The notes under the pieces were generated by a model. It saw nothing but the letters and a program-made list of their open reading frames with translations, made no database searches and was not told the DNA's origin. Below are positions 1 through 64,000 of a stretch of 64,000 bases of DNA, piece by piece; the stretch's first letter is position 1; each line of letters opens with the position of its first letter. Source of the stretch: an uncultured Thermoanaerobaculia bacterium (GTDB lineage: Bacteria; Acidobacteriota; Thermoanaerobaculia; Multivoradales; JAGPDF01); assembly GCA_964618415.1 (NCBI GenBank), contig CAZUAT010000005.1, forward strand, positions 49 to 64,048, given 5' to 3'. The position numbers and the translations under genes were made by a program.

Positions 1-1
1 G

Positions 2-661
2 GCCGCCGGGCCGACCCACGAGCCGATCGACCCGGCGCGGTACCTCGGCAACCGCTCGAGCGGCAAGATGGGGTTCGCGCTCGCCGCCGAGGCGGCCCGG
101 CGCGGCGCCGACGTGCGGCTGGTGGCCGGGCCGGTGGCGTTGCCGACGCCGCGCGGCGTCGAGCGGATCGACGTCGGCACCGCGCGCGAGATGGGCGAGG
201 CGGTCGGGCGTCTGGCAGCGCGGGCGGACGTCGTGGTGATGGCCGCGGCGGTGGCCGACTTCCGGCCCGCCGTCGAGGCGAGCCGCAAGCTCAAGAAGAG
301 CGACGGTCCGCCGCGCTTCGAGCTGGTGGAGAACCCCGACATCCTGGCCGGCCTGGTCGAACGGGCGCCGCAGGCGCTGCGGGTCGGCTTCGCCGCCGAA
401 ACCGGCATCGACGCCGCCGAGGCCGAGCGCAAGCTCGCCGCCAAGGGGGCGCACCTGCTCGTCGCCAACGATGTGTCGCGCGGTGACATCGGCTTCGGCA
501 GCGACGACAACGAGGTCACGGTCTTCCGGCGCGACGGCGAGCCGGTACACCTGTCGCGCCGTCCCAAAGGGGAGCTGGCGCGCGACCTGTTCGATCTGAT
601 CGAGCTGACGATGCGCCCACCGAGCGAGGAACGTGCCGGCGTTGCCCGCCTCACTCGCTGA
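2..661 (+). CDS. coaBC: CoaBC (phosphopantothenoylcysteine decarboxylase / phosphopantothenate-cysteine ligase), C-terminal CoaB part; the 5' end lies outside the window
   Basis: The frame is open from base 2. It translates as AAGPTHEPIDPARYLGNRSSGKMGFALAAEAARRGADVRLVAGP...AAAVADFRP...KLKK...LLVANDV, which is typical of the CoaB ligase domain. Confidence 0.8.
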   Translation, partial: AAGPTHEPIDPARYLGNRSSGKMGFALAAEAARRGADVRLVAGPVALPTPRGVERIDVGTAREMGEAVGRLAARADVVVMAAAVADFRPAVEASRKLKKSDGPPRFELVENPDILAGLVERAPQALRVGFAAETGIDAAEAERKLAAKGAHLLVANDVSRGDIGFGSDDNEVTVFRRDGEPVHLSRRPKGELARDLFDLIELTMRPPSEERAGVARLTR

Positions 662-1364
662 CGCCCTGCGCTATCTGGCCGATCTCGGCTGGACCGAGGT
701 CTACCGCCGGCCGCCGCGAGCCTCCGCACACAGCGCCTCCACGCAGGCGGCCACGGCAGTCGTTGCGCCGCCCGCAGCGGCGATGGCTGCAGCGGTCGGT
801 GCGGACCGCCTGGCGGTGCTGGCCGCCGAGGCGGCCAGCTGCACCCGCTGCCGGCTCAGCGAGCAGCGCCACTCGGTGGTGTTCGCCGATGGCAACCCCC
901 ACGCGCGGCTGATGCTGGTCGGAGAGGGACCCGGTGCCGAGGAGGACCGCCGTGGGCTGCCGTTCGTCGGCGCCGCGGGCGGACTGCTCGACCGGATGCT
1001 GGCCGCCATCGGCTACGACCGCACGAGTGTTTACATCGCCAACGTCGTCAAGTGTCGTCCGCCGGGCAATCGCGACCCGCAGCCGGACGAGGTCGCCGCC
1101 TGTCGTGGCTATCTCGAGGCTCAGATCGCCGCAGTGCGCCCGCAGGTGCTGGTCTGCCTCGGGCGCGTGGCGGCGCGGACGCTGCTGGGACGCGAGGAGT
1201 CGATCGCGCGGCTGCGCGGGCATTGGCACGAAGTCGACGGGATCGCCTGCCGGGTGACGTACCATCCGGCCGCCCTGCTGCGGGACGGCAACCTCCGTCG
1301 GCCAACCTGGGAAGATCTTCAGTTGATTCGGGACCGCCTGAGCGAGGCGGGCGCCGTCGAGTGA
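633..1364 (+). CDS. Uracil-DNA glycosylase, family 4
   Basis: Motifs GEGPGAEEDRRGLPFVGAAGGLLDRML, ANVVKCRPPGNRDP and HPAALLR match family-4 UDG. GTG start overlaps the coaBC end. Confidence 0.85.
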   Translation: MPALPASLADALRYLADLGWTEVYRRPPRASAHSASTQAATAVVAPPAAAMAAAVGADRLAVLAAEAASCTRCRLSEQRHSVVFADGNPHARLMLVGEGPGAEEDRRGLPFVGAAGGLLDRMLAAIGYDRTSVYIANVVKCRPPGNRDPQPDEVAACRGYLEAQIAAVRPQVLVCLGRVAARTLLGREESIARLRGHWHEVDGIACRVTYHPAALLRDGNLRRPTWEDLQLIRDRLSEAGAVE

Positions 1365-1395
1365 CCGGCGGCGCGATTCGAGGAGGAGTGCGTAC

Positions 1396-2877
1396 GTGGC
1401 ATCCGGAATTGCGGTCGAACTGATCGGGCGGCGCCTGCCGCCGGGACGAATCGTGGTGGGCGTGTTCTCCGGCGAGCGGGAGGCGCGCCCCGGCCTGCCG
1501 GTGTCGGTGGCGCGCGCGGTGGCCGAACTGCTCGGCCGCAGCGGCTGGAAGGGAGGCGAATGCCAGCGCGCCGAGGCGGCCGTCGGCGCCGGGCGGGTGG
1601 TCGAGCTGCGTGGCCTCGGGAAGCGTGCCGAGTTCGATTCGGCGCGCCTCGTCTCCTGGATCGAGCAGGCGGTCGACGCGGCGCGCATCGCCTGCGAGCC
1701 GGCCCTCACCCTGGCGCTGCCCGAGCACGAGCTGCTGCACGGCGCCACGGCGGCGGCGCGGGTGGCCCGGCAGGCGGCCGCCGCCGCCTATCGGTTCGAC
1801 GCCTGGAAGAGCGACCGCAAGCGGCCGCCGCTGCGTTCGATCGGCCTGCTGTCGCCGCCCGGCGAGACGGCGGCCTGGCGTGCCGGCCTGCCGGTCGGCC
1901 TGGCGTGCGCCGCCGGAGTGAATCTGGCGCGCGAGCTGGGCAACACTCCGCCGAACGTCGCCACCCCCGCCTGGATGGCCTCCCAGGCGGCCCAGCTGGC
2001 GCGTCGCCACGGTGCCCGCATCCGGGTGCTGACGCCGCCGGAGATGAAGCGGCGCGGCATGGGCGGCATCCTGGCCGTCGGCGGCGGCTCGGCGAACCAG
2101 CCCCGAATGGTACGCATCGAGCTGGGCCACGGACCGCACACCGTCGCCCTCGTCGGCAAGGGGGTGACGTTCGACACCGGCGGCATTTCGATCAAGCCGG
2201 CCGGCCAGATGGAAGAGATGAAGTGGGACAAGATGGGCGCCTGCACGGTGCTCGGCATCCTCGAAGCGGTTGCGCAGCTCGAGCTGCCGGTGCGCGTGCG
2301 CGCCTACCTGGCGCTCGCCGAGAACATGCCGGACGGTCGCGCCTATCGCCCGGGCGACATCGTCCGCTGCGCCAACGGCAAGTCGGTCGAGATCCTCAAC
2401 ACCGACGCCGAAGGAAGGATGATCCTCGCCGATGCCCTGTCGTGGGCGGCGAGCGAGAAGCCGGACCGGATCGTCGAGTACTCGACGCTGACCGGCGCCT
2501 GCGTGGTGGCCCTCGGACACACGGGTGCCGGGCTGTTCACTCCCGACGACGCGCTGGCGGCCGGCCTGCTCGAGGCCGCCGAGGGGCAGGGCGAGCGCCT
2601 CTGGCGGCTGCCGCTCTGGCGCGAGTTCCTCGAAGAGATGCGCGGCGCGCACGCCGACCTGCACAACTCCGGCGGCCGCTGGGGGGGCGCCTCGACCGCT
2701 GCGGCCTTTCTCTCCCAGTTCGTCGAACCGGTGAGCAGCTGGGCCCATCTCGACATCGCCGGACCCGCATACGTGGGAGACAACAAGGCCCGACGCGGCG
2801 CCACCGGGTACGGCGTCGCGCTCACCGTCGACTGGCTGCGCAGCCTCGCCGCGTCGGGGAACCGCCGACGCCGGTGA
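1396..2877 (+). CDS. pepA: Leucyl aminopeptidase (M17 family)
   Basis: VGKGVTFDTGGISIKP and the NTDAEGRMILADAL signature are present. Length is 493 aa. Confidence 0.9.
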   Translation: MASGIAVELIGRRLPPGRIVVGVFSGEREARPGLPVSVARAVAELLGRSGWKGGECQRAEAAVGAGRVVELRGLGKRAEFDSARLVSWIEQAVDAARIACEPALTLALPEHELLHGATAAARVARQAAAAAYRFDAWKSDRKRPPLRSIGLLSPPGETAAWRAGLPVGLACAAGVNLARELGNTPPNVATPAWMASQAAQLARRHGARIRVLTPPEMKRRGMGGILAVGGGSANQPRMVRIELGHGPHTVALVGKGVTFDTGGISIKPAGQMEEMKWDKMGACTVLGILEAVAQLELPVRVRAYLALAENMPDGRAYRPGDIVRCANGKSVEILNTDAEGRMILADALSWAASEKPDRIVEYSTLTGACVVALGHTGAGLFTPDDALAAGLLEAAEGQGERLWRLPLWREFLEEMRGAHADLHNSGGRWGGASTAAAFLSQFVEPVSSWAHLDIAGPAYVGDNKARRGATGYGVALTVDWLRSLAASGNRRRR

Positions 2878-3856
2878 CCCGCCTGGTCGAGGTCCACGAC
2901 CTCCGGATCTCCTTTCCGGTCGACGGCGCCCCCGTCGCCGTCGTGCGCGAGGCCACCTTCGCGGTCGATCGCGGCGAGATCCTCGGCCTGGTTGGCGAGT
3001 CGGGCTCGGGCAAGAGCCTGACTGCGCTTGCGCTGCTCGGCCTGGTGCCGCCGCCCGGCCGCGTCGAGCCGGGCTCGTCGATCCGGCTCGACGGCCAGGA
3101 GCTGGTAGGCCTTTCCGAGCGGGCGCTGCGCGCGATCCGCGGCCGGCGGATCGGGCTCGTTTTTCAGGAGCCGTCGGCGGCGCTCAACCCGGTGCTCACG
3201 GTCGGCACGCAGATCGTCGAGGCGATCCGCGCCCACCGGCCGGTCTCGCGGGCCGCCGCCTGGCGTCGGGCGGAGGAACTGCTGGCCCGCCTCGCGGTGC
3301 CCGACCCGCACCGGCGCCTGCGCGAGTATCCGCACCAGCTCTCGGGCGGGCAGCGGCAGCGGGTGCTGGTGGCCGTCGCGCTGGCAGCCGAACCCGACCT
3401 GCTGATCGCCGACGAGCCGACCACCGCCCTCGACGTGACCCTGCAGGCACAGGTGCTCGAACTGTTCGCCGACCTGCGGCGCGATCTCGGACTCGGGCTG
3501 TTGCTGATCACCCACGACCTCGGCGTCGTGGCGGAGACCTGCGACCGGGTGGCGGTCATGTACGCCGGCCGCATTGTCGAAGCCGGGCCGACGGCGGCAC
3601 TGTTCGCAGGGGCGGCACACCCCTACACGCGCGGCCTGCTCGCCTCGTTGCCCGAACTGGGCTCGCCGTCGCCGCGCGGACAGCTGCCTGCCATTCCAGG
3701 GCAGGTGCCGCAGCCCCGCAGTCTGCCATCCGGCTGCCCGTTCCATCCCCGCTGCGCCGAGCGCCTGGACGCCTGCTCGGTCGACGAGCCGGACTGGCGG
3801 GCGGTGGCCACGGACCATGGCGCGCGTTGCCTGCTGGTCGGTGAGGCGGCGGCCGG

Positions 3857-3860
<4 letters not shown>
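2874..3860 (+). CDS. Oligopeptide/dipeptide-type ABC transporter ATP-binding protein (DppD/OppD-like)
   Basis: Walker A GESGSGKS, signature LSGGQRQRV, Walker B LLIADEPTTALD, and the C-terminal oligopeptide-ATPase tail (HPYTRGLL...CPFHPRC). GTG at 2874 overlaps the pepA stop (GTGA). Confidence 0.85.
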
Positions 3861-4864
<1,004 letters not shown>

Positions 4865-4939
4865 GACGGAACTTTTCCCCCTGCCTGACGTAATGACACC
4901 GAACGTGAAGCCCGACTCGGAATCGAGAGGAATCGACGA

Positions 4940-6562
4940 ATGATGCTGATGAACGAATCCCGCCCAACCCGACGCCGGCCGTGGCTGGTCCTGCCCGTCG
5001 TGCTTCTGCTGGCCGTAGCGGACCCGGGCCACGCGGCCGAGGTCGATGTTCGCAGCGTGCCGACGCCGGACACCGGCTCCGCCGAACTGCGCATCCAGGC
5101 GGACGGCGTCCACCTCACCCTCGAAGAGGCGCTCGCGCTCGCCCTCGAGCGCAACCTGGGCCTGCGCGTCCAGCGCTACGGGCGCGAGCGGGCACGCCTC
5201 GGCGTCGAGCAGGCGATGGGCATCTACGACTTCGGCCTCGGCGGCTCGCTCTCGGCCTCGAGCGAGGAGAGCCCGGCGGCATCCAACCTGGACGGCGCGG
5301 CGATCCAGAAGCAGGACCGCCAGCAGTTCTCGGTCGGTCTGTCCCGCCTGCTGCCGACCGGCGGCACGGCGCAGGTCGGATGGAGCAACTCGCGACTGAA
5401 GACCAACAGCGAGTTCTTCTCGATCAACCCGTCGTACAACTCCGGACTCGACCTGTCGATCGCCCAGCCACTGCTGCGCGGCTTCGGGCGCGACGTGACC
5501 GAGTTCGGCATCCGCATCGCCGGGCTCGACAGCGAGATCGCGCGCGAAGGGTTCCTGGAGCAGATCGTGGCGACGCTGGCCACCGCGGAGAACGCCTACT
5601 GGAACCTGGTGGCGACTCGTCACCGGCTCGCGGTCGCCGAGGAGAGTCTGACGCTGGCCCGTCAGCTGCACACCGACAATCAGGTGCGCGTCGACGTTGG
5701 CACCCTGGCACCGCTCGAGCTGGTGCAGAGCGAGGCCGGCATCGCCACCCGCGAGGAGGAGATCATCCGCGCCCGCGGCGAGATCGGCGACGCCGAAGAC
5801 GTGCTGCGCTACCTGCTCGACCTGGACGACGCGCGAGTCTGGACCCTGCCGCTGGTGCCCGACACCCAGCCCGAGGTCGCTCCGGCGGCGGTCGACGTCG
5901 CCAAGGCGCTCGAGACCGCGCTGGCGGCCCGGCCTGAGCTGCGGCGCAACGAGCTGGGCCTGCAGGCTCTCGAGCTGGAAGCGGCCTACCAGCGGGCCCA
6001 GGTGCGGCCGCGCCTCGACCTGGTCGCCTCGTACGGCTACAACGGCGTCGGTGGCGACGTGGTAGTGCGAGACAACGAGGGCAACGTGGTCTCTCGCCTC
6101 GACGGCGGGTGGGACGACGCCATCGAGCAGGTGACCGATCGCGATTTCCCCGGCTGGTCGGTCGGGCTGGAGTTCGGCATGCCGATCGGCAACCGGACCG
6201 CGCGCGCCCGCGCCGCGAGCGCCGCCCTGGCGGTGGATCAGGGCCGGGTCGGGCACGAGGAGCTGCGCCAGCGCATCGAGGCGGAGGTCCGGGTGGCCGC
6301 CCGCGGCCTCGAGATCGGCGCCCAGCGGATCGAATCGGCGCGCGTCTCGGAGCGCCTGGCCGAGAAGAACCTCGACGCCGAGCGTCGCAAGTACGAAAAC
6401 GGCCTGTCGACCAGCTTCCAGATCCTGCAGGTCGAGGAGGACCTGGCCGCCGCCCGCCTGCGGGTGGTCGAGGCGGTGACCGGTTACCGCAGCGCGCTGG
6501 TCGCGTATTATCGGGCCATCGGCAGGCTGCTCGATCACGCCGGCGTCACCTTCACCGACTGA
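4940..6562 (+). CDS. TolC-family outer-membrane efflux protein
   Basis: N-terminal signal peptide and two OEP-type repeats (LTLEEALALALERN..., repeated coiled/beta segments, ...YYRAIG). It sits upstream of a MacAB-like pump. Confidence 0.8.
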   Translation: MMLMNESRPTRRRPWLVLPVVLLLAVADPGHAAEVDVRSVPTPDTGSAELRIQADGVHLTLEEALALALERNLGLRVQRYGRERARLGVEQAMGIYDFGLGGSLSASSEESPAASNLDGAAIQKQDRQQFSVGLSRLLPTGGTAQVGWSNSRLKTNSEFFSINPSYNSGLDLSIAQPLLRGFGRDVTEFGIRIAGLDSEIAREGFLEQIVATLATAENAYWNLVATRHRLAVAEESLTLARQLHTDNQVRVDVGTLAPLELVQSEAGIATREEEIIRARGEIGDAEDVLRYLLDLDDARVWTLPLVPDTQPEVAPAAVDVAKALETALAARPELRRNELGLQALELEAAYQRAQVRPRLDLVASYGYNGVGGDVVVRDNEGNVVSRLDGGWDDAIEQVTDRDFPGWSVGLEFGMPIGNRTARARAASAALAVDQGRVGHEELRQRIEAEVRVAARGLEIGAQRIESARVSERLAEKNLDAERRKYENGLSTSFQILQVEEDLAAARLRVVEAVTGYRSALVAYYRAIGRLLDHAGVTFTD

Positions 6563-6600
6563 AGCTGGATCGGTGACGCAGCGAGGCGCCGGTCGCAACG

Positions 6601-6615
6601 CGGCTGGCGCCTCGG
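6601..6615 (+). repeat. Copy of the short intergenic repeat CGGCTGGCRCC (copy C1), 39 nt downstream of the TolC-family stop
   Basis: The sequence cggctggcgcctcgg was read directly. Its ggcgcctcg can pair with cgaggcgcc 15 nt upstream (9-bp stem). Confidence 0.6.
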
Positions 6616-6664
6616 CGTGTCCGGGCCCACCGGCCGTGCCGAGAGCCGGCAACGAGGAGACCGG

Positions 6665-7426
6665 ATGACCGAACCTGAGATCGTGACCCCGGCCGACGGG
6701 CGGGAGCTCGCCACCTTTGGCGAAGCGGGCGCCCGCATCGTCGGCGTCTTCCACCGCCCCGAGGCGACCTTCACCGCCATCCGTCGCGTGCCCAGCTGGG
6801 GCCTGGCGCTGCTGCTGCTCTGCCTGACCTCGCTCGCCATCAAGCTGGTCGTCGAGCCGCGGGTCTCGCCGGAGTCGCTGCGCACCTTCCTCGAAGAGCG
6901 CGGCGCGACCGGCGAGCAGATCGAGGAGGCGATGGAGGCGCAGCTGTCGCCGAGCGGGGCGCGGAGCTTCGTCTCCTCGGTGTCGGCGGTCGGCGGGGCG
7001 GGCCTGTTCTACGTCGTCGCCACGGCGATCTTCTTCGCCCTGGCGCGCCTGATGGGCAGCGAGATCGACTTCAAGCGCGCGCTGGCGGTGACCACGCACG
7101 GTCTGCTGCCGTTTGCGCTCGCCACCCTGATTGCGATTCCGGTCGTGATTTCGCGGGGCAGCATCGATTTCCAGGAGACCTTCTCGGGAAACTTCCTCGC
7201 ATCGCACGCCGGGGCGCTCGCCGGCGAGGAGACCGGTGCCGTGGCGATGGCGCTGCTGTCCAGCGTCGATCTGTTCTCGATCTGGTGCATCGCGTTGCTG
7301 GTGATCGGATTCCGCACCGTCGGCGGGCTGTCGCGCGGCGCCGCGCTGGTGACCGTCCTGCTTCCCTGGATCGTGGCTGTCGGACTCAAGGTGGGCATCG
7401 CAGCGCTGCTGTCGGGCGCTGCCTGA
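6665..7426 (+). CDS. Polytopic membrane protein, Yip1-like (function unknown)
   Basis: ATG at 6665 is preceded by GAGGAGA. About 5 hydrophobic helices. The layout resembles Yip1/DUF1282-type proteins; the family call comes from pattern only. Confidence 0.45.
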   Translation: MTEPEIVTPADGRELATFGEAGARIVGVFHRPEATFTAIRRVPSWGLALLLLCLTSLAIKLVVEPRVSPESLRTFLEERGATGEQIEEAMEAQLSPSGARSFVSSVSAVGGAGLFYVVATAIFFALARLMGSEIDFKRALAVTTHGLLPFALATLIAIPVVISRGSIDFQETFSGNFLASHAGALAGEETGAVAMALLSSVDLFSIWCIALLVIGFRTVGGLSRGAALVTVLLPWIVAVGLKVGIAALLSGAA

Positions 7427-7466
7427 CCCCGGACCGAGTGAGGCGGGGGCGCATGAGGAGAGCTCG

Positions 7467-8702
7467 ATGACCCGGCGGGTGTTGATTGGCGGCGCTGTGG
7501 CGCTCGTCCTGGCGCTGATCGTGATTGCGAGTGTGCGCGGGGGCGGCCGCGGGAAGACGACGGTGGTCTACGCCGAAGCGGCCGAGACGCGCGACATCTC
7601 GCAGACGGTCACCGCCAGCGGCCAGATCCACCCGCGGGTCAAGGTCGACATTTCGGCGCACGTGGTGGGGCGGATCGAGGAGCTGTTCGCCCGCGAGGGC
7701 GACCGCATCGAGGCCGGGCAGCCGTTTCTGCGGCTCGAGCAACAGGCGTTCCTGGCCGCGCGGGACGACGCGCGGGCACGCGTCGCGATGGCGGCGACGG
7801 CGCTCGAGCAGGCCCGCGTCGCACTCGCCGACCAGCAGGTCCGTGTCGAGCGGGCGCGGCGGCTGGCGTCCGACGGGGTGATCGCCCCCGAGGGTCTCGA
7901 GGCCGCCGAACTGGCGTTTGCCTCGGCCGGGCTGCAGGTCCGCTCGGCGCGCGAAGGGGTGGCGCAGGCGGAAGCGGCGCTCGAGAAGGCGGACGACGAC
8001 CTGCGCAAGTCGACCATCTTTGCGCCGCTGTCCGGCCGCGTCATCATGCTCAACGCCGAACAGGGCGAGGTCGTGGTCTCGGGCACCATGAACAACCCGG
8101 CGTCGGTGATCGGCACGATCGCCGACCTGTCCGAGGTGCTGGCCGAAGTCGACGTCGACGAAACCGAGATCGTGCACGTGCGTCCGGGGCTGGCAGCTAC
8201 CGTGACGGTCGATGCGCTGCCGGACACCGAGTACGGCGGCGAAGTCGTCGAGGTCGGCAGCAGCGGCTATACACGCGCCACCCAGCCCGACGTGCAGTTC
8301 TTCCGGGTACGCGTCCTGCTCGAGCGGCCGGACGAGCGGCTGCGGCCCGGCATGTCGGCGCGCGCCCGGATCCAGGTGACGACCCATCCCGGGGCGACGG
8401 TGGTGCCGATTCAGGCGGTCGTCGAACGCCGACCGGAGAGCCCGGCCGGCGAGGCCGACGGTGCGACCGCCGCGGACGACGAGATCCCGGTCGTGTTCGT
8501 CGTCGCCGACGGAAGGGCTCAACAGCGTCCGGTGACGACTGGCATCTCCGATGCCACACACGTCGAGATCGTCGACGGGCTGGCGGCCGGCGACGTCGTG
8601 GTCAACGGTCCCTACCGGGCGCTCAAGGACCTCAAGGCCGGCGACCGGGTGCGGGTCTCGCGTGCCACCGCTGGCGGTGGCGGTGAGGACGACGAGGACT
8701 GA
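7467..8702 (+). CDS. macA: Efflux periplasmic adaptor subunit (HlyD/MacA family)
   Basis: N-terminal TM segment, lipoyl/coiled-coil/beta-barrel pattern (TVTASGQI.P...V.A.V.GRI..L...GD.V..GQ), and position upstream of a MacB-type ATPase and permease. Confidence 0.8.
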
Positions 8703-8703
8703 G

Positions 8704-9399
8704 ATGGCCCTCATCGAGCTGAGCGACGTCCGCAAGTCCTACCGCCTCGGAGTGGAGGAGGTTCACGCACTGGCCGGCGTCGACCTGGAGATCGAGAAGG
8801 GCGAGTACGTGGCGATCATGGGACCGTCGGGCAGCGGCAAGTCGACGCTGATGAACCTGCTCGGCTGTCTCGACACGCCGACCTCGGGGAGCTACCGGCT
8901 GAACGAGACGGCGGTCGAAAACCTGGACGACGCCGAGCTGGCGGCGATCCGCAATCGCGAAATCGGCTTCGTCTTCCAGACTTTCAACCTGCTGGCGCGC
9001 ACCAGCGCGCTCGAGAACGTCGAGCTGCCGCTCGTCTACGCGGGGATGCCGCGGCGCGAGCGGCGCCTGGCAGCGCAGCGGGCGCTCGAGCGGGTGGGGC
9101 TCGCCGACCGGGCCCGCCATCAGCCCAACGAGCTGTCCGGGGGGCAGCGGCAGCGGGTGGCAATTGCGCGCGCGTTGGTGAACGATCCCTCGATCTTGCT
9201 CGCCGACGAGCCGACGGGCAATCTCGACAGCGCGACCTCCCAGGAGATCATGCGGCTGTTCGACGATCTCAACGCGGCGGGCAACACGGTGGTGCTGGTC
9301 ACTCACGAGGCCGACATCGCCGAGCACGCCGAGCGGAGGATCGTGCTGCGCGACGGGCGAGTGGTGATCGACGAACCGATCCGGCCGGCCGGGAGCTGA
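8704..9399 (+). CDS. MacB/LolD-type ABC transporter ATP-binding protein
   Basis: [13 protein letters not shown]..., [42 protein letters not shown]. Confidence 0.9.
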
Positions 9400-9402
9400 G
9401 CG

Positions 9403-10623
9403 GTGTCGTTCGCCGAGAACTTCCGGATCGCCCTGCGCGCCCTGCGGGCGAACAAGATGCGGTCGATTCTCACCATGCTCGGCATCATCATCGGCGTGGC
9501 GTCTGTGATCGCCGTCGTGTCGATCGTCCAGGGCCTGCAGTTCATGATCACGCGCGAGCTGCAGGGTGTGGGCGCGACGTTCGTGGCGGTCGACCCGAAG
9601 TTCGAGTTCGGTCCGGCCGGCCTCTCGCGCCAAGTGCGGATGACCTGGGACGACGGCCTGGCGATTCGCGATCAGGTGGCCGGCATCCGGGCGATCACGC
9701 CGATGATGTTCGGGCAGCAGACGGTCAAGTACCGCGACCGCCAGCACCGGCCGGACATCGTGATGGGGGTCAACGAACAGTGGCCCGAGATCGCCAACCA
9801 CACGGTCGACCAGGGGCGGTTCTTCTCGCGGCTGGATCTCGACCATCGCCGCAAGGTGGTGGTGATCGGGCGCACGGTGGTCGACGAGTTGCGACTCGGC
9901 GACAATCCGGTGGGCAAGGAGATCTACGTCGGCTCGCTGCCGGTGACGGTGATCGGGGTGATGGAGAAGCGCGGGCAGTCGCTGGGGCAGGACTCCGACG
10001 ATCTGGTGTTCATTCCGCACCCGACTGCGCTCGGGCTGTTCGGCCGCGCGGCCGCCGACACGATCCGGATCCGGCTGCAGGCCGAGAGCGCCGACTCGGT
10101 CGGCCGAGTCAAGGACGAGATCACACAGCTGCTGCGCAAGCGACACAAGATCCCGGCCGGCGAGAAGGACGACTTCGAGGTGCAGGTCCAGGACGAGATC
10201 CTGGCCAGCATCGGCAGCGTGCTCGGGTACGTGACCGCGGTGGTCGGCGGCGTGGTGGGCATCGCTCTGCTGGTGGGCGGCATCGGGATCATGAACATCA
10301 TGCTGGTCTCGGTCACCGAGCGGACGCGCGAGATCGGTGTCCGCAAGGCGGTCGGAGCGCGCCGGCAGGACATCCTGGTGCAGTTCCTGATCGAAGCGGT
10401 GACCCTGGCGCTGGTGGGAGGCGGAATCGGCCTCGGGATCGGGTACGGCATGGGCGCCGCCGTGGCCGTCGCCCTGCCCGGCGACTGGCCGAGCGCCCAC
10501 GTCCCGGTTTGGGCGATCCTCGTCGCCGTGGGCTTCTCGGTCGCCGTCGGCGTCTTCTTCGGCATCTACCCGGCCGGCAAAGCCTCCCGCCTCGACCCGA
10601 TCGAAGCCCTGCGGTACGAATAG
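9403..10623 (+). CDS. ABC transporter permease, MacB/FtsX family
   Basis: MacB periplasmic-domain layout followed by the FtsX C-terminal 3-TM module (GIGIMNIMLVSVTERTREIGVRKAVGA). Confidence 0.9.
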   Translation: MSFAENFRIALRALRANKMRSILTMLGIIIGVASVIAVVSIVQGLQFMITRELQGVGATFVAVDPKFEFGPAGLSRQVRMTWDDGLAIRDQVAGIRAITPMMFGQQTVKYRDRQHRPDIVMGVNEQWPEIANHTVDQGRFFSRLDLDHRRKVVVIGRTVVDELRLGDNPVGKEIYVGSLPVTVIGVMEKRGQSLGQDSDDLVFIPHPTALGLFGRAAADTIRIRLQAESADSVGRVKDEITQLLRKRHKIPAGEKDDFEVQVQDEILASIGSVLGYVTAVVGGVVGIALLVGGIGIMNIMLVSVTERTREIGVRKAVGARRQDILVQFLIEAVTLALVGGGIGLGIGYGMGAAVAVALPGDWPSAHVPVWAILVAVGFSVAVGVFFGIYPAGKASRLDPIEALRYE

Positions 10624-10644
10624 CCGTCGCCGGCGGGGAAGCGC

Positions 10645-10730
10645 TGGTGCCGGAGGCGAGGGTCGAACTCGCACGCCCTTTCGGACGGGGGATTTTGAGT
10701 CCCCTGCGTCTGCCATTCCGCCACTCCGGC
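10645..10730 (-). tRNA. tRNA-Leu (anticodon CAA), includes the encoded CCA
   Basis: The reverse complement GCCGGAGTGGCGGAATGGCAGACGCAGGGGACTCAAAATCCCCCGTCCGAAAGGGCGTGCGAGTTCGACCCTCGCCTCCGGCACCA folds by hand. Acceptor is GCCGGAG/CTCCGGC, anticodon loop CTCAAAA, with a long variable arm and a GTTCGA T-loop. Confidence 0.85.
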
Positions 10731-10835
10731 CCGGGCCGCGATGCTACTACGGGGCGAGGCCCCGGCAGGCCGGGGGAAGGGGCGGAGGGGAGGCTCCTGG
10801 GGCCCGACTTCTGCCGCAGTTGCGCTGTGAACCGC

Positions 10836-10864
10836 TTGACAATCGGGGCCGTTTCGGCTATCGT
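10836..10864 (+). promoter_or_regulatory. Candidate sigma-70 promoter for carD (TTGACA-17 nt-TATCGT)
   Basis: TTGACA at 10836-10841 and TATCGT at 10859-10864 with a 17-nt spacer, about 70 nt upstream of the carD GTG. Confidence 0.45.
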
Positions 10865-10931
10865 ACGTGGGCGGTGGCATTCGTCTCAACTTCTTTCTTC
10901 CGAGTCACTTAGAACGAAGGGAGCACGGCGC

Positions 10932-11444
10932 GTGACTTTCAAGGTCGGCCAGAAGGTCGTCTATCCCAATCATGGCGTAACGGTCGTCGAGGACATCGCG
11001 ACCAGCTTCATCGATGGCGCCGAGCGGACCTGCTATCACCTGCGATTGCTGTCGAGCAATTCGAAGGTCATGGTCCCCAAGGACAACCTGGATCTCGTGG
11101 GGCTGCGGCCCCTGTGTGAGGTCAAGGAGATCCGCAACGTGCTCGGCATTCTCGAGAACGGCAGCTTCGACGCCCAGAAGGACTGGAAGGGGCGTTACAA
11201 GCAGAACGTCGAGAAGATGAAGACCGGTCGTATCACCGAGGTCGCCGAGGTCCTGAAGAACCTCAAGTTCGTGAGCCAGAAGAAGAGCCTGTCGTTCCGC
11301 GAGAAGAAGATGTACGAGCGGGCGCGGCACTTCATCGTCAGCGAAGTCGCTCACGTCAAGGGCCTGACCGAGCGCGACGCCGAAGTCCAGGTCGAGAAGG
11401 CACTCTCCTCGAGCCTCGCCAAGCGGGCGCGCGTGGCGAGCTGA
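10932..11444 (+). CDS. carD: CarD/CdnL-family RNA-polymerase-binding transcription regulator
   Basis: FKVGQKVVYPNHGVTVVEDI...YHLRLL...KVMVP...LRP (Tudor-like RID) plus a C-terminal helical domain. Confidence 0.9.
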   Translation: MTFKVGQKVVYPNHGVTVVEDIATSFIDGAERTCYHLRLLSSNSKVMVPKDNLDLVGLRPLCEVKEIRNVLGILENGSFDAQKDWKGRYKQNVEKMKTGRITEVAEVLKNLKFVSQKKSLSFREKKMYERARHFIVSEVAHVKGLTERDAEVQVEKALSSSLAKRARVAS

Positions 11445-11455
11445 CAGCGGCCTCC

Positions 11456-11489
11456 GGCCGGGCGGGCGGCAGACGCCGTCGGCCCGGCC
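11456..11489 (+). terminator. GC-rich hairpin downstream of carD (no U-tract)
   Basis: Hand-folded: 11456-11463 pairs with 11482-11489 and 11465-11470 pairs with 11475-11480, with loop AGAC. No T-run follows. Confidence 0.35.
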
Positions 11490-11515
11490 AGTTCGGCCCC
11501 TCTGCTCCTCCCCTC

Positions 11516-12160
11516 ATGAATCGCGAGCACGGACTGGTCCTGCTGGTCGGACTGTTGGTCGGGTTCCTGCTCGGCTACCTCGCCAAGGAACAGATGGACG
11601 GCGTGCAGCCGGCCCGACTCGCCGCCGCGACCGGGGTCGTGCCCGGCGGACCGAGCGGCCCAGCCGGCCCGGCCGGGCCGGACGCGGCCGGAGCCAACCC
11701 GATGGCCGAGGTCAATCGGCTCCAGCAGGCGATCGCCGCCAACCCTGAGGACGCCGATTCGATCCTCCGCCTGGCGAACATGAGCTTCGACATCCAGCGC
11801 TGGGAACGCGCCGGCGAGCTGTACGAGCGCTATCTCGCGCTGCGGCCGGGCGACCCCGACGTGCTGACCGACCTCGGCATTACCCGCCGGGCGCGTGGCG
11901 ACTTCGACGGCGCGCTGGAGCTGTTCGCGCAGGCCCAGGGGATCGCTCCCGATCACTGGCAGGCGCGCTTCAACGAGGTGATCGTGCGCGCGTTCGACCA
12001 GCGCGACCTGCCGGGCGCCAGCCGCGCCCTGGCCGAGCTCGAGGCGCGGCGGCCCGGCGATCCCGACGTGGCCCGGCTGGCCGAAGAGGTGCGGCGCCTG
12101 GGAGCGGCTCCGGCAGCCCCGACGGAACCCGGCGCAGCCGACAGCGCAGCGGCGAGATGA
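11516..12160 (+). CDS. Membrane-anchored TPR-repeat protein
   Basis: N-terminal TM helix (LVLLVGLLVGFLLGYL), a Pro/Gly linker, then TPR-like repeats (W.RA.ELYERYLALRPGDPDVL.DLG...GDFDGALE.F..A). Confidence 0.6.
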   Translation: MNREHGLVLLVGLLVGFLLGYLAKEQMDGVQPARLAAATGVVPGGPSGPAGPAGPDAAGANPMAEVNRLQQAIAANPEDADSILRLANMSFDIQRWERAGELYERYLALRPGDPDVLTDLGITRRARGDFDGALELFAQAQGIAPDHWQARFNEVIVRAFDQRDLPGASRALAELEARRPGDPDVARLAEEVRRLGAAPAAPTEPGAADSAAAR

Positions 12161-14592
12161 CCGAGGCGCCCGAGCGCGCCGGATTCCTCGAGGTTGCCGT
12201 CCCGCTCCCGCTGCCGGGCGCGCTGACCTACTCGATTCCCGCAGATCTCGACGGACTGATCCGGCCCGGCCAGCGGGTGCGCGTGCCGGTCGGGCGCCGG
12301 ACCCTGACCGGTCTGGCCCTGCGCCGGGTCGAGAGCCCGCCGGACGGCGTCACGCCGCGCGACGTCGGCGGCCTGGCCGATCTCGAACCGGCGCTCACGC
12401 CCGACCTGCTCGAACTGGCCGAGTTCGTGAGTCGTTACTACCTGGCACCGATCGGGGAGGTCATCGCCGCGCTTCTGCCTGCGGATCTTGCCCCCTGGGG
12501 CACCCGACGCGTCCGGCTGACCGACGCCGGCGCCCTGGCGCCGCCGCGTGACGAATTCGAGCGGCGGCTGCGCGAGCTGCTGATGGAGGCCGATCGGCCG
12601 CTGCTCGCCGACCTGCGCCGGCGGATGCCGGACGATGCCGATTTCGGGCCGCGGGTCGAGGCGCTGGCGCGGGACGGGCGCCTCTCGCTTTCGGAGAACA
12701 GCGGCCGCGGCAGCCGCTTCGTCGCCGCGGTCGAGCGCGTGCCGGGCGACCTCACGGCGCAGCTCGAACGGGCCGGGCGGTCGCAACCGGCGCGCCGAGC
12801 GCTCGAGTACCTCGGCGCGATCGGACGCCCGGCGACCGTCGACGAGCTGGCCGCCGAGGCCGAGGTCAGCGCCGCCGTCGTGCGGCGCCTGGTCGGCCTG
12901 GGCCTGCTGCGGCGCTTTGCCCAGCCGGCGCGGCTCGACCTGGACCGCCACCGGCTCGCTCCGGTCGCGTCGCCGGAATTCGAACTCCGCCCCGACCAGC
13001 GCGCCGCGCTGGCGCGCATCACTGCTGCCGTCGCCACCGGCGAGTTCGGGCGTTTCCTGCTGCACGGCATGACCGGCTCGGGCAAGACCGAGGTCTACCT
13101 GCGGGCGGCCGAGGCAGCGCTGGCACAGGGGCGGTCGGCCCTGCTGCTGGTCCCGGAGATCGCTCTGGTGCCGGCGCTCGCACAGGGCGCCGCCGCCCGG
13201 TTCGGCGACCGACTCGCGGTGCTGCATTCCAACCTCTCGGCGGCCGAGCGACAGCAGGAGTGGGAGCGGATCCGCGGCGGCAGCGCGCGGGTGGTCGTCG
13301 GACCGCGCTCGGCGGTCTTTGCGCCGCTTTCCGACCTCGGCCTCGTGGTGGTCGACGAAGAGCAGGACTCGGCCTACAAGCAGGACCAGGCACCGCGCTA
13401 CCACGGGCGCGACCTCGCCCTGGTGCGCTGCCGCAGCGCCGGCGCGGTGGCGGTGCTGGCGTCGGCGACGCCGAGTCTGGAGAGCCGCCACGCGGCGCGG
13501 GCCGGGCGCCTCGAGCTGCTGCGGCTCACCGAGCGGGTGGGGCACGGCCGCCTGCCGGAGGGGGTCCTGGTCGATCTGCGCGCCGAACCGCGGGCGCGCA
13601 AGGCACAGGACCTGCTGTTCACCGAGACACTGCTCGCGCGGATGCGCGAGACGATCGACGCCGGCGACCAGGTGATCCTGCTGCGCAATCGCCGCGGCTA
13701 CGCGCCGATGCTGCTCTGCCGGGCGTGCGGGGAGGACTTTCGCTGCCCCGACTGCGGGCTGGCGCGCACCTACCACCGCCGGGCCGGACGGCTGATCTGC
13801 CACTACTGCGGTTCGCACCTGCCGCCGCCGGCTGTCTGTCCCACCTGCCGCTCGGAGGCGCTCGAGCCGATCGGCGCCGGCACCGAGCGGGTGGAGGAGG
13901 AACTCGCCCGCCGCCTGCCCGGCGTCGAGGTCGACGTGCTCGACCGCGACGCCACGCGCCGCGTCGGCGGTGCGGCCGCCATCCTGGAACGATTCGGGCG
14001 GGGCGAGACGCGGGTTCTGATCGGCACCCAGATGCTCTCCAAGGGCCACCATTTCCCGCGCGTCGCGCTCACCGCCGTGCTGTCGGCCGACGACTACCTC
14101 GGCTTCCCCGACTTCCGGGCGGTGGAGCGCACCTACGCGCTGCTCACCCAGCTGGCCGGCCGGGCGGGGAGGGGAGAGCGGCCCGGGCGAGTCGTGCTGC
14201 AGACGTTTCATCCCGATCACTATGCGATCCAGGCGGCGCTGCACCACGACGACGAGGCGTTCGTCTCTCAGGAGATGCGCTACCGCGAGGTGTTCGGCTA
14301 TCCGCCGTTCACTCGGATGGCGCTCATCCTGTCGCGTGATCGCCGCCGCGAAACGGCCCTCGGCCGCCTGCGCGACGTCGCCCAGCAGCTCGAGCGGCGC
14401 GCGGCCGCCGACGGCCTGCGCATCACCGGCCCGGCTCCAGCGCCGTTCGAGCGCCTGCGGGGCCAGTGGCGTTTCCAGTGCATCGTGCGTGGCAGCTCGG
14501 GCGCTGCAGTGCGCGAAGCTGTCCGGGCGGCGGTGGCGGGCCAGCCGATCGGGGCGCTGCAGGTGGACATCGATCCCCAGCAACTGCTCTGA
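12157..14592 (+). CDS. priA: Primosomal protein N' (replication restart helicase PriA)
   Basis: Walker A LLHGMTGSGKTEVY, DEEQD box, Cys-rich zinc region CRACGEDFRCPDCG...CHYCG...CPTC, and C-terminal helicase lobe GTQMLSKGHHFP. Confidence 0.9.
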   Translation: MTEAPERAGFLEVAVPLPLPGALTYSIPADLDGLIRPGQRVRVPVGRRTLTGLALRRVESPPDGVTPRDVGGLADLEPALTPDLLELAEFVSRYYLAPIGEVIAALLPADLAPWGTRRVRLTDAGALAPPRDEFERRLRELLMEADRPLLADLRRRMPDDADFGPRVEALARDGRLSLSENSGRGSRFVAAVERVPGDLTAQLERAGRSQPARRALEYLGAIGRPATVDELAAEAEVSAAVVRRLVGLGLLRRFAQPARLDLDRHRLAPVASPEFELRPDQRAALARITAAVATGEFGRFLLHGMTGSGKTEVYLRAAEAALAQGRSALLLVPEIALVPALAQGAAARFGDRLAVLHSNLSAAERQQEWERIRGGSARVVVGPRSAVFAPLSDLGLVVVDEEQDSAYKQDQAPRYHGRDLALVRCRSAGAVAVLASATPSLESRHAARAGRLELLRLTERVGHGRLPEGVLVDLRAEPRARKAQDLLFTETLLARMRETIDAGDQVILLRNRRGYAPMLLCRACGEDFRCPDCGLARTYHRRAGRLICHYCGSHLPPPAVCPTCRSEALEPIGAGTERVEEELARRLPGVEVDVLDRDATRRVGGAAAILERFGRGETRVLIGTQMLSKGHHFPRVALTAVLSADDYLGFPDFRAVERTYALLTQLAGRAGRGERPGRVVLQTFHPDHYAIQAALHHDDEAFVSQEMRYREVFGYPPFTRMALILSRDRRRETALGRLRDVAQQLERRAAADGLRITGPAPAPFERLRGQWRFQCIVRGSSGAAVREAVRAAVAGQPIGALQVDIDPQQLL

Positions 14593-14641
14593 GCCGGCGG
14601 TTTGACCGGTTTTCCGGGCCCCTGCTAAGGTCTCCGTTCGC

Positions 14642-15592
14642 ATGTCCGCCGACGCCAACTTCGAAGAACCCCTGGTCGAACTCCGCCGCAGGATCGAGGA
14701 GCTCGAGGGGTATCCGGCCGGCAGCGGCCACGACCGCGAGCTGGCCACCCTGCGCCGGCAGCTGGGCGAGCGAACCCGCGAGATCTACGGGCAGCTGACC
14801 CGCTGGCAGAAGACCCTGGTCGCCCGGCACGCCGACCGGCCGTACACGCTCGACTACATCGCGGCGCTCACCGAGGACTGGATCGAGCTGCACGGCGACC
14901 GCGCGTTCGCCGACGACGCGGCGATCGTCTCCGGCCTGGCCCGTTTCCGCGGCCGCTCGGTGGCGGTGATCGGGCACCAGAAGGGGCGCGGCACCCGCGA
15001 GCGGATCGCCCGCAACTTCGGCCAGCCACGGCCGGAGGGGTATCGCAAGGCGCTGCGGATCATGCGCCTGGCCGAGCGGTTCCGTCTGCCGATCCTCACC
15101 TTCGTCGACACGCCGGGCGCCTACCCGGGCATCGACGCCGAGGAGCGCGGCCAGGCGGAAGCGATCGCGCGGAACCTGATCGAAATGGCCGGCCTGCGGG
15201 TGCCGATCGTCGTGACGGTGACCGGGGAGGGGGGTAGCGGCGGCGCGCTGGCGCTCGGCGTGGGCGACCGGGTGCTGATGCTCGAGTACGGCGTCTACTC
15301 CGTCATCTCGCCCGAGGGCTGCGCGGCGATCCTGTGGAAGGATCAGGAGAAGAAGGCGGTGGCTGCCGACGCGATGAAGATCGCCGCCCCCGACTTGCTG
15401 GAACTCCGGGTGATCGACGAGATCGTGCGCGAGCCCGAGGGAGGGGCGCACACCGATCCGGCCGCCGCGGCCGCCCTGGTCGGCGACGCGATCGAGCGCG
15501 CCCTCGTCGACCTCGAACGCCTGCCGATCGACCGCTTGCTCGACCTGCGCTACCAGCGCTTCCGTTCGCTCGGCGTCTACGAGGCGTCCTGA
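14642..15592 (+). CDS. accA: Acetyl-CoA carboxylase carboxyltransferase subunit alpha
   Basis: LDYI...F.ELHGDR...DD.AIV.G...GR.V.VIGHQKGR...NFG.P.PEGYRKALR.M.LAE.F..PI.TF.DTPGAYPG...EERGQ.EAIA. Confidence 0.95.
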   Translation: MSADANFEEPLVELRRRIEELEGYPAGSGHDRELATLRRQLGERTREIYGQLTRWQKTLVARHADRPYTLDYIAALTEDWIELHGDRAFADDAAIVSGLARFRGRSVAVIGHQKGRGTRERIARNFGQPRPEGYRKALRIMRLAERFRLPILTFVDTPGAYPGIDAEERGQAEAIARNLIEMAGLRVPIVVTVTGEGGSGGALALGVGDRVLMLEYGVYSVISPEGCAAILWKDQEKKAVAADAMKIAAPDLLELRVIDEIVREPEGGAHTDPAAAAALVGDAIERALVDLERLPIDRLLDLRYQRFRSLGVYEAS

Positions 15593-15642
15593 CTCCGTCG
15601 CACCGCAGGGGAGGCGCGGACGCGGAGTGGGTCGCGGCGTCG

Positions 15643-17295
15643 GTGCCGGAGGCGGCCGCCGTGCTGGAAGCGGGCGGCCTGCCTGTCGAACAGGCTCGGC
15701 TGCTGGCGCGGCGTGGCGTGCAGACCATCGAGGAGGCGCGCCGCTTTCTCGCTCCGACGCTCGAACAGCTCCTTCCGGGCAGCGAACTGGTGGGCTTCGA
15801 CCGCAGCGTCGAACGGCTGGCCGACACCTGTCGCCGCGGGGAAACGGTTGCCATCGTCGGTGACTACGACGTCGACGGCGTCTCGTCGACCGCTCTGCTG
15901 ACCGCGGCGCTGCGCGTCTGCGGGGCCCGACCGGTGCCGCTGCTCGCGCAGCGCCACGCCGAAGGGTATGGCTTTCAGCCGGTCCACGCCGAACGGGCCG
16001 CAGACGCCGCAGCGACCGTCCTCGTCGCCGTCGACTGCGGCACCAACTCGCGGCCAGCAGTCGCCGCAGCGCGCGGGCGCGGGCTGGACTGCGTGGTGAT
16101 CGATCACCACCTGCCGGACGGCGGCCCCCCGCTCGAGGCGATCCTGGTCAACCCACACCAGGCCGGCTGCACCTATCCTTTTCGCCAGCTGGCGGCGGCG
16201 GGGCTGACGCTCAAGGTCGTCGCCGGCCTGCTCACGGCGCTGGGGCGCGAGGTGCCGTGGGAGTCGCTGCTGCGCATCGCCTGCCTCGGCACGATCGCGG
16301 ACGTGGCACCCCTGGTGGGGGAGAACCGCGTCATCGTCGCGCTCGGGCTGCGGGCGCTCGGCAGCAGCCGCTCGCCGGGACTGCGCGCATTGCTCGCCAG
16401 CGCCGGGCTGCGGCCGCCGATCCAGGCCGCCGACGTCGGCTTCCGACTCGCCCCGCGCCTCAACGCGCCCGGCCGGCTCGGCACCGCGGACGAGGCGCTG
16501 GCGCTGCTGCTCGAGCGTGACCCGGCGCGGGCGCGCGAGCTGGCAGCAAGCCTGGAGCAGTGGAATCTGCGCCGCCAGGCACTGGAGCGCGAGGTCGTCG
16601 AGTCGGCGCGAGAGCGGCTCGCTGCCGACGACCGGCCAGGTCGCGGACCGGTGCTGGTCTGGTCCGAAGGGTGGAACCGCGGCGTGGTGGGAATCGCGGC
16701 GGCGCGTCTGGCGCGGCAGCTCGGACGCCCGACGGTGCTGCTGGCAGTCGAGGGAGAGAGCGCGACCGGGTCCGGCCGCAGCGTCGACGAGGTCGACCTG
16801 TACCGTCTGCTCGCTCCGTGGGCCGATCGGTTGGAGCGATTCGGTGGCCACGCCCGTGCCATCGGCATGACCGTCCGCGCCGATCTGCTGCCAGAGCTGG
16901 CGAGGGAGTGGGCGGCGCTCGAACTGCCGGCACCTGGCCCGCGTGCGCTCGAGTACGAGCTCGAGTTGGCGGCGCACGAGCTGACCGGAGAGCGACTCGC
17001 ACGCATCGAGGCGCTCGCCCCGTTCGGGGCCGGCAACGAGGAGCCCATCGTCCGCCTGTCGGCGCTGCACGCTGCCGGCCCGCCGCGTCGGTTCGGCCAG
17101 GATCATGTCGCCGTGACGGTGGGAGCGGCTTCCGGGGGAGCCTCGGTCGAGCTCGTCGGGTGGGGTTGGGGAGAGCGCCTGCGTAGCGCCCCCGACGGCC
17201 CGTTTGACGTTCTGGTGCGCCTCGAGCGCGATTCCTGGCGCGGCGGCATGCGCGGGCGTCTCGAAGCCCTGCGTCCGAGCGCCTGCGCGCACTAG
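15643..17295 (+). CDS. recJ: Single-stranded-DNA-specific exonuclease RecJ (start uncertain)
   Basis: DHH motifs VAIVGDYDVDGVSSTALL, DCG and IDHH, plus the DHHA1 region (GGH..A.G). The first in-frame GTG after the accA stop was chosen, but other starts are possible. Confidence 0.8.
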   Translation: MPEAAAVLEAGGLPVEQARLLARRGVQTIEEARRFLAPTLEQLLPGSELVGFDRSVERLADTCRRGETVAIVGDYDVDGVSSTALLTAALRVCGARPVPLLAQRHAEGYGFQPVHAERAADAAATVLVAVDCGTNSRPAVAAARGRGLDCVVIDHHLPDGGPPLEAILVNPHQAGCTYPFRQLAAAGLTLKVVAGLLTALGREVPWESLLRIACLGTIADVAPLVGENRVIVALGLRALGSSRSPGLRALLASAGLRPPIQAADVGFRLAPRLNAPGRLGTADEALALLLERDPARARELAASLEQWNLRRQALEREVVESARERLAADDRPGRGPVLVWSEGWNRGVVGIAAARLARQLGRPTVLLAVEGESATGSGRSVDEVDLYRLLAPWADRLERFGGHARAIGMTVRADLLPELAREWAALELPAPGPRALEYELELAAHELTGERLARIEALAPFGAGNEEPIVRLSALHAAGPPRRFGQDHVAVTVGAASGGASVELVGWGWGERLRSAPDGPFDVLVRLERDSWRGGMRGRLEALRPSACAH

Positions 17296-17305
17296 AATCG
17301 CCGGA

Positions 17306-19450
17306 ATGCCTGCAGTTTCGCCCTCCCGCCCGCCGTTCCGCCGCCTGCGCCGGGCACTGCTGGTGCTCGCAGGACTGGTCGTCTGCGGCGTGGCGGGGCT
17401 CTATCTGCTCGGGCGCCAGACTATGCCTCCGGTCGAGGTAGTCGCCGGCCCCGACCCCCTGACCAGCGACGAGGGCGCGCTGGCGTTCAGTGAAGGGTTC
17501 GAGTACGAGCAGCGGATCGGCGAGCGCAGCGCCTTCCTGCTCGCCGGCGAACGGTTCGTGCGTGGGCGCGACGAGTCGGTCTCGCTCGAGGGTGTGGCGG
17601 TCGAGCTGACGCGCGAGGACGGGGGCACCTATCGGATCGAGAGTCGCCACGCGCTCTGGCGGCCGGACCTGAAGGAAGCGCAGCTCACCGAAGCGGTGCG
17701 GCTGGTTGGCCCGCGTGGACTGCAGCTGACCTCGGAGCGACTGGACCTGGTGGACGGCGGGCGGCGCCTGATCTCGCGCGGTCCGGTCGGGCTGGCCCTG
17801 GGCGAGCGGTTCGGCGGACGTGCCGCGGGGCTGCGCTTCGAGACGCCGACCGAACGGCTGCATCTGCAGGGCCGCGTGCGCCTGGCCGGCACGACGGGAG
17901 AGGCGGAGGCGGAGCGTCGCCTGGCACTCGAGGCCGGAACGATGATGCTCGACCGCCCGACGCGCACGGTGCGCGCCTCGAACCGCGTCCTGCTGCAGTC
18001 CGGAGGGGACCGGCTGGCGGCGCGGTGGCTCGAGGTCGTCTTCGACGAGGACGAGCGCGAACCGGTCTCGGCACTGGCGCGCGGCGGGGTACACGGCGGT
18101 TTCGACGCCGGCGACCCGTCGGGCAGCCTGGGCGACGAGCCGACGGAAGCCATGGCCGACGCGAGGGGCTCGGCGGAAGACGTTGTGGCGGACGCGTCCG
18201 GCGATCCGGAAGAACTGCCGGACGAGGAGGCCACCTCATCGACCGACGATCCGGTGGCCGAGGCCACTGCCGCCTCCTCGACAGGCGGCGGACGGGCGCG
18301 GGTGCGCTTCCAGGCGGCCGTCGCGCGCCTTGCGTTTGCCGGTCAACCGTCCCGCCCGGCGCAGCTGGAGCTCGATGGGGAGGCGGGCAGCCCGGCGCGA
18401 CTGGTGCTGGCCGGCGACGACGCGGCCACGCGCGTTCTGACGGCGCCGACGGTCCTGGCCAGCTTCGGCGAGGACGGGCATCCCACCGCGGCCGGCGCCA
18501 GCGGCGGAGTGGTCCTGCGCGAGCGGGGTGGTCCGTCCGGCCTGCGGGTGGCAAGCGGCGCGGAGGCCACGGTGGGGTTCCAGCCCGGCGGCACGGTCGG
18601 CCGGATCGAGCTGCGGGGCGCGGTCCGCGTCGCCCACGGCGACACCGAGGCGCACGGAGAGCGGGCCCAGTTCGATCCCGGCACCGGCACCGGTGCGCTG
18701 TTCGGCTCGGCGACTGCGCCGGCGACGGCGCGCGGCCCGCGGGGCGTTCTGTTCGCTCCGCGCATCGACGTCGACCAGGCCGCATCGATGGTGCGGGCCA
18801 CGGGCGGCGTGCGCGGCGAGCTGGCACGCGGGGCCGCGATCGGTCCGGACGGCAGCGCGGCCGGCGCCAGCGACGAGCCGGTCCACATCCGCGCCAGGGA
18901 GGCGAGCTGGGCCGACGCCGGACGCAGCTGGCGCTTTGCGGGCGAGGTGCAGGCGGTGCAGGGCGAGACGCTGCTGTTTGCTGACGAGCTGGTCGGGACG
19001 GAGGCCGGCTCTGCGCAGGCGCGCGGGGGCGTGCGCACCGTCTGGCGTGAGGCAGCGACCGCCGAGCTGCCCGAGCCGCCGTCGACGACCGTGTCGGCCG
19101 CCCAGCTCGCCTACCGGCGTCAGCCGGGCGAACTGCTCTACGAGGGCGAAGTGATGGCGCGGCAAGGCGAGCGCGAGCTGGCGGCGGCGCGCGTGCGGGT
19201 GGAACTCGACGAGGCCGGCCAGGCGCGCCACCTCGAGGCGACCGGCGACGTGAGAATCCTCGACCGCGCGTCGGGGCGGACGATCTCGGGGTCGCGGGCC
19301 GACCACGACCTGGTGGCGCGGCGCATCCTGGTCGTCGGCGAGCCGGTGCTGCTGCGCGAGCCGGGCGGGACCCAGGTGCGCGGCCGCCGGCTGATCTACG
19401 ACCTGGCCGCGGGCACCGCGCGGATGCTCTCCGAGGGAGAGGAACCATGA
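17306..19450 (+). CDS. Large membrane-anchored LptC/LptA(OstA)-like protein with several beta-jellyroll-like repeats and an acidic linker
   Basis: N-terminal TM ([19 protein letters not shown]). Repeated OstA/LptA-like strands occur (e.g. [39 protein letters not shown]...ATGDVRILD...[19 protein letters not shown]...GRRLIYDL). The stop overlaps the lptB start by 4 nt, which is the canonical lptC-lptA position. The domain call rests on pattern and context only. Confidence 0.5.
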
Positions 19451-20196
19451 GCGCGACTACCACTCCCGCAACGGCGGCGGTTCTGCGCGCTCACGACCTG
19501 AAGAAGGTCTACGGTGGCCGTACCGTGGTCTCCGGCGTGTCCGTGCAGATCGCCCCCGGCGAGATCGTCGGTCTGCTCGGGCCCAATGGCGCCGGCAAGA
19601 CGACGATGTTCTACATGGTGGTCGGACTGGTACCTCCGGACGGCGGGACCGTGCACCTCGGTGACGAGGAGATCACCGCGCTGCCGATGTACCAGCGCGC
19701 CCAGCGCGGCATCAGCTACCTGCCACAGGAGCCGTCGGTCTTCCGCAAGTTGTCGGTCGAGGACAATCTGCGAGCGATCTTCGAAACCCTCGACCTGTCG
19801 CACGCCGAGCAGGAGCGGCGTATCGATCGCCTGATCGAAGATTTCAAACTGGAGAAGGTGCGACGCAGCCAGGGCTACATGCTGTCCGGTGGCGAGCGGC
19901 GGCGCGTCGAGATCGCGCGCTCGCTCGCCATCAGCCCGTCATTCGTGTTGCTCGACGAGCCTTTCGCCGGTATCGATCCGATCGCGGTGCTCGATATTCA
20001 AGGTATCATCCGACACCTCAGGGAGATGGGCATCGGCGTTCTGATTACCGACCACAACGTGCGCGAAACGCTGAAGATCACCAGTCGCGCGTACATCATC
20101 AACAACGGCGAGATCCTTCGCTCTGGAACGCCCGACGAGCTGTCGGCCGATCCCAAGGTGCGCAAGATCTATCTCGGCGAAGAATTCAGCCTCTGA
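19447..20196 (+). CDS. lptB: LPS export ABC transporter ATP-binding protein LptB
   Basis: [57 protein letters not shown]; directly upstream of rpoN. Confidence 0.95.
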
Positions 20197-20208
20197 GGCC
20201 AGGTCGGC

Positions 20209-21696
20209 ATGGCGCTGGAACAGAAACTCTCCCTCAAACTCTCGCAGCGGCTGGTGATGACGCCGTCGCTGCAGCAGGCGATCAAGCTGCTGCAGATGAC
20301 CCGGCTCGAACTGGAGACGACCGTCGCGCAGGAGCTCGAGGCCAATCCGGTGCTCGAGGAGATCGAGGATGCCAGCGAGGAGGAAGAGACCCTCGTGGCG
20401 GCCGGCGCCGAGGCCGAACCCCCGGCGGCGCCAGAGCCGGAGGTGACGCCGGAGATCGAGGCAGGACCGAAGAACTCGCTGGAGGAGACGAGCCTCGACG
20501 CCTGGCTGCAGGACGACTGGGGCGACGAGGGCTGGTCGGCGACCGCCGGCGAGTGGGAGGAGCATCAGGCGCCCCCGCTCGAGAACACGCTGACGCGCGA
20601 GCCGGATCTTTACGACCACCTGCTGTGGCAGATCCACATGGGGGACTTCACGGCGCGCGAGCGGGCGATCGCCGAGGCAATCGTCGGCAACCTCGACCCG
20701 GACGGGTTCCTGGTGGCTTCGCTCGAAGAGCTGCTGGCGACCGGCGCCGAGGCCGACGAGCCGTGGACGAGCGAAGAGATCGAAGCCGTGCTCTCGCGGG
20801 TGCGGGCGCTCGATCCGCATGGCGTGGCGTGGGCGACGCTGCGTGAGAGCCTGGCCGCCCAGCTGCGCCAGCGCGGCGAGCCCGAGGATTCGCCGGCTCA
20901 CGTCATCCTGGCGGAGCACTGGGAGGCGTTCCTCAAGCGCTCGTATCCGGCGATCGCCAAAGCGCTGGGAATGCCGCTGGCGGATCTCGAGCCGGTCATC
21001 GAGACGATCAAGACCTTGGAAACCCGACCCGGACGGGCCTTCTCGCACGACCGCACCGTCTACGTCGAGCCCGACGTGCACGTCCTCAAGGTCGGCGACG
21101 AGTACGTGATCCAGCTCAACGACGACGGGCTGCCGCGGCTGCGCGTCAGTCGCGCCTACCGCCGCATGCTGCAGCAGATGCGGGCCGAAGGTCGTCAGGG
21201 CGAGGCGACGCAGTACATCACCGACAAGATGCGCTCGGCGGTCTGGTTGATCAAGAGCCTCGACCAGCGGCAGCGCACGATCTACAAGGTTGCCGAGTCG
21301 ATCACCCGCCAGCAGCGCGAGTTCCTCGACCACGGCATCGACTTCCTGCGCCCGATGGTCCTGCGTGACGTGGCCGACGACATCGGCATGCACGAGTCGA
21401 CGGTTTCCCGGGTGGTTTCGAACAAGTACATCCACACACCGCGCGGACTGCTGCCGATGAAGTTCTTCTTCCACAGCGGCATCGACCGCGACTACGGCGA
21501 GGACATCTCCTCGCTGACGGTCAAGCGCAAGATCAAGCAGCTGATCGACGAAGAGGATGCGCGACACCCGCTGTCGGACAGCGAGCTGATGCGAATCCTC
21601 AACCGGGAGGGGATCCAGATCGCGCGGCGGACCGTGGCCAAGTATCGCGACGAGCTGAACATCCCGTCCTCGGCCGACCGCCGCAAGGTATTTTGA
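20209..21696 (+). CDS. rpoN: RNA polymerase sigma-54 factor
   Basis: N-terminal LKLSQRLVMTPSLQQAIKLLQM, an acidic region II, and the C-terminal RpoN box ARRTVAKYR. Confidence 0.95.
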   Translation: MALEQKLSLKLSQRLVMTPSLQQAIKLLQMTRLELETTVAQELEANPVLEEIEDASEEEETLVAAGAEAEPPAAPEPEVTPEIEAGPKNSLEETSLDAWLQDDWGDEGWSATAGEWEEHQAPPLENTLTREPDLYDHLLWQIHMGDFTARERAIAEAIVGNLDPDGFLVASLEELLATGAEADEPWTSEEIEAVLSRVRALDPHGVAWATLRESLAAQLRQRGEPEDSPAHVILAEHWEAFLKRSYPAIAKALGMPLADLEPVIETIKTLETRPGRAFSHDRTVYVEPDVHVLKVGDEYVIQLNDDGLPRLRVSRAYRRMLQQMRAEGRQGEATQYITDKMRSAVWLIKSLDQRQRTIYKVAESITRQQREFLDHGIDFLRPMVLRDVADDIGMHESTVSRVVSNKYIHTPRGLLPMKFFFHSGIDRDYGEDISSLTVKRKIKQLIDEEDARHPLSDSELMRILNREGIQIARRTVAKYRDELNIPSSADRRKVF

Positions 21697-21735
21697 GGGC
21701 TTTCTGAACGCGTCCAACCCGTCGAAAGGAGCCGC

Positions 21736-22287
21736 ATGACGATCGAATTCGTGAGCCGAAACTTCCAGATCGACGACGCTCTGCGGACGCTCACCGAGGA
21801 ACGCCTGGCGCGCGTCACGCGCTTCCTTCTCGAACCGATCGAGATCCGGGTCATCCTCGAGACGGAGAAGTTCCGCCACGCCGCGGAGCTGCACGTGACG
21901 CACCTGCACGGCTCACTGCACGCCCGCGAGGAGAGCACCCAGATGCCCGAAGCGGTCGGCCTGGCGATCGATCATCTGGAGCGCCAGGCCCGCCGGCTGC
22001 GCAAACGCGCCGTGGATCGGCGCAAGCGGGCCGGGCGCGACAACGGAGGGCCGCGACGGTGGCCGGTGGACGTGCTCACACCCGCCAGCCTGGCTGCCGG
22101 AGCGAATCGGGAGATCGTGCGCAGCTCTCACCTCGACATCGAGGCGCTGTCTCTCGACGAAGCGGCGCGGCGACTGGAGGCGTCTCGCAACGAGTTCGTG
22201 GTCTTCCTCGACCGCGAAAGCTCGCGCGTCAACGTGCTGTACCGGCGGCGTGACGAGCACTTCGGGCTGATCTCCCCGGAAGGCTGA
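21736..22287 (+). CDS. hpf: Ribosome hibernation promoting factor, long form
   Basis: S30AE/YfiA N-domain (RNFQIDDALR...) plus a C-terminal dimerisation domain (FVVFLDRESSRVNVLYRRRDEHFGLI). It sits at the conserved position after rpoN. Confidence 0.9.
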   Translation: MTIEFVSRNFQIDDALRTLTEERLARVTRFLLEPIEIRVILETEKFRHAAELHVTHLHGSLHAREESTQMPEAVGLAIDHLERQARRLRKRAVDRRKRAGRDNGGPRRWPVDVLTPASLAAGANREIVRSSHLDIEALSLDEAARRLEASRNEFVVFLDRESSRVNVLYRRRDEHFGLISPEG

Positions 22288-22290
22288 AGC

Positions 22291-23250
22291 GTGGACCCGG
22301 CGGGCAGGGTTCCGGTATCCGAGCTGCTTGGGGCGGAACTGGGAGACCTCCAGCTGACGGTGCTGGCGGGGGAGTCGCATCTCGACAACCAGATCCTCCA
22401 TCCGCGGGTCCAGAAGCCGGGGCTCGCCTTTGCCGGCTACTACGCGTACATCAAGCCGGGACGGCTGCAGATCGTGGGAGAGAGCGAACTCGCCTACCTC
22501 CGGACGCTCTCGCCGCAGGACCTCGCCGAGCGCTGCCGGCGGATCGCCGAGCTGCCGATTCCGGCGATCGTGGTCACCAAGGGACTGGCCCCGCTGCCGG
22601 AACTGCTCGACGCCTGCCGGGCCCGAAACGTGCCGGTGCTGGCGTCGCGGGCGCTTTCGTCGGTGGTCATCAAGGAGATCGGCTTCTTTCTCGAAGACCA
22701 CCTCGTGCCGTCGACACGCATCCACGGCACGCTGCTCGAAGTCTACGGACTCGGAGTCGTGCTGATCGGTACCAGCGGTGTCGGCAAGAGCGAGGCGGCT
22801 CTCGACCTGATCACCCGCGGGCACAGCCTCGTCGCCGACGATCGCATCGCGATCAAGCTCTATCCGAGCGGCGAGCTGATCGGATCGTCGGACGAACTGC
22901 TGCGACATCACATGGAGCTGCGCGGCCTCGGCATCGTGAACATCAAGGACCTTTTCGGCCTGGCCGCGATTCGGCCGCGCAAATCGATCGACCTGGTGAT
23001 CGAACTGGAACCGTGGGTCGAGGGCAAGCCGTACGACCGTCTCGGCCTCGACGAGTCGGTCTACAAGATTCTGGACACGCCCTGCCCCTACATCCGGCTG
23101 CCGGTAGCGCTGGGACGCAATATCGCGAACATGGTCGAGGTGGCCGCCCGCAACCATGTGCTGAAGCTGCAGGGGACCCATTCAGCACGCGAGTTCGCAC
23201 ACAGACTCGAGGAGCAGCTTGAGCGCAACCGGCTCGGCAAGTCGCGCTGA
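22291..23250 (+). CDS. hprK: HPr kinase/phosphorylase
   Basis: HGTLLEVYGLGVVLIGTSGVGKSEAALDLI.RGH.LVADD, and the LRGLGI.NI signature. Confidence 0.9.
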   Translation: MDPAGRVPVSELLGAELGDLQLTVLAGESHLDNQILHPRVQKPGLAFAGYYAYIKPGRLQIVGESELAYLRTLSPQDLAERCRRIAELPIPAIVVTKGLAPLPELLDACRARNVPVLASRALSSVVIKEIGFFLEDHLVPSTRIHGTLLEVYGLGVVLIGTSGVGKSEAALDLITRGHSLVADDRIAIKLYPSGELIGSSDELLRHHMELRGLGIVNIKDLFGLAAIRPRKSIDLVIELEPWVEGKPYDRLGLDESVYKILDTPCPYIRLPVALGRNIANMVEVAARNHVLKLQGTHSAREFAHRLEEQLERNRLGKSR

Positions 23251-24112
23251 CCTGGTGCTCGTCACCGGCCTTTCGGGGTCGGGGAAGAGCACGATGGGGC
23301 ACTGCCTGGAGGACGTGGGGTACTCCGTGGTCGTCAACCTGCCCATTCCGATGCTCGCCCCGTTCCTGAGCGATCCGGTAGGCATGAGCGGCGGCGCGGA
23401 CCGGATCGCGGTGGTGACCGACACCCGGACTCGGCCGGCCGCCGACGAGGTCTCGCGTCTGTGGCGCGAACTCGAGGGCAGCCCGCTGGGGCGCACCCAC
23501 CTGTTTCTGGACAGCACCGACGCGGCGCTGGTGCGGCGGTTCTCCGAGACGCGTCGGCCGCACCCGCTCGGCACGGAACAGGCGGTGCTCGATCAGGTTC
23601 GTCGCGAGCGGGATCTGCTCGCGGGCCTGCGCGCCGAAGCCGACATCGTGCTCGACACTTCCGAGTGGTCGGTGCACGACATCCGCAGCTTCGCGCACAG
23701 GAGATTCGGGCGCCCGTCGGATCCCGAGGCGGCGATGTCGGTGACGCTGGTCAGTTTCGGGTTCAAGCACGGCTGTCCGCCAGGCACAGACCTGCAGTTC
23801 GATGTCCGCTTCCTGCCCAATCCACACTTCGTGCCGGGGCTGCGCGAGTCGACCGGCCTCGACCGCCCGGTCACCGAGTTCCTCGACGCACAGCCCGATT
23901 TCGGAGCGACGATCGAGCAGTTCACGCAGCTACTGGAGTTCCTGCTGCCCCGGTACCGGCGGGAGAACCGCAGTTACCTGACCGTCGGCGTCGGCTGCAC
24001 GGGCGGAAGGCACCGGTCGGTGGCGGTGGTCGAGCGGGTGGCCGATGCGCTGGAGGCAGGCGGCTGGCGGATCCGGCGCGTCCATCACGAACTGGAGCGG
24101 GAAGGCCGGTGA
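23219..24112 (+). CDS. rapZ: RNase adapter / nucleotide-binding protein RapZ (YvcJ/YhbJ family); TTG start, 32-nt overlap with hprK
   Basis: LVLVTGLSGSGKSTMGHCLEDVGY..V.NLP; the C-terminal part has FGFKHG.P...D..FDVRFLPNPH and GCTGG.HRSV. Confidence 0.9.
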   Translation: MSATGSASRADLVLVTGLSGSGKSTMGHCLEDVGYSVVVNLPIPMLAPFLSDPVGMSGGADRIAVVTDTRTRPAADEVSRLWRELEGSPLGRTHLFLDSTDAALVRRFSETRRPHPLGTEQAVLDQVRRERDLLAGLRAEADIVLDTSEWSVHDIRSFAHRRFGRPSDPEAAMSVTLVSFGFKHGCPPGTDLQFDVRFLPNPHFVPGLRESTGLDRPVTEFLDAQPDFGATIEQFTQLLEFLLPRYRRENRSYLTVGVGCTGGRHRSVAVVERVADALEAGGWRIRRVHHELEREGR

Positions 24113-24540
24113 TCGGGGTCCTGATCGTGACTCACGGCCGACTGGCGGACGAACTGTTGGCGGCCGGCCGGGTGATCGCCGGCGAGTTGCCCGGCTTTCG
24201 CGCCCTGTCGCTCGACTGGCAGGACGATCTCGAGACCGCGAAGCGCCGGATCGATGCCGCCATCGCGCAGCTCGATCAGGGCGATGGAGTTCTCGTCCTC
24301 ACCGACATGTTCGGGGACACGCCGTCGAACGCCACCCTGGCCCTGCTCGACACGCGGCAGATCCAGATGGTCTCGGGCGTCAATCTGCCGATGGTCGTGC
24401 GCCTCGGCTGCTCGATCGGCAGCGCCGAGACGCTCGAACTGGCGGCTCGCTGGCTCGAGGTCAAGGGCCGGCGGAGTATCGCCCGCACGGCGCCGCGGCC
24501 GGCCGCTGCCGGCACCAAACGGGAGCGCGGCGATGGTTGA
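24109..24540 (+). CDS. PTS EIIA component, mannose/fructose family
   Basis: VIGVLIVTHGRLADELL (phosphorylatable His in the THG context) ...VLVLTDMFGDTPSN...VSGVNLPM. GTGA overlap with rapZ. Confidence 0.8.
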   Translation: MIGVLIVTHGRLADELLAAGRVIAGELPGFRALSLDWQDDLETAKRRIDAAIAQLDQGDGVLVLTDMFGDTPSNATLALLDTRQIQMVSGVNLPMVVRLGCSIGSAETLELAARWLEVKGRRSIARTAPRPAAAGTKRERGDG

Positions 24541-24805
24541 GGCCGAGGTGGAGGTCATCAATCAGCTGGGCCTGCACGCCCGGGCGGCCGCCAAGCTCGT
24601 CCACCTGGCCGCCACGTTTCAGAGCCGTTGCACGCTCGAGTTCGAGGACGGCGAGCAGATCGACGCCAAGAGCATCCTCGGTATCCTCGGTCGCGGCGCC
24701 GCTGTGGGCTCACGACTCACCGTGCGCTGCGACGGCGAGGACGAGCGGGCGGGACTCGCAGCCCTGACCGCCCTGTTCGCCGACCGGTTCGGCGAGGGAC
24801 GCTGA
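24533..24805 (+). CDS. ptsH: Phosphocarrier protein HPr
   Basis: VEVINQLGLHARAAAKLV contains the His-15 context. KSILGILG contains the Ser-46 context that HprK targets. Length is 90 aa. Confidence 0.85.
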   Translation: MVEAEVEVINQLGLHARAAAKLVHLAATFQSRCTLEFEDGEQIDAKSILGILGRGAAVGSRLTVRCDGEDERAGLAALTALFADRFGEGR

Positions 24806-24816
24806 GGCAACGGACG

Positions 24817-26589
24817 ATGGCGCCCCGTACGCGGACCCGCAAGCTGCGCGGCATCGGGGTCTCCGATGGCATCGCCATCGGCCGCGCTGTCGTGGTCGCC
24901 AAGCGCGAGGTCGAGGTCTTCCGAATCCCCATCCCGGAGGCCGAGATCGACCAGGAGCTCGCCCGGCTGCAAGCGGCCTGCGACGAGACCAAGCGCAGCA
25001 TCCAGCGCACCCGCAGCAGCACCGGTCAGCTGTTCGGACCGGAACTTGCCGCGATTTTCGACGCGCACCAGCTGATGTTGGGCGACAGATCGTTCATTGT
25101 CGAGATCGAGCGCCGCATCCGCAAGGATCGGGTCAACGCCGAGTGGGCTGTTCACGAGTCGGCGGTCGAACTGGCGCGCAAGTTTGCGCGCATCGACGAC
25201 GAGTACCTGCGCGAACGAGGCCAGGACCTCGAGGATGTTTCCCGGCAGTTGCTGCGCACACTGCAGGGATTCTCCCAGCACGAGATCTCGGACGTCGAGG
25301 GAGAGGTGATCCTGGTCGCCGACGACATCGTGCCGTCGGAGGCGATCCGGCTCGGGCGCGCCAACGTCGTCGGATTCGTGATCGCGGCCGGGGGGCGGAC
25401 GTCGCACACCTCGATCATCGCGCGCTCCCTCGGCATCCCGGCCGTCGCGGGCGTCGAAGGGGTCACCGGTCTGGTGACCAACGAGGACCCGATCGTCGTC
25501 GACGGCCGCGAGGGGCTGGTCATTCTGCATCCGGGGCCCGATGTCCTGCTGCGCTATACGGGCGAGCGGGAGGCCGAGGCGACCGCACTCGCCACCGAGG
25601 CTCCGGCGCCGCGGCGCGACGAAGCAATCGTGACCCGCGACGGCCAGACCCTGGAGCTGATGGCGAACATCGACCTGCCCGAGGAGCTGGACGAGTTCGT
25701 GCTCAGCGGCGCCCGCGGCATCGGCCTGTATCGGAGTGAGTTCCTCTACATGGAGACCGATCCTCGACTGCCCACCGAGGAAGACCACCTGCGGCTCTAT
25801 CGCCGCCTGCTGGCGAGCGCGGCGCCCTGTCCGGCCACCATCCGCACCTACGACCTGGGCGGCCGCAAGCTGGCACGGGAGATGATGGAAAGCTCCGAGG
25901 AAAACCCGGTACTCGGGCTGCGCGGCATCCGCCTGACTCTGGCGCGACCGCAGATCTTCCGTGTTCAGCTGCGCGCGCTGCTGCGCGCCGCGCTCGACGG
26001 CGAGCTGTGGATCATGGCGCCGCTGATCAGCCGGATCGAGGAGATCCGCGAGCTGCGCGCGACGCTGGGCGAGGTGGGAGCCGAACTCGAGCGGGAAGGG
26101 GTGCAGTACGGCCGCAACGCGCGCATCGGCATGATGGTCGAGGTTCCGGCAGCCGCCATGCTGGCCGACCGCTTCGCGCGGGAGGTCGACTTCTTCGCTA
26201 TCGGCACGAACGACCTGATCCAGTACTCGCTGGCGGTCGACCGAAACAACCGCGAGGTCGCGCACCTCTACGAGCCGCTCCATCCGGCCGTGCTGCGCAT
26301 GCTACGCTCGATCGTCCAGAGCGCTGCGACGGCCGGGATTCCCGTCAGTCTGTGCGGCGAAATGGGTGGTGACGAGCGCTATCTGCCTTTGCTGCTCGGC
26401 CTCGGTCTGCGGCGCCTCTCGGTGCATCCGCGAGCCGTGGGGCGACTGCGGCGGCTGGCCGTGCAGCTCGACACCACGCAGCTCGAGGCGGTGGCCGCGG
26501 CCTGCTGCGACCTCGCCTCGGCGACCGAGGTGGAGAAGTACCTGCGCAGCCGGACGGTTGCAGCACTGATTCCGCGAGAGGCCCGATGA
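24817..26589 (+). CDS. ptsI: Phosphoenolpyruvate-protein phosphotransferase (PTS enzyme I)
   Basis: G.GVS.GIAIGRA, GGRTSHTSIIARSLGIPAV (active His), GIGLYRSEFLY, IGTNDLIQY, CGEMGGD. Confidence 0.95.
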   Translation: MAPRTRTRKLRGIGVSDGIAIGRAVVVAKREVEVFRIPIPEAEIDQELARLQAACDETKRSIQRTRSSTGQLFGPELAAIFDAHQLMLGDRSFIVEIERRIRKDRVNAEWAVHESAVELARKFARIDDEYLRERGQDLEDVSRQLLRTLQGFSQHEISDVEGEVILVADDIVPSEAIRLGRANVVGFVIAAGGRTSHTSIIARSLGIPAVAGVEGVTGLVTNEDPIVVDGREGLVILHPGPDVLLRYTGEREAEATALATEAPAPRRDEAIVTRDGQTLELMANIDLPEELDEFVLSGARGIGLYRSEFLYMETDPRLPTEEDHLRLYRRLLASAAPCPATIRTYDLGGRKLAREMMESSEENPVLGLRGIRLTLARPQIFRVQLRALLRAALDGELWIMAPLISRIEEIRELRATLGEVGAELEREGVQYGRNARIGMMVEVPAAAMLADRFAREVDFFAIGTNDLIQYSLAVDRNNREVAHLYEPLHPAVLRMLRSIVQSAATAGIPVSLCGEMGGDERYLPLLLGLGLRRLSVHPRAVGRLRRLAVQLDTTQLEAVAAACCDLASATEVEKYLRSRTVAALIPREAR

Positions 26590-26939
26590 GATTCCCCGTT
26601 CGCCGTGTCGAGAAGCCCTGGGGACACGAACTGATCTTCGCCCACACCGACCGGTACGTGGGCAAGCTGCTGCACATCGAGCCGCATCAGGCTCTCTCGC
26701 TCCAGTACCACGAGGCCAAGGACGAGACCTTTTTCGTGGCACGCGGCGAAATCGAGCTGCAGGTGGAGGAGGACGGGCAGCTGCGGTCGATGCCGTTGCG
26801 CGAGGGCGAGTCGTACCATGTGGTGCCGCCGACCCGGCACCGCATGATCGCCGGCGAGCGCGGCTGCGACCTGTTCGAGGTGTCGACGCCGGAGCTCGAC
26901 GACGTCGTCCGCCTGGAGGACCGCTATGGCCGTGGCTGA
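26586..26939 (+). CDS. Cupin-domain protein (type II mannose-6-phosphate-isomerase-like cupin)
   Basis: KPWGHELIFAHTDRYVGKLLHIEPHQALSLQYHEAKDETFFV.RGE.EL...H..P...HR matches the cupin motifs. Confidence 0.6.
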   Translation: MRFPVRRVEKPWGHELIFAHTDRYVGKLLHIEPHQALSLQYHEAKDETFFVARGEIELQVEEDGQLRSMPLREGESYHVVPPTRHRMIAGERGCDLFEVSTPELDDVVRLEDRYGRG

Positions 26940-27711
26940 CCGTCGTGGCGCTGCCGCCGCACTCGCCCTGTCTGCTCTGCTGACGCTGTCGCTGGCGGGC
27001 TGCGGCTCCGGCGGCGACAAAGCCGAGCCGCTGCCGCCGCGCGCGGTTGCCGCCGTGCAGCCCGAGCCACCACCGCCCTCGGACCCGCTGGTGGCACACC
27101 CGGTGCCGCCGCCTACCGTGGTGATCGTCGATCCCGGGCCCGATCCGTCGGCGGCGCCGGAGACGCTGGCCGAGGCGTCGCGGCGGGCGCGCGCCGAGCG
27201 GCAGCAGGCGCCGCCTCCGGTGGTCGAGATCAACGATCGCAACCTCGCCGACTTCGTCGAAGGCGTCCAGCTCACGGTCGCGCAGCCGGCCATGGAAGCC
27301 GCGCCGCCAGCTCCGGCACCGGAGGCTGGAGGATTGGGGGAGGCGGAGTGGCGCCAGCGCGGGCTCGACATCCGCAAGCGGTGGCGGGAGGCGGTCGATT
27401 CGATCACCCGCCTGGAGTCGGAGGCGGCGGCGCTGCGCAACCGGTTCTACGCCGCCGACGATCCGTACGTGCGCGACGCCCAGATCAAACCTCAGTGGGA
27501 CCGCGTCCTGGCCGAGTTGGCGGAGGCCCGCCGGCGCTCCGAGGCCGGTCCGGGCGAAGTGGAGCGGTTCCTCGAAGAGGGCCGCCGCGCCGGAGCTCTG
27601 CCGGGCTGGCTGCGCGAAGGCGCCGAACTCGAGCCCACCCCCGTCGTGCTCAAGACTGAACCGGGCGAGTCGCTCGAGCCGCTCGAACTGCCCAATCCGA
27701 CCGGACCGTGA
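26926..27711 (+). CDS. Pro-rich lipoprotein of unknown function
   Basis: Lipobox LSLAGC after a signal peptide, then a Pro/Ala-rich linker, then a charged helical C-terminus. No family recognised. Confidence 0.5.
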   Translation: MAVADRRGAAAALALSALLTLSLAGCGSGGDKAEPLPPRAVAAVQPEPPPPSDPLVAHPVPPPTVVIVDPGPDPSAAPETLAEASRRARAERQQAPPPVVEINDRNLADFVEGVQLTVAQPAMEAAPPAPAPEAGGLGEAEWRQRGLDIRKRWREAVDSITRLESEAAALRNRFYAADDPYVRDAQIKPQWDRVLAELAEARRRSEAGPGEVERFLEEGRRAGALPGWLREGAELEPTPVVLKTEPGESLEPLELPNPTGP

Positions 27712-29105
27712 GTCGGGAGGTCAGCACGCCGCCGCGCCGGGTCTTCATCGAGACCTGGGGCTGCCAGATGAACGAGCTGGACACGCAGCGGATGACCGGC
27801 CTGCTCATGCAGCAGGGGATTCTGCCGACCCGCGAGGTGGCCGAGGCCGACCTGATCCTGCTCAACTCCTGCTCGGTGCGCGAGAAGGCGGCCAACAAGG
27901 CGTACTCCCGGCTCGGCGAGTACCGACTGCTGAAGCGCGATCGGCCGAGCCTGCGCATCGGCCTGTGCGGCTGCGTGGCGCAGCAGGAGGGCGAACGGGC
28001 GCTCGGGCGGGTTCCGGATCTCGACTTCGTCCTCGGCCCGGCGCGCGTCGGCGAGATCGCCGACCTCCTGCCCAGACTCGAGCGCGGCGAGCGGGTCGTC
28101 GCGACCGGCTTTCCGGAGCAGCGCAACTACGAGTTCGACACCATCGCCCGGGGCGAAGAGTTCAAGGGGATGGTCACCGTCATCGAGGGCTGTGACAAGC
28201 GGTGCACGTTCTGCATCGTGCCGTCGACCCGCGGGCCGGAGCGCTGCCGGCCGATGGGTGAAGTCGTCGCGGAGGTGCGCCACCTGCTGGAGTTCGGGTT
28301 CCGGGAGATCGAACTGCTCGGTCAGACCGTGAACCACTGGCGGGGTGGCGACGGCGAGGACTTTGCCGACCTGCTCGACGCCGTGGCTCCGCTGCCCGGC
28401 CTGGCGCGGCTGCGCTTCATGACCTCCTACCCGCGCGACTTCACGCCGCGGATGGTCGACGCGTTCGCCCGCCACGCCAACCTGTGCGACTACCTGCACC
28501 TGCCGGTCCAGTCGGGTTCGGACGCCGTGCTGCGGCGAATGGGACGCGGCTACGCGATCGCCGAGTACGATGCGCTGGTGGCCAGCCTGCGACGCGCTCG
28601 GCCGAGCGTGGCGCTGTCGACCGACCTGATCGTCGGCTTTCCGGGCGAGACCGAGGAGGACTTCCAGCTCACCCTCGAGCTGGTCGAGCGGACGCGGTTC
28701 GCGTCGCTCTTTGCCTTCTGTTACTCGCCGCGGCCCGGGACCGCCGCCACCCGCCTGAACGGCGCCGTCCCGCGCCAGGTTGCCGAGGAGCGGCTGCAGC
28801 GCCTGCTCGCCGCCCAGGACCGGATCCAGGCCGAGCTCAACGCCGAGCTGACCGGCCGGCGCTTCGAGGTCCTGGTGACAGGACCCGGGAAGCAGCCGGG
28901 CACGCGCGTCGGACGGACCTCATGCAACCGGATCGTTCACTTCGCCGCCGAGCCCGACCAGGCCCCGGCGGGGGAGATGGTCGGGGTCGAGGTCGGCCAG
29001 CCGCTGCCGCACAGCCTCCGCGGCCAGCTCGTCCGCCCGGCGGTGCCGACCGCCGGGACCCTCCCGCGCCCGCGCACGAGCCCCCTTCCGGTGCTCACCT
29101 CCTGA
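27708..29105 (+). CDS. miaB: tRNA-i6A37 methylthiotransferase MiaB
   Basis: UPF0004 N-domain (ETWGCQMNELD...NSCSVREKA), radical-SAM CDKRCTFCIVP, and a C-terminal TRAM domain. Confidence 0.9.
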   Translation: MSREVSTPPRRVFIETWGCQMNELDTQRMTGLLMQQGILPTREVAEADLILLNSCSVREKAANKAYSRLGEYRLLKRDRPSLRIGLCGCVAQQEGERALGRVPDLDFVLGPARVGEIADLLPRLERGERVVATGFPEQRNYEFDTIARGEEFKGMVTVIEGCDKRCTFCIVPSTRGPERCRPMGEVVAEVRHLLEFGFREIELLGQTVNHWRGGDGEDFADLLDAVAPLPGLARLRFMTSYPRDFTPRMVDAFARHANLCDYLHLPVQSGSDAVLRRMGRGYAIAEYDALVASLRRARPSVALSTDLIVGFPGETEEDFQLTLELVERTRFASLFAFCYSPRPGTAATRLNGAVPRQVAEERLQRLLAAQDRIQAELNAELTGRRFEVLVTGPGKQPGTRVGRTSCNRIVHFAAEPDQAPAGEMVGVEVGQPLPHSLRGQLVRPAVPTAGTLPRPRTSPLPVLTS

Positions 29106-29135
29106 AGGCCAGCACCGCGCGACCCGCGCGTTCAA

Positions 29136-29333
29136 TCGGCTGGCACCTCGCGCCGGACGGGGTCAAATCGTTGAAAAACAAAGACAAAGGCTCATAGAGG
29201 GACAAACGCGGGACCGCCTGAGCAGCCTGCCTCCGGCCCCGGCACCGGAATCTGTCTAGGCGGCTGGCACCTGGTCTGCGGCAGGTGGTCTCCGCAGAGG
29301 CGATCGGCCGCCGCTCATTCGGCTGGCGCCTGG
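29136..29333 (+). repeat. Cluster of three direct copies of the CGGCTGGCRCC repeat (C2 29136-29150, C3 29260-29274, C4 29308-29333)
   Basis: Read directly: tcggctggcacctcg, gcggctggcacctgg and ccgccgctcattcggctggcgcctgg. They lie in the 240-bp gap between the miaB stop and the 3' end of the coiled-coil gene. Confidence 0.7.
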
Positions 29334-29343
29334 TCGTTTCGGT

Positions 29344-29868
29344 TCAGCGACCGGCGAGGCGACGGTCTAGGATCGCCTGCCAAGCTTCGACCTCTTCGAC
29401 AAGCTCGGCGACTCGGCCCTGCAGGTCCGCGATTTCCGCTGAGACCACAGCGATCCTCGAGTTCACTCGGGTAAGGTGCGCTGTCCAGGTGCGGGTGAGA
29501 TTCTCTAGATCCGCAGGCGGCTGGTTCTGGTCGAAGCCGCGCTCGGAGCGCGAGCGGTTCATCTCGAGCTGCAACTCGAGTTGGGACTTGCGGTCCTGAA
29601 GCGCTTCGCGGCGAGTTTCCGCACCCTCTAGTCGTCGCGCGGCCTCCGATACCTGACTCACCCCTAGCTGGACTCGAGTGATGAGAAGATCTAAGTCATC
29701 CGACTCAGACTGGCGAGCCAGCAGCTCCGCGATTCGCTCAAGAGTAGTGCTGATCCTGGCGAGGTGATCTGTGATGTCAAGCTGGGTCTGCTGAGCCGGA
29801 CTCGCGCCCGCCGCCGCGAGAGGCGCGACCAGCAGCATTGCCACTAGCCTGGTAAGCCTGATTCGCAT
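29344..29868 (-). CDS. Secreted coiled-coil protein of unknown function (partner of the fulvocin-like gene)
   Basis: A start at the internal Met gives MRIRLTRLVAMLLVAPLAAAGA|SPAQQ (signal peptide). The rest is heptad-like and charged (LERIAELLARQ..., LQDRKSQLELQLE..., IADLQGRVAELVEEVEAWQAILD). It lies 59 nt downstream of the fulvocin-like gene on the same strand, in the low-GC stretch. Confidence 0.55.
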   Translation of the reverse strand: MRIRLTRLVAMLLVAPLAAAGASPAQQTQLDITDHLARISTTLERIAELLARQSESDDLDLLITRVQLGVSQVSEAARRLEGAETRREALQDRKSQLELQLEMNRSRSERGFDQNQPPADLENLTRTWTAHLTRVNSRIAVVSAEIADLQGRVAELVEEVEAWQAILDRRLAGR

Positions 29869-29927
29869 GTGATCTACGCACTGACGCCGCATGCGAAAGC
29901 TTCCGCAACTCGGTGTACTACGGCGCA

Positions 29928-30614
29928 TCAGTAGCACTGGTTGGGATTGGTAGTTCTGCAGCAGCGGCCGTCACACCCGAACAGCCAGAGGTAGCCGCAG
30001 CCAAAGCTCTGGGATTCGCAGTCCGTGATCGGAGGGTTTGAACTGGTGCAATAGAAGAACTGGCCGAAGCACTCCTCATCGTCTCCAAAGTTGACTGAAC
30101 AGCTACAGGTGGGCAGCTCACCCATCTGCGAGACTGGCGACCCACGTCGCCGAGGCGGCTGCTTGTTGAAGGCGATTGCAGCCACTTCGTCGGAGTCGAA
30201 CGCGGTGGAGAGAAGCCCCGTCGCCCAGAGAGCGTCATCGAGTATCGCCGCTTCCCCTCCTGCGATCGCCCGTTCGAAAATCTCCGGAGTAACGGACTTG
30301 GCGAGTTCGTGCAGCCGGTCCTGCTGCAAAGTTGTCAGAGGCAGATCCAGAAACGACTCGATTTGAGCGCGCCAGAATCGCGCCTTCTCCTCTGCCGTGA
30401 AGCGGGCTACCAACTCCCGTTGCACGAGCGGATCCAGGTGGCTGATCTCGGCATAACTCGGAACATCTGGCTGCTGTGCCAGAATTCGATCCGCTGCCAG
30501 CCGAGCCAGCGCCGCGGCCTCAGAGCATGGTTCCGCCGCGTGGACAGGCGGCTGTCCGAGAATCGCGACCAGTGACACTGCGGCTGTGACGGCTAGACCA
30601 CACGATTTATTCAT
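29928..30614 (-). CDS. Fulvocin-C-related, Cys-rich secreted bacteriocin precursor (putative)
   Basis: Signal peptide MNKSCGLAVTAAVSLVAILGQPPVHA|AEP and a helical pro-region (TAEEKARFWRAQIESFLDLPLTTLQQDRLHELAKSVTPEIFE). The 59-aa C-terminus has 10 Cys (CSCS...C...C...C...GCGYLWLFGCDGRCC...C). The family assignment is from memory of the fulvocin C-related protein family and was not searched. Confidence 0.65.
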   Translation of the reverse strand: MNKSCGLAVTAAVSLVAILGQPPVHAAEPCSEAAALARLAADRILAQQPDVPSYAEISHLDPLVQRELVARFTAEEKARFWRAQIESFLDLPLTTLQQDRLHELAKSVTPEIFERAIAGGEAAILDDALWATGLLSTAFDSDEVAAIAFNKQPPRRRGSPVSQMGELPTCSCSVNFGDDEECFGQFFYCTSSNPPITDCESQSFGCGYLWLFGCDGRCCRTTNPNQCY

Positions 30615-30823
30615 GCCTCCTCCCGTGAGGTGTTGCGCCCCAGCCGGTGCCTACTCGGCGCTGGTCGGCAACTCGTGACACCCAGGACGCCACCATACTC
30701 GCCCGGCTCTCGTCAAGGGGGCCTCACGGGTGCCGTAACGTCCGATAAGATAGATTATGTAAACTCCGGCAGCACGAAACGCTCACGAGCGGCGTCCGGA
30801 TCACGCTGGATGGCGTCTCGCGC

Positions 30824-31717
30824 CTACTCTTCTTTCGCGTTGCGGAGGTCTTCCAGGATCTGCTCGAGGGCCTGGATCAGGTCGGTCTTGTCGACCGTGC
30901 TCTGGCGAAAAGTCATCTGGAGGGCGTATCGCTGATCCGGCGCCTTGAACTTGAAGACGAACGGCTTGCGGCGATCCGGACTCCCGGGCCGCCGGCCGGG
31001 CGCGCGGCTGTCCTCGCGGACGTCGTCCCGCGTCAGGCCCTGCTGGGCGACCTTGTCGAGCATCGCCTTCATGCGTGCCGGCGTGCCGAGCTTGGCGACC
31101 TCGAGCAACAGCGATCGGGACCGGATTCCCAGGTCTGCGGCTACCTTGCGCAGCTCCGGCGGAATCTGCAGCAGCGCCAGCGTCTCGGCCACCAGCGAGC
31201 GCGACTTGCCCACCGCCTTGGCGATCCGCTCCTGCGTGTAGCCGTGGAGCTGGCCCAGGGCCCGGTAACCGTCGGCCTCTTCGAACGGAGACAGGTCGCG
31301 CCGCTGGAGGTTCTCGATCAGCGCGATCTCGAGCGCCTCTTCCTCGCTGACCTCCAACTCGATGGCCGGGATCTCGTAGAGACCCGCCTCGAGTGCGGCG
31401 CGATATCGACGCTCGCCGGCGATCAGCCGGAAGGTCGTGCCGCCCCCCGTGCCGGGCTCGCCCCCCGTCTCGCTGGACGGCAGCGGGCGCACCAGGACCG
31501 GCTCGAGCACCCCCTTGTCCCGGATCGACGCTACGAGGTCGGTCAGATCGCCCATCTCGCCGCGCGGCTGGTTCGGATCCGGCTGCACAGCGGAGAGCGG
31601 AATCAGCCGTCCGACCGCAGCCCGGTCGCGGCTCGTGAGCTCGTCCACGAAGTGCGCCGTGTGGCGCATCTTGACCCGTACGGGAAGTCCCCGCTTGGCA
31701 GTACCCGGCTCAGACAC
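30824..31717 (-). CDS. parB: Chromosome partitioning protein ParB/Spo0J
   Basis: ParB box GVLEPVLVRP...FRLIAGERRYRAA, and HTH LTQERIAKAVGKSRS.V...L.LL.LP. Confidence 0.9.
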   Translation of the reverse strand: MSEPGTAKRGLPVRVKMRHTAHFVDELTSRDRAAVGRLIPLSAVQPDPNQPRGEMGDLTDLVASIRDKGVLEPVLVRPLPSSETGGEPGTGGGTTFRLIAGERRYRAALEAGLYEIPAIELEVSEEEALEIALIENLQRRDLSPFEEADGYRALGQLHGYTQERIAKAVGKSRSLVAETLALLQIPPELRKVAADLGIRSRSLLLEVAKLGTPARMKAMLDKVAQQGLTRDDVREDSRAPGRRPGSPDRRKPFVFKFKAPDQRYALQMTFRQSTVDKTDLIQALEQILEDLRNAKEE

Positions 31718-32468
31718 GGCTCAGAACCTCCTCGGACAGCTTGTAATACTCATAGGCGCCGGTGGACCGCGGCGAGAAGGTGAAGATCGACTCCTTGTAG
31801 GCCGGGCTCTCCTCGAGACGGACGCTCTTGGTGATCACCGTCTCGAACAGCTTGTCGCCGAATACCTTTCGAATCTGGTCGACGATGTCGCGCGCCAGAA
31901 GCGTCCGCTTGTCGTGCAGCGTGATGACCGCCCCCAGGATCTGAAGCTGGGGGTTCGCCCGCGCCTTGACCTTGTCGATCGTCTCGAGCAGATCGTCCGT
32001 CCCCTCCAGCGCGAAGTAGCTGGACTGAATCGGAATCATGACGTGGGTCGCTGCCACCAGAGCGTTGACGGTGATGATGCCGAGGGTCGGCGGCGTGTCG
32101 ATGATGATGAAGTCGAAGTCCGGCAGCACCTTCGCCAAGGCATCCTTGAGCCGGAAGTGGCTGTCGATGTCGCCGAGCAGCTTCGCCTCCAGTTTGGCCA
32201 GAGCGATCGACGACGGCGCCAGCAGGAGGTTCGGGACCTTCTCCGCCTGTTGCAGGATGCCGGCGATCCCCACGTCCGGTTCCGTCAGGGCGTCGAAGAC
32301 GGTCTTGGGCGCCGAATGGGCGTCGATGAACGACATCGTGCTGTTTGCCTGCGGATCGAGGTCGACCAGCAGCGTCCGGATCCCCTTGGACGCCAACGCC
32401 GCCGCCAGGTTGATCGCCGTGGTCGTCTTCCCCACGCCGCCCTTCTGATTCGTGATCGTCAGGATCAT
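31710..32468 (-). CDS. parA: Chromosome partitioning ATPase ParA/Soj
   Basis: MILTITNQKGGVGKTTTAINLAAALA (deviant Walker A), LLVDLDPQ.N.T, IIIDTPP. The start was taken at the Met preceding the Walker A. Confidence 0.9.
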   Translation of the reverse strand: MILTITNQKGGVGKTTTAINLAAALASKGIRTLLVDLDPQANSTMSFIDAHSAPKTVFDALTEPDVGIAGILQQAEKVPNLLLAPSSIALAKLEAKLLGDIDSHFRLKDALAKVLPDFDFIIIDTPPTLGIITVNALVAATHVMIPIQSSYFALEGTDDLLETIDKVKARANPQLQILGAVITLHDKRTLLARDIVDQIRKVFGDKLFETVITKSVRLEESPAYKESIFTFSPRSTGAYEYYKLSEEVLSRV

Positions 32469-32532
32469 CGGGGAAACCGCTTGCGGCAGGCCGGCCGCAT
32501 CGTTCGCGCGATCGTTTTCATGGAGGACCGGC

Positions 32533-32562
32533 AGTGTACGCAAGCGGTCGCAGCCCGGTCAA
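32533..32562 (-). promoter_or_regulatory. Candidate sigma-70 promoter for parAB (TTGACC-18 nt-TACACT)
   Basis: On the minus strand, TTGACC is at 32562-32557 and TACACT at 32538-32533, about 65 nt upstream of the parA ATG. The spacer is 18 nt, so this is a weak call. Confidence 0.3.
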
Positions 32563-32656
32563 CCCGGGCCGCGTGCTTGCCAGAGAAGGACCATGTCGGC
32601 GCGCCGACAATCCTCGCAACTGCATGAAAACAAGTGACTAAGCGGTATCCTTTCGA

Positions 32657-32714
32657 AGGTGCCAGCCACCTGCGCAGGTCCGCGCGCTGCGGGTGCCAGC
32701 CGAATGAGCTGCGG
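32657..32714 (-). repeat. Two copies of the CGGCTGGCRCC repeat in minus orientation (C5 32657-32671, C6 32691-32714)
   Basis: The minus strand reads ccgcagctcattcggctggcaccc ... ctgcgcaggtggctggcacct. C6 matches C4 (29308-29331) at 21 of 24 positions in inverted orientation. Confidence 0.7.
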
Positions 32715-32759
32715 CACGGACGGCGGACTGGCCGATGGCTGAGTCCAACGCCCTGCCGG

Positions 32760-33332
32760 TCACATTTCGTACTTGCCGAGGTCCTCCGGGCGGAGGCGTT
32801 CGAGCCACTCGCGGAGTTTGTCGTCGGTCTCGGTAGCGTGAGCGCGCGAGTCGTCGACGGCGGCCCGCAGGACGGCGGTTGCCGCCCAGATCGGCGCGCC
32901 GACTCTAAGGGCGAGCGCCAGGGCGTCACTCGGCCGCGCGTCGACCTTTGGCGGAGTCGGCCGTCGCGCCTCAGACTCCCCCGTCTCGGTGGCTGCTGGC
33001 GCGAGCACTAGGCGGGCATGGAACGTCCCTTCGATCAAGGCGTGGACCTCGACCCGTTCCACCTCTGCGCCGAGCGCCTTCAGGAGGCTGCGCATCAGGT
33101 CGTGAGTCATCGGCCGCGGCAGCGTCGCCCCCTCGAGCGCCAGTGCAATCGCGTTGGCCTCGAAGACCCCGATCCAGATCGGCAGGTACAGAGTTCCATC
33201 CACCTGGCGCAGGATTACCACCGGCGTGTCGGTATTGGGATCGACGAGCAGCCCCCGCAGCTGCATCTCGACCCAGCCCTCGGGCGGAGCCGGGCTCGAG
33301 CGGGTGCGGGCAGTCGGTTCGTCTGCGGTCAT
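32760..33332 (-). CDS. Bifunctional nuclease family protein (DUF151)
   Basis: VVILRQVDGTLYLPIWIGVFEANAIALALEG...PRPMTHDLM..LL.ALGA.VE.V.V..L.EGTF.A is the DUF151 core, followed by a C-terminal UVR-like tail. The start was taken at an internal Met. Confidence 0.75.
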   Translation of the reverse strand: MTADEPTARTRSSPAPPEGWVEMQLRGLLVDPNTDTPVVILRQVDGTLYLPIWIGVFEANAIALALEGATLPRPMTHDLMRSLLKALGAEVERVEVHALIEGTFHARLVLAPAATETGESEARRPTPPKVDARPSDALALALRVGAPIWAATAVLRAAVDDSRAHATETDDKLREWLERLRPEDLGKYEM

Positions 33333-33417
33333 GCGTCCATTGTCGGGCCCGGAACTCCGACCGTCAAGACGGCCCTCGCACGGAACTCCTGCTCGACGCG
33401 TGCGGCGTTCCGGAACG

Positions 33418-33849
33418 CTACGACTCGGCCGCTTCCCACGTTGCGGCGAGGTCGTCGTCCTCGGCAAGGCGAAGGCCGATCAGACGAGCGCCGGCGGGCA
33501 GGCGGCCCGACAGCTGGTCGGCAATCCAGCGGACCAGTTCCTCTCCGGTCGGGATGCGGGCGTCCGGTCCAGAGCCGAACTCGGGCAGCGCCGCATTGAT
33601 CTGGCGGTGATCGAGGCGATCGAGCACCCGCTCGCGCACCAGACCATCGAGCTGTCCGAGATCGATGACGAAGCCGGTGAGCGGGTCGATCTCTCCGCCG
33701 ATCCGAACCGTCAGCCGGTAGTTGTGACCGTGTCCTGGCAGGCGACTGCACGCCCCGAATCGGCGCTCGTTCTCGGCGTCACTCCACTCCGGCCGGTGGT
33801 AGACGTGTCCCGCTGCGAAGCGGTAGGTCCGTTCGAGTGCGATCGCCAT
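33418..33849 (-). CDS. queD: 6-carboxy-5,6,7,8-tetrahydropterin synthase QueD (PTPS family)
   Basis: F.AAH......C..LHGHNY-like motif (FAAGHVY...CSRLPGHGHNYRLTV) and G.V.D...L. Confidence 0.85.
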   Translation of the reverse strand: MAIALERTYRFAAGHVYHRPEWSDAENERRFGACSRLPGHGHNYRLTVRIGGEIDPLTGFVIDLGQLDGLVRERVLDRLDHRQINAALPEFGSGPDARIPTGEELVRWIADQLSGRLPAGARLIGLRLAEDDDLAATWEAAES

Positions 33850-34037
33850 GGAGGCCTCCGACCGACTAGCGCAAATGGGGCGTAATCCAGCTTGAACAGC
33901 GGGGACCTCGCCGTGCGGTCAGCCCGACGGCAACTGCGAATCCCGATCCTCAATCGCCGACGACGAGGGTCGCGCGTCCGATCGCGAAGCCGCCAATCGA
34001 GCAATTAGCGCTCCGGGGACCTAGAATCGCGGCCCCG

Positions 34038-36440
34038 ATGCTGCGCCGCCTCGACCGCTACATGTTGCGCGAAATTCTGGGTCCGTTCGGACTCGGACTG
34101 CTCGTCTACACGTTCATTCTACTGGTGCAGCAGTTCTTCGACATCGCGGACTGGGTGATCAAGCGGGGTATCCCGGCGGCGACGGTCGGCAAGCTGCTGC
34201 TCCTGCTGCTGCCCTCTCTCGTCGTCCTCACCCTGCCGATGGCCCTGCTGCTCGGCGTGCTGCTCGGGATCGGCCGTCTGGCTTCGGACAGCGAGCTGAT
34301 CGCCCTGCGTTCGTGCGGCGTCAGCATCTATCGACTGGTGCCGGTGATCCTGGGCTTCTCGCTCGCCGTCGCGCTTTTCAACGGCTACCTGATGGTCGAC
34401 GTCAAACCACGCGGCAATCGGGCGTTCATGCAGCTGACCGCCGAGGCGTCCGCCCGCACCCTCAGTTCCCAGTTCGAACCACGGGTCTTCTACAGCGAGT
34501 TCTCTGGCCAGGTGCTCTACGTCTTCGGCGCTCCGGCGCGCGGTGGCGGCGACTGGGAGGGAGTGTTTCTCGCCTCGGCGGTGCCCTCGGGCGATGAACC
34601 CAACGACGTGATCGTCGCCCAGCGCGGCCGCCTCGACCTGGTCGAAGGGGGCGAGAAGATTCACCTCACTCTCGAGGACGCCGTCCAGCACACGTTCGAT
34701 CTCAATCGGCCAGACCGCTACGAGACCCGCCGCTACGAGAAGCTGCGCCTGGTGCTGCTCGACCGCGGCAGTACGGCTCGGCGAGAGCGCGAGCGCGCCA
34801 AGCAGGAGCTGCGCGCGATGACCTGGGCGGAGCTGTCGGCCCTCGCCGGCGACGCGGCACGCCCGGCCGAGCAGCGCAACGTCGCCCGGGTCGAGATCCA
34901 CAAGATGTTTGCCATCCCGGCTGCGGCGATCGTGCTCGGGCTGCTCGCGCTGCCGCTCGCCTACAACAACCGGCGCGGCGGCAAGTCATCCGGCTTCGCG
35001 CTGTCGATCGGCATCGTGGTGCTCTACCACGTGCTGATCACCCAGGGCGAGGAGGCAGCCCGGCTCGGCAAGTTGCCCGCCGCCCTGGCGATCTGGCTGC
35101 CCAACCTGGTGCTGGCCGCGGGCGGCATCGCGCTGCTGGTGGCGCGCAACTACGACCGCTCGCCGATTCCGGCCGCCCTGCGCGACGGCGCAGCGTGGCG
35201 GCGCCTGCGCGCGCGAGCGACAGCCATCCTGGCGCGCCTCTCGGGTCGGCGCGGATCGGCAAGTCCCGCTTCGACCGCGCGGCGGGAACCGGACACCGTC
35301 CGTCAGGGAGTCGGCAAGCGCGTCGTCGTCCGCGTCCCCAAGCTGCGGCTGCGCTTTCCGAATCTCATCGACCGCTACGTGCTCGCCCGCTTCGGGACGA
35401 TCTTCGCGCTGGTGATGGTTTCGGCGCTGGCGCTGCGCGTGGTGGCGGACTTCACGGAGAACGTCGACGACATCCTGCGCAATCAGCCCGCGGGTTCGGT
35501 GATTTTTCGCTACTACCGCTACCAGATGCTGCAGATGGCGTTCGAGGTGTCGCCCCTCGCCGTCCTGGTGACCACGCTGGTCACCTTCAGCCTGCTGGCG
35601 CGCACCAACGAGGTGATTGCCTGCCGGTCGCTCGGCATCAGCCTCTACCGGCTGGCGGTGCCGGTGCTGGCCGCGGCCCTGCTCGTCGCTGCGGGAGCGA
35701 CGCTGCTGCAGGCGCAGATTCTGCCCGCCTCCAACCAGAAGGTCGCGGAGGCGAAGGACCGGATCAAGGGTCGCCCGCCCGCTCGCACCCTGCGCAGCGC
35801 CGACAAGCAGTGGATGCTCGGCCAGGGGCGGTTCATGTACAACTATCTGTCGTTCGACGAGCGCGACTCACGGATGCGCAGGCTGCAGGTCTTCGAATTC
35901 GACGGCGACAACCGGCTCGTGGCCCGGCTGTTCGCCGAGCACGCGGCCTGGACGCCGACCGGGTGGACCGTCTCCGAAGGCTGGTCGCGACAGTTCGAGG
36001 GCCGCGAGCAGACCGCCTACCGCCCGTTCGCCGGCACGGTGGCGCTCGACCTGCCGGAGAATCCGTCCTACTTCGCCGCCGAGGTTCGCCGCCCTGCCCA
36101 GATGACCTTCGGCGAACTGGCCAACTACGTCGAGGTCCTGCGCGACAGCGGACAGCCGCAGCCGAAGTACGAGGTCGCGCTCCACAACAAGGTCGCCTTC
36201 CCCGTCGGAGCGGTGGTCATGGCGATGGTCGGCCTCCCCTTCTCGTTCCGGCTGCAGCGCAAGGGCGCGCTCTACGGGCTCGGCATCTCGATCATCCTGG
36301 GCATCGTGTTCCTGGCCGTGTTCGCCTTCTTCTCGACGCTCGGCGAGGTTGGAGCGCTGCCGGCGGCGATCGCGGTCTGGAGCCCGAGCCTGCTCTTCGC
36401 GCTGCTGTCGGGCTACCTGTTCCTCGGCGTGCGCAGCTGA
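34038..36440 (+). CDS. Fused LptF-LptG LPS export permease (two YjgP/YjgQ modules in one 800-aa ORF)
   Basis: Module 1 starts MLRRLDRYMLREILGPF...SELIALRSCGVSIYRL. Module 2 starts about aa 440: LIDRYVLARFGTIF...NEVIACRSLGISLYRL. There is no stop or frameshift between them. Confidence 0.75.
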   Translation: MLRRLDRYMLREILGPFGLGLLVYTFILLVQQFFDIADWVIKRGIPAATVGKLLLLLLPSLVVLTLPMALLLGVLLGIGRLASDSELIALRSCGVSIYRLVPVILGFSLAVALFNGYLMVDVKPRGNRAFMQLTAEASARTLSSQFEPRVFYSEFSGQVLYVFGAPARGGGDWEGVFLASAVPSGDEPNDVIVAQRGRLDLVEGGEKIHLTLEDAVQHTFDLNRPDRYETRRYEKLRLVLLDRGSTARRERERAKQELRAMTWAELSALAGDAARPAEQRNVARVEIHKMFAIPAAAIVLGLLALPLAYNNRRGGKSSGFALSIGIVVLYHVLITQGEEAARLGKLPAALAIWLPNLVLAAGGIALLVARNYDRSPIPAALRDGAAWRRLRARATAILARLSGRRGSASPASTARREPDTVRQGVGKRVVVRVPKLRLRFPNLIDRYVLARFGTIFALVMVSALALRVVADFTENVDDILRNQPAGSVIFRYYRYQMLQMAFEVSPLAVLVTTLVTFSLLARTNEVIACRSLGISLYRLAVPVLAAALLVAAGATLLQAQILPASNQKVAEAKDRIKGRPPARTLRSADKQWMLGQGRFMYNYLSFDERDSRMRRLQVFEFDGDNRLVARLFAEHAAWTPTGWTVSEGWSRQFEGREQTAYRPFAGTVALDLPENPSYFAAEVRRPAQMTFGELANYVEVLRDSGQPQPKYEVALHNKVAFPVGAVVMAMVGLPFSFRLQRKGALYGLGISIILGIVFLAVFAFFSTLGEVGALPAAIAVWSPSLLFALLSGYLFLGVRS

Positions 36441-36462
36441 TTCGCGCACCGGAGCCAGAAGC

Positions 36463-38217
36463 TCAGCCGCGCTCGAGAACCGCGCGCGCCCGGGCCCGGC
36501 GCTGCTCGAACCAGTCCTTTACGTCGGCGAGCGACGCGCAGTTGAGCACGTCCTGGCGACGGGCGCCGGCCTTGCGGGCAGTCCCCACTCCATAGAGCAC
36601 GTCACCGAGGCCGTGGGGCGAGTGCGCGTCGGGGTGGATCGAAGTGCGCTGCCGGCGCGCCAGCCAGCCGCGCAGCGGCCGCCAGTCGAGATCGAGGCGG
36701 TGCGGACTGGCGTTGACCTCGACGATCGTGCCGCTGCGCTCGGCCGCGTCGAGGACAGCGTCGAGGTCGAACTCGTACCCGTCACGGGCCAGCAGCAGCC
36801 GCCCGGTCGGGTGCGCGAGGAAGGTCGTGCAAGGATGCTCGACGGCCCTCACCAGTCGGGCGGTCTGGACGTCGGCCGGCAACCCGAACCGGCTGTGCAC
36901 CGAGGCGACGACGTAGTCGAAGCCGAGCAGGAGATCGTCGGGATAGTCGAGCGCCCCATCGACGAGGATGTCGGACTCGATCCCTTTGAAAAGCCACGGC
37001 GCCTCGCCGCGCGCGTTCCAGGCGTCGATCTCCGCCCACTGTTCCCGCACCTGATCGACCGAGAGGCCGCCAGCGTAGGCGGCGCTGCGCGAGTGATCCG
37101 CCAGCCCGAGATAGTCCCAGCCGCGCGCGGCGGCCGCCCGCGCCATCACCTCGATCGATGCCGTGCCGTCGCTCCAGGTCGAGTGAACGTGGAACGTCCC
37201 GCGCAGGTCGTCGACCGTCACCAGCTCCGGCAGCGGACCGCGCTCGGCAAGTTCGAGCTCGTCGAATCCTTCGCGCATCTCGGGCGGGATCCAGGCCAGC
37301 CCGAGATGCGCGTAAAGCGCCACTTCGTCGTCGCACGGCAGGCGCTTCTCCCCGCGGAAGAGGCCGTACTCGTTGATGTGCAGTCCCTTCGCGGCGGCGC
37401 GGCTGCGCAGGGCGATGTTGTGTGCTCGGTTACCGGTGAAGTGGTGCCAGGCGGTGACGAACTCGTGCTCCTCGACCATGCGCAGGTCGACCTGGTAGCC
37501 GCCGGCGATGTGCACGGTGACCAGAGTTTCCCCGCGCGCCACGACCTCCTCGAAGCCGTCGATCGCCGCGAGGTGGTCCCCCACCTCGTCACGGCGGCTC
37601 GCATCCACCGCTGCGACGAGGTCCAGGTCGCCGATCGTCTCGCACCAGCGCCGCAGGCTGCCCGCGATCTCGACGCGGCGGCAGCCGGGATTGGCCGCCA
37701 GGTAATCGCGGACCTGAGTCGCCCGCCGCAGCGCATCGTCGAGCCGGTGGCGGGCGTCGAAACGGCCGAGCGCCTCGAGTCCGGCCAGAATCTTCTCCTG
37801 CGAGCGCTCGCCAAAACCCGGCAGAGTCGCGACGCGACCTTCCCGGGCGGCCTTCTCGAGTTCGGCCGGCGAGCCGACGCCGAGCTCGCGGTAGAGCGTG
37901 CGGACCTTCTTGGCTCCGAGGCCCGGCACCCGGAACAGCTCGAGGAGGCCGGGCGGGAACTCGCGCCGCAGCTCCTCGTGCTGGGTCAAGCGGCCGGTCT
38001 GGATGAGTTCTGCGATGGCCGCGACGAGCCCCGGGCCGATCCCCGGCACCTCCGCCAGCGTGCCGGCCTCGAGCCGCTCCTGCGGCTCCTCCGGCAGACC
38101 CTGCAGGGCGCGCGCCGCCGCGTGGTAGGCGCGCACGCGGAACGGGTTGGCGCCCTGCAGTTCGAGCAGATCGCCGGTCTCGCGCAGGACGCGAGCGACG
38201 GCTTCGCGCTGGCTCAC
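36463..38217 (-). CDS. polX: Family X DNA polymerase with C-terminal PHP domain (PolX)
   Basis: N-terminal HhH (NPFRVRAYHAAARAL, VPGIGPGL, VPGLGAKK), Pol-beta palm (GSLRR..ETIGDLDL), and PHP (HVHSTWSDG..., ADHS, HPD). Confidence 0.85.
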   Translation of the reverse strand: MSQREAVARVLRETGDLLELQGANPFRVRAYHAAARALQGLPEEPQERLEAGTLAEVPGIGPGLVAAIAELIQTGRLTQHEELRREFPPGLLELFRVPGLGAKKVRTLYRELGVGSPAELEKAAREGRVATLPGFGERSQEKILAGLEALGRFDARHRLDDALRRATQVRDYLAANPGCRRVEIAGSLRRWCETIGDLDLVAAVDASRRDEVGDHLAAIDGFEEVVARGETLVTVHIAGGYQVDLRMVEEHEFVTAWHHFTGNRAHNIALRSRAAAKGLHINEYGLFRGEKRLPCDDEVALYAHLGLAWIPPEMREGFDELELAERGPLPELVTVDDLRGTFHVHSTWSDGTASIEVMARAAAARGWDYLGLADHSRSAAYAGGLSVDQVREQWAEIDAWNARGEAPWLFKGIESDILVDGALDYPDDLLLGFDYVVASVHSRFGLPADVQTARLVRAVEHPCTTFLAHPTGRLLLARDGYEFDLDAVLDAAERSGTIVEVNASPHRLDLDWRPLRGWLARRQRTSIHPDAHSPHGLGDVLYGVGTARKAGARRQDVLNCASLADVKDWFEQRRARARAVLERG

Positions 38218-38254
38218 CGCGCGCGGCGCATCCCGGCCGTCGCGGCTCGAGCGA

Positions 38255-39433
<1,179 letters not shown>

Positions 39434-39518
39434 GAGATGAAACCTCACTGGGAGTTGCGGACGAACCAGGAAGGTCGAATGATACCAGACGGCCCCTTTG
39501 GGGACGGGCACGAACGCC

Positions 39519-40115
39519 TCAGCGGGCGCCGCCTGGCGGGCTCTCCAGGACACCGTGAAACAGCGTCGCGATGGCATTGAGCGTCGCCAGCTCGATCGCC
39601 GTGCGCCGACTGATCAGACCACCCGTGAGGCCCGCCAGCAGGCCGCCGGCCCGCCGCGTGCCCGGCGAGCGCGCCGCCGGCTCGTCCCCCACCGGCAGCA
39701 CGAGTTCGTCGGGCAGCTGAATCGCGCCGCTGGCGCCGGAGGCCTCGCCGCCGGGTCCGATCACCGAGGACCAGCCGCGCACGAACCACCGAGTGCGTCC
39801 GGCCACTTCGAGCGGCGCGCTGCAGAACCGGACGGCGACGTAGAAGTGATAGGTGCCGGGCAGGCGCTCCTCCATGCGCCGCGCCTCCTCGCGCGACTCG
39901 GCGACCGCCTGCTCGTCGGTGACGGCCAGACCGCGGGCCGGCGCCGCGATCTCCTGCGGCACGACCGCCACCGGAACGGGCCGATCGAGACCGTCGTGGA
40001 AGAAGCGGCGGAAGGCGTCGCGGACTCCGAACAGCGGCTCGGGCTGGGTGCCGGCCACGCAGACTTCGATGCCCCGCTGGTATCCTCCGAGGAACTCCCT
40101 GAGCGTGCGCGCCAT
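39519..40115 (-). CDS. Putative DUF84-type NTPase (inosine/xanthosine triphosphatase-like); tentative
   Basis: About 198 aa from the Met at 40115. The layout (VCVAGT.P.K...V..AF, mid-protein acidic region, C-terminal GG..G.LTGG..SR......A) loosely resembles YjjX/DUF84. No search was done. Confidence 0.35.
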
Positions 40116-40163
40116 GTCCGCCGGATGCCAGTCGCTGGAGGGTTGTCGGGAGGTCGGGCCGCA

Positions 40164-40964
40164 GTGATCGCGAGTCGCAACAACGAGACGCTGAAGGCTA
40201 TCCGCCGCCTCCGGCGAAGGCAAGGCGAGGAAGCTGTTCTCGACGGCCCGCATCTGCTTGCAGCGGCCCTCGACGCCGGGCTTTCCCTGCAGTCCGTCCT
40301 GGTCTCCCCCGCCTTTCGTGCCGACCCGGCGCGCGCCGCATTGCTGGCCCGCTTGTCGCGGCCCCCTCTCGAAGTCGAGGCGGAGCTGCTGGCCTCGGTC
40401 GCCGATGCCGACTCCCCGCGCGGCTGTCTGGCGGTGGTCCGCCTGCCACGCGGCGGCGCTGCGACGCTGCCGACCCCGGTGCAGGGGATCCACCTCTACC
40501 TCGACGGCGTGCAGGACCCCGGCAACCTCGGCGCGCTCGCACGGGTGGCGGAGGCGCTCGGGGCCCGCTCGCTGGTGCTTGCCCCCGGCTGCGCCCACCC
40601 GAATCACCCGCGCGCGCTGCGCGGCTCGGCCGGCAGCCTGCTGCGGCTTCCGGTAGCGGTCTCAACCACTCCGGACCAGTTCGACGCGCAGTGCGGCCAA
40701 ACGCGTCGGCCGCTCTGGATCGCGCTGGCGGCCCATGGCGGACAGAGTGCGCCGGAGCTGCCCGACGGTCGCCCCGTGGTTCTCGCGGCGGGTGCGGAAG
40801 GCCCGGGCCTGTCGGCGGCCGTGATGGCGCGCGCCGACGCGATCTGGACCCTGCCGCTCGCGGCTCCGGTCGAATCGCTCAACGTCGCCGTCGCCACCGC
40901 GATCGCGCTCTGGGAGCTGAACCGGCGGACAGACCCCGGGGGTACTGCTACGATTTCAGGGTGA
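40164..40964 (+). CDS. TrmH/SpoU-family RNA 2'-O-methyltransferase
   Basis: The SpoU motifs are present: LDGVQDPGNLGALARVAEALGA, GAEG.GLS and ESLNVAVATAIALWE. Confidence 0.8.
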   Translation: MIASRNNETLKAIRRLRRRQGEEAVLDGPHLLAAALDAGLSLQSVLVSPAFRADPARAALLARLSRPPLEVEAELLASVADADSPRGCLAVVRLPRGGAATLPTPVQGIHLYLDGVQDPGNLGALARVAEALGARSLVLAPGCAHPNHPRALRGSAGSLLRLPVAVSTTPDQFDAQCGQTRRPLWIALAAHGGQSAPELPDGRPVVLAAGAEGPGLSAAVMARADAIWTLPLAAPVESLNVAVATAIALWELNRRTDPGGTATISG

Positions 40965-42460
40965 TCGAGCAGCTGCCTGTACCCCGCTCCCGCCATCTGC
41001 GTACCGCATCCTGGGCGCCGGTCCTCGTCGCGCTCGCGCTGACCGCCTGTCAGGGCGACTCGCGGCGCGCCTCCGAGCGGCCGTCCACCCCGGCTCAGCG
41101 TCCGAACATCCTGCTGCTGACTGTCGATACGCTGCGCGCCGACCATCTGTCGGCGTGGGGCAATCCGCGTCCAACCTCGCCGATTCTCGACCGGATGGCG
41201 GCCGAGGGCGTGCGGATGGCATCGGCGCGGGTGCACCGTCCGAAGACGACCGCGTCGTTCACGACGATGTTCACCGGCGGCTTCTGCGGCGACCACCAGG
41301 TGCGCAAGATCGGCGAGCCGGCCTCCTGCAATCTGGACTTTCTCGCCGAGGAACTGCGCAAGCTCGGCTACCAGACGCACGCCGTGGTGGCCAATGCCGC
41401 CCTGGCGCGCGAGTTCCGGTTCGACCAGGGGTTCGACACCTACATCGAGACCTGGAAGGTGGAGCCGAAGACGCCGGGCACCGACTCCACCGCCGCCCGT
41501 GCGGTGTCCGACCTGGCGACCGCGCTGGTCGACTCGCTGAGCACCGACAAGCCGTTCTTCCTGTGGGTCCACTACGTGGATCCGCACGAGCCATACACGC
41601 CGGAGGGCGAGTTCCGCGATCTCTACCAGGGCGACGAGCACAGCGGCGCTGCGGTCTCGGTGCCGCTCTCGCGCCACGAGCACCGCCAGAGCTTCGGTGC
41701 CATCGCGCGCAAACAACTGGTCGACGAGCGCACCGACCTGCCGTTCTACGTCGCCCGTTACGACGCCGAGACGCGCTACGCCGACCAGGAAATCGACCGG
41801 CTGCTCGAGTCGCTGCGCCGGCGCGGCTTTTACGATTCGATGCTGACCGTGATGACTTCCGACCACGGCGAGTCGCTCGGCGAGCACAACTACTGGTTCG
41901 ACCACGGCATGTTCGGGTTCCAGACCTGCCTGCACGTGCCGCTGATCTTCCGCTACCCCGGAGCCCTGGCGCCGCGAGTCGACGACGATCCGGTCAGCCT
42001 GGTGGATCTCGGTCCGACGATCCTCGCCTTTGCCGGCCGTCCCCTGCGGGACGGCACCTGGGTACGAGGCCGCAGCCTGATCCCGCGCCTGCGCGGCGAG
42101 GCCTCCGCACCGGACGCGATCACCTTTTCAGAGGGCGGCTACTCGCGCAGCCAGAACTGGGTGCACGTCGCGGCCGATCGGCGGTTCGCGCTCCACCACC
42201 TGCTGGGCAGCTTCGATGGCAAGCGGGTGGCTGGCCGCGAGAAAGCCGAATACGCGCTGTTCGACCTGCAGAGCGACCCCGGCGAAACCGTCGACGTGGC
42301 CGACCGATTCCCCGACGACTTCGCCCGCCTGAAGGCGGCGCTCGACGCGTGGGAGGCTCTCGAACCGCTGCCGCTCACGCGCGGCAACGACGAGTGCGAG
42401 GACCAGCGCGAGGTCGAGCAGCACACCCTGGATCAGCTCGAGACCCTCGGCTATACGTGA
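40961..42460 (+). CDS. Sulfatase-like hydrolase/transferase lipoprotein (alkaline-phosphatase superfamily)
   Basis: Lipobox LALTAC. NILLLTVDTLRADHL is the metal-binding N-terminal motif. Also ...SDHGESLGEHNYWFDHG. GTGA overlap with the methyltransferase gene. Confidence 0.8.
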   Translation: MIEQLPVPRSRHLRTASWAPVLVALALTACQGDSRRASERPSTPAQRPNILLLTVDTLRADHLSAWGNPRPTSPILDRMAAEGVRMASARVHRPKTTASFTTMFTGGFCGDHQVRKIGEPASCNLDFLAEELRKLGYQTHAVVANAALAREFRFDQGFDTYIETWKVEPKTPGTDSTAARAVSDLATALVDSLSTDKPFFLWVHYVDPHEPYTPEGEFRDLYQGDEHSGAAVSVPLSRHEHRQSFGAIARKQLVDERTDLPFYVARYDAETRYADQEIDRLLESLRRRGFYDSMLTVMTSDHGESLGEHNYWFDHGMFGFQTCLHVPLIFRYPGALAPRVDDDPVSLVDLGPTILAFAGRPLRDGTWVRGRSLIPRLRGEASAPDAITFSEGGYSRSQNWVHVAADRRFALHHLLGSFDGKRVAGREKAEYALFDLQSDPGETVDVADRFPDDFARLKAALDAWEALEPLPLTRGNDECEDQREVEQHTLDQLETLGYT

Positions 42461-42487
42461 CGACCCCGGGCCGGAGCCCGGGGTCGT
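42460..42487. terminator. Perfect 12-bp GC hairpin between the convergent sulfatase-like gene and etfA
   Basis: acgaccccgggc-cgga-gcccggggtcgt was read directly. There is no flanking U-tract on either strand. Confidence 0.4.
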
Positions 42488-42536
42488 TGGTGCGCCGAAA
42501 GCCGTTCAGACGGTTGCCCGCCTCCCCCGGCTCCTA

Positions 42537-43517
42537 CTACCCCTTCAGTTCGGTGATCGCAGCGGCGAGGGCCGGCACGATCTCGTGCAGGTCGCCGACG
42601 ATGCCGTAGTGAGCGACCTTGAAGATCGGCGCGCCGGCGTCCTTGTTGATGGCGACGATTACCGACGATCCCTTCATGCCGACCAGGTGCTGGATCGCAC
42701 CCGAGATTCCGATCGCCAGGTAGAGCTTCGGAGTCACGGTCTGCCCGCTCGAACCGATCTGGCGGTCGCGCGGCAGCCAGCCACTGTCGATCACCGGCCG
42801 ACTGGCCCCGATCTCGGCGCCGAGCAGCTTGGCCAGCGCCTCGACGGCGCCCATCCTGTCGGCCCCGCCGACTCCCCGGCCGACGGCGACGATCACCTCG
42901 GCCTTGCCGAGATCGACCGTGTCGGCCGCCGCCTGCTCGGTACCGAGGATCTCGCGGTCGGCCTGCACGGCCACCAGGTCGACCTCGAGCGGTGTCACCG
43001 GAGCACTGCCGGCGGCGCAGCCGTCGGCCGGAAAGGCGCCCGATTGCAGCGTCACCAGCGCCGGACCGGACCCCCTGAGCCGCACTCGCGCGGTCAGCTT
43101 GCCCTCCAGCACCGGGCGCCGGAAAACCAGGCCGTCGGCGCCGTCTTCGAAACCGACCGCTTCCGGCAGATGCGCCGCGTCGAGCGCGCGGGCCAGCGCC
43201 GGGACGAACTCGCACGACTGATAGGTGTGCGGAAACAGGACGAACTCCGGCTGCGCGGCCGCGAGCGCCGGCAGCAGCGCCGCCGTCCAGGCCCCAGGCG
43301 TGTACCCGGCGAGCACTGGCGCGTCCGCGACCCGCACCGCCTCGAGGTCCCAGCCAGCCGCTTCAGCGGCCAGTCCATCGACACCGCTGCCCAGCAGCAC
43401 CGCAGTCGCCTTGGCACCGCTGCGCGCGGCCAGCCGCTGCGCCGCGGCCACCGCCTCGCGCGACATGCGATGGAACTTGCCGTCGCGATGCTGCAGGACT
43501 ACCCAAACGCCGGCCAT
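42537..43517 (-). CDS. etfA: Electron transfer flavoprotein subunit alpha
   Basis: The C-terminal FAD-binding signature is present: VAVGRGVG......LA..LGA..GASR..VD.GW......[19 protein letters not shown]. Confidence 0.9.
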
Positions 43518-44317
43518 CAGAACACCCTCGCTTCCGACCGCAGCTTGCCGGCCAGTTCCCGCGCCGCCGTCGCCGGATCGCCTTCGAAGATCTGGGCGCC
43601 AGCCCCCGCCTCCGGGAAGGCGACCGAGAGGACTTCGATCCGCGCTGCCGCGGCGCCCACGTGCTCCGGCGCCAGCCCGATGTCGGCCGGCGCGACGCTG
43701 GCGATCTCCTTCTTCTTGGCCGCCATGATTCCCTTGAGTGACGCGTAACGCGGCTGATGAATGCCCGCCTGGACTTCCACCACCGCGGGGGTGGGCAGGC
43801 GCAGGATCTCGTTGACTCCGCTCTCCATCTCCCTCACCACGCGCAGCGCTCCGCCCCCGGCGTCCGGCTCGATCCCCATCACCAGCCAGGCGTGGGGCCA
43901 GCCCAGGTGGCCGGCGATCACCGTCCCGGTGGCCCCGAACCCGCTGTCACTCGACTGCGAACCGGTCAGCACGAGGTCGAACGACTCCCGGGCGATGGCC
44001 GCCGCCAGCGCACGGCCGGTCGCCGCGGCATCGCCGCCCTGGAATGCGGGATCGGCCAGGTGCACGGCGCGCGCGGCACCGAGAGCCAGCGTCTTGCGCA
44101 GCGCCTCGCGGACCCGGTCCGGGCCGAGGCTGAACACGACCACTTCAGATCCGTCGCCGGCGCCCTCAGCCAGGCGCAGCGCCGCCTCGAGTGCGCACTC
44201 GTCGCTCTCGTTGATGACGAACGGCAGGTCCTCCTCGTCGATCCACCGACCGTCGCGAGCGATCCGCAACCGCGAGCCGGTGTCCGGGACCTGTTTGACG
44301 CATACCGCGATCTTCAT
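43517..44317 (-). CDS. etfB: Electron transfer flavoprotein subunit beta
   Basis: MKIAVCVKQVPD......I........N..DE.ALE.ALRL... Confidence 0.9.
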   Translation of the reverse strand: MKIAVCVKQVPDTGSRLRIARDGRWIDEEDLPFVINESDECALEAALRLAEGAGDGSEVVVFSLGPDRVREALRKTLALGAARAVHLADPAFQGGDAAATGRALAAAIARESFDLVLTGSQSSDSGFGATGTVIAGHLGWPHAWLVMGIEPDAGGGALRVVREMESGVNEILRLPTPAVVEVQAGIHQPRYASLKGIMAAKKKEIASVAPADIGLAPEHVGAAAARIEVLSVAFPEAGAGAQIFEGDPATAARELAGKLRSEARVF

Positions 44318-44470
44318 CCTGCACTTCCCCTTTCCGATCCCCGAAACTTAGGATGCCGCCCCGACCCGAGTCAACGGCGCGCGACCCCGTCGGATCGCTC
44401 GCAGGCGCAACATGTGCATGGACACCCGCCGGAGGCGCATGCTACGTTTCGCCGACTCGCGAGGATCCGA

Positions 44471-45199
44471 ATGCTCGAGCCCGTCACACCCATCCTGACT
44501 TCAGCGACGACGCTTCCCGGGGGCGGAATCCTCAGGGCTTTTCTCGATTCGGGCCCGATGGCGCTCGTCGTGTTCGGGTCGCTCGCCTTTCTTTCGGTCG
44601 GCTCGTGGGCGATCCTGCTCTGGAAGTTGCTGTTCCTGCGCCGGGCGCGCGGACACAGCCGCCGTTTCCTCGAGACCTTTCGCAACAGCAAGCGCTTCAA
44701 CGAAGTCAGCGCCGCGACTGCACGGGTGGCGACCTCGCCCCTGGTCGGTGTTTTCCAGGCCGGCTACGCGGAGATCGACGGCCAGATCCGCGCCCAGGCC
44801 GACGACCCGGCCGCCGAGAAGGGGCGATATCGGATCCGCTCCCTGGCAGGAGTAGAGCGCTCGCTGCGCCGCGCCATCGCCGTGGAGATGCAGACCATCG
44901 TGCGCGGCGCGTCGTTCCTGGCCACCACCGCCGCTTCCGCGCCGTTCATCGGCCTGTTTGGCACGGTGTGGGGGATCATGCGGGCGTTCGAGGACATCGG
45001 GCGGACCGGCTCGACCTCGCTGGTCGCCGTAGCGCCCGGTATCGCCGAGGCGCTGGTCAATACCGCGGCCGGCCTCGCGGCCGCCATCCCGGCGCTGATC
45101 GGCTACAACTACCTCGGCGGGCAGTTCAAGCGGCTGCGAGCGTTGATGGAGGATTTCGCGCTCGAGTTCATGAACCTTTCCGAGCGCAACTTCACCTGA
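44471..45199 (+). CDS. tolQ: Tol-Pal system protein TolQ (MotA/TolQ/ExbB proton channel)
   Basis: Three TM segments. The signature LATTAASAPFIGLFGTVWGIM.AF and the VAPGIAEAL..TA.GL..AIPA motif are present. It heads the tol-pal cluster. Confidence 0.85.
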   Translation: MLEPVTPILTSATTLPGGGILRAFLDSGPMALVVFGSLAFLSVGSWAILLWKLLFLRRARGHSRRFLETFRNSKRFNEVSAATARVATSPLVGVFQAGYAEIDGQIRAQADDPAAEKGRYRIRSLAGVERSLRRAIAVEMQTIVRGASFLATTAASAPFIGLFGTVWGIMRAFEDIGRTGSTSLVAVAPGIAEALVNTAAGLAAAIPALIGYNYLGGQFKRLRALMEDFALEFMNLSERNFT

Positions 45200-45203
45200 G
45201 CCG

Positions 45204-45638
45204 ATGTCGTTCCTGGTCGGCGGTGACGACGAGGAAGTACTCTCCGACATCAACATCACGCCGCTCGTCGACGTGATGCTGGTGCTGCTGATCATCTTCA
45301 TGATCACCGCGCCGATGCTGCATCAGGGAATCGAGGTGGCGCTACCGCGCTCGGAGGCGCCGGCCATCCCGAATCGCGCCTCCGACCCGATTGTCCTGTC
45401 GATCAACCGGGACGGCCTCATCTACCTGCGCGACCAGCCGGTCCACCCCACCAAGCTGATCGAGGTCCTGACACCGGTGCTTCGCGGTCGTACCGACGAG
45501 ACGGTCTTTCTCAAGGGCGACCGGGACGTGCCGTACGGGCGCGTGATCGAAGTCCTCGACACGCTTCACCGCGGCGGCATCGTGAAGGTGGGTATGGTCA
45601 CCGAGCGCCCCGACCCGGTTCCGCGCGCGCGGCGCTGA
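45204..45638 (+). CDS. tolR: Tol-Pal system protein TolR (ExbD/TolR family)
   Basis: INITPLVDVMLVLLIIFMITAP, followed by the periplasmic domain ...V.L.GD..V.YG.V..V. Confidence 0.85.
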   Translation: MSFLVGGDDEEVLSDINITPLVDVMLVLLIIFMITAPMLHQGIEVALPRSEAPAIPNRASDPIVLSINRDGLIYLRDQPVHPTKLIEVLTPVLRGRTDETVFLKGDRDVPYGRVIEVLDTLHRGGIVKVGMVTERPDPVPRARR

Positions 45639-45641
45639 GCG

Positions 45642-46379
45642 ATGAGCGACGCCGTCTCGACACTGCTCGACCGCCGTCGCGAAGGGGCGGGGCGGCGCGC
45701 GCTGGGCCGGGCCACCGGGCTGGCTCTGGCGCTGCACCTGCTCGTTGCCACCGCCGCTCTCGTGCTGCCGAGCCTGCTCGCCAAGCCGGTCGAGCCGCCG
45801 CGCTACGTGGCGGTCCAGATCGTGCCGGCGGCGCGGCTGGGCGTCGAGAATCCCAGGCCGGCACCCCGTCCGCCCAAGCCGACCCGCCCCGAACCGGTCC
45901 CGGAGACGCCGAAGGTCTCCGAACAGGCCCCGGTCCTGGAGGACCGGAAGGCGAAGCCGGCGCCGCAGCCTCCGGCTCCGACGCCCGAGCCCCAGAGCGC
46001 TCCGTCCCCGGCGGCCGAGCCGGATACCCCGCCCGAGGTGCAGGGGCGGCAGGACGGCAATGCCAGCGGCCTCTCGCTCGGCGCCGCGGTCGCGGGTTTC
46101 GACAATCCGGACTTCACCTACGGCTACTACGTCGACCAGATGCTCGCCAAGATCTCGGACAACTGGGTCCGTCCGCCCGTCGGCTCGGGCGTCGAGGCCC
46201 GGCTCCACTTCAACATCGAGCGCGACGGCAGGATTACTGATCTGAGAATCGCCGAATCGTCGGGTATCAACGGATTCGATCTCGCCGCGCTGCGCGCCGT
46301 ACAATCGGCCTCCCCGCTGCCGCCGTTGCCTCGCGCCTTTCGCGAGCCGACGCTGGGAGTCAACCTGATCGTTCGCTGA
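45642..46379 (+). CDS. TolA-position protein with a TonB-type C-terminal domain
   Basis: TM anchor, a Pro-rich spacer (PRPAPRPPKPTRPEPVPETPK...), and a TonB_C-like end (Y...I...W..P.......F.I.RDG.I....I..SSG....D.AAL.AV....PLPPLP). Confidence 0.7.
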   Translation: MSDAVSTLLDRRREGAGRRALGRATGLALALHLLVATAALVLPSLLAKPVEPPRYVAVQIVPAARLGVENPRPAPRPPKPTRPEPVPETPKVSEQAPVLEDRKAKPAPQPPAPTPEPQSAPSPAAEPDTPPEVQGRQDGNASGLSLGAAVAGFDNPDFTYGYYVDQMLAKISDNWVRPPVGSGVEARLHFNIERDGRITDLRIAESSGINGFDLAALRAVQSASPLPPLPRAFREPTLGVNLIVR

Positions 46380-46402
46380 TCGTTCGCTGAAGGAGTTTCG
46401 AC

Positions 46403-47800
46403 TTGAACCACCGACCCGTCCCGGTCCGCGTGCTTGCCGCCGTCCCCCTGCTCCTGCTGCTGGCCGGAGGCGCCGGAGGCCAGAGCGCCACTGCCCAGGC
46501 CCCTGCCCCGCAGCCGCCGGGTGCTCCCGCGGACCTGCCGCCGGCCGCCGGCCAGGGAATCACGGTCGTGCTCGACAAGGGCAGCGAGGTGCCGGTCATC
46601 GGGCTGGCCATTCCGGCTCTGCCCGGCCTCTCGGCGCTCACCGGCACGGCCGCGAACGCGGCCCGGGAGCTCGACCAGACGCTGCGGCGCGACCTCGAGC
46701 GGACGGGCGTCTTCCAGATCCTCGGACCCGACGAGCTGAGCGTCCTCACGGTGACCGGCGATCTGGAGCGGGACGCCGATCAGTACCGGTCGCTGGGCGC
46801 TGCCATGCTGCTGCAGCACGAGGTCCGCGTCGAAGGGGACCGCCTCGTCCTCGAGGGGCGCCTGATCGACCTGGCCAGCCGCCAGACGATCGTCGGCAAG
46901 CGTTACCGCGGGACATTCGACCTGGCGCGGCGGATCGCCCACACGCTGGCCGACGAGATCGTGCTCTTCCTGACCTCGCGCCGCGGCATCGCGCTCACCT
47001 CGATCGCCTTTGTTTCCGACCGCGACGGATCCAAGGAGATCTACCTGATGGATTACGACGGCCACGACCAGCGGCCGGTCACTGCCCACAAGTCGATCTC
47101 GATGAGCCCGGCGTGGGGCGGACCGGCCGACCAGCTCGCCTACGTCTCGTTCTTCGGCGGCCAGGGTCCGGCTCTCTATCTCGCCAACATCGCCACCGGG
47201 CGCAAGACGCCCCTGGTCACCGACGGCACTCTCAACGCCTCCCCGGCGGTCTCACCCGACGGACGGATGGTCGCATTCGCGCGCGCCGTGGGCGCCAACA
47301 TCGAGGTGTTCGTCTGTCAGCGCGACGGTTCGGGAGTGCGCCGCCTTACCAACTCCGGCGGCATCGACACCAACCCGGCCTGGAGCCCCTCCGGTCAGGA
47401 GATCGCCTTCACCTCGAGTCGCGCCGGTTCGCCGCAGATCTACGTCATGGATCGCGAGGGGACGAACGTCCGCCGCGTGACCTTCCAGGGCGACTACAAC
47501 GACGGCGCGTCGTGGAGCCCGGACGGGACCCGCCTGGCGTTCGCGACGCGGGCCGAGCGCAACAGGTTCGACATCGCAGTACTCGACCTGGTGACCCTGC
47601 AGAGCGTCCGTCTCACCTCCGGCGGCGGGTCCAACGAGGCGCCCTCGTTCTCCCCGGACGGGCGACGGATCGCCTTCCAGTCCACCCGCACCGGCACGCC
47701 CCAGATCTTCACCATCGAGGCGCGGGCCGGGGCGGAGGTGGAACAGCTCACGAGCGTCGGCGCCAACTCCTCTCCGGACTGGTCCGGCTATGCGCCGTGA
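46403..47800 (+). CDS. tolB: Tol-Pal system beta-propeller protein TolB
   Basis: TolB N-domain followed by repeated SP.WSPDG..IAF.S.R.G..QI propeller blades. Confidence 0.9.
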   Translation: MNHRPVPVRVLAAVPLLLLLAGGAGGQSATAQAPAPQPPGAPADLPPAAGQGITVVLDKGSEVPVIGLAIPALPGLSALTGTAANAARELDQTLRRDLERTGVFQILGPDELSVLTVTGDLERDADQYRSLGAAMLLQHEVRVEGDRLVLEGRLIDLASRQTIVGKRYRGTFDLARRIAHTLADEIVLFLTSRRGIALTSIAFVSDRDGSKEIYLMDYDGHDQRPVTAHKSISMSPAWGGPADQLAYVSFFGGQGPALYLANIATGRKTPLVTDGTLNASPAVSPDGRMVAFARAVGANIEVFVCQRDGSGVRRLTNSGGIDTNPAWSPSGQEIAFTSSRAGSPQIYVMDREGTNVRRVTFQGDYNDGASWSPDGTRLAFATRAERNRFDIAVLDLVTLQSVRLTSGGGSNEAPSFSPDGRRIAFQSTRTGTPQIFTIEARAGAEVEQLTSVGANSSPDWSGYAP

Positions 47801-47935
47801 CGCGGTCGCGCCGGCGCCGACAAACACCGCCAATCGTGACATCTGCCGTTGAGGATCGGAACGGAATTTGCTAACTTGACACCGCACGAACAACTCGGCG
47901 CACCGAGCGGTGTGCCTTTCGAAGGGGGATCACCC

Positions 47936-48517
47936 ATGACACTCGGAAACCGCCGCTGGATCGTCGCCCTGTGCGCCCTGGCGCTGATCGTCGTGCTGCC
48001 GGGCTGCAAGCAGAAGCCGAAGACGGCCGACCTCGATGCGAGCACGGTCACCACGCCGGCCGACCCGGCGACGGATGTCGATCCGCGCGCTCAGGCTGAA
48101 CCGATGGATGCGACTCCCGATCCGCTCGCCGGTGACATCGCCGCGGTCAACGAGTACCTGGCCGCCAACGGCCTGCTGGGCGACGTCTACTTCGACTTCG
48201 ATCGTTCCGACCTGCGCGAGGACTCGCGCGCCCGGCTGGCCCGCAACGCCGAGTGGCTGCGCGCTCACCCGGAATTCGAGGTCACGCTCGAGGGTCACTG
48301 TGACGAGCGCGGCACCAACGAGTACAACCTCGCCCTCGGCGAGCGCCGCGCGGCGGCCGCCAAGGACTACCTCACCTCACTGGGCGTGGCAGCATCGCGC
48401 CTCCGGACCCTCTCGTACGGCGAGGAGCGCCCGCAGTGCGCGGGGAGCGACGAGTCGTGCTGGTCGCGCAACCGCCGCGCTCACTTCCTGGTCACCGGAC
48501 GGACGAACGCCGGCTGA
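47936..48517 (+). CDS. pal: Peptidoglycan-associated lipoprotein Pal (OmpA family)
   Basis: Lipobox VLPGC and the OmpA_C domain (VYFDFDRSDLR...EGHCDERGTNEYNLALGERRA.A...L...G). Confidence 0.9.
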   Translation: MTLGNRRWIVALCALALIVVLPGCKQKPKTADLDASTVTTPADPATDVDPRAQAEPMDATPDPLAGDIAAVNEYLAANGLLGDVYFDFDRSDLREDSRARLARNAEWLRAHPEFEVTLEGHCDERGTNEYNLALGERRAAAAKDYLTSLGVAASRLRTLSYGEERPQCAGSDESCWSRNRRAHFLVTGRTNAG

Positions 48518-48549
48518 TCGAGTCGGCTCGAACATTTCCCGAGGATCCG

Positions 48550-49344
48550 ATGAACCGTCACCTCCTTTCTGCTCTGCTGCCGCTGGCACTCGTGACCGGT
48601 GGCTGCGTCTCGTCGTCCGACATCGACGAACTGCGCGCCCAGCTGGCGGAGATCCAGCGGCAGGTCCTGCAGATTCAGATGCAGACCTCGAGCAAGGAGG
48701 AGGTGGCGCATCTGAACGAGAGCCTGCGCGAGCAGACCGACAAGCTGCTGCGGGCCGAGGCAGATATGCGCGCCGATCTCGGATCCCTGTCGAGCCAGAT
48801 CTCGACGCTGCAGGGCCAGCTCGAGGACACGAACTATCGCCTCGGCCAGCTGTCGCAGCAGATCGCCTCGACCAATCAGGATCTGCGGGCGGTGCGCAGC
48901 GCCGCCCCGCCCGGTCCGGACGGCACCACTGCCCCGATCTCGGCGACCGATCCGGCGGCGCTCTACCAGACCTCCTACAGCGACTATCTGCGCGGCAACT
49001 ACGACCTCGCCCTGCTCGGCTTCCGCCAGTATCTCGAGGCGTTTCCGGACACGGACCTGGCCGATAACGCCTCGTACTGGATTGGCGAGTGCTACTACCG
49101 GCAGCAGAAGTACGCCGAGGCCATCGCCGAGTACGACCAGGTCTTCGCCCGCTGGCCGCGCAGCGACAAGACGGCGAGCGCCCTGCTCAAGAAGGGGTAC
49201 GCGCTGATCGAGCTCGGTCGCCGGGCGGACGGAGTGGCGCGGCTGCAGGAGGTGATTTCCACCTTCCCGAACTCGGACGAGGCCAACCTCGCCCGCCAGC
49301 GCCTCCAGAGCCTCGGGGTTGCGGCTCCGGCCGCGCGCCGCTAG
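48550..49344 (+). CDS. cpoB: Tol-Pal system protein CpoB/YbgF (coiled coil plus TPR)
   Basis: Signal/lipobox (VTGGC), an N-terminal coiled coil, and a C-terminal TPR (LYQTSYSDYLRGNYDLALLGFRQYLEAFPDTDLADNASYWIGECYY...). It occupies the last position of the tol-pal cluster. Confidence 0.8.
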   Translation: MNRHLLSALLPLALVTGGCVSSSDIDELRAQLAEIQRQVLQIQMQTSSKEEVAHLNESLREQTDKLLRAEADMRADLGSLSSQISTLQGQLEDTNYRLGQLSQQIASTNQDLRAVRSAAPPGPDGTTAPISATDPAALYQTSYSDYLRGNYDLALLGFRQYLEAFPDTDLADNASYWIGECYYRQQKYAEAIAEYDQVFARWPRSDKTASALLKKGYALIELGRRADGVARLQEVISTFPNSDEANLARQRLQSLGVAAPAARR

Positions 49345-49454
49345 AATTCCCGCTTCCTGCGCCTGGCCGCAAACGTCCGCTCCCCTGCGGGCGGCGGCGA
49401 CCACGGTCGAACCCGAACAGAGCGGCCCTGCGGGGACCGCAAGGAGTTTTTCAG

Positions 49455-49721
49455 ATGGCGAATTCCAAGTCGGCCAAGAAGCGCGCCGCCAAGTCAGCCC
49501 TGCAGCGGGAGAAGAACCGGGCTGCCCGCTCGACCATGCGCACCGCGGTCAAGAAGGTCCGCAAGGCGGTGGGACGCGGCGACCTGCAGGCGGCCGAAGC
49601 GCTCCTGCCCGCGGCGATCTCGGTCGTCGATCGCACGGCGCAGAAGGGCGTCGTCCACCGCAATACCGCGGCCCGGACGAAGTCCCGTCTCACCGCGGCC
49701 GTTCGCAAGGCCGCGCAGTAA
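49455..49721 (+). CDS. rpsT: 30S ribosomal protein S20
   Basis: MANSKSAKKRA....REKNRA.RS..RT.VKK...... Confidence 0.95.
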   Translation: MANSKSAKKRAAKSALQREKNRAARSTMRTAVKKVRKAVGRGDLQAAEALLPAAISVVDRTAQKGVVHRNTAARTKSRLTAAVRKAAQ

Positions 49722-49752
49722 TCCCCCGCAGCGACCTGGCCTGAGACCCAAG

Positions 49753-49778
49753 CCCGGCGCCCGGCGGTGCCGGGTTTT
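49753..49778 (+). terminator. Rho-independent terminator after rpsT
   Basis: A 9-bp stem cccggcgcc/ggtgccggg (one G-U pair), loop cggc, followed by TTTT at 49775-49778. Confidence 0.6.
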
Positions 49779-49808
49779 GCCGTGTTCAGACTCCGCCGCC
49801 CAGCGAGC

Positions 49809-50333
49809 TCAGAACCCTTCGAGCAGGTCGGTGACCATCGTCTCGGCGAACTTGGTGGCAGTCGCCTCGATGGCCGGGGTCTCGCGGTCGAAGTAGCCGA
49901 GCTCCGAAGCCTCCAGACGGTAGCTGTCGCGGAACTGGTAGCGGTCGTTCTCCCACAGCACGCGCTCCGGGTCGAGCTGCCGGAACTGCACCTGGACCGT
50001 GATCAGGATCTCGTACTCGGTCGCCCGCCCCTGCCCGTCGTACGACACCGGGCGGACGTTGAAGTTCGAGACGCCGCCGGAGATCACCGCGTCGGCCGCC
50101 CCTTCCTCCCCGGTGAGCACTTCGAAGCGACGCCGCGTCACCAGCTCGTCGGCCAGGGCGCGGGTCAGGATCTGCTCGACCTGGACGCGGCTGGTCCGGT
50201 TTTCGAGCGGCTCGAGGCGGACCACCCGGATGGTGTCCGGAATGTTCGAGGCCGTGCCCACGAGCCGGTAGCCGCAGCCGGGCAGACCGACGACCACCAG
50301 GAGCAGGAGGGGCAAGATTCGGCGCAGGCGCAT
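49809..50333 (-). CDS. lptE: LPS-assembly lipoprotein LptE
   Basis: Lipobox GLPGCGYRL. Size is about 170 aa. It sits at the conserved position immediately downstream of leuS (start/stop share base 50333). Confidence 0.7.
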   Translation of the reverse strand: MRLRRILPLLLLVVVGLPGCGYRLVGTASNIPDTIRVVRLEPLENRTSRVQVEQILTRALADELVTRRRFEVLTGEEGAADAVISGGVSNFNVRPVSYDGQGRATEYEILITVQVQFRQLDPERVLWENDRYQFRDSYRLEASELGYFDRETPAIEATATKFAETMVTDLLEGF

Positions 50334-52810
50334 CAGGCGGTCTCCCTTCGAGTCACGATGTTGACGAGGCGTCCGGGCACGACGACACAGCGCTCGAGCG
50401 GACGGCCGCCCATGTGCTCGCGCACTTTCTCGCTGGCAAGCGCCGCCGCCCGCACGCCGGCCTCGTCGGTGCCGGCGTCGACTTCGATGCGGTCGCGCAC
50501 CTTGCCGTCCACCTGAACGACGAGCACGATCCGGGCACGCTGGATGCGTGACTCGTCGGCGACCGGCCAGTCCGAGTCGAGCAGGCTCCCTTCATGGCCG
50601 CGGCGCTCCCAGATCTCCTCGGTGATGTGCGGGGCGATCGGGTGCAGCAGCTGCAGCAGTGTGTCGAGGGTCTGCGCGACCACGAGCTTCGAGGCCGTCT
50701 TCTCCTCCACCGCCCGGACCAGCGCGTTGAGCAGCTCCATCAGGCCGGCGACCGCGGTGTTGTACTTGAACCGGTCGTAGTCCCGCGTGACGCGCTGAAT
50801 CGCGACATTCCGCGCGCGTTCGAGCTCCGCGTCGGCCGGGCCGTTCGGCGGCACCTCCTCGGCACGCTCGGCAACGCGCCAGAGCCGCATCAGGAACCGG
50901 TGCGCGCCGGCCACCGCCTCGTCGTTCCACTCCACCTCGTCCTCCGGCGGGCCGAGGAAGAGGGTGTAGACCCGTTCGGTGTCCGCGCCGGCCTGGTCGA
51001 TGATCTCGTCCGGGGAAACGGTGTTGCCGCGCCGCTTGGACATCTTCTCGATCCGGCCAGTCTGCTCCGCGTAGCGAGTGATCATCCCCTGGTTGAACAG
51101 GTTCGAGAACGGCTCCTCGAACCCGACCAGGTCGAGATCGTGCAGGACGCGGCAGACGAAGCGGGCGTAGAGCAAGTGCAGGATGGCGTGCTCGATGCCG
51201 CCGATGTACTGGTCGACGGGACCCCACCGGTCCGCCAGCGCCCGGTCGAACATGCGCTCGGCGTCGCGCGGCGACAGGTAGCGCAGGTAGTACCAGGAGC
51301 TGTCGACGAAGGTGTCCATCGTATCGGTCTCACGGCGAGCCGCGGCGCCGCAGCGCGGACAGGTCGTGCGCGAGAACTCCGGGTGGCGAGTCAGAGGGTT
51401 GCCCTCGCGCCCGGAGAATTCGACGTCGTACGGCAGTTCGACCGGCAGCTGTTCGTCCGGCACCGCAACGATGCCGCAGGAGTCACAATAGACGACGGGA
51501 ATCGGCGTCCCCCAGTAGCGCTGGCGTGAGATCAGCCAGTCGCGCAGCCGGTAGGTCACCTTGCGCCGGCCGGCGCCGCGCTCCTCGAGCCAGTCGATGA
51601 ACGCCGCGATCGTCTTCTCTCCCGGCCCGCGGCCGTCGAACGGCGATCCGGTGCCACGGATGACACCGGCGTGCGGAATCGCCTCCTGCAGGGTGTCCGG
51701 GTCGACCAAACCCTCCTCCGGGTGGTAGACCAGGCGCACCGCCAGGCCGTGGGCGCGCGCAAAGCCGAGATCGCGCTGGTCGTGGGCCGGCACTCCCATG
51801 ACGGCGCCGGTGCCGTAGTCCGGCAGGACGTAGTCGGCCAGCCAGATCGGAATCTTGTCGCCCGTGATCGGGTGCACGGCGTGGCGTCCGGTCGGGCGGC
51901 CCTGCGCAGCGCCATCGACCTCTTCGCGCTCGCGCCGCGGGGTGCTGCGCACCTGGGCGATCCAGGCCTCGAACTCGGCGCGCTCGGGCAGGTCGGCGAT
52001 CCACCCGGCGACGGCGGGGTGTTCAGGGGCGACCGCCAGAAAGGTGACCCCGTGGAGCGTGTCCGGGCGGGTGGTGAAGACCGGTAGTACCTCGCCCCCC
52101 TCGACTGCGAACGGGATCTCCGCCCCCTCGGAGCGACCGATCCAGTTGCGCTGCATGGTCTTGACCTTCTCCGGCCAGCCTTCCAGGCCATCGAGGCCGG
52201 CCAGCAGTCGCTCGGCGTAGTCGGTGATGCGCAGGAACCACTGCTCGAGGTCGCGCTGTTCCACCGCCGTCGAGCAGCGTTCACAGGCGCCATCGATCAC
52301 CTGTTCGTTGGCGAGCACGGTGCGGCAGCTCGGGCACCAGTTCACCGGCGCCCGGCGCTTGTAGGCGATGCCGCGCTCGAGCATGCGCAGGAACAGCCAC
52401 TGGTTCCAGCGGTAGTAGGCCGGCAGGCAGGAGGTGATCTCCTTCGACCAGTCGTAAAGGATGCCCCAGCGTCGGAACTGCTGCTTCATCACCCGGATGT
52501 TCTCGAGCGTCCAGTCGCGCGGATGGACCCCGCGCTGGATCGCCGCGTTCTCGGCCGGCAGGCCGAAAGCGTCCCAGCCCATCGGGTTGAGCGCCTTGTG
52601 ACCGCGCATGCGCAGGTAGCGATAGAGCGCATCGCCGAGGATGTAGTTGCGGCCGTGTCCGACGTGCAGGCGATCGCCCGAGGGGTACGGGAACATCATC
52701 AGCATGTAGCGTTTGCTGCGGGCGTGGCGCAGGTCGACCTCGGCGGTGCGCGACTTCTCCCACCTGTCCTGCCACTTCGCTTCTACCGCCCGATGGTCGT
52801 ACGGGGTCAT
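50333..52810 (-). CDS. leuS: Leucine-tRNA ligase
   Basis: MTPYDHRAVEAKWQDRW, the HIGH motif as PYPSGDRLHVGH, and the KMSKS motif as KMSKRRGN. The ORF-track extension upstream of the Met at 52810 is a shadow of the neighbouring gene. Confidence 0.95.
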   Translation of the reverse strand: MTPYDHRAVEAKWQDRWEKSRTAEVDLRHARSKRYMLMMFPYPSGDRLHVGHGRNYILGDALYRYLRMRGHKALNPMGWDAFGLPAENAAIQRGVHPRDWTLENIRVMKQQFRRWGILYDWSKEITSCLPAYYRWNQWLFLRMLERGIAYKRRAPVNWCPSCRTVLANEQVIDGACERCSTAVEQRDLEQWFLRITDYAERLLAGLDGLEGWPEKVKTMQRNWIGRSEGAEIPFAVEGGEVLPVFTTRPDTLHGVTFLAVAPEHPAVAGWIADLPERAEFEAWIAQVRSTPRREREEVDGAAQGRPTGRHAVHPITGDKIPIWLADYVLPDYGTGAVMGVPAHDQRDLGFARAHGLAVRLVYHPEEGLVDPDTLQEAIPHAGVIRGTGSPFDGRGPGEKTIAAFIDWLEERGAGRRKVTYRLRDWLISRQRYWGTPIPVVYCDSCGIVAVPDEQLPVELPYDVEFSGREGNPLTRHPEFSRTTCPRCGAAARRETDTMDTFVDSSWYYLRYLSPRDAERMFDRALADRWGPVDQYIGGIEHAILHLLYARFVCRVLHDLDLVGFEEPFSNLFNQGMITRYAEQTGRIEKMSKRRGNTVSPDEIIDQAGADTERVYTLFLGPPEDEVEWNDEAVAGAHRFLMRLWRVAERAEEVPPNGPADAELERARNVAIQRVTRDYDRFKYNTAVAGLMELLNALVRAVEEKTASKLVVAQTLDTLLQLLHPIAPHITEEIWERRGHEGSLLDSDWPVADESRIQRARIVLVVQVDGKVRDRIEVDAGTDEAGVRAAALASEKVREHMGGRPLERCVVVPGRLVNIVTRRETA

Positions 52811-53844
52811 TGCCGGCTCTCCACCTCGACCGGTGGCGATGCGCCGACCGGCACTTCCAGTTCTGCGAGCACGCGATTGCGGAAGGTCACGCGCTTCCAG
52901 GCCGCCCGCCGGCCGCCGTGCTCGATACTCAGTTCGTAGCTGCCCGGCTCGAGGCCGACAAAGCTGCCCCGCCCCTCGGCGAGGGTGAGGACGCGCCGCC
53001 GGCCGCCTCCCTCCAGCGTCGCGGTGGCGGCGACCTCGGGGCGCAGCTGCACGACCAGCGCCGCCGCGCGCCGCGTCTCGTCGTTGCCGCGCGCCCGCAC
53101 GCCCGGTCCGTTGCCGCCGTTCCACGAGCGCAGATCGATCTCCCGGCTGCGGTCGTTGCGATCGACCAGTGCGCCCGCGCCCGGCTCGCTTTCGAGCAGG
53201 TCGGCAGCGAGGCGCAGATAGGTGGCGGGCACGAAGTGGTGAGTCGCTACCGGGTCGCTGAAAACCCACCCGCGATCCGGGTAGTGCACCTCGACCCAGC
53301 GGTGGAACCCCCCCTGTGCACCCGCGGGAGCGGCGCCGACGACATATCCGGGGACCTCGCGCGCCTCGATCTCGACGCTGCTCAGCAGGGCGACGGTCAG
53401 GCGCGAGATTCCGGTGCAATACGCGCTGCGTCGCTCGAGAACGGCTTCCGCCGACTGGTCCAGCCGGCGGTCGAGATCGTAGGAGATCTGGTCGGCCACC
53501 CACGCCAGCACGCGCGTCACCGCCTCGTAGCGCGTCGTCGCGCCCGCCGTGAGGGCGGCCGCCAGGCGACCCACCGACCCGTTCGAGGCCGCGGCCGCGG
53601 CGTCGGGCGCGCGGAACGGTGTCCGGCTGGCCAGCGGGGCCAGGTCGACCTGGACCGTCCAGGTGCCGTCCTGATTGCGCCGCAGCTCATAGCCCTGGTT
53701 CGCGTACTCGGCGACCTGAGCGCCGGGCGGCGGCACGAGCGTCGCCAGATCGCCGCCGTCGACCATACGCACTTCGACGGCGTTGGCCGACCCGCCCGCG
53801 AGCGCGCCGGCGACCACCATCGCGACCGCCGCTCTCCCCCGCAT
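52807..53844 (-). CDS. Secreted transglutaminase-like domain protein
   Basis: Signal peptide. The transglutaminase core has RRSAYCTGISRL (Cys) ... GFHRWVEVHY (His) ... FSDP (Asp). A C-terminal beta-sandwich-like domain follows. Confidence 0.7.
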   Translation of the reverse strand: MRGRAAVAMVVAGALAGGSANAVEVRMVDGGDLATLVPPPGAQVAEYANQGYELRRNQDGTWTVQVDLAPLASRTPFRAPDAAAAASNGSVGRLAAALTAGATTRYEAVTRVLAWVADQISYDLDRRLDQSAEAVLERRSAYCTGISRLTVALLSSVEIEAREVPGYVVGAAPAGAQGGFHRWVEVHYPDRGWVFSDPVATHHFVPATYLRLAADLLESEPGAGALVDRNDRSREIDLRSWNGGNGPGVRARGNDETRRAAALVVQLRPEVAATATLEGGGRRRVLTLAEGRGSFVGLEPGSYELSIEHGGRRAAWKRVTFRNRVLAELEVPVGASPPVEVESRQ

Positions 53845-54356
53845 CAGGTCCCCGCCGGGAAAAGGCCTCGCTTGAGCATTCCGTCGAGCAGGCCGTTGAC
53901 GAACTTGCCGGACTGATCGGTGCCGAACTGCTTGGCAAGCTCGACCGCCTCGTCGACGACCACCAGGTGCGGAACGTCGACTTCGGCGAGCAGTTCGAAC
54001 ACCGCCAGGCGCAGGATGTTGCGATCGACCGGCGGCATGCGCTCGAGGCGCCAGTTGTCCGCCTGTGCGCGAATCATGGCGTCGATCTCGGAGAGGCGCC
54101 CCTGCGTCCCGATGACCAGCGTGCGCGCGTGCTCGAACGCCTGCCGGGCGAGGTCGAGGTCGTGCGGCTCGCGGCGCCGCGCGGCTGCCGGCGGACTCTC
54201 GCCTTCCCCCGCCTGCTGCTGCTCGGCCTCCGCCCGCTCGACCAGGAAGTCGGCGACGTCGAAGGCGCCCAGCACGGTGGCCGCGCTGCTGCCCGCCAGG
54301 TCGGCCTGGTAGAGCATCTGGACCGCCATCTCGCGCGCCAACCGCCGCTTCCCCAC
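53844..54356 (-). CDS. nusB: Transcription antitermination factor NusB
   Basis: RR.ARE.A.Q.LYQ.D...... and the C-terminal AV.ELL...DVP..V..DEAVELAK.FG....GKFVNG.LD. Confidence 0.9.
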   Translation of the reverse strand: MGKRRLAREMAVQMLYQADLAGSSAATVLGAFDVADFLVERAEAEQQQAGEGESPPAAARRREPHDLDLARQAFEHARTLVIGTQGRLSEIDAMIRAQADNWRLERMPPVDRNILRLAVFELLAEVDVPHLVVVDEAVELAKQFGTDQSGKFVNGLLDGMLKRGLFPAGT

Positions 54357-54431
54357 GTCCTGCGCCTCCGTTCGGTCAAAGAGCCCCGGCTCGCTGCCCG
54401 CGTGCCGCGCCGTCGGCCCATCCAGTCCTGG

Positions 54432-54914
54432 TCAGGGGTCGATCCGCTCCAGCACGTCGACCGTTTCGAGCACCGCCTGCGCGGCCTCGGCGCCTTTGTT
54501 GCCCTCCTCGCCGCCCGCCCGAGCCTCGGCCTGGGCGGTGTCGTCGCAGGTCAGCACCCCGAACCCGACCGGCAGCCGGTGACGGCGCGCCACCTCGCCG
54601 CAGCCGCGGGTGCACTCCCCGGCCACGTAGTCGAAGTGCGGCGTGCCGCCCCGGATGACCGCGCCGAGCGCCACCAGTCCGTCGTATCGCCCCGTGCGGG
54701 CAAGCGCCTCGAGCGCCACCGGGATCTCCCACGCGCCGGGCACCCGGACGACCTCGATCGCGCCGTGCGGCACGCCCCGGGCCGCGAGCGTCTCCAGGGC
54801 GCCCGCGAGCAGCCGGTCGACGATCTCGCCGTTGAAGCGGGATGCGACCACCGCGAGGCGCCGGCCGGAGCCGTCGAGAGGGAGTGCCGTTGGGCGTAGA
54901 GTGCTCATTTTCAA
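54432..54914 (-). CDS. ribH: 6,7-dimethyl-8-ribityllumazine synthase
   Basis: SRFN..I...LL.GA...L........VPGA.EIP......A.....YD..VALG.VIRG.T.HFDYV. Confidence 0.95.
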   Translation of the reverse strand: MKMSTLRPTALPLDGSGRRLAVVASRFNGEIVDRLLAGALETLAARGVPHGAIEVVRVPGAWEIPVALEALARTGRYDGLVALGAVIRGGTPHFDYVAGECTRGCGEVARRHRLPVGFGVLTCDDTAQAEARAGGEEGNKGAEAAQAVLETVDVLERIDP

Positions 54915-54996
54915 GGGACTTCCGCCGACTGCCCAGTGTAGCGGCGAGGCTGCGGAGTGTCAACGAAGGCGCCTGTGGCGCGCCTGGCAGATCAGC

Positions 54997-55704
54997 TCAG
55001 AGATCGCCGCCGGGAGGGCGGAGTCGCACCTCCTCGACCACCGCGCGTTCGGCCTCGAGCGCCCAGATGAGCGCCCGCGCCACCTCGTCAGCCGGCATCA
55101 TCCGCTCGCGCTCCCAGTGGCCGGGCAGACCGTCCCAGAGCGGGCTGTCAGTCGCTCCGGGCGTCAGCGCCAGCACGCGCAGACCGGAGCCGGCCAGCTC
55201 CTCGCGCAACGATTCGACCAGCCCGAGCAGCCCCCACTTGGAGGCGGCATAGCCGGACCAGCCGGGAAAGGTCCGCCGTGCGGCCACCGACAGGATCGCC
55301 ACCAGGTCACCGCGCCGGCGCGCCAGCATCGACGGCAGGGCGGCACGCAGCAGATTGGCGCAGCCGAGCAGGTTGACTGCCACCTGCGCCTCGAACTCCT
55401 CGGCGGGCTGCTCGGCAAACGGGGCGACCGAGGCGATCCCGGCCGCGGGCAGGACCAGGTCGACCGGCCCCAGTGACGTCTCGACCCGTCGCACCGCATC
55501 GGCGACCGCGGCGCCGTCCCGGACGTCCAGGGGTTCGATACAGCCCTCGCCTCCGGCTTCCGCCAGCACGGCCGCGAGCGGCTCAGGGCGCCGCCCTACC
55601 AGGGCCAGCCGATGCCCGCGGCGCGCCAGTGCGAGCGCACAGGCGCGTCCGAGCCCGGATCCGCCGCCGCTCACCAGCGCGACCCCGCGCTGCCGAGTGT
55701 TCAT
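54997..55704 (-). CDS. SDR-family oxidoreductase
   Basis: ALVSGGGSGLGRA (TGxxxGxG) and YAASKWG (YxxxK). The start is the Met at 55704, because the upstream part of the ORF is tRNA sequence. Confidence 0.8.
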   Translation of the reverse strand: MNTRQRGVALVSGGGSGLGRACALALARRGHRLALVGRRPEPLAAVLAEAGGEGCIEPLDVRDGAAVADAVRRVETSLGPVDLVLPAAGIASVAPFAEQPAEEFEAQVAVNLLGCANLLRAALPSMLARRRGDLVAILSVAARRTFPGWSGYAASKWGLLGLVESLREELAGSGLRVLALTPGATDSPLWDGLPGHWERERMMPADEVARALIWALEAERAVVEEVRLRPPGGDL

Positions 55705-55761
55705 CGGACCGCCGCGCGCCGGTGGCGCCGTCTCGCTGTGCAGGTGGAGAGGGGAGAAAAA

Positions 55762-55838
55762 TGGTCGGGACGGCGAGATTTGAACTCGCGACCCCCTGAA
55801 CCCCATTCAGGTACGCTACCAGGCTGCGCCACGTCCCG
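55762..55838 (-). tRNA. tRNA-Pro (anticodon GGG), includes the encoded CCA
   Basis: The reverse complement CGGGACGTGGCGCAGCCTGGTAGCGTACCTGAATGGGGTTCAGGGGGTCGCGAGTTCAAATCTCGCCGTCCCGACCA folds by hand. Acceptor is CGGGACG/CGTCCCG, anticodon stem CCTGA/TCAGG, loop ATGGGGT. Confidence 0.85.
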
Positions 55839-55906
55839 ACCGGTGAGTCTCAACGGCTGGTTCTCCCGCCCCCTCGGCCGATCGCTGCCGGTTGGGCCGG
55901 CATCGT

Positions 55907-56365
55907 CTAGCGGCGGGGTTTGCCGAGAGCTGCGAGGATCGACCGCGCATCGGCCAGCGCCGCGGCGATTCCGTTGCGCAGGCTTTCTATCCGCTCGTCC
56001 GGCGGCGAGTCAAGCGGCGCGGCGTTGCGACTCGCGCGCCCGCCGGTCGACTTGCGCCGTCCGGTCGCTGCGGGTGCATCCCCGCCCGCCGCCGGAGCGT
56101 CATCGAACAGGGAAGCGGCAACCGGCTCGCCGTCGGGCTCGGACTCGAGCTTCTTTTTGGCGCCAGCGATCGTGTAGCCCTCTTCGTAGAGGAGCTGCTG
56201 GATGCGCCGGAGCGTCGCGGCATCCTCACTCGTGTAGGTGCGGGCGGCCCCCGTCCCTTTGCCGCGCAGCATCGGGAACTCGGTCTCCCAGTAGCGCAGC
56301 ACGTACGGCGGCAGATCGAGCTGCCTGCAGATCTCCGCCGCCTTGAACGTTCGCTTGGTCGTCAC
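55907..56365 (-). CDS. MerR-family transcriptional regulator
   Basis: N-terminal HTH FKAAEICRQLDLPPYVLRYWETEFP......R.Y...D...L..I..LL.EEGYTI.GAKK. Confidence 0.8.
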   Translation of the reverse strand: MTTKRTFKAAEICRQLDLPPYVLRYWETEFPMLRGKGTGAARTYTSEDAATLRRIQQLLYEEGYTIAGAKKKLESEPDGEPVAASLFDDAPAAGGDAPAATGRRKSTGGRASRNAAPLDSPPDERIESLRNGIAAALADARSILAALGKPRR

Positions 56366-56394
56366 GCCGCGCCGATCCTAGTTCCGCCTGCGCC

Positions 56395-57714
56395 TCAAGT
56401 CGAGCGCTGTCGGACGACGAGCCGCACCGGCACGCCGGCGAGGTCGAACGTTTCGCGCAACCGGTTCTCGAGATAGCGCCGGTAGGTGTGCGAGAGGGGA
56501 AGCGGCCGGTTGGCGAACAGCATGAAGGTGGGTGGCCCGGACGCCACCTGCGTGGCGTAGTAGAGCTTCCACGGACGATGGTCGAGGCGCGGCGGCTCGT
56601 GCTGCCGCAGCCATTGCTCGAACAGGCGGTTGAGCTCCCCGGTGGAGACCTGCAGGCGAAATGCGGCGCTGGCCCGGTCGATGCGATCGAACAGGTTCTC
56701 CACCGCGCGCCCCGTGAGCGCGGAGATGTTGACCGTCGGCGGGTCGGCCAACGCATCGGCGAGCCGCGGCCAGGACCGCTCGAGGCGTTCGCGTCCAGCG
56801 TCGTCGAGCAGATCCCACTTGTTGACCGCCACGACCGCCGCCCGACCGGCCTGCCAGATCGCGCCGGCGACGGCCAGGTCGCCCGTCGTCACGCCCATCG
56901 GCGCCTCGATCACCAGAACCGCGACGTCCGACCGTTCGATCTGGCGGCGCGCCAGCATCACGGCCAGTTCCTCCGGCGCATCCGACACCTTGGCGCGGCG
57001 CCGCATGCCAGCGGTGTCGATCAGGAGATAGCGGCGCTCGTCCCGCGCGAGCAGAGTGTCGATCGGATCGCGAGTCGTGCCGGCGACGGGCGAAACCAGA
57101 GTCCGCTCGGCGCCGACGAGCCGGTTGAGCAGCGAGGACTTCCCGACGTTGGGACGGCCGACGATGGCAACTGGCACCGCCCCTTCCGCGCCAGGTAGAT
57201 GCTCGTCACCGTCAACGTCCGGCAGCTCGGCCGCGATGCGCTCCTTGAGGGCACCGATCCCCAAGCCGTGCTCGGCCGACACCGCGATCGGTTCACCCAG
57301 TCCGAGCGACCAGAACTCCCCCACTCCGTCGGCCGCGCGGCGCACGTCCGACTTGTTGACCACCAGCACGATCGGGCGCCGATGAACGCGCAGCTCATCG
57401 ATCACACGCTCGTCGGCCGCAGTCACGCCATCCTTGCCGTCCACCAGTAGAAGGAGCAGATCGGATTCGGCGATCGCGGCGCGCACCTGATCGTTGATCC
57501 CGAGCGGATCGTCGCCGGGCACGAGACCGCCGGTGTCGATCCACTGCACCGGGCGTCCATCGTCGAGATCGGCCAGCGCGACGAGGCGATCACGCGTCAC
57601 GCCGGGCTGGTCGTGAACGATCGCCTGCCGTCGTCCGACGAGGCGGTTGAAGAGCGTCGACTTCCCTACGTTCGGTCGGCCGACGATCGCCACCGACGCG
57701 GTGAGCCGGGTCAC
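56395..57714 (-). CDS. der: Ribosome-biogenesis GTPase Der (EngA)
   Basis: Two G domains (VAIVGRPNVGKSTLFN...DTGG...NK.D and VAIVGRPNVGKSSLLN...DTAG...NKWD) plus a KH-like C-terminus. The GTG at 57714 overlaps the upstream stop. Confidence 0.9.
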   Translation of the reverse strand: MTRLTASVAIVGRPNVGKSTLFNRLVGRRQAIVHDQPGVTRDRLVALADLDDGRPVQWIDTGGLVPGDDPLGINDQVRAAIAESDLLLLLVDGKDGVTAADERVIDELRVHRRPIVLVVNKSDVRRAADGVGEFWSLGLGEPIAVSAEHGLGIGALKERIAAELPDVDGDEHLPGAEGAVPVAIVGRPNVGKSSLLNRLVGAERTLVSPVAGTTRDPIDTLLARDERRYLLIDTAGMRRRAKVSDAPEELAVMLARRQIERSDVAVLVIEAPMGVTTGDLAVAGAIWQAGRAAVVAVNKWDLLDDAGRERLERSWPRLADALADPPTVNISALTGRAVENLFDRIDRASAAFRLQVSTGELNRLFEQWLRQHEPPRLDHRPWKLYYATQVASGPPTFMLFANRPLPLSHTYRRYLENRLRETFDLAGVPVRLVVRQRST

Positions 57715-58214
57715 GGGGCTTCCGCGTCCGAACTCGAGCGCAGGATGCGCGCCAGCACCCGCCAGCGCCCCTCGTCCCGGCTGACGCTGTAGACGATCGT
57801 GTTCTCCTGGCGCGCTACCTCGGAAACGGTCAGCTCGCTGCCCGCTGCGACCACCCGAAGGTGCCAGGCCTCCACGGCGACCGCGGTGGCGCTGGCGTTG
57901 CCGAAGTCGATCTCCTGCAGCGTCTGCGAGAGCAGCCGGGGCCGCAGCGCCCGCCCTTCCACTGCCAGTTCCTCGATGCGCGCCTGCACGCGGACCTGCT
58001 CTCGCTGGGTGGCCACCTCGGCCATCACCGCCGGATCGCCGGTCTCGTAGGCCCGCGTGAGGGCGTGCGCGTAGGCGGCGAGCAGCGATTCGATCTCCTG
58101 GCGGTCGGCCTCCCGGCCCCCGCTGCGGCCACATCCGGCAGCGATGAGCAGTCCGAGGAGCGGAAGCAGGATCAGGGAACGCAGTTGAAGGTCGGCGGTA
58201 CGTCGATGGCGCAT
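57711..58214 (-). CDS. Lipoprotein of unknown function
   Basis: Lipobox LIAAGC after a signal peptide, then a 140-aa soluble domain. No family recognised. Translationally coupled to der. Confidence 0.5.
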   Translation of the reverse strand: MRHRRTADLQLRSLILLPLLGLLIAAGCGRSGGREADRQEIESLLAAYAHALTRAYETGDPAVMAEVATQREQVRVQARIEELAVEGRALRPRLLSQTLQEIDFGNASATAVAVEAWHLRVVAAGSELTVSEVARQENTIVYSVSRDEGRWRVLARILRSSSDAEAP

Positions 58215-58278
58215 GGCAGGGCGAGTCTAGCCGAGGCGCACCGGCGCGAACGCCGCGGCAGACAGTGCGGCGACGCGG

Positions 58279-58307
58279 TTGACAGGGCCGTCGGCGCGGC
58301 ATACGAT
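58279..58307 (+). promoter_or_regulatory. Candidate sigma-70 promoter for tRNA-Leu(CAG) (TTGACA-17 nt-TACGAT)
   Basis: TTGACA at 58279-58284 and TACGAT at 58302-58307 with a 17-nt spacer. The mature tRNA 5' end is 11 nt downstream. Confidence 0.5.
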
Positions 58308-58317
58308 TCCGGGCCGC

Positions 58318-58404
58318 GCGAAAGTGGCGGAATTGGTAGACGCGCAAGCCTCAGGAGCTTGTGGTCGCAAGGCCGTGGGGGTTCGAGTCCCCCCTTTCGC
58401 ACCA
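58318..58404 (+). tRNA. tRNA-Leu (anticodon CAG), includes the encoded CCA
   Basis: GCGAAAGTGGCGGAATTGGTAGACGCGCAAGCCTCAGGAGCTTGTGGTCGCAAGGCCGTGGGGGTTCGAGTCCCCCCTTTCGCACCA. Acceptor is GCGAAAG/CTTTCGC, anticodon loop CTCAGGA, with a long variable arm. Confidence 0.85.
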
Positions 58405-58461
58405 ACCTTCAGTGCCCCCGGATTTCCCGCTTCTCCGTCGTCGCGACGCGGCCGGCGAGAC

Positions 58462-58830
58462 TCAGCCGGTGGCAAGGACGACCGTGGCCTCGCCGACGGC
58501 GCGACCGTCCACCCGGACGAAGCCGCGCACGCGGATCAGGCCGCCGTACCGCGCCTCGATCGCAACTTCGATCTCTCCGCTCTGCCCGGGCTGTGGGGCG
58601 ACGTCGAGCCGTGCCCTGTCGATCGCCGCGAGGGCGAGCCGGCTCGGCTCGGCGGCCCCGGGGTGTAGCACCAGGGCGGCGCTCTGCGCGACAGCTTCCA
58701 CCAGCAGCCCGAGCGGTCCGGCGGCCGCCGCACCGCGGGCCCACCAGGCGCCGACCGTGAAAAGCACGACGGCCCGGCCGTCGTGAACCTGATCGACGAG
58801 CCGAAAGGGAAACTCGTGCGGAAGGATCAA
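58462..58830 (-). CDS. Hotdog-fold FabZ/FabA-like (3R)-hydroxyacyl-ACP dehydratase homologue (TTG start, tentative)
   Basis: LPHEFPFRLVD matches the LPHRYPFLLVD N-terminal motif of FabZ-like proteins, and EAVAQS matches the EAMAQ region. The TTG at 58830 overlaps the ACP stop. Confidence 0.55.
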   Translation of the reverse strand: MILPHEFPFRLVDQVHDGRAVVLFTVGAWWARGAAAAGPLGLLVEAVAQSAALVLHPGAAEPSRLALAAIDRARLDVAPQPGQSGEIEVAIEARYGGLIRVRGFVRVDGRAVGEATVVLATG

Positions 58831-59117
58831 GCGGGGGTGTCGACGAGGCCGGGCTTGCGCACGCGTACGAATTCGGCGAGCCGCTCGACCGAGGCGAGCG
58901 CCTCGGAACCGACGGCCTCGTTCTCGATCCGCACATTGAACTCCTGCTCGACGCCGAGCACCAGCTCGAGAGCATCGATCGAATCGAGGCCGAGCCCGTC
59001 CGGGCCGAACAGCGATTCGCTGTCGCCGATCGACTCGGGCTGACGATCGAGCTTGAGACGGTCGACGAGAATCCGTTTGATGCGCAGCTTGATGTCGTCC
59101 TGTGAGGCGCCGGTCAT
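58827..59117 (-). CDS. Acyl carrier protein (stand-alone, not in a fab operon)
   Basis: 96 aa. The phosphopantetheine attachment motif GLDSIDALELV is present. Confidence 0.85.
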   Translation of the reverse strand: MTGASQDDIKLRIKRILVDRLKLDRQPESIGDSESLFGPDGLGLDSIDALELVLGVEQEFNVRIENEAVGSEALASVERLAEFVRVRKPGLVDTPA

Positions 59118-59155
59118 GACCGGCGCATCGTATCACCGGCGTCGGTGGCGCGCGG

Positions 59156-59896
59156 TCAGCGCATCACCAGCCCGCCGTCCACGGCGACGGTCTGTCCGGT
59201 TACGTACGAGGCCTCCTCGGAGGCCAGAAACGCGATCACGGCCGCCACTTCCTCCGGCCGGCCCACCCGTCGCAGCGGCACGCCCTCGAGATAGCTCGCC
59301 AGTTTCTCCGCCGGCAGACCGGACAGCAGGTCGGTGTCGACGAACCCGGGTGCCACCGCGTTCACCGTGACGCCAAAGCTGGCGGCCTCGCGGGCGAGCG
59401 CCCGGCAGAATGCGATCAGACCGCCCTTGGCGGCGCTGTAGTGCGTCTGTCCCACCTGGCCGACCAGACCGCTGGCACTCGCCACCGCGACGATCCTGCC
59501 CCAGCGCGCCGCGTACATCCCCTTGACCAGCCGGCGCGCGACACGGAAGGCGGCGCTCAGGTTGACGTCGACGATCGCATCCCAGTCCTCGTCGCGCAGG
59601 AACGGCAGCAGACCGTCCCGGATCGATCCGGCGTTGAGGACCAGCACCTGGACCGGTCCGAGTTCGGCCACCACCAGATCGAGCGTGTCGTCAGTGGCCC
59701 GGCGATCGGTCAGATCGACGCAGTAGGCCCGCCCGCCGATCTCCTCCGCCAGGCTCGCCGCGGCCTCGGCCTGTTGCAGGTAGGTCACCGCCACCCGGTA
59801 CCCGGCCCTCGCCAGGCGCCGGGCGGTGGCTGCGCCGATCCCGCTGCTGGCGCCGGTCACCAGGGCCACCCGGCCGGCCGGAGGTTGCGCCGTCAT
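59156..59896 (-). CDS. 3-oxoacyl-ACP reductase-like SDR (FabG family)
   Basis: ALVTGASSGIGAA, NAG, YSAAKGG, and the C-terminal ASYVTGQT..VDGG. The start is the Met at 59896. Confidence 0.85.
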   Translation of the reverse strand: MTAQPPAGRVALVTGASSGIGAATARRLARAGYRVAVTYLQQAEAAASLAEEIGGRAYCVDLTDRRATDDTLDLVVAELGPVQVLVLNAGSIRDGLLPFLRDEDWDAIVDVNLSAAFRVARRLVKGMYAARWGRIVAVASASGLVGQVGQTHYSAAKGGLIAFCRALAREAASFGVTVNAVAPGFVDTDLLSGLPAEKLASYLEGVPLRRVGRPEEVAAVIAFLASEEASYVTGQTVAVDGGLVMR

Positions 59897-60822
59897 GGAC
59901 GGCCTCCGAGCGGGAGCGGGTGCATCCCGTAGTCCGGCGCCTCGAGCGGCGCCGTGGGCAATTCGCTCGTCGCCTGGATCGACTCTTCGTACCAGCTGGC
60001 CAGCGGGGCCGTCGGCCGCCCTCCAAGCAGGCGGATGAACCGCTCCCGGTAACCCCGCCGTCCGGCCTCGTGAAAGAAGCGCGCCAGGCCGGTATAGAGA
60101 CCGGGCAGCGGGCGGTCGACCAGCTCCCAAGGGTGCACCACCAGGACCGCCGGACGATCGCCGGCCAGCGCCCCCGCCAGCCAGGACGGCGGGGCGAGGC
60201 GGCCGCACCAGCCGCCGGCCGGCAGCCCGAGCGGGCCGCCCCAGACCAGCGGCGGCAGTTCGAGCAGCTGCAGTCCGTCGGACCAGCTCACCCAGGTCGG
60301 CTGACGCGGATTGCGCGCCCGACCGGCGCCGGGCGACGGGGCGAGCGAGCTGTCGTACTGGAAGCCGAGCTCGGCAACCACGCGCAGGCGCGGGTTGGCG
60401 GCGTGGCGCAGCGACCACTCCGGCGCCCGAAAGCCCGTCACCGCCGTGCCGACGATCTGCTCCAGCGTCGCCCGCGCCCGCCTCAGGTCGGCGCGGAACC
60501 CCTCCACCGACCGGTCATCGGCGCGCAGATGCAGGAAGCCGTGACAGGCCACCTCGTGACCGGCGGCGGCGATCTCGCGGATCCGCTCCGGCAGCCGCTC
60601 GGCCACCTCCCCGAGCACGAAGAAGGTGGCGCGGAGGCCGAGCCGGTCGAACAGCTCGAGCTGCTCGGGCAGCAGCCGGTCGAGTTCCTCGACCAGAGGC
60701 GGCCGGAGCGCCGGTCGCACGTACTCCCGCACCCAGCACGAGTGGTACCACTCCTCGACGTCGACGGTCAGCGCGATGCCGGTCCGGCCGGGCGCGCAGT
60801 CCAGCTCAGGCCGGCTCGTCAC
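59893..60822 (-). CDS. Polysaccharide deacetylase family protein (NodB fold with a DUF3473-like tail); start uncertain (GTG 60822 or 60906)
   Basis: LTVDVEEWYH..., ATFFVLGEVAERLPE.IREIAAAGHEVACHG..H, and TGFRAPEWS are NodB-homology motifs. Confidence 0.75.
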   Translation of the reverse strand: MTSRPELDCAPGRTGIALTVDVEEWYHSCWVREYVRPALRPPLVEELDRLLPEQLELFDRLGLRATFFVLGEVAERLPERIREIAAAGHEVACHGFLHLRADDRSVEGFRADLRRARATLEQIVGTAVTGFRAPEWSLRHAANPRLRVVAELGFQYDSSLAPSPGAGRARNPRQPTWVSWSDGLQLLELPPLVWGGPLGLPAGGWCGRLAPPSWLAGALAGDRPAVLVVHPWELVDRPLPGLYTGLARFFHEAGRRGYRERFIRLLGGRPTAPLASWYEESIQATSELPTAPLEAPDYGMHPLPLGGRP

Positions 60823-61522
60823 GGTCGTCGAAGACTTTGAAGTAGATCGCCGCACAGGAGATCCGGAAGGTGTCCCGGAACGGTCGGAAGTGACTTCCGC
60901 CGTCATTGTAGATCGTGCGCACCCGTACGTGCTCGAGGCTCGCCCCGAGCCGGGTCGCCCGGATCAGCATCTCCGACTCGATCGCGTAGCCGTCCGACGC
61001 GAGACGCATTCGGCGCAGCAGGGGCGCCGACAGGAGGCGGTAGCCGGACTGCGAGTCGAGCAGTTCGCGCCCCGTCATCCGCGACAGGATGCGCGAGCCG
61101 ATGTAGTTGGTCCAGTAGCGCGCACCGGGGATTGCCGCCGCGTCTTCGAGCCGCACGCCGATTACCAGGTCGGGGCGGCGGGTGCGCCAGGCCTCCAGGA
61201 AGGCCGGCAGGTCCTCGGGGTCGTGCTGCCCGTCGGCGTCGAGCAGCAGCAGCGCCTCCGCGCCTCCTGCCAGCCCGCGCGCGATTCCCTGGCGGAGCGC
61301 GAACCCCTTGCCCCGGTTGCGATCGAGTCGGATCACCTCGGCTCCGGCGTCCGACGCCGCGCTGCCCGTGCGGTCGGTCGAGCCGTCGTCGACCACCACC
61401 ACCCGCGCGACGTGCCGGCGGATGCCACGGACGACTTCGCCGACGGTGCGCTCGCACTGGTAGGCCGGCACGACGGCGCAGAGATCGGGCGAGGTCACGG
61501 CGAGCCCGGCGTTATAGCACAA
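60806..61522 (-). CDS. Family 2 glycosyltransferase (polyprenol-phosphate sugar transferase-like)
   Basis: VVPAYQCE..., VVVDDGSTDRT, NRGKG.AL..G, and the DADGQHDP motif. Confidence 0.8.
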   Translation of the reverse strand: MCYNAGLAVTSPDLCAVVPAYQCERTVGEVVRGIRRHVARVVVVDDGSTDRTGSAASDAGAEVIRLDRNRGKGFALRQGIARGLAGGAEALLLLDADGQHDPEDLPAFLEAWRTRRPDLVIGVRLEDAAAIPGARYWTNYIGSRILSRMTGRELLDSQSGYRLLSAPLLRRMRLASDGYAIESEMLIRATRLGASLEHVRVRTIYNDGGSHFRPFRDTFRISCAAIYFKVFDDRDEPA

Positions 61523-61580
61523 GCCCCGCGACGGCCACGACCTCTTGTCTTGTCCCGAGCGCTCGTGACAGTCTTCACAG

Positions 61581-61973
61581 GTGCCTCAGACCTACGTTCC
61601 GGTCCTCTACGCGCTCGCCGTTGCGGTCCTGCTCGGGACGGTCCTGATCGCGCTCTCCTGGGCGGCCGGCCTGAAGACCGGCGGCCGGATCAAGTACTCC
61701 ACGTACGAGTCGGGCATGCCGCTGCTCGACCGGTCGCGCAAGCGGCTGTCGATCGCCTTCTTCCTGGTCGCGATCGACTTCGTAGTGTTCGACGTCGAAG
61801 CTGCCTTCCTCTACCCGCTCGCCACCGTGCTGCGCGACGGCGGCATGCCGCTGCTGGCGGCAGCCATGGTGTTCGTCGGCCTGATCGTGGCGGGGTACGC
61901 CTATGTCTGGAAGAAGGGCGGACTGGAACTGTCGACCCGCGTGCCCGGACCGACGGAGGTCCGCCGGCCATGA
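61581..61973 (+). CDS. nuoA: NADH-quinone oxidoreductase subunit A
   Basis: YESGMP.........SI.FFLVAIDFVVFDVEAAFLYP; three TM helices. Confidence 0.9.
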   Translation: MPQTYVPVLYALAVAVLLGTVLIALSWAAGLKTGGRIKYSTYESGMPLLDRSRKRLSIAFFLVAIDFVVFDVEAAFLYPLATVLRDGGMPLLAAAMVFVGLIVAGYAYVWKKGGLELSTRVPGPTEVRRP

Positions 61974-62464
61974 GCGCGCCGCCGGACACCCCGTTTCAGC
62001 TCCCCGCCGACGTCGTCGCCAGAATCGACTCGCTGCGCTCCCGCTATCCGACCGAGGAGGCGCTGGTCCTGCCGGCGCTCCACCTGGCCCAGCAGGCGGC
62101 GGGCGGCTGGCTCCCCCACGAGGCGGTGGCGGCGGTTGCCGACCTGCTCCACCTGCCAGCGTCGAAGGTGGCCGGCGTCGTCTCCTTCTACGACATGTTC
62201 CATGAGCACCCGGTCGGGCGACACCGGATCCGGCTGTGCACCAACCTGTCCTGCCAGCTGCGCGGCGCCGAGGAGCTGGCGGCGCTGCTGCGCCAGGAGC
62301 TCGGCGTCGACGCCGACGAGGTGACCGCCGACGGGCGTTGCTCGTGGGTCGAGTTCGAGTGCCTCGGCTCGTGCGACACGGCGCCGATGGCCATGATCGA
62401 CGACGACTACCACGAGAACCTCACCCCCGACCGGCTGCTGCAGGTCGTCCGGAAGCTCGACTGA
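61970..62464 (+). CDS. nuoE: NADH-quinone oxidoreductase subunit E (24-kDa, 2Fe-2S)
   Basis: LP.LHLAQ...GW......A.A..L......V.GV.SFY.MF...P.G.H.I..C.N.SC.L.G...........CLG.CD.AP. ATGA overlap with nuoA. Confidence 0.9.
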   Translation: MSAPPDTPFQLPADVVARIDSLRSRYPTEEALVLPALHLAQQAAGGWLPHEAVAAVADLLHLPASKVAGVVSFYDMFHEHPVGRHRIRLCTNLSCQLRGAEELAALLRQELGVDADEVTADGRCSWVEFECLGSCDTAPMAMIDDDYHENLTPDRLLQVVRKLD

Positions 62465-62465
62465 C

Positions 62466-63764
62466 ATGGCCACCGAACGCGTATTGACCGTCAACGTCGG
62501 ACGCCCCGAGGCGCGCACGGTGCGCGGCTACCGCGAGTCCGGCGGCTACGAGGCGATCGTCCGCGCGCTGCGCATGCAGCCGGAGGAGGTCGTCGAAGAG
62601 GTCAAGAAGTCGGGCCTGCGCGGTCGCGGCGGCGCCGGCTTCCCGTGCGGCATGAAGTGGAGCTTCGTGCCGCGCAATCATCCGGGTCCGAAGTACATCG
62701 TCTGCAACGCTGACGAGTCGGAGCCCGGAACGTTCAAAGACCGCCTGCTCATGGAGCACGACCCGCATCAGCTGATCGAGGGCTGCATCATTGCCGGCTG
62801 GGCGGTCGGCGCCAACACGACCTACATCTACATCCGCGGTGAGTACACCCACGCCGCGCGCGTGCTCGAGGAGGCGATTCGCGACGCCTACGACAGCGGG
62901 ATTCTGGGCGCCAGCGTGCTCGGCTCCGGCTTCCGGCACGACGTCCACGTCCACCGGGGGGCCGGCGCCTACATCTGTGGCGAGGAGACCGGGCTGCTCG
63001 AGTCGCTCGAGGGCAAGCGAGGCCAGCCGCGCGTCAAGCCGCCCTTCCCCGCCGTCGTCGGCGCATTTGGCTGTCCGACCGTGATCAACAACGTCGAAAC
63101 GCTGTGCTGCGCGGTGCACATTCTCAAGCGCGGCGCTGACTGGTTCCGGTCGATCGGCACCGATGAGCGCAACACCGGCCCGAAGCTGTACGCCATCTCC
63201 GGCCACGTGGAAAGGCCCGGCACTTACGAGCTGCCGCTCGGCGTGACCTTCCAGCAGCTCCTCGACGCGTGCGGCGGCATGTACCGCGGCCGGGCGCTCA
63301 AGGCGTTCATCCCGGGCGGCGCCTCGGCGCCGATGATGACGGCAGCCGACGCGGAGATCCGCATGGATTTCGACACGCTCGCCAAGGCCGGCAGCATGCT
63401 CGGCTCGGCGGCGGTGATCGTGATGGACGAGACGACGTGCATCGTCCGCGCGACTCTCCGGCTGGCCCGCTTCTTCGCCCACGAATCGTGTGGACAGTGC
63501 ACGCCATGCCGCGAAGGAACCAACTGGATGCGGATCCTGCTGGAGCGGATCGAACGGGGCGAGGGTAGCGAGGGCGACCTCGACCTGCTCGCCAGCGTCG
63601 TCCCGAACGTGGGCGGCATCTCCCTGTGCGCGCTCGGCGATGCGTCACAGGGTCCCGTGCGATCGATGATCGCCCGCTTCGGCGACGAAATCCGCGACAA
63701 CATCCGCAATCGCCGCTACCCGCTGCCCCGCAAGCCGTTCTTCGATTTCGGAGCCGCTGCCTGA
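62466..63764 (+). CDS. nuoF: NADH-quinone oxidoreductase subunit F (51-kDa, FMN/NADH site)
   Basis: SGLRGRGGAGFP.G.KW, CNADESEPGTFKDR, GAGAYICGEETGLLESLEG, and ESCGQCTPCREG. Confidence 0.95.
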   Translation: MATERVLTVNVGRPEARTVRGYRESGGYEAIVRALRMQPEEVVEEVKKSGLRGRGGAGFPCGMKWSFVPRNHPGPKYIVCNADESEPGTFKDRLLMEHDPHQLIEGCIIAGWAVGANTTYIYIRGEYTHAARVLEEAIRDAYDSGILGASVLGSGFRHDVHVHRGAGAYICGEETGLLESLEGKRGQPRVKPPFPAVVGAFGCPTVINNVETLCCAVHILKRGADWFRSIGTDERNTGPKLYAISGHVERPGTYELPLGVTFQQLLDACGGMYRGRALKAFIPGGASAPMMTAADAEIRMDFDTLAKAGSMLGSAAVIVMDETTCIVRATLRLARFFAHESCGQCTPCREGTNWMRILLERIERGEGSEGDLDLLASVVPNVGGISLCALGDASQGPVRSMIARFGDEIRDNIRNRRYPLPRKPFFDFGAAA

Positions 63765-64000
63765 TGCCTACCGTCACGATCGACGATCGCACCGTCGAGG
63801 TGCCGGCCGGCACCAATCTGGTCGACGCCGCCCAGCTCGTCGGCGTGCAGATCCCGCACTACTGCTACCACCCGCGTCTGTCGGTCGTCGGCCAGTGCCG
63901 GATGTGCATGGTCGAAGTGCAGGGCATGCCCAAGCTCCAAGCCGCCTGCTCGACGCAGGTGGTCAAGGACGGCATGGTAGTGCGCACCAACTCCGAGGCC
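63764..64000 (+). CDS. nuoG: NADH-quinone oxidoreductase subunit G, N-terminal part (3' end outside the window)
   Basis: MPTVTIDDRTVEVPAGTNLVDAA...IPHYCYHPRLS..G.CRMC.VEV......AC is the 2Fe-2S ferredoxin-type N-terminus. ATGA-type overlap with nuoF. Confidence 0.85.
   Translation, partial: MPTVTIDDRTVEVPAGTNLVDAAQLVGVQIPHYCYHPRLSVVGQCRMCMVEVQGMPKLQAACSTQVVKDGMVVRTNSEA

What the first reader, a model, noticed from the sequence alone, without database searches (positions are those of the whole stretch)
29344..30614. Low-GC two-gene islet between parB and miaB encodes a Sec-secreted, 10-cysteine fulvocin-C-like bacteriocin precursor
ORF 29928-30614 (-) encodes 228 aa. It has a signal peptide (MNKSCGLAVTAAVSLVAILGQPPVHA|AEP) and a helical, Cys-poor pro-region of about 150 aa (TAEEKARFWRAQIESFLDLPLTTLQQDRLHELAKSVTPEIFE). 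A basic stretch (PPRRRG) follows, then a 59-aa C-terminal module with 10 Cys: CSCSVNFGDDEECFGQFFYCTSSNPPITDCESQSFGCGYLWLFGCDGRCCRTTNPNQCY.

From memory, this architecture and the CSCS...GCG.W...C pattern correspond to proteins annotated as fulvocin C-related. Fulvocin C is a small disulfide-rich bacteriocin of Myxococcus fulvus. I could not run an alignment.

The gene and its downstream partner occupy the only clearly GC-depressed stretch of the window. Hand counts of several 60-nt lines give about 50-55% G+C, against about 63-72% in flanking genes. The islet fills the gap between the 3' ends of parB and miaB, and no transposase or integrase is present. To my knowledge, processing, export, immunity and target are essentially unstudied for this family, so this is the best candidate here for an uncharacterised antimicrobial or secreted-peptide system.
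Basis: partly seen in the sequence, partly recalled or inferred. Interest (0 to 1): 0.7.

Follow-up and report, generated by a model that had tools for sequence, protein, structure and literature searches.

The report
Fulvocin-like bacteriocin gene beside chromosomal dif
This is a real but ordinary member of an already-catalogued family of secreted, cysteine-rich bacteriocin precursors (fulvocin C-related), carried with an orphan partner gene in a small foreign-looking insertion that sits at the replication terminus right next to the chromosome's dif site in an uncultured acidobacterium.

Summary
ORF 29928-30614(-) encodes the 228-aa protein as described. It scores 73.9 bits against NCBIfam NF033852 (fulvocin C-related; cutoff 35). 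All 8 Cys and the GCG motif of fulvocin C (UniProt P01547) align; two extra Cys define a 10-Cys subclade. In Myxococcus the 45-aa bacteriocin is the C-terminus of a ~200-aa precursor of the same architecture, so the signal/pro-domain/mature-peptide reading is well founded.

The family is large and spans many phyla, so this is a new member of a known kind. It has no solved structure and almost no literature.

The islet is 61% GC against 70% for the window. The clearer signal is GC3: 0.68-0.70 against 0.88-0.92 in parB and miaB. All related Thermoanaerobaculia genomes lack both genes. The partner gene is a secreted coiled-coil ORFan.

New context: a canonical 28-bp dif site (30738-30765) lies 123 nt upstream of the gene. 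The GC-skew switch at about 29 kb marks the replication terminus. No second dif-like site flanks the islet, so Xer-mediated (IMEX-like) capture is possible but unsupported.

The parts
29928..30614 (-). Gene for the 228-aa fulvocin C-related precursor (stop codon at 29928-29930)
   Evidence: ORF. NF033852 at 73.9 bits against cutoff 35. 79 HMMER relatives with the same layout. Identical protein on 11 metagenome contigs in the same context.
30616..30624 (-). Shine-Dalgarno sequence GGGAGGAGG, one base upstream of the ATG
   Evidence: Read directly from the sequence.
30537..30614 (-). Predicted Sec signal peptide, aa 1-26 (MNKSCGLAVTAAVSLVAILGQPPVHA|AEP)
   Evidence: The sequence shows an n-region, a hydrophobic core and VHA at -3..-1. 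Homologues all begin with a comparable hydrophobic segment. No signal-peptide predictor was available, so this is an inference.
30165..30536 (-). Helical pro-domain, aa 27-150, with invariant Trp81 and a conserved single Cys30
   Evidence: AlphaFold2 helices at 32-149, pLDDT 89-98. W81 is invariant in 77 sequences. C30 is nearly invariant. No fold or sequence relative in the PDB.
30114..30164 (-). Disordered, variable linker, aa 151-167, containing PPRRRG; the likely site of proteolytic release
   Evidence: pLDDT 53-56. The column block is variable in the family alignment. In the M. fulvus precursor, mature fulvocin C starts 2 residues before the CxC motif.
29931..30113 (-). Cys-rich module homologous to mature fulvocin C, aa 168-228: 61 aa, 10 Cys, about 6.8 kDa, pI about 4.05, net charge about -5
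   Evidence: Alignment to P01547 and precursors. All 10 Cys are invariant in a 13-member subclade. Physical parameters. Domain model has pLDDT 76 and no PDB fold match.
29344..29868 (-). Partner gene: 174-aa secreted coiled-coil protein, an ORFan (alternative starts at 29892 and 29937)
   Evidence: ORF. Only noise-level coiled-coil hits in NCBIfam and Pfam. No homologue other than itself among 5.8 billion proteins. GC1/2/3 of 0.73/0.46/0.70 shows coding-type periodicity and the same depressed GC3 as its neighbour. 100% identical on all contigs that carry the bacteriocin gene.
30738..30765 (+). Chromosomal dif site (XerC arm ACGTCCGATAA, centre GATAGA, XerD arm TTATGTAAACT), 123 nt upstream of the bacteriocin gene's ATG
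   Evidence: 23/28 identical to B. subtilis dif and 25/28 to the predicted G. sulfurreducens dif (sequences from PMC3025954 and PMC2731167). Unique in the window. Conserved 52-665 nt downstream of parB in 10 relatives. The core 25-mer occurs once per locus in 120+ genomes.
29106..30737 (.). Variable slot between dif and the 3' end of miaB, holding the two-gene islet (1632 nt here; 69-837 nt in relatives)
   Evidence: Gap lengths. No tblastn trace of either islet gene in L007-L013. DNA similarity to relatives is limited to the dif site.
28500..30800 (.). Replication terminus (GC-skew switch)
   Evidence: Cumulative G-C rises steadily to a maximum at 29.0 kb, then falls to the window end. Skew is +0.031 on the left and -0.034 on the right. 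The fall continues through + strand genes at 40-49 kb. 10 of 12 GGGNAGGG motifs point toward dif.

Best explanation
The 228-aa ORF is a genuine, divergent member of the fulvocin C-related family. It is a precursor made of a Sec signal peptide, a folded helical pro-domain of about 120 aa, a flexible linker and a C-terminal disulfide-rich peptide.

Shown:
- Family membership.
- Conservation of the 8-Cys fulvocin framework, plus a fifth Cys pair shared by a subclade.
- The fact that in Myxococcus the purified 45-aa bacteriocin is exactly the C-terminal module of such a precursor.

Inferred by analogy:
- The protein is exported by Sec into the periplasm.
- It is oxidised to five disulfides.
- It is cut in the linker about two residues before the CSCS motif. 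This frees an acidic peptide of about 61 aa and 6.8 kDa that acts as a narrow-spectrum bacteriocin.

Origin. The gene and a co-oriented orphan gene for a secreted coiled-coil protein form a 1.6-kb insertion with foreign codon usage. The orphan may be an immunity or accessory factor, which is speculative. The species acquired the insertion in the non-essential spacer between the chromosomal dif site and miaB, at the replication terminus. How it got there is unknown. Simple illegitimate or homologous recombination into a permissive, hypervariable terminus spacer is the default.
For: Family membership:
- NF033852 at 73.9 bits against cutoff 35, full-length profile match.
- Exhaustive HMMER finds 79 cluster representatives of about 200 aa that align over aa 60-220.
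- They share C-x-C...C...C...C...GCG..W...C[ND]GxC.

Link to fulvocin C:
- P01547 was confirmed by exact look-up. It clusters with 196-202-aa Myxococcus proteins named fulvocin C-related.
- The alignment puts all 8 fulvocin Cys on window Cys residues. Mature fulvocin starts 2 aa before the CxC motif.
- A 10-Cys subclade has all ten Cys invariant.

Structure: whole-protein pLDDT 82 and pTM 0.76, with a helical domain, a disordered linker and a beta-rich Cys domain.

Expression signal: strong Shine-Dalgarno sequence.

Foreign origin:
- GC3 of 0.68/0.70 against 0.88 (parB) and 0.92 (miaB).
- Both genes are absent from the same junction in 7 relatives with ParB 57-83% identical.
- Closest family members are only 22-34% identical.

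Terminus and dif context.
Against: - No activity, processing or export data exist for this protein or for any family member other than fulvocin C. That literature consists of two papers from 1977 and 1981.
- A membrane-anchored TlpA-like thioredoxin follows the gene in 32 of 94 family loci. It is absent from the whole 64-kb window.
- The partner gene has no homologues, so an immunity role is a guess.
- An in-frame 32-aa deletion allele that removes the invariant Trp circulates in the same population. This could indicate relaxed selection.
- How an acidic 6.8-kDa peptide would cross the outer membrane is unknown.
Confidence: 0.75

Rival explanations
1. The islet is an integrase-less mobile cassette captured at dif by the host XerC/XerD recombinases. 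It would be an IMEX-like element or 'dif module' carrying a bacteriocin and its immunity gene. That would explain why no integrase or transposase accompanies it.
For: - The islet begins 1 nt from the outer edge of the XerC arm of a canonical dif site, and all DNA similarity to relatives stops there.
- The slot on that side of dif varies from 69 to 837 nt among relatives and once holds a different gene.
- The islet contains no recombinase gene.
- Metagenome contigs break exactly at both edges of dif: L151 ends at 30737, and L021 starts 1 nt before dif.
- Elements that integrate at dif without their own integrase are well documented (reviews listed, e.g. PMC5357621, PMC9765430).
Against: - The defining signature, a second dif-like site at the other end, is missing on either strand. 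The best match inside 29106-30737 is 16/28, the same as the background elsewhere in the window.
- The core ATAA-N6-TTAT occurs only once.
- No other family member lies next to a dif site in 94 family loci or 120 dif loci.
- There is no copy on plasmids.
- No contig shows the cassette in another context or as a circle.
- Contig breaks at dif edges are expected anyway when related species that share only the dif sequence co-occur in a sample.
Confidence: 0.12
2. The protein is a secreted disulfide-rich protein with a non-antibiotic role, such as signalling, surface or matrix function, or inhibition of an enzyme. The ~200-aa form may be the functional unit, and fulvocin C's killing activity would be a special case.
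For: - The helical domain is better conserved and more confidently folded than the Cys module, and pTM of 0.76 suggests the two pack together.
- Family neighbours in Bacteroidota are thioredoxin, DUF1573, O-antigen-ligase-like and PadR genes, not classical immunity or ABC-export genes.
- The mature-like peptide is acidic (pI 4.05), unlike most membrane-active peptides.
- Activity has been shown for one member only.
Against: - The only experimentally studied member is a bacteriocin whose purified form is exactly the C-terminal module.
- The patchy, strain-specific, horizontally acquired distribution seen here is typical of competition factors.
Confidence: 0.2
3. The gene pair is ancestral at this position and was lost in the sampled relatives. 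The low GC would reflect AT-biased mutation near the terminus rather than foreign origin.
For: Terminus-proximal regions of many bacteria are somewhat AT-richer (general knowledge). The islet lies exactly at the skew switch.
Against: - The genes immediately flanking the islet at the same terminus keep GC3 of 0.88-0.92.
- Seven relatives spanning 57-83% ParB identity show no remnant of either gene.
- The partner gene has no homologue anywhere.
- The nearest family members are at most 34% identical.
Confidence: 0.07

Closest known systems
Fulvocin C of Myxococcus fulvus (UniProt P01547) and its ~200-aa genomic precursors (e.g. WP_223748309.1)
   Same: Same architecture: signal peptide, helical pro-domain, linker and C-terminal Cys-rich peptide. 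All 8 Cys, the CSCS start and the GCG..W..C[ND]GxC motif align.
   Different: - Only 23% identical overall, and 36% over the mature module.
- 10 rather than 8 Cys: an extra CC plus a C-terminal Cys.
- Longer loops, so about 61 aa against 45 aa.
- The host is a Thermoanaerobaculia acidobacterium, not a myxobacterium.
- The neighbours differ: the Myxococcus gene is followed by a ceramidase-like gene and has a thioredoxin/TPR protein 3 kb away.
NCBIfam NF033852 'bacteriocin fulvocin C-related protein' family at large
   Same: Scores twice the curated cutoff over the full profile. It shares the invariant Trp of the pro-domain and the Cys framework with 76 diverse members.
   Different: - Belongs to a minority 10-Cys subclade, seen mostly in metagenome assemblies.
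- Lacks the membrane TlpA-like thioredoxin that follows the gene in about one third of loci.
- It is the only member found next to a dif site.
IMEXs and dif modules (CTXphi, TLCphi, gonococcal genetic island, Acinetobacter pdif modules): elements that use host XerCD
   Same: A small cargo island without its own recombinase, lying directly against a canonical dif site at the terminus.
   Different: No second dif-like site, no phage or replication genes, and no evidence of mobility. The resemblance is positional only.
Sec-dependent, leader-plus-propeptide antimicrobial peptides (e.g. eukaryotic prepro-defensins and knottins; Sec-exported bacteriocins such as enterocin P). From my own knowledge, not tested here.
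   Same: A signal peptide, then a pro-piece, then a small disulfide-stabilised mature peptide released by proteolysis.
   Different: No sequence or fold relationship was detected to any solved structure. The pro-domain here is a large, folded, conserved helical domain, and both it and the mature peptide are acidic.

Membership tests
Fulvocin C-related family (NCBIfam NF033852) | Profile HMM score above the curated cutoff over most of the model | tested here: met
   73.9 bits against cutoff 35, E = 2.5e-20, aa 65-218 on profile positions 1-149 of 150.
Fulvocin C-related family (NCBIfam NF033852) | C-terminal module with the fulvocin Cys framework: CxC, three spaced Cys, GCG, then C[ND]GxC | tested here: met
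   All 8 positions align with P01547 and Myxococcus precursors. C170, C172, C182, C189, C206, C214 and C218 are invariant, and C199 nearly invariant, in 77 sequences.
Fulvocin C-related family (NCBIfam NF033852) | N-terminal secretion signal followed by a helical pro-domain of about 120 aa with a conserved Trp | tested here: met
   Hydrophobic N-terminus with a VHA|A site. Helices at 32-149 with pLDDT >90. W81 is invariant.
Fulvocin C-related family (NCBIfam NF033852) | Proteolytic release of the C-terminal peptide as the active species | not testable with these tools
   Inferred from Myxococcus, where the 45-aa product equals the precursor C-terminus. It needs mass spectrometry.
Fulvocin C-related family (NCBIfam NF033852) | Bacteriocin (growth-inhibiting) activity | not testable with these tools
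   Known only for fulvocin C itself (Hirsch 1977 and Tsai & Hirsch 1981, as cited in PMC8708641).
Fulvocin C-related family (frequent accessory, not defining) | Adjacent membrane-anchored TlpA/AhpC-type thioredoxin gene | tested here: not met
   Present directly downstream in 32 of 94 family loci. No match anywhere in the window to an HMM built from these proteins.
IMEX / dif module (Xer-exploiting mobile element) | Located at a functional-looking chromosomal dif site | tested here: met
   dif at 30738-30765, matching 23-25 of 28 positions of known or predicted dif sites, at the GC-skew switch.
IMEX / dif module (Xer-exploiting mobile element) | Element bounded by a second dif-like (attL/attR) site | tested here: not met
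   Best second site is 16/28, equal to background. The core ATAA-N6-TTAT is unique.
IMEX / dif module (Xer-exploiting mobile element) | Evidence of mobility: empty or occupied sites within a species, a circular form, or the same cassette elsewhere | tested here: inconclusive
   All contigs with identical ParB that extend past dif carry the islet. Contigs break at the dif edges, which co-occurring relatives can also explain. There are no plasmid copies.
RiPP with dedicated tailoring enzymes / double-glycine-leader bacteriocin with ABC exporter | Adjacent modifying enzyme, or a GG-leader with a peptidase-ABC transporter | tested here: not met
   Only the coiled-coil ORFan accompanies the gene, and the flanks are parB and miaB. 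The N-terminus is a Sec-type signal, not a GG leader.

The most novel reading that the evidence does not exclude
The two-gene cassette (disulfide-rich bacteriocin plus an orphan secreted coiled-coil protein) is cargo captured at the chromosomal dif site by the host Xer recombinases. The flanking site would have since decayed. If so, small integrase-less 'dif modules' would carry competition genes into the replication terminus of Acidobacteriota, a phylum where no such element is known. The orphan protein would be a new kind of periplasmic immunity factor.
Probability: 0.1. Interest if true: 0.6.

Novelty: new member of a known kind. Interest (0 to 1): 0.3.

Why it matters
It matters modestly. 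The fulvocin family turns out to be large: 79 cluster representatives at 50% identity, and members in at least ten phyla. Yet it rests on two papers from 1977 and 1981, and it has no solved structure or detectable fold relative. Any tractable member could open up its processing, disulfide map, target and immunity.

This instance adds three things. It is a clear case of recent horizontal acquisition in an uncultured acidobacterium. It defines a 10-Cys subclade. It also has a compact two-gene locus that would be easy to express.

The family-wide link to a dedicated membrane thioredoxin is probably of broader use than the gene itself. So is the conserved placement of parAB next to dif at the terminus in Acidobacteriota.

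Tried and rejected
- The word-indexed homologue search found only the protein itself and a deletion allele. The exhaustive HMMER search was needed to see the family.
I replaced it with a degenerate DNA pattern for GCGxxWxxxC[ND]GxC.
- Pfam has no model for the protein.
- Rfam found nothing in the parB-miaB spacers of the window or of two relatives.
- The promoter scan found no sigma-70-type site upstream of the gene.
- I first read the conserved 28-nt motif as a promoter. I rejected that because the hexamers and spacing do not fit, and then recognised it as dif.
- Foldseek against the PDB gave no match with E below 1, for either the whole model or the Cys domain alone. The profile search of PDB sequences was also empty.
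- The downstream gene of the closest distant relative (P0003) is a 4-TM membrane protein unrelated to the coiled-coil ORFan, so there is no conserved partner within the subclade.
- The search for a second dif-like site was negative.
- The search for dif sites next to other family members was negative.
- The look-up of contigs encoding the window's MiaB, meant to find an islet-free allele, returned nothing on record.
- There is no canonical parS within 3 mismatches in the window.
Full report
**1. The observation**

A strong ribosome-binding site, GGGAGGAGG, lies one base before the ATG. The last 59 residues contain 10 cysteines.

A second ORF follows in the same direction, at 29344-29937 if the longest start is taken. 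Gene callers on identical metagenome contigs start it further in, giving 164 or 182 aa. The ATG at 29868 gives a 174-aa protein with a classical signal peptide (MRIRLTRLVAMLLVAPLAAAGA...).

The flanking genes are a ParB (TIGR00180 133 bits; Pfam ParB_N and HTH_ParB) and MiaB (TIGR01574 425 bits). They are convergent.

**2. Composition**

The 1271-nt stretch is 61.2% G+C in a window that averages 70.3%. Only 0.2% of equally long windows are lower.

Overall G+C also dips at a CarD-like gene (10932-11444) and at LptB (19447-20196). Those genes keep a normal third-position G+C (0.88 and 0.82), so their dips come from amino-acid composition.

The two islet genes have GC3 of 0.68 and 0.70. Flanking values are 0.88 (parB), 0.88 (parA) and 0.92 (miaB), and the crude window median is 0.85. 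The islet is therefore the one place in the window where codon usage itself is atypical.

**3. Family assignment**

Pfam has no model for the protein. NCBIfam NF033852, 'bacteriocin fulvocin C-related protein', matches aa 65-218 over profile positions 1-149 of 150. The score is 73.9 bits against a curated cutoff of 35.

I recalled the 45-aa fulvocin C sequence and verified it by exact look-up. It is UniProt P01547 (FULC_MYXFU). At 90% identity it clusters with 196-202-aa Myxococcus proteins that NCBI names fulvocin C-related.

Aligned together:
- The mature bacteriocin corresponds to the C-terminal 45 residues of those precursors and starts two residues before the CSCS motif.
- Every one of its 8 Cys, and the GCG motif, falls on a Cys or GCG of the window protein.

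**4. Size and conservation of the family**

An exhaustive HMMER search of 1.84 billion cluster representatives found 79 relatives with E <= 0.001. Nearly all are about 200 aa and align over residues 60-220.

All but two of them (P0018 and P0047, which have no Cys-rich tail) end in C-x-C...C...C...C...GCG..W/L...C[ND]GxC. In a 77-sequence alignment these Cys and one Trp of the N-terminal domain (W81) are invariant.

The window protein's best relatives (28-34% identical) share two further Cys: a CC doublet and a C-terminal Cys. All ten Cys are invariant in a 13-member subclade. Some members of that subclade have a duplicated N-terminal domain.

**5. Structure**

AlphaFold2 on the family alignment gives pLDDT 82 and pTM 0.76. 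The model has helices across residues 32-149 (pLDDT about 90-98), a disordered linker at 150-170 and a small beta-rich Cys domain. The Cys domain modelled alone gives pLDDT 76.

Neither model has a Foldseek match in the PDB with E below 1. A profile search of PDB sequences is also empty. The family has no solved structure.

**6. Distribution and neighbours of the family**

97 ORFs, in about 94 of the 120 retrieved stretches, match a family HMM.

They come from Bacteroidota, Actinomycetota, Acidobacteriota, Myxococcota, Gemmatimonadota, Chloroflexota, Chlorobiota, Balneolota, Bdellovibrionota and Pseudomonadota. The family is thus common and already named by NCBI's annotation pipeline.

Clustering the neighbouring ORFs showed:
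- A membrane-anchored thioredoxin-fold protein (AhpC-TSA/Redoxin, CxxC) in 32 of 94 loci, lying directly downstream in nearly all of them. This is a sensible partner for a peptide with four or five disulfides.
- DUF1573 in 13 loci.
- O-antigen-ligase-like proteins in 12 loci.
- A PadR regulator plus a membrane protein in 7-10 loci, mostly in Bacteroidota.

None of these is present in the window.

**7. The partner gene**

The 174-aa coiled-coil protein gives only noise-level coiled-coil matches. It has no homologue but itself among 5.8 billion proteins.

It shares the depressed GC3 of its neighbour and shows coding-type periodicity. It is 100% conserved on every contig that carries the bacteriocin gene.

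The closest distant relative of the bacteriocin gene (P0003) is followed by an unrelated 140-aa four-helix membrane protein. An immunity role for the coiled-coil protein is possible but is only a guess.

**8. Host and synteny**

ParB relatives identify the host as an uncultured Thermoanaerobaculia (Acidobacteriota). The best hits are 82-83% identical.

In seven related genomes parB and miaB are also convergent, but the gap between them is 178-1069 nt. It contains no trace of either islet gene. In the window the gap is 1719 nt.

The identical protein occurs on 11 short metagenome contigs in the same context. Every contig with an identical ParB that extends far enough carries the islet.

**9. 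The dif site and the terminus**

The only DNA shared with relatives in the spacer is a 27-30-nt block just downstream of parB. On the plus strand it reads ACGTCCGATAA-GATAGA-TTATGTAAACT (30738-30765).

The evidence that this is a dif site, the 28-bp target of the XerC/XerD chromosome-dimer resolvases, is as follows:
- It matches 23 of 28 positions of the experimentally confirmed B. subtilis dif, with the XerD arm identical.
- It matches 25 of 28 positions of the predicted Geobacter sulfurreducens dif (sequences quoted from PMC3025954 and PMC2731167).
- It is unique in the window.
- The core 25-mer occurs once per locus in more than 120 genomes of Acidobacteriota, Thermodesulfobacteriota, Nitrospirota and others.

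The surrounding sequence behaves like a replication terminus:
- Cumulative G-C rises steadily from the start of the window to a maximum at 29.0 kb, then falls to the end.
- Skew is +0.031 on the left and -0.034 on the right. The fall continues through plus-strand genes, so it is not a transcription-strand effect.
- Ten of twelve GGGNAGGG motifs point toward the site.

The bacteriocin gene starts 123 nt from dif. The stretch between dif and miaB is the part that varies among relatives, from 69 to 837 nt.

**10. How did the islet get there?**

Lying against dif with no recombinase gene suggests an element that exploits Xer (IMEX or dif module). I tested the defining feature, a second dif-like site at the far end, and it is not met:
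- The best candidate matches 16 of 28 positions, the same as background elsewhere in the window.
- No other family member sits beside a dif site.
- There is no plasmid copy.
- No alternative context was found.

Two metagenome contigs break exactly at the edges of dif. That is expected when related species sharing only dif co-occur in a sample. I therefore keep Xer-mediated capture as a low-probability reading (about 0.1). The default is insertion into a permissive, hypervariable terminus spacer.

An ancestral gene lost in all relatives is unlikely. The flanking genes at the same terminus have normal GC3, and there are no remnants of the islet genes.

**11. Verdict**

The gene is a new, divergent member of a known and catalogued family. 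Its architecture has a direct experimental anchor in fulvocin C. Function, processing, export across the outer membrane and immunity remain inferred.

Novelty is limited to three points: membership of a 10-Cys subclade, the acidobacterial host, and the position at dif. Interest is about 0.3.

Noticed in passing
window 30738-30765, with parB at 30824-31717 and parA at 31710-32543; also L007-L016 and 29 of the loci L152-L271: The parA-parB operon ends 52-665 nt from the chromosomal dif site, at what GC skew marks as the replication terminus. The linkage is conserved across Acidobacteriota classes (Thermoanaerobaculia, Holophagae, Aminicenantia and others) down to about 40% ParB identity. From general knowledge, chromosomal parAB is usually origin-proximal, so this arrangement looks unusual. 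I found no canonical parS in the window within 3 mismatches.
   Followed up: partly
P0002; loci L019-L021 (window 30324-30419 equivalent): A second allele of the bacteriocin gene, seen in three sequencing runs, carries an in-frame 32-aa deletion (aa 66-97). The deletion removes the most conserved helix and the invariant Trp81 of the pro-domain. Contig L150 ends exactly at this breakpoint, so both alleles co-occur. This may indicate relaxed selection or a functional short form.
   Followed up: partly
P0081 (UniProt P01547) versus P0082/P0083 (Myxococcus genomic precursors): The 1981 protein-sequenced C-terminus of fulvocin C (...GWVYCACNGNFY) disagrees with the genome-encoded sequence (...GWVYACNGDCFY). 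The genomic version restores the family's C[ND]GxC motif, so the database entry probably carries a sequencing error that misplaces the last Cys.
   Followed up: partly
family loci L029-L148: In 32 of 94 loci a membrane-anchored TlpA/AhpC-type thioredoxin (CxxC) is found, directly downstream of the fulvocin-like gene in nearly all of them. DUF1573 (13 loci), Wzy_C-like (12) and PadR plus a membrane protein (7-10) also recur, mostly in Bacteroidota. This points to a dedicated disulfide-forming partner for the family.
   Followed up: partly
window protein Cys30 (nt 30525-30527) and the homologous column: A single Cys 3-5 residues after the predicted signal-peptide cleavage site is conserved in most family members. 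This gives the secreted pro-protein an odd number of Cys. It is not a lipobox. It might form a transient mixed disulfide with the Cys-rich module.
   Followed up: no
P0004, P0005, P0007 (323-341 aa): Some members of the 10-Cys subclade carry two tandem copies of the helical pro-domain before a single Cys-rich module.
   Followed up: no
L007 6966-7567 and L008 6972-7557 (dif-miaB spacer of the closest relatives): The roughly 600-nt spacer that replaces the islet in the two closest genomes has no convincing ORF. It contains repeated short palindromic blocks of the form CCTTCTNAGGAAG. A degenerate copy may survive at window ~29160-29200. Rfam found nothing there.
   Followed up: no
L151 (ends at window 30737) and L021 (starts at window 30766): Metagenome contigs terminate exactly at the outer edges of the dif site, so the assembly graph branches on both sides of dif in those samples. 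Co-occurring relatives that share only dif could cause this, and so could alternative content at the slot.
   Followed up: partly
window 10932-11444 and 19447-20196: The other short G+C dips in the window are a CarD-like regulator gene and lptB. Both have normal GC3 (0.88, 0.82) and low GC1/GC2, so the cause is amino-acid composition, not foreign origin.
   Followed up: yes
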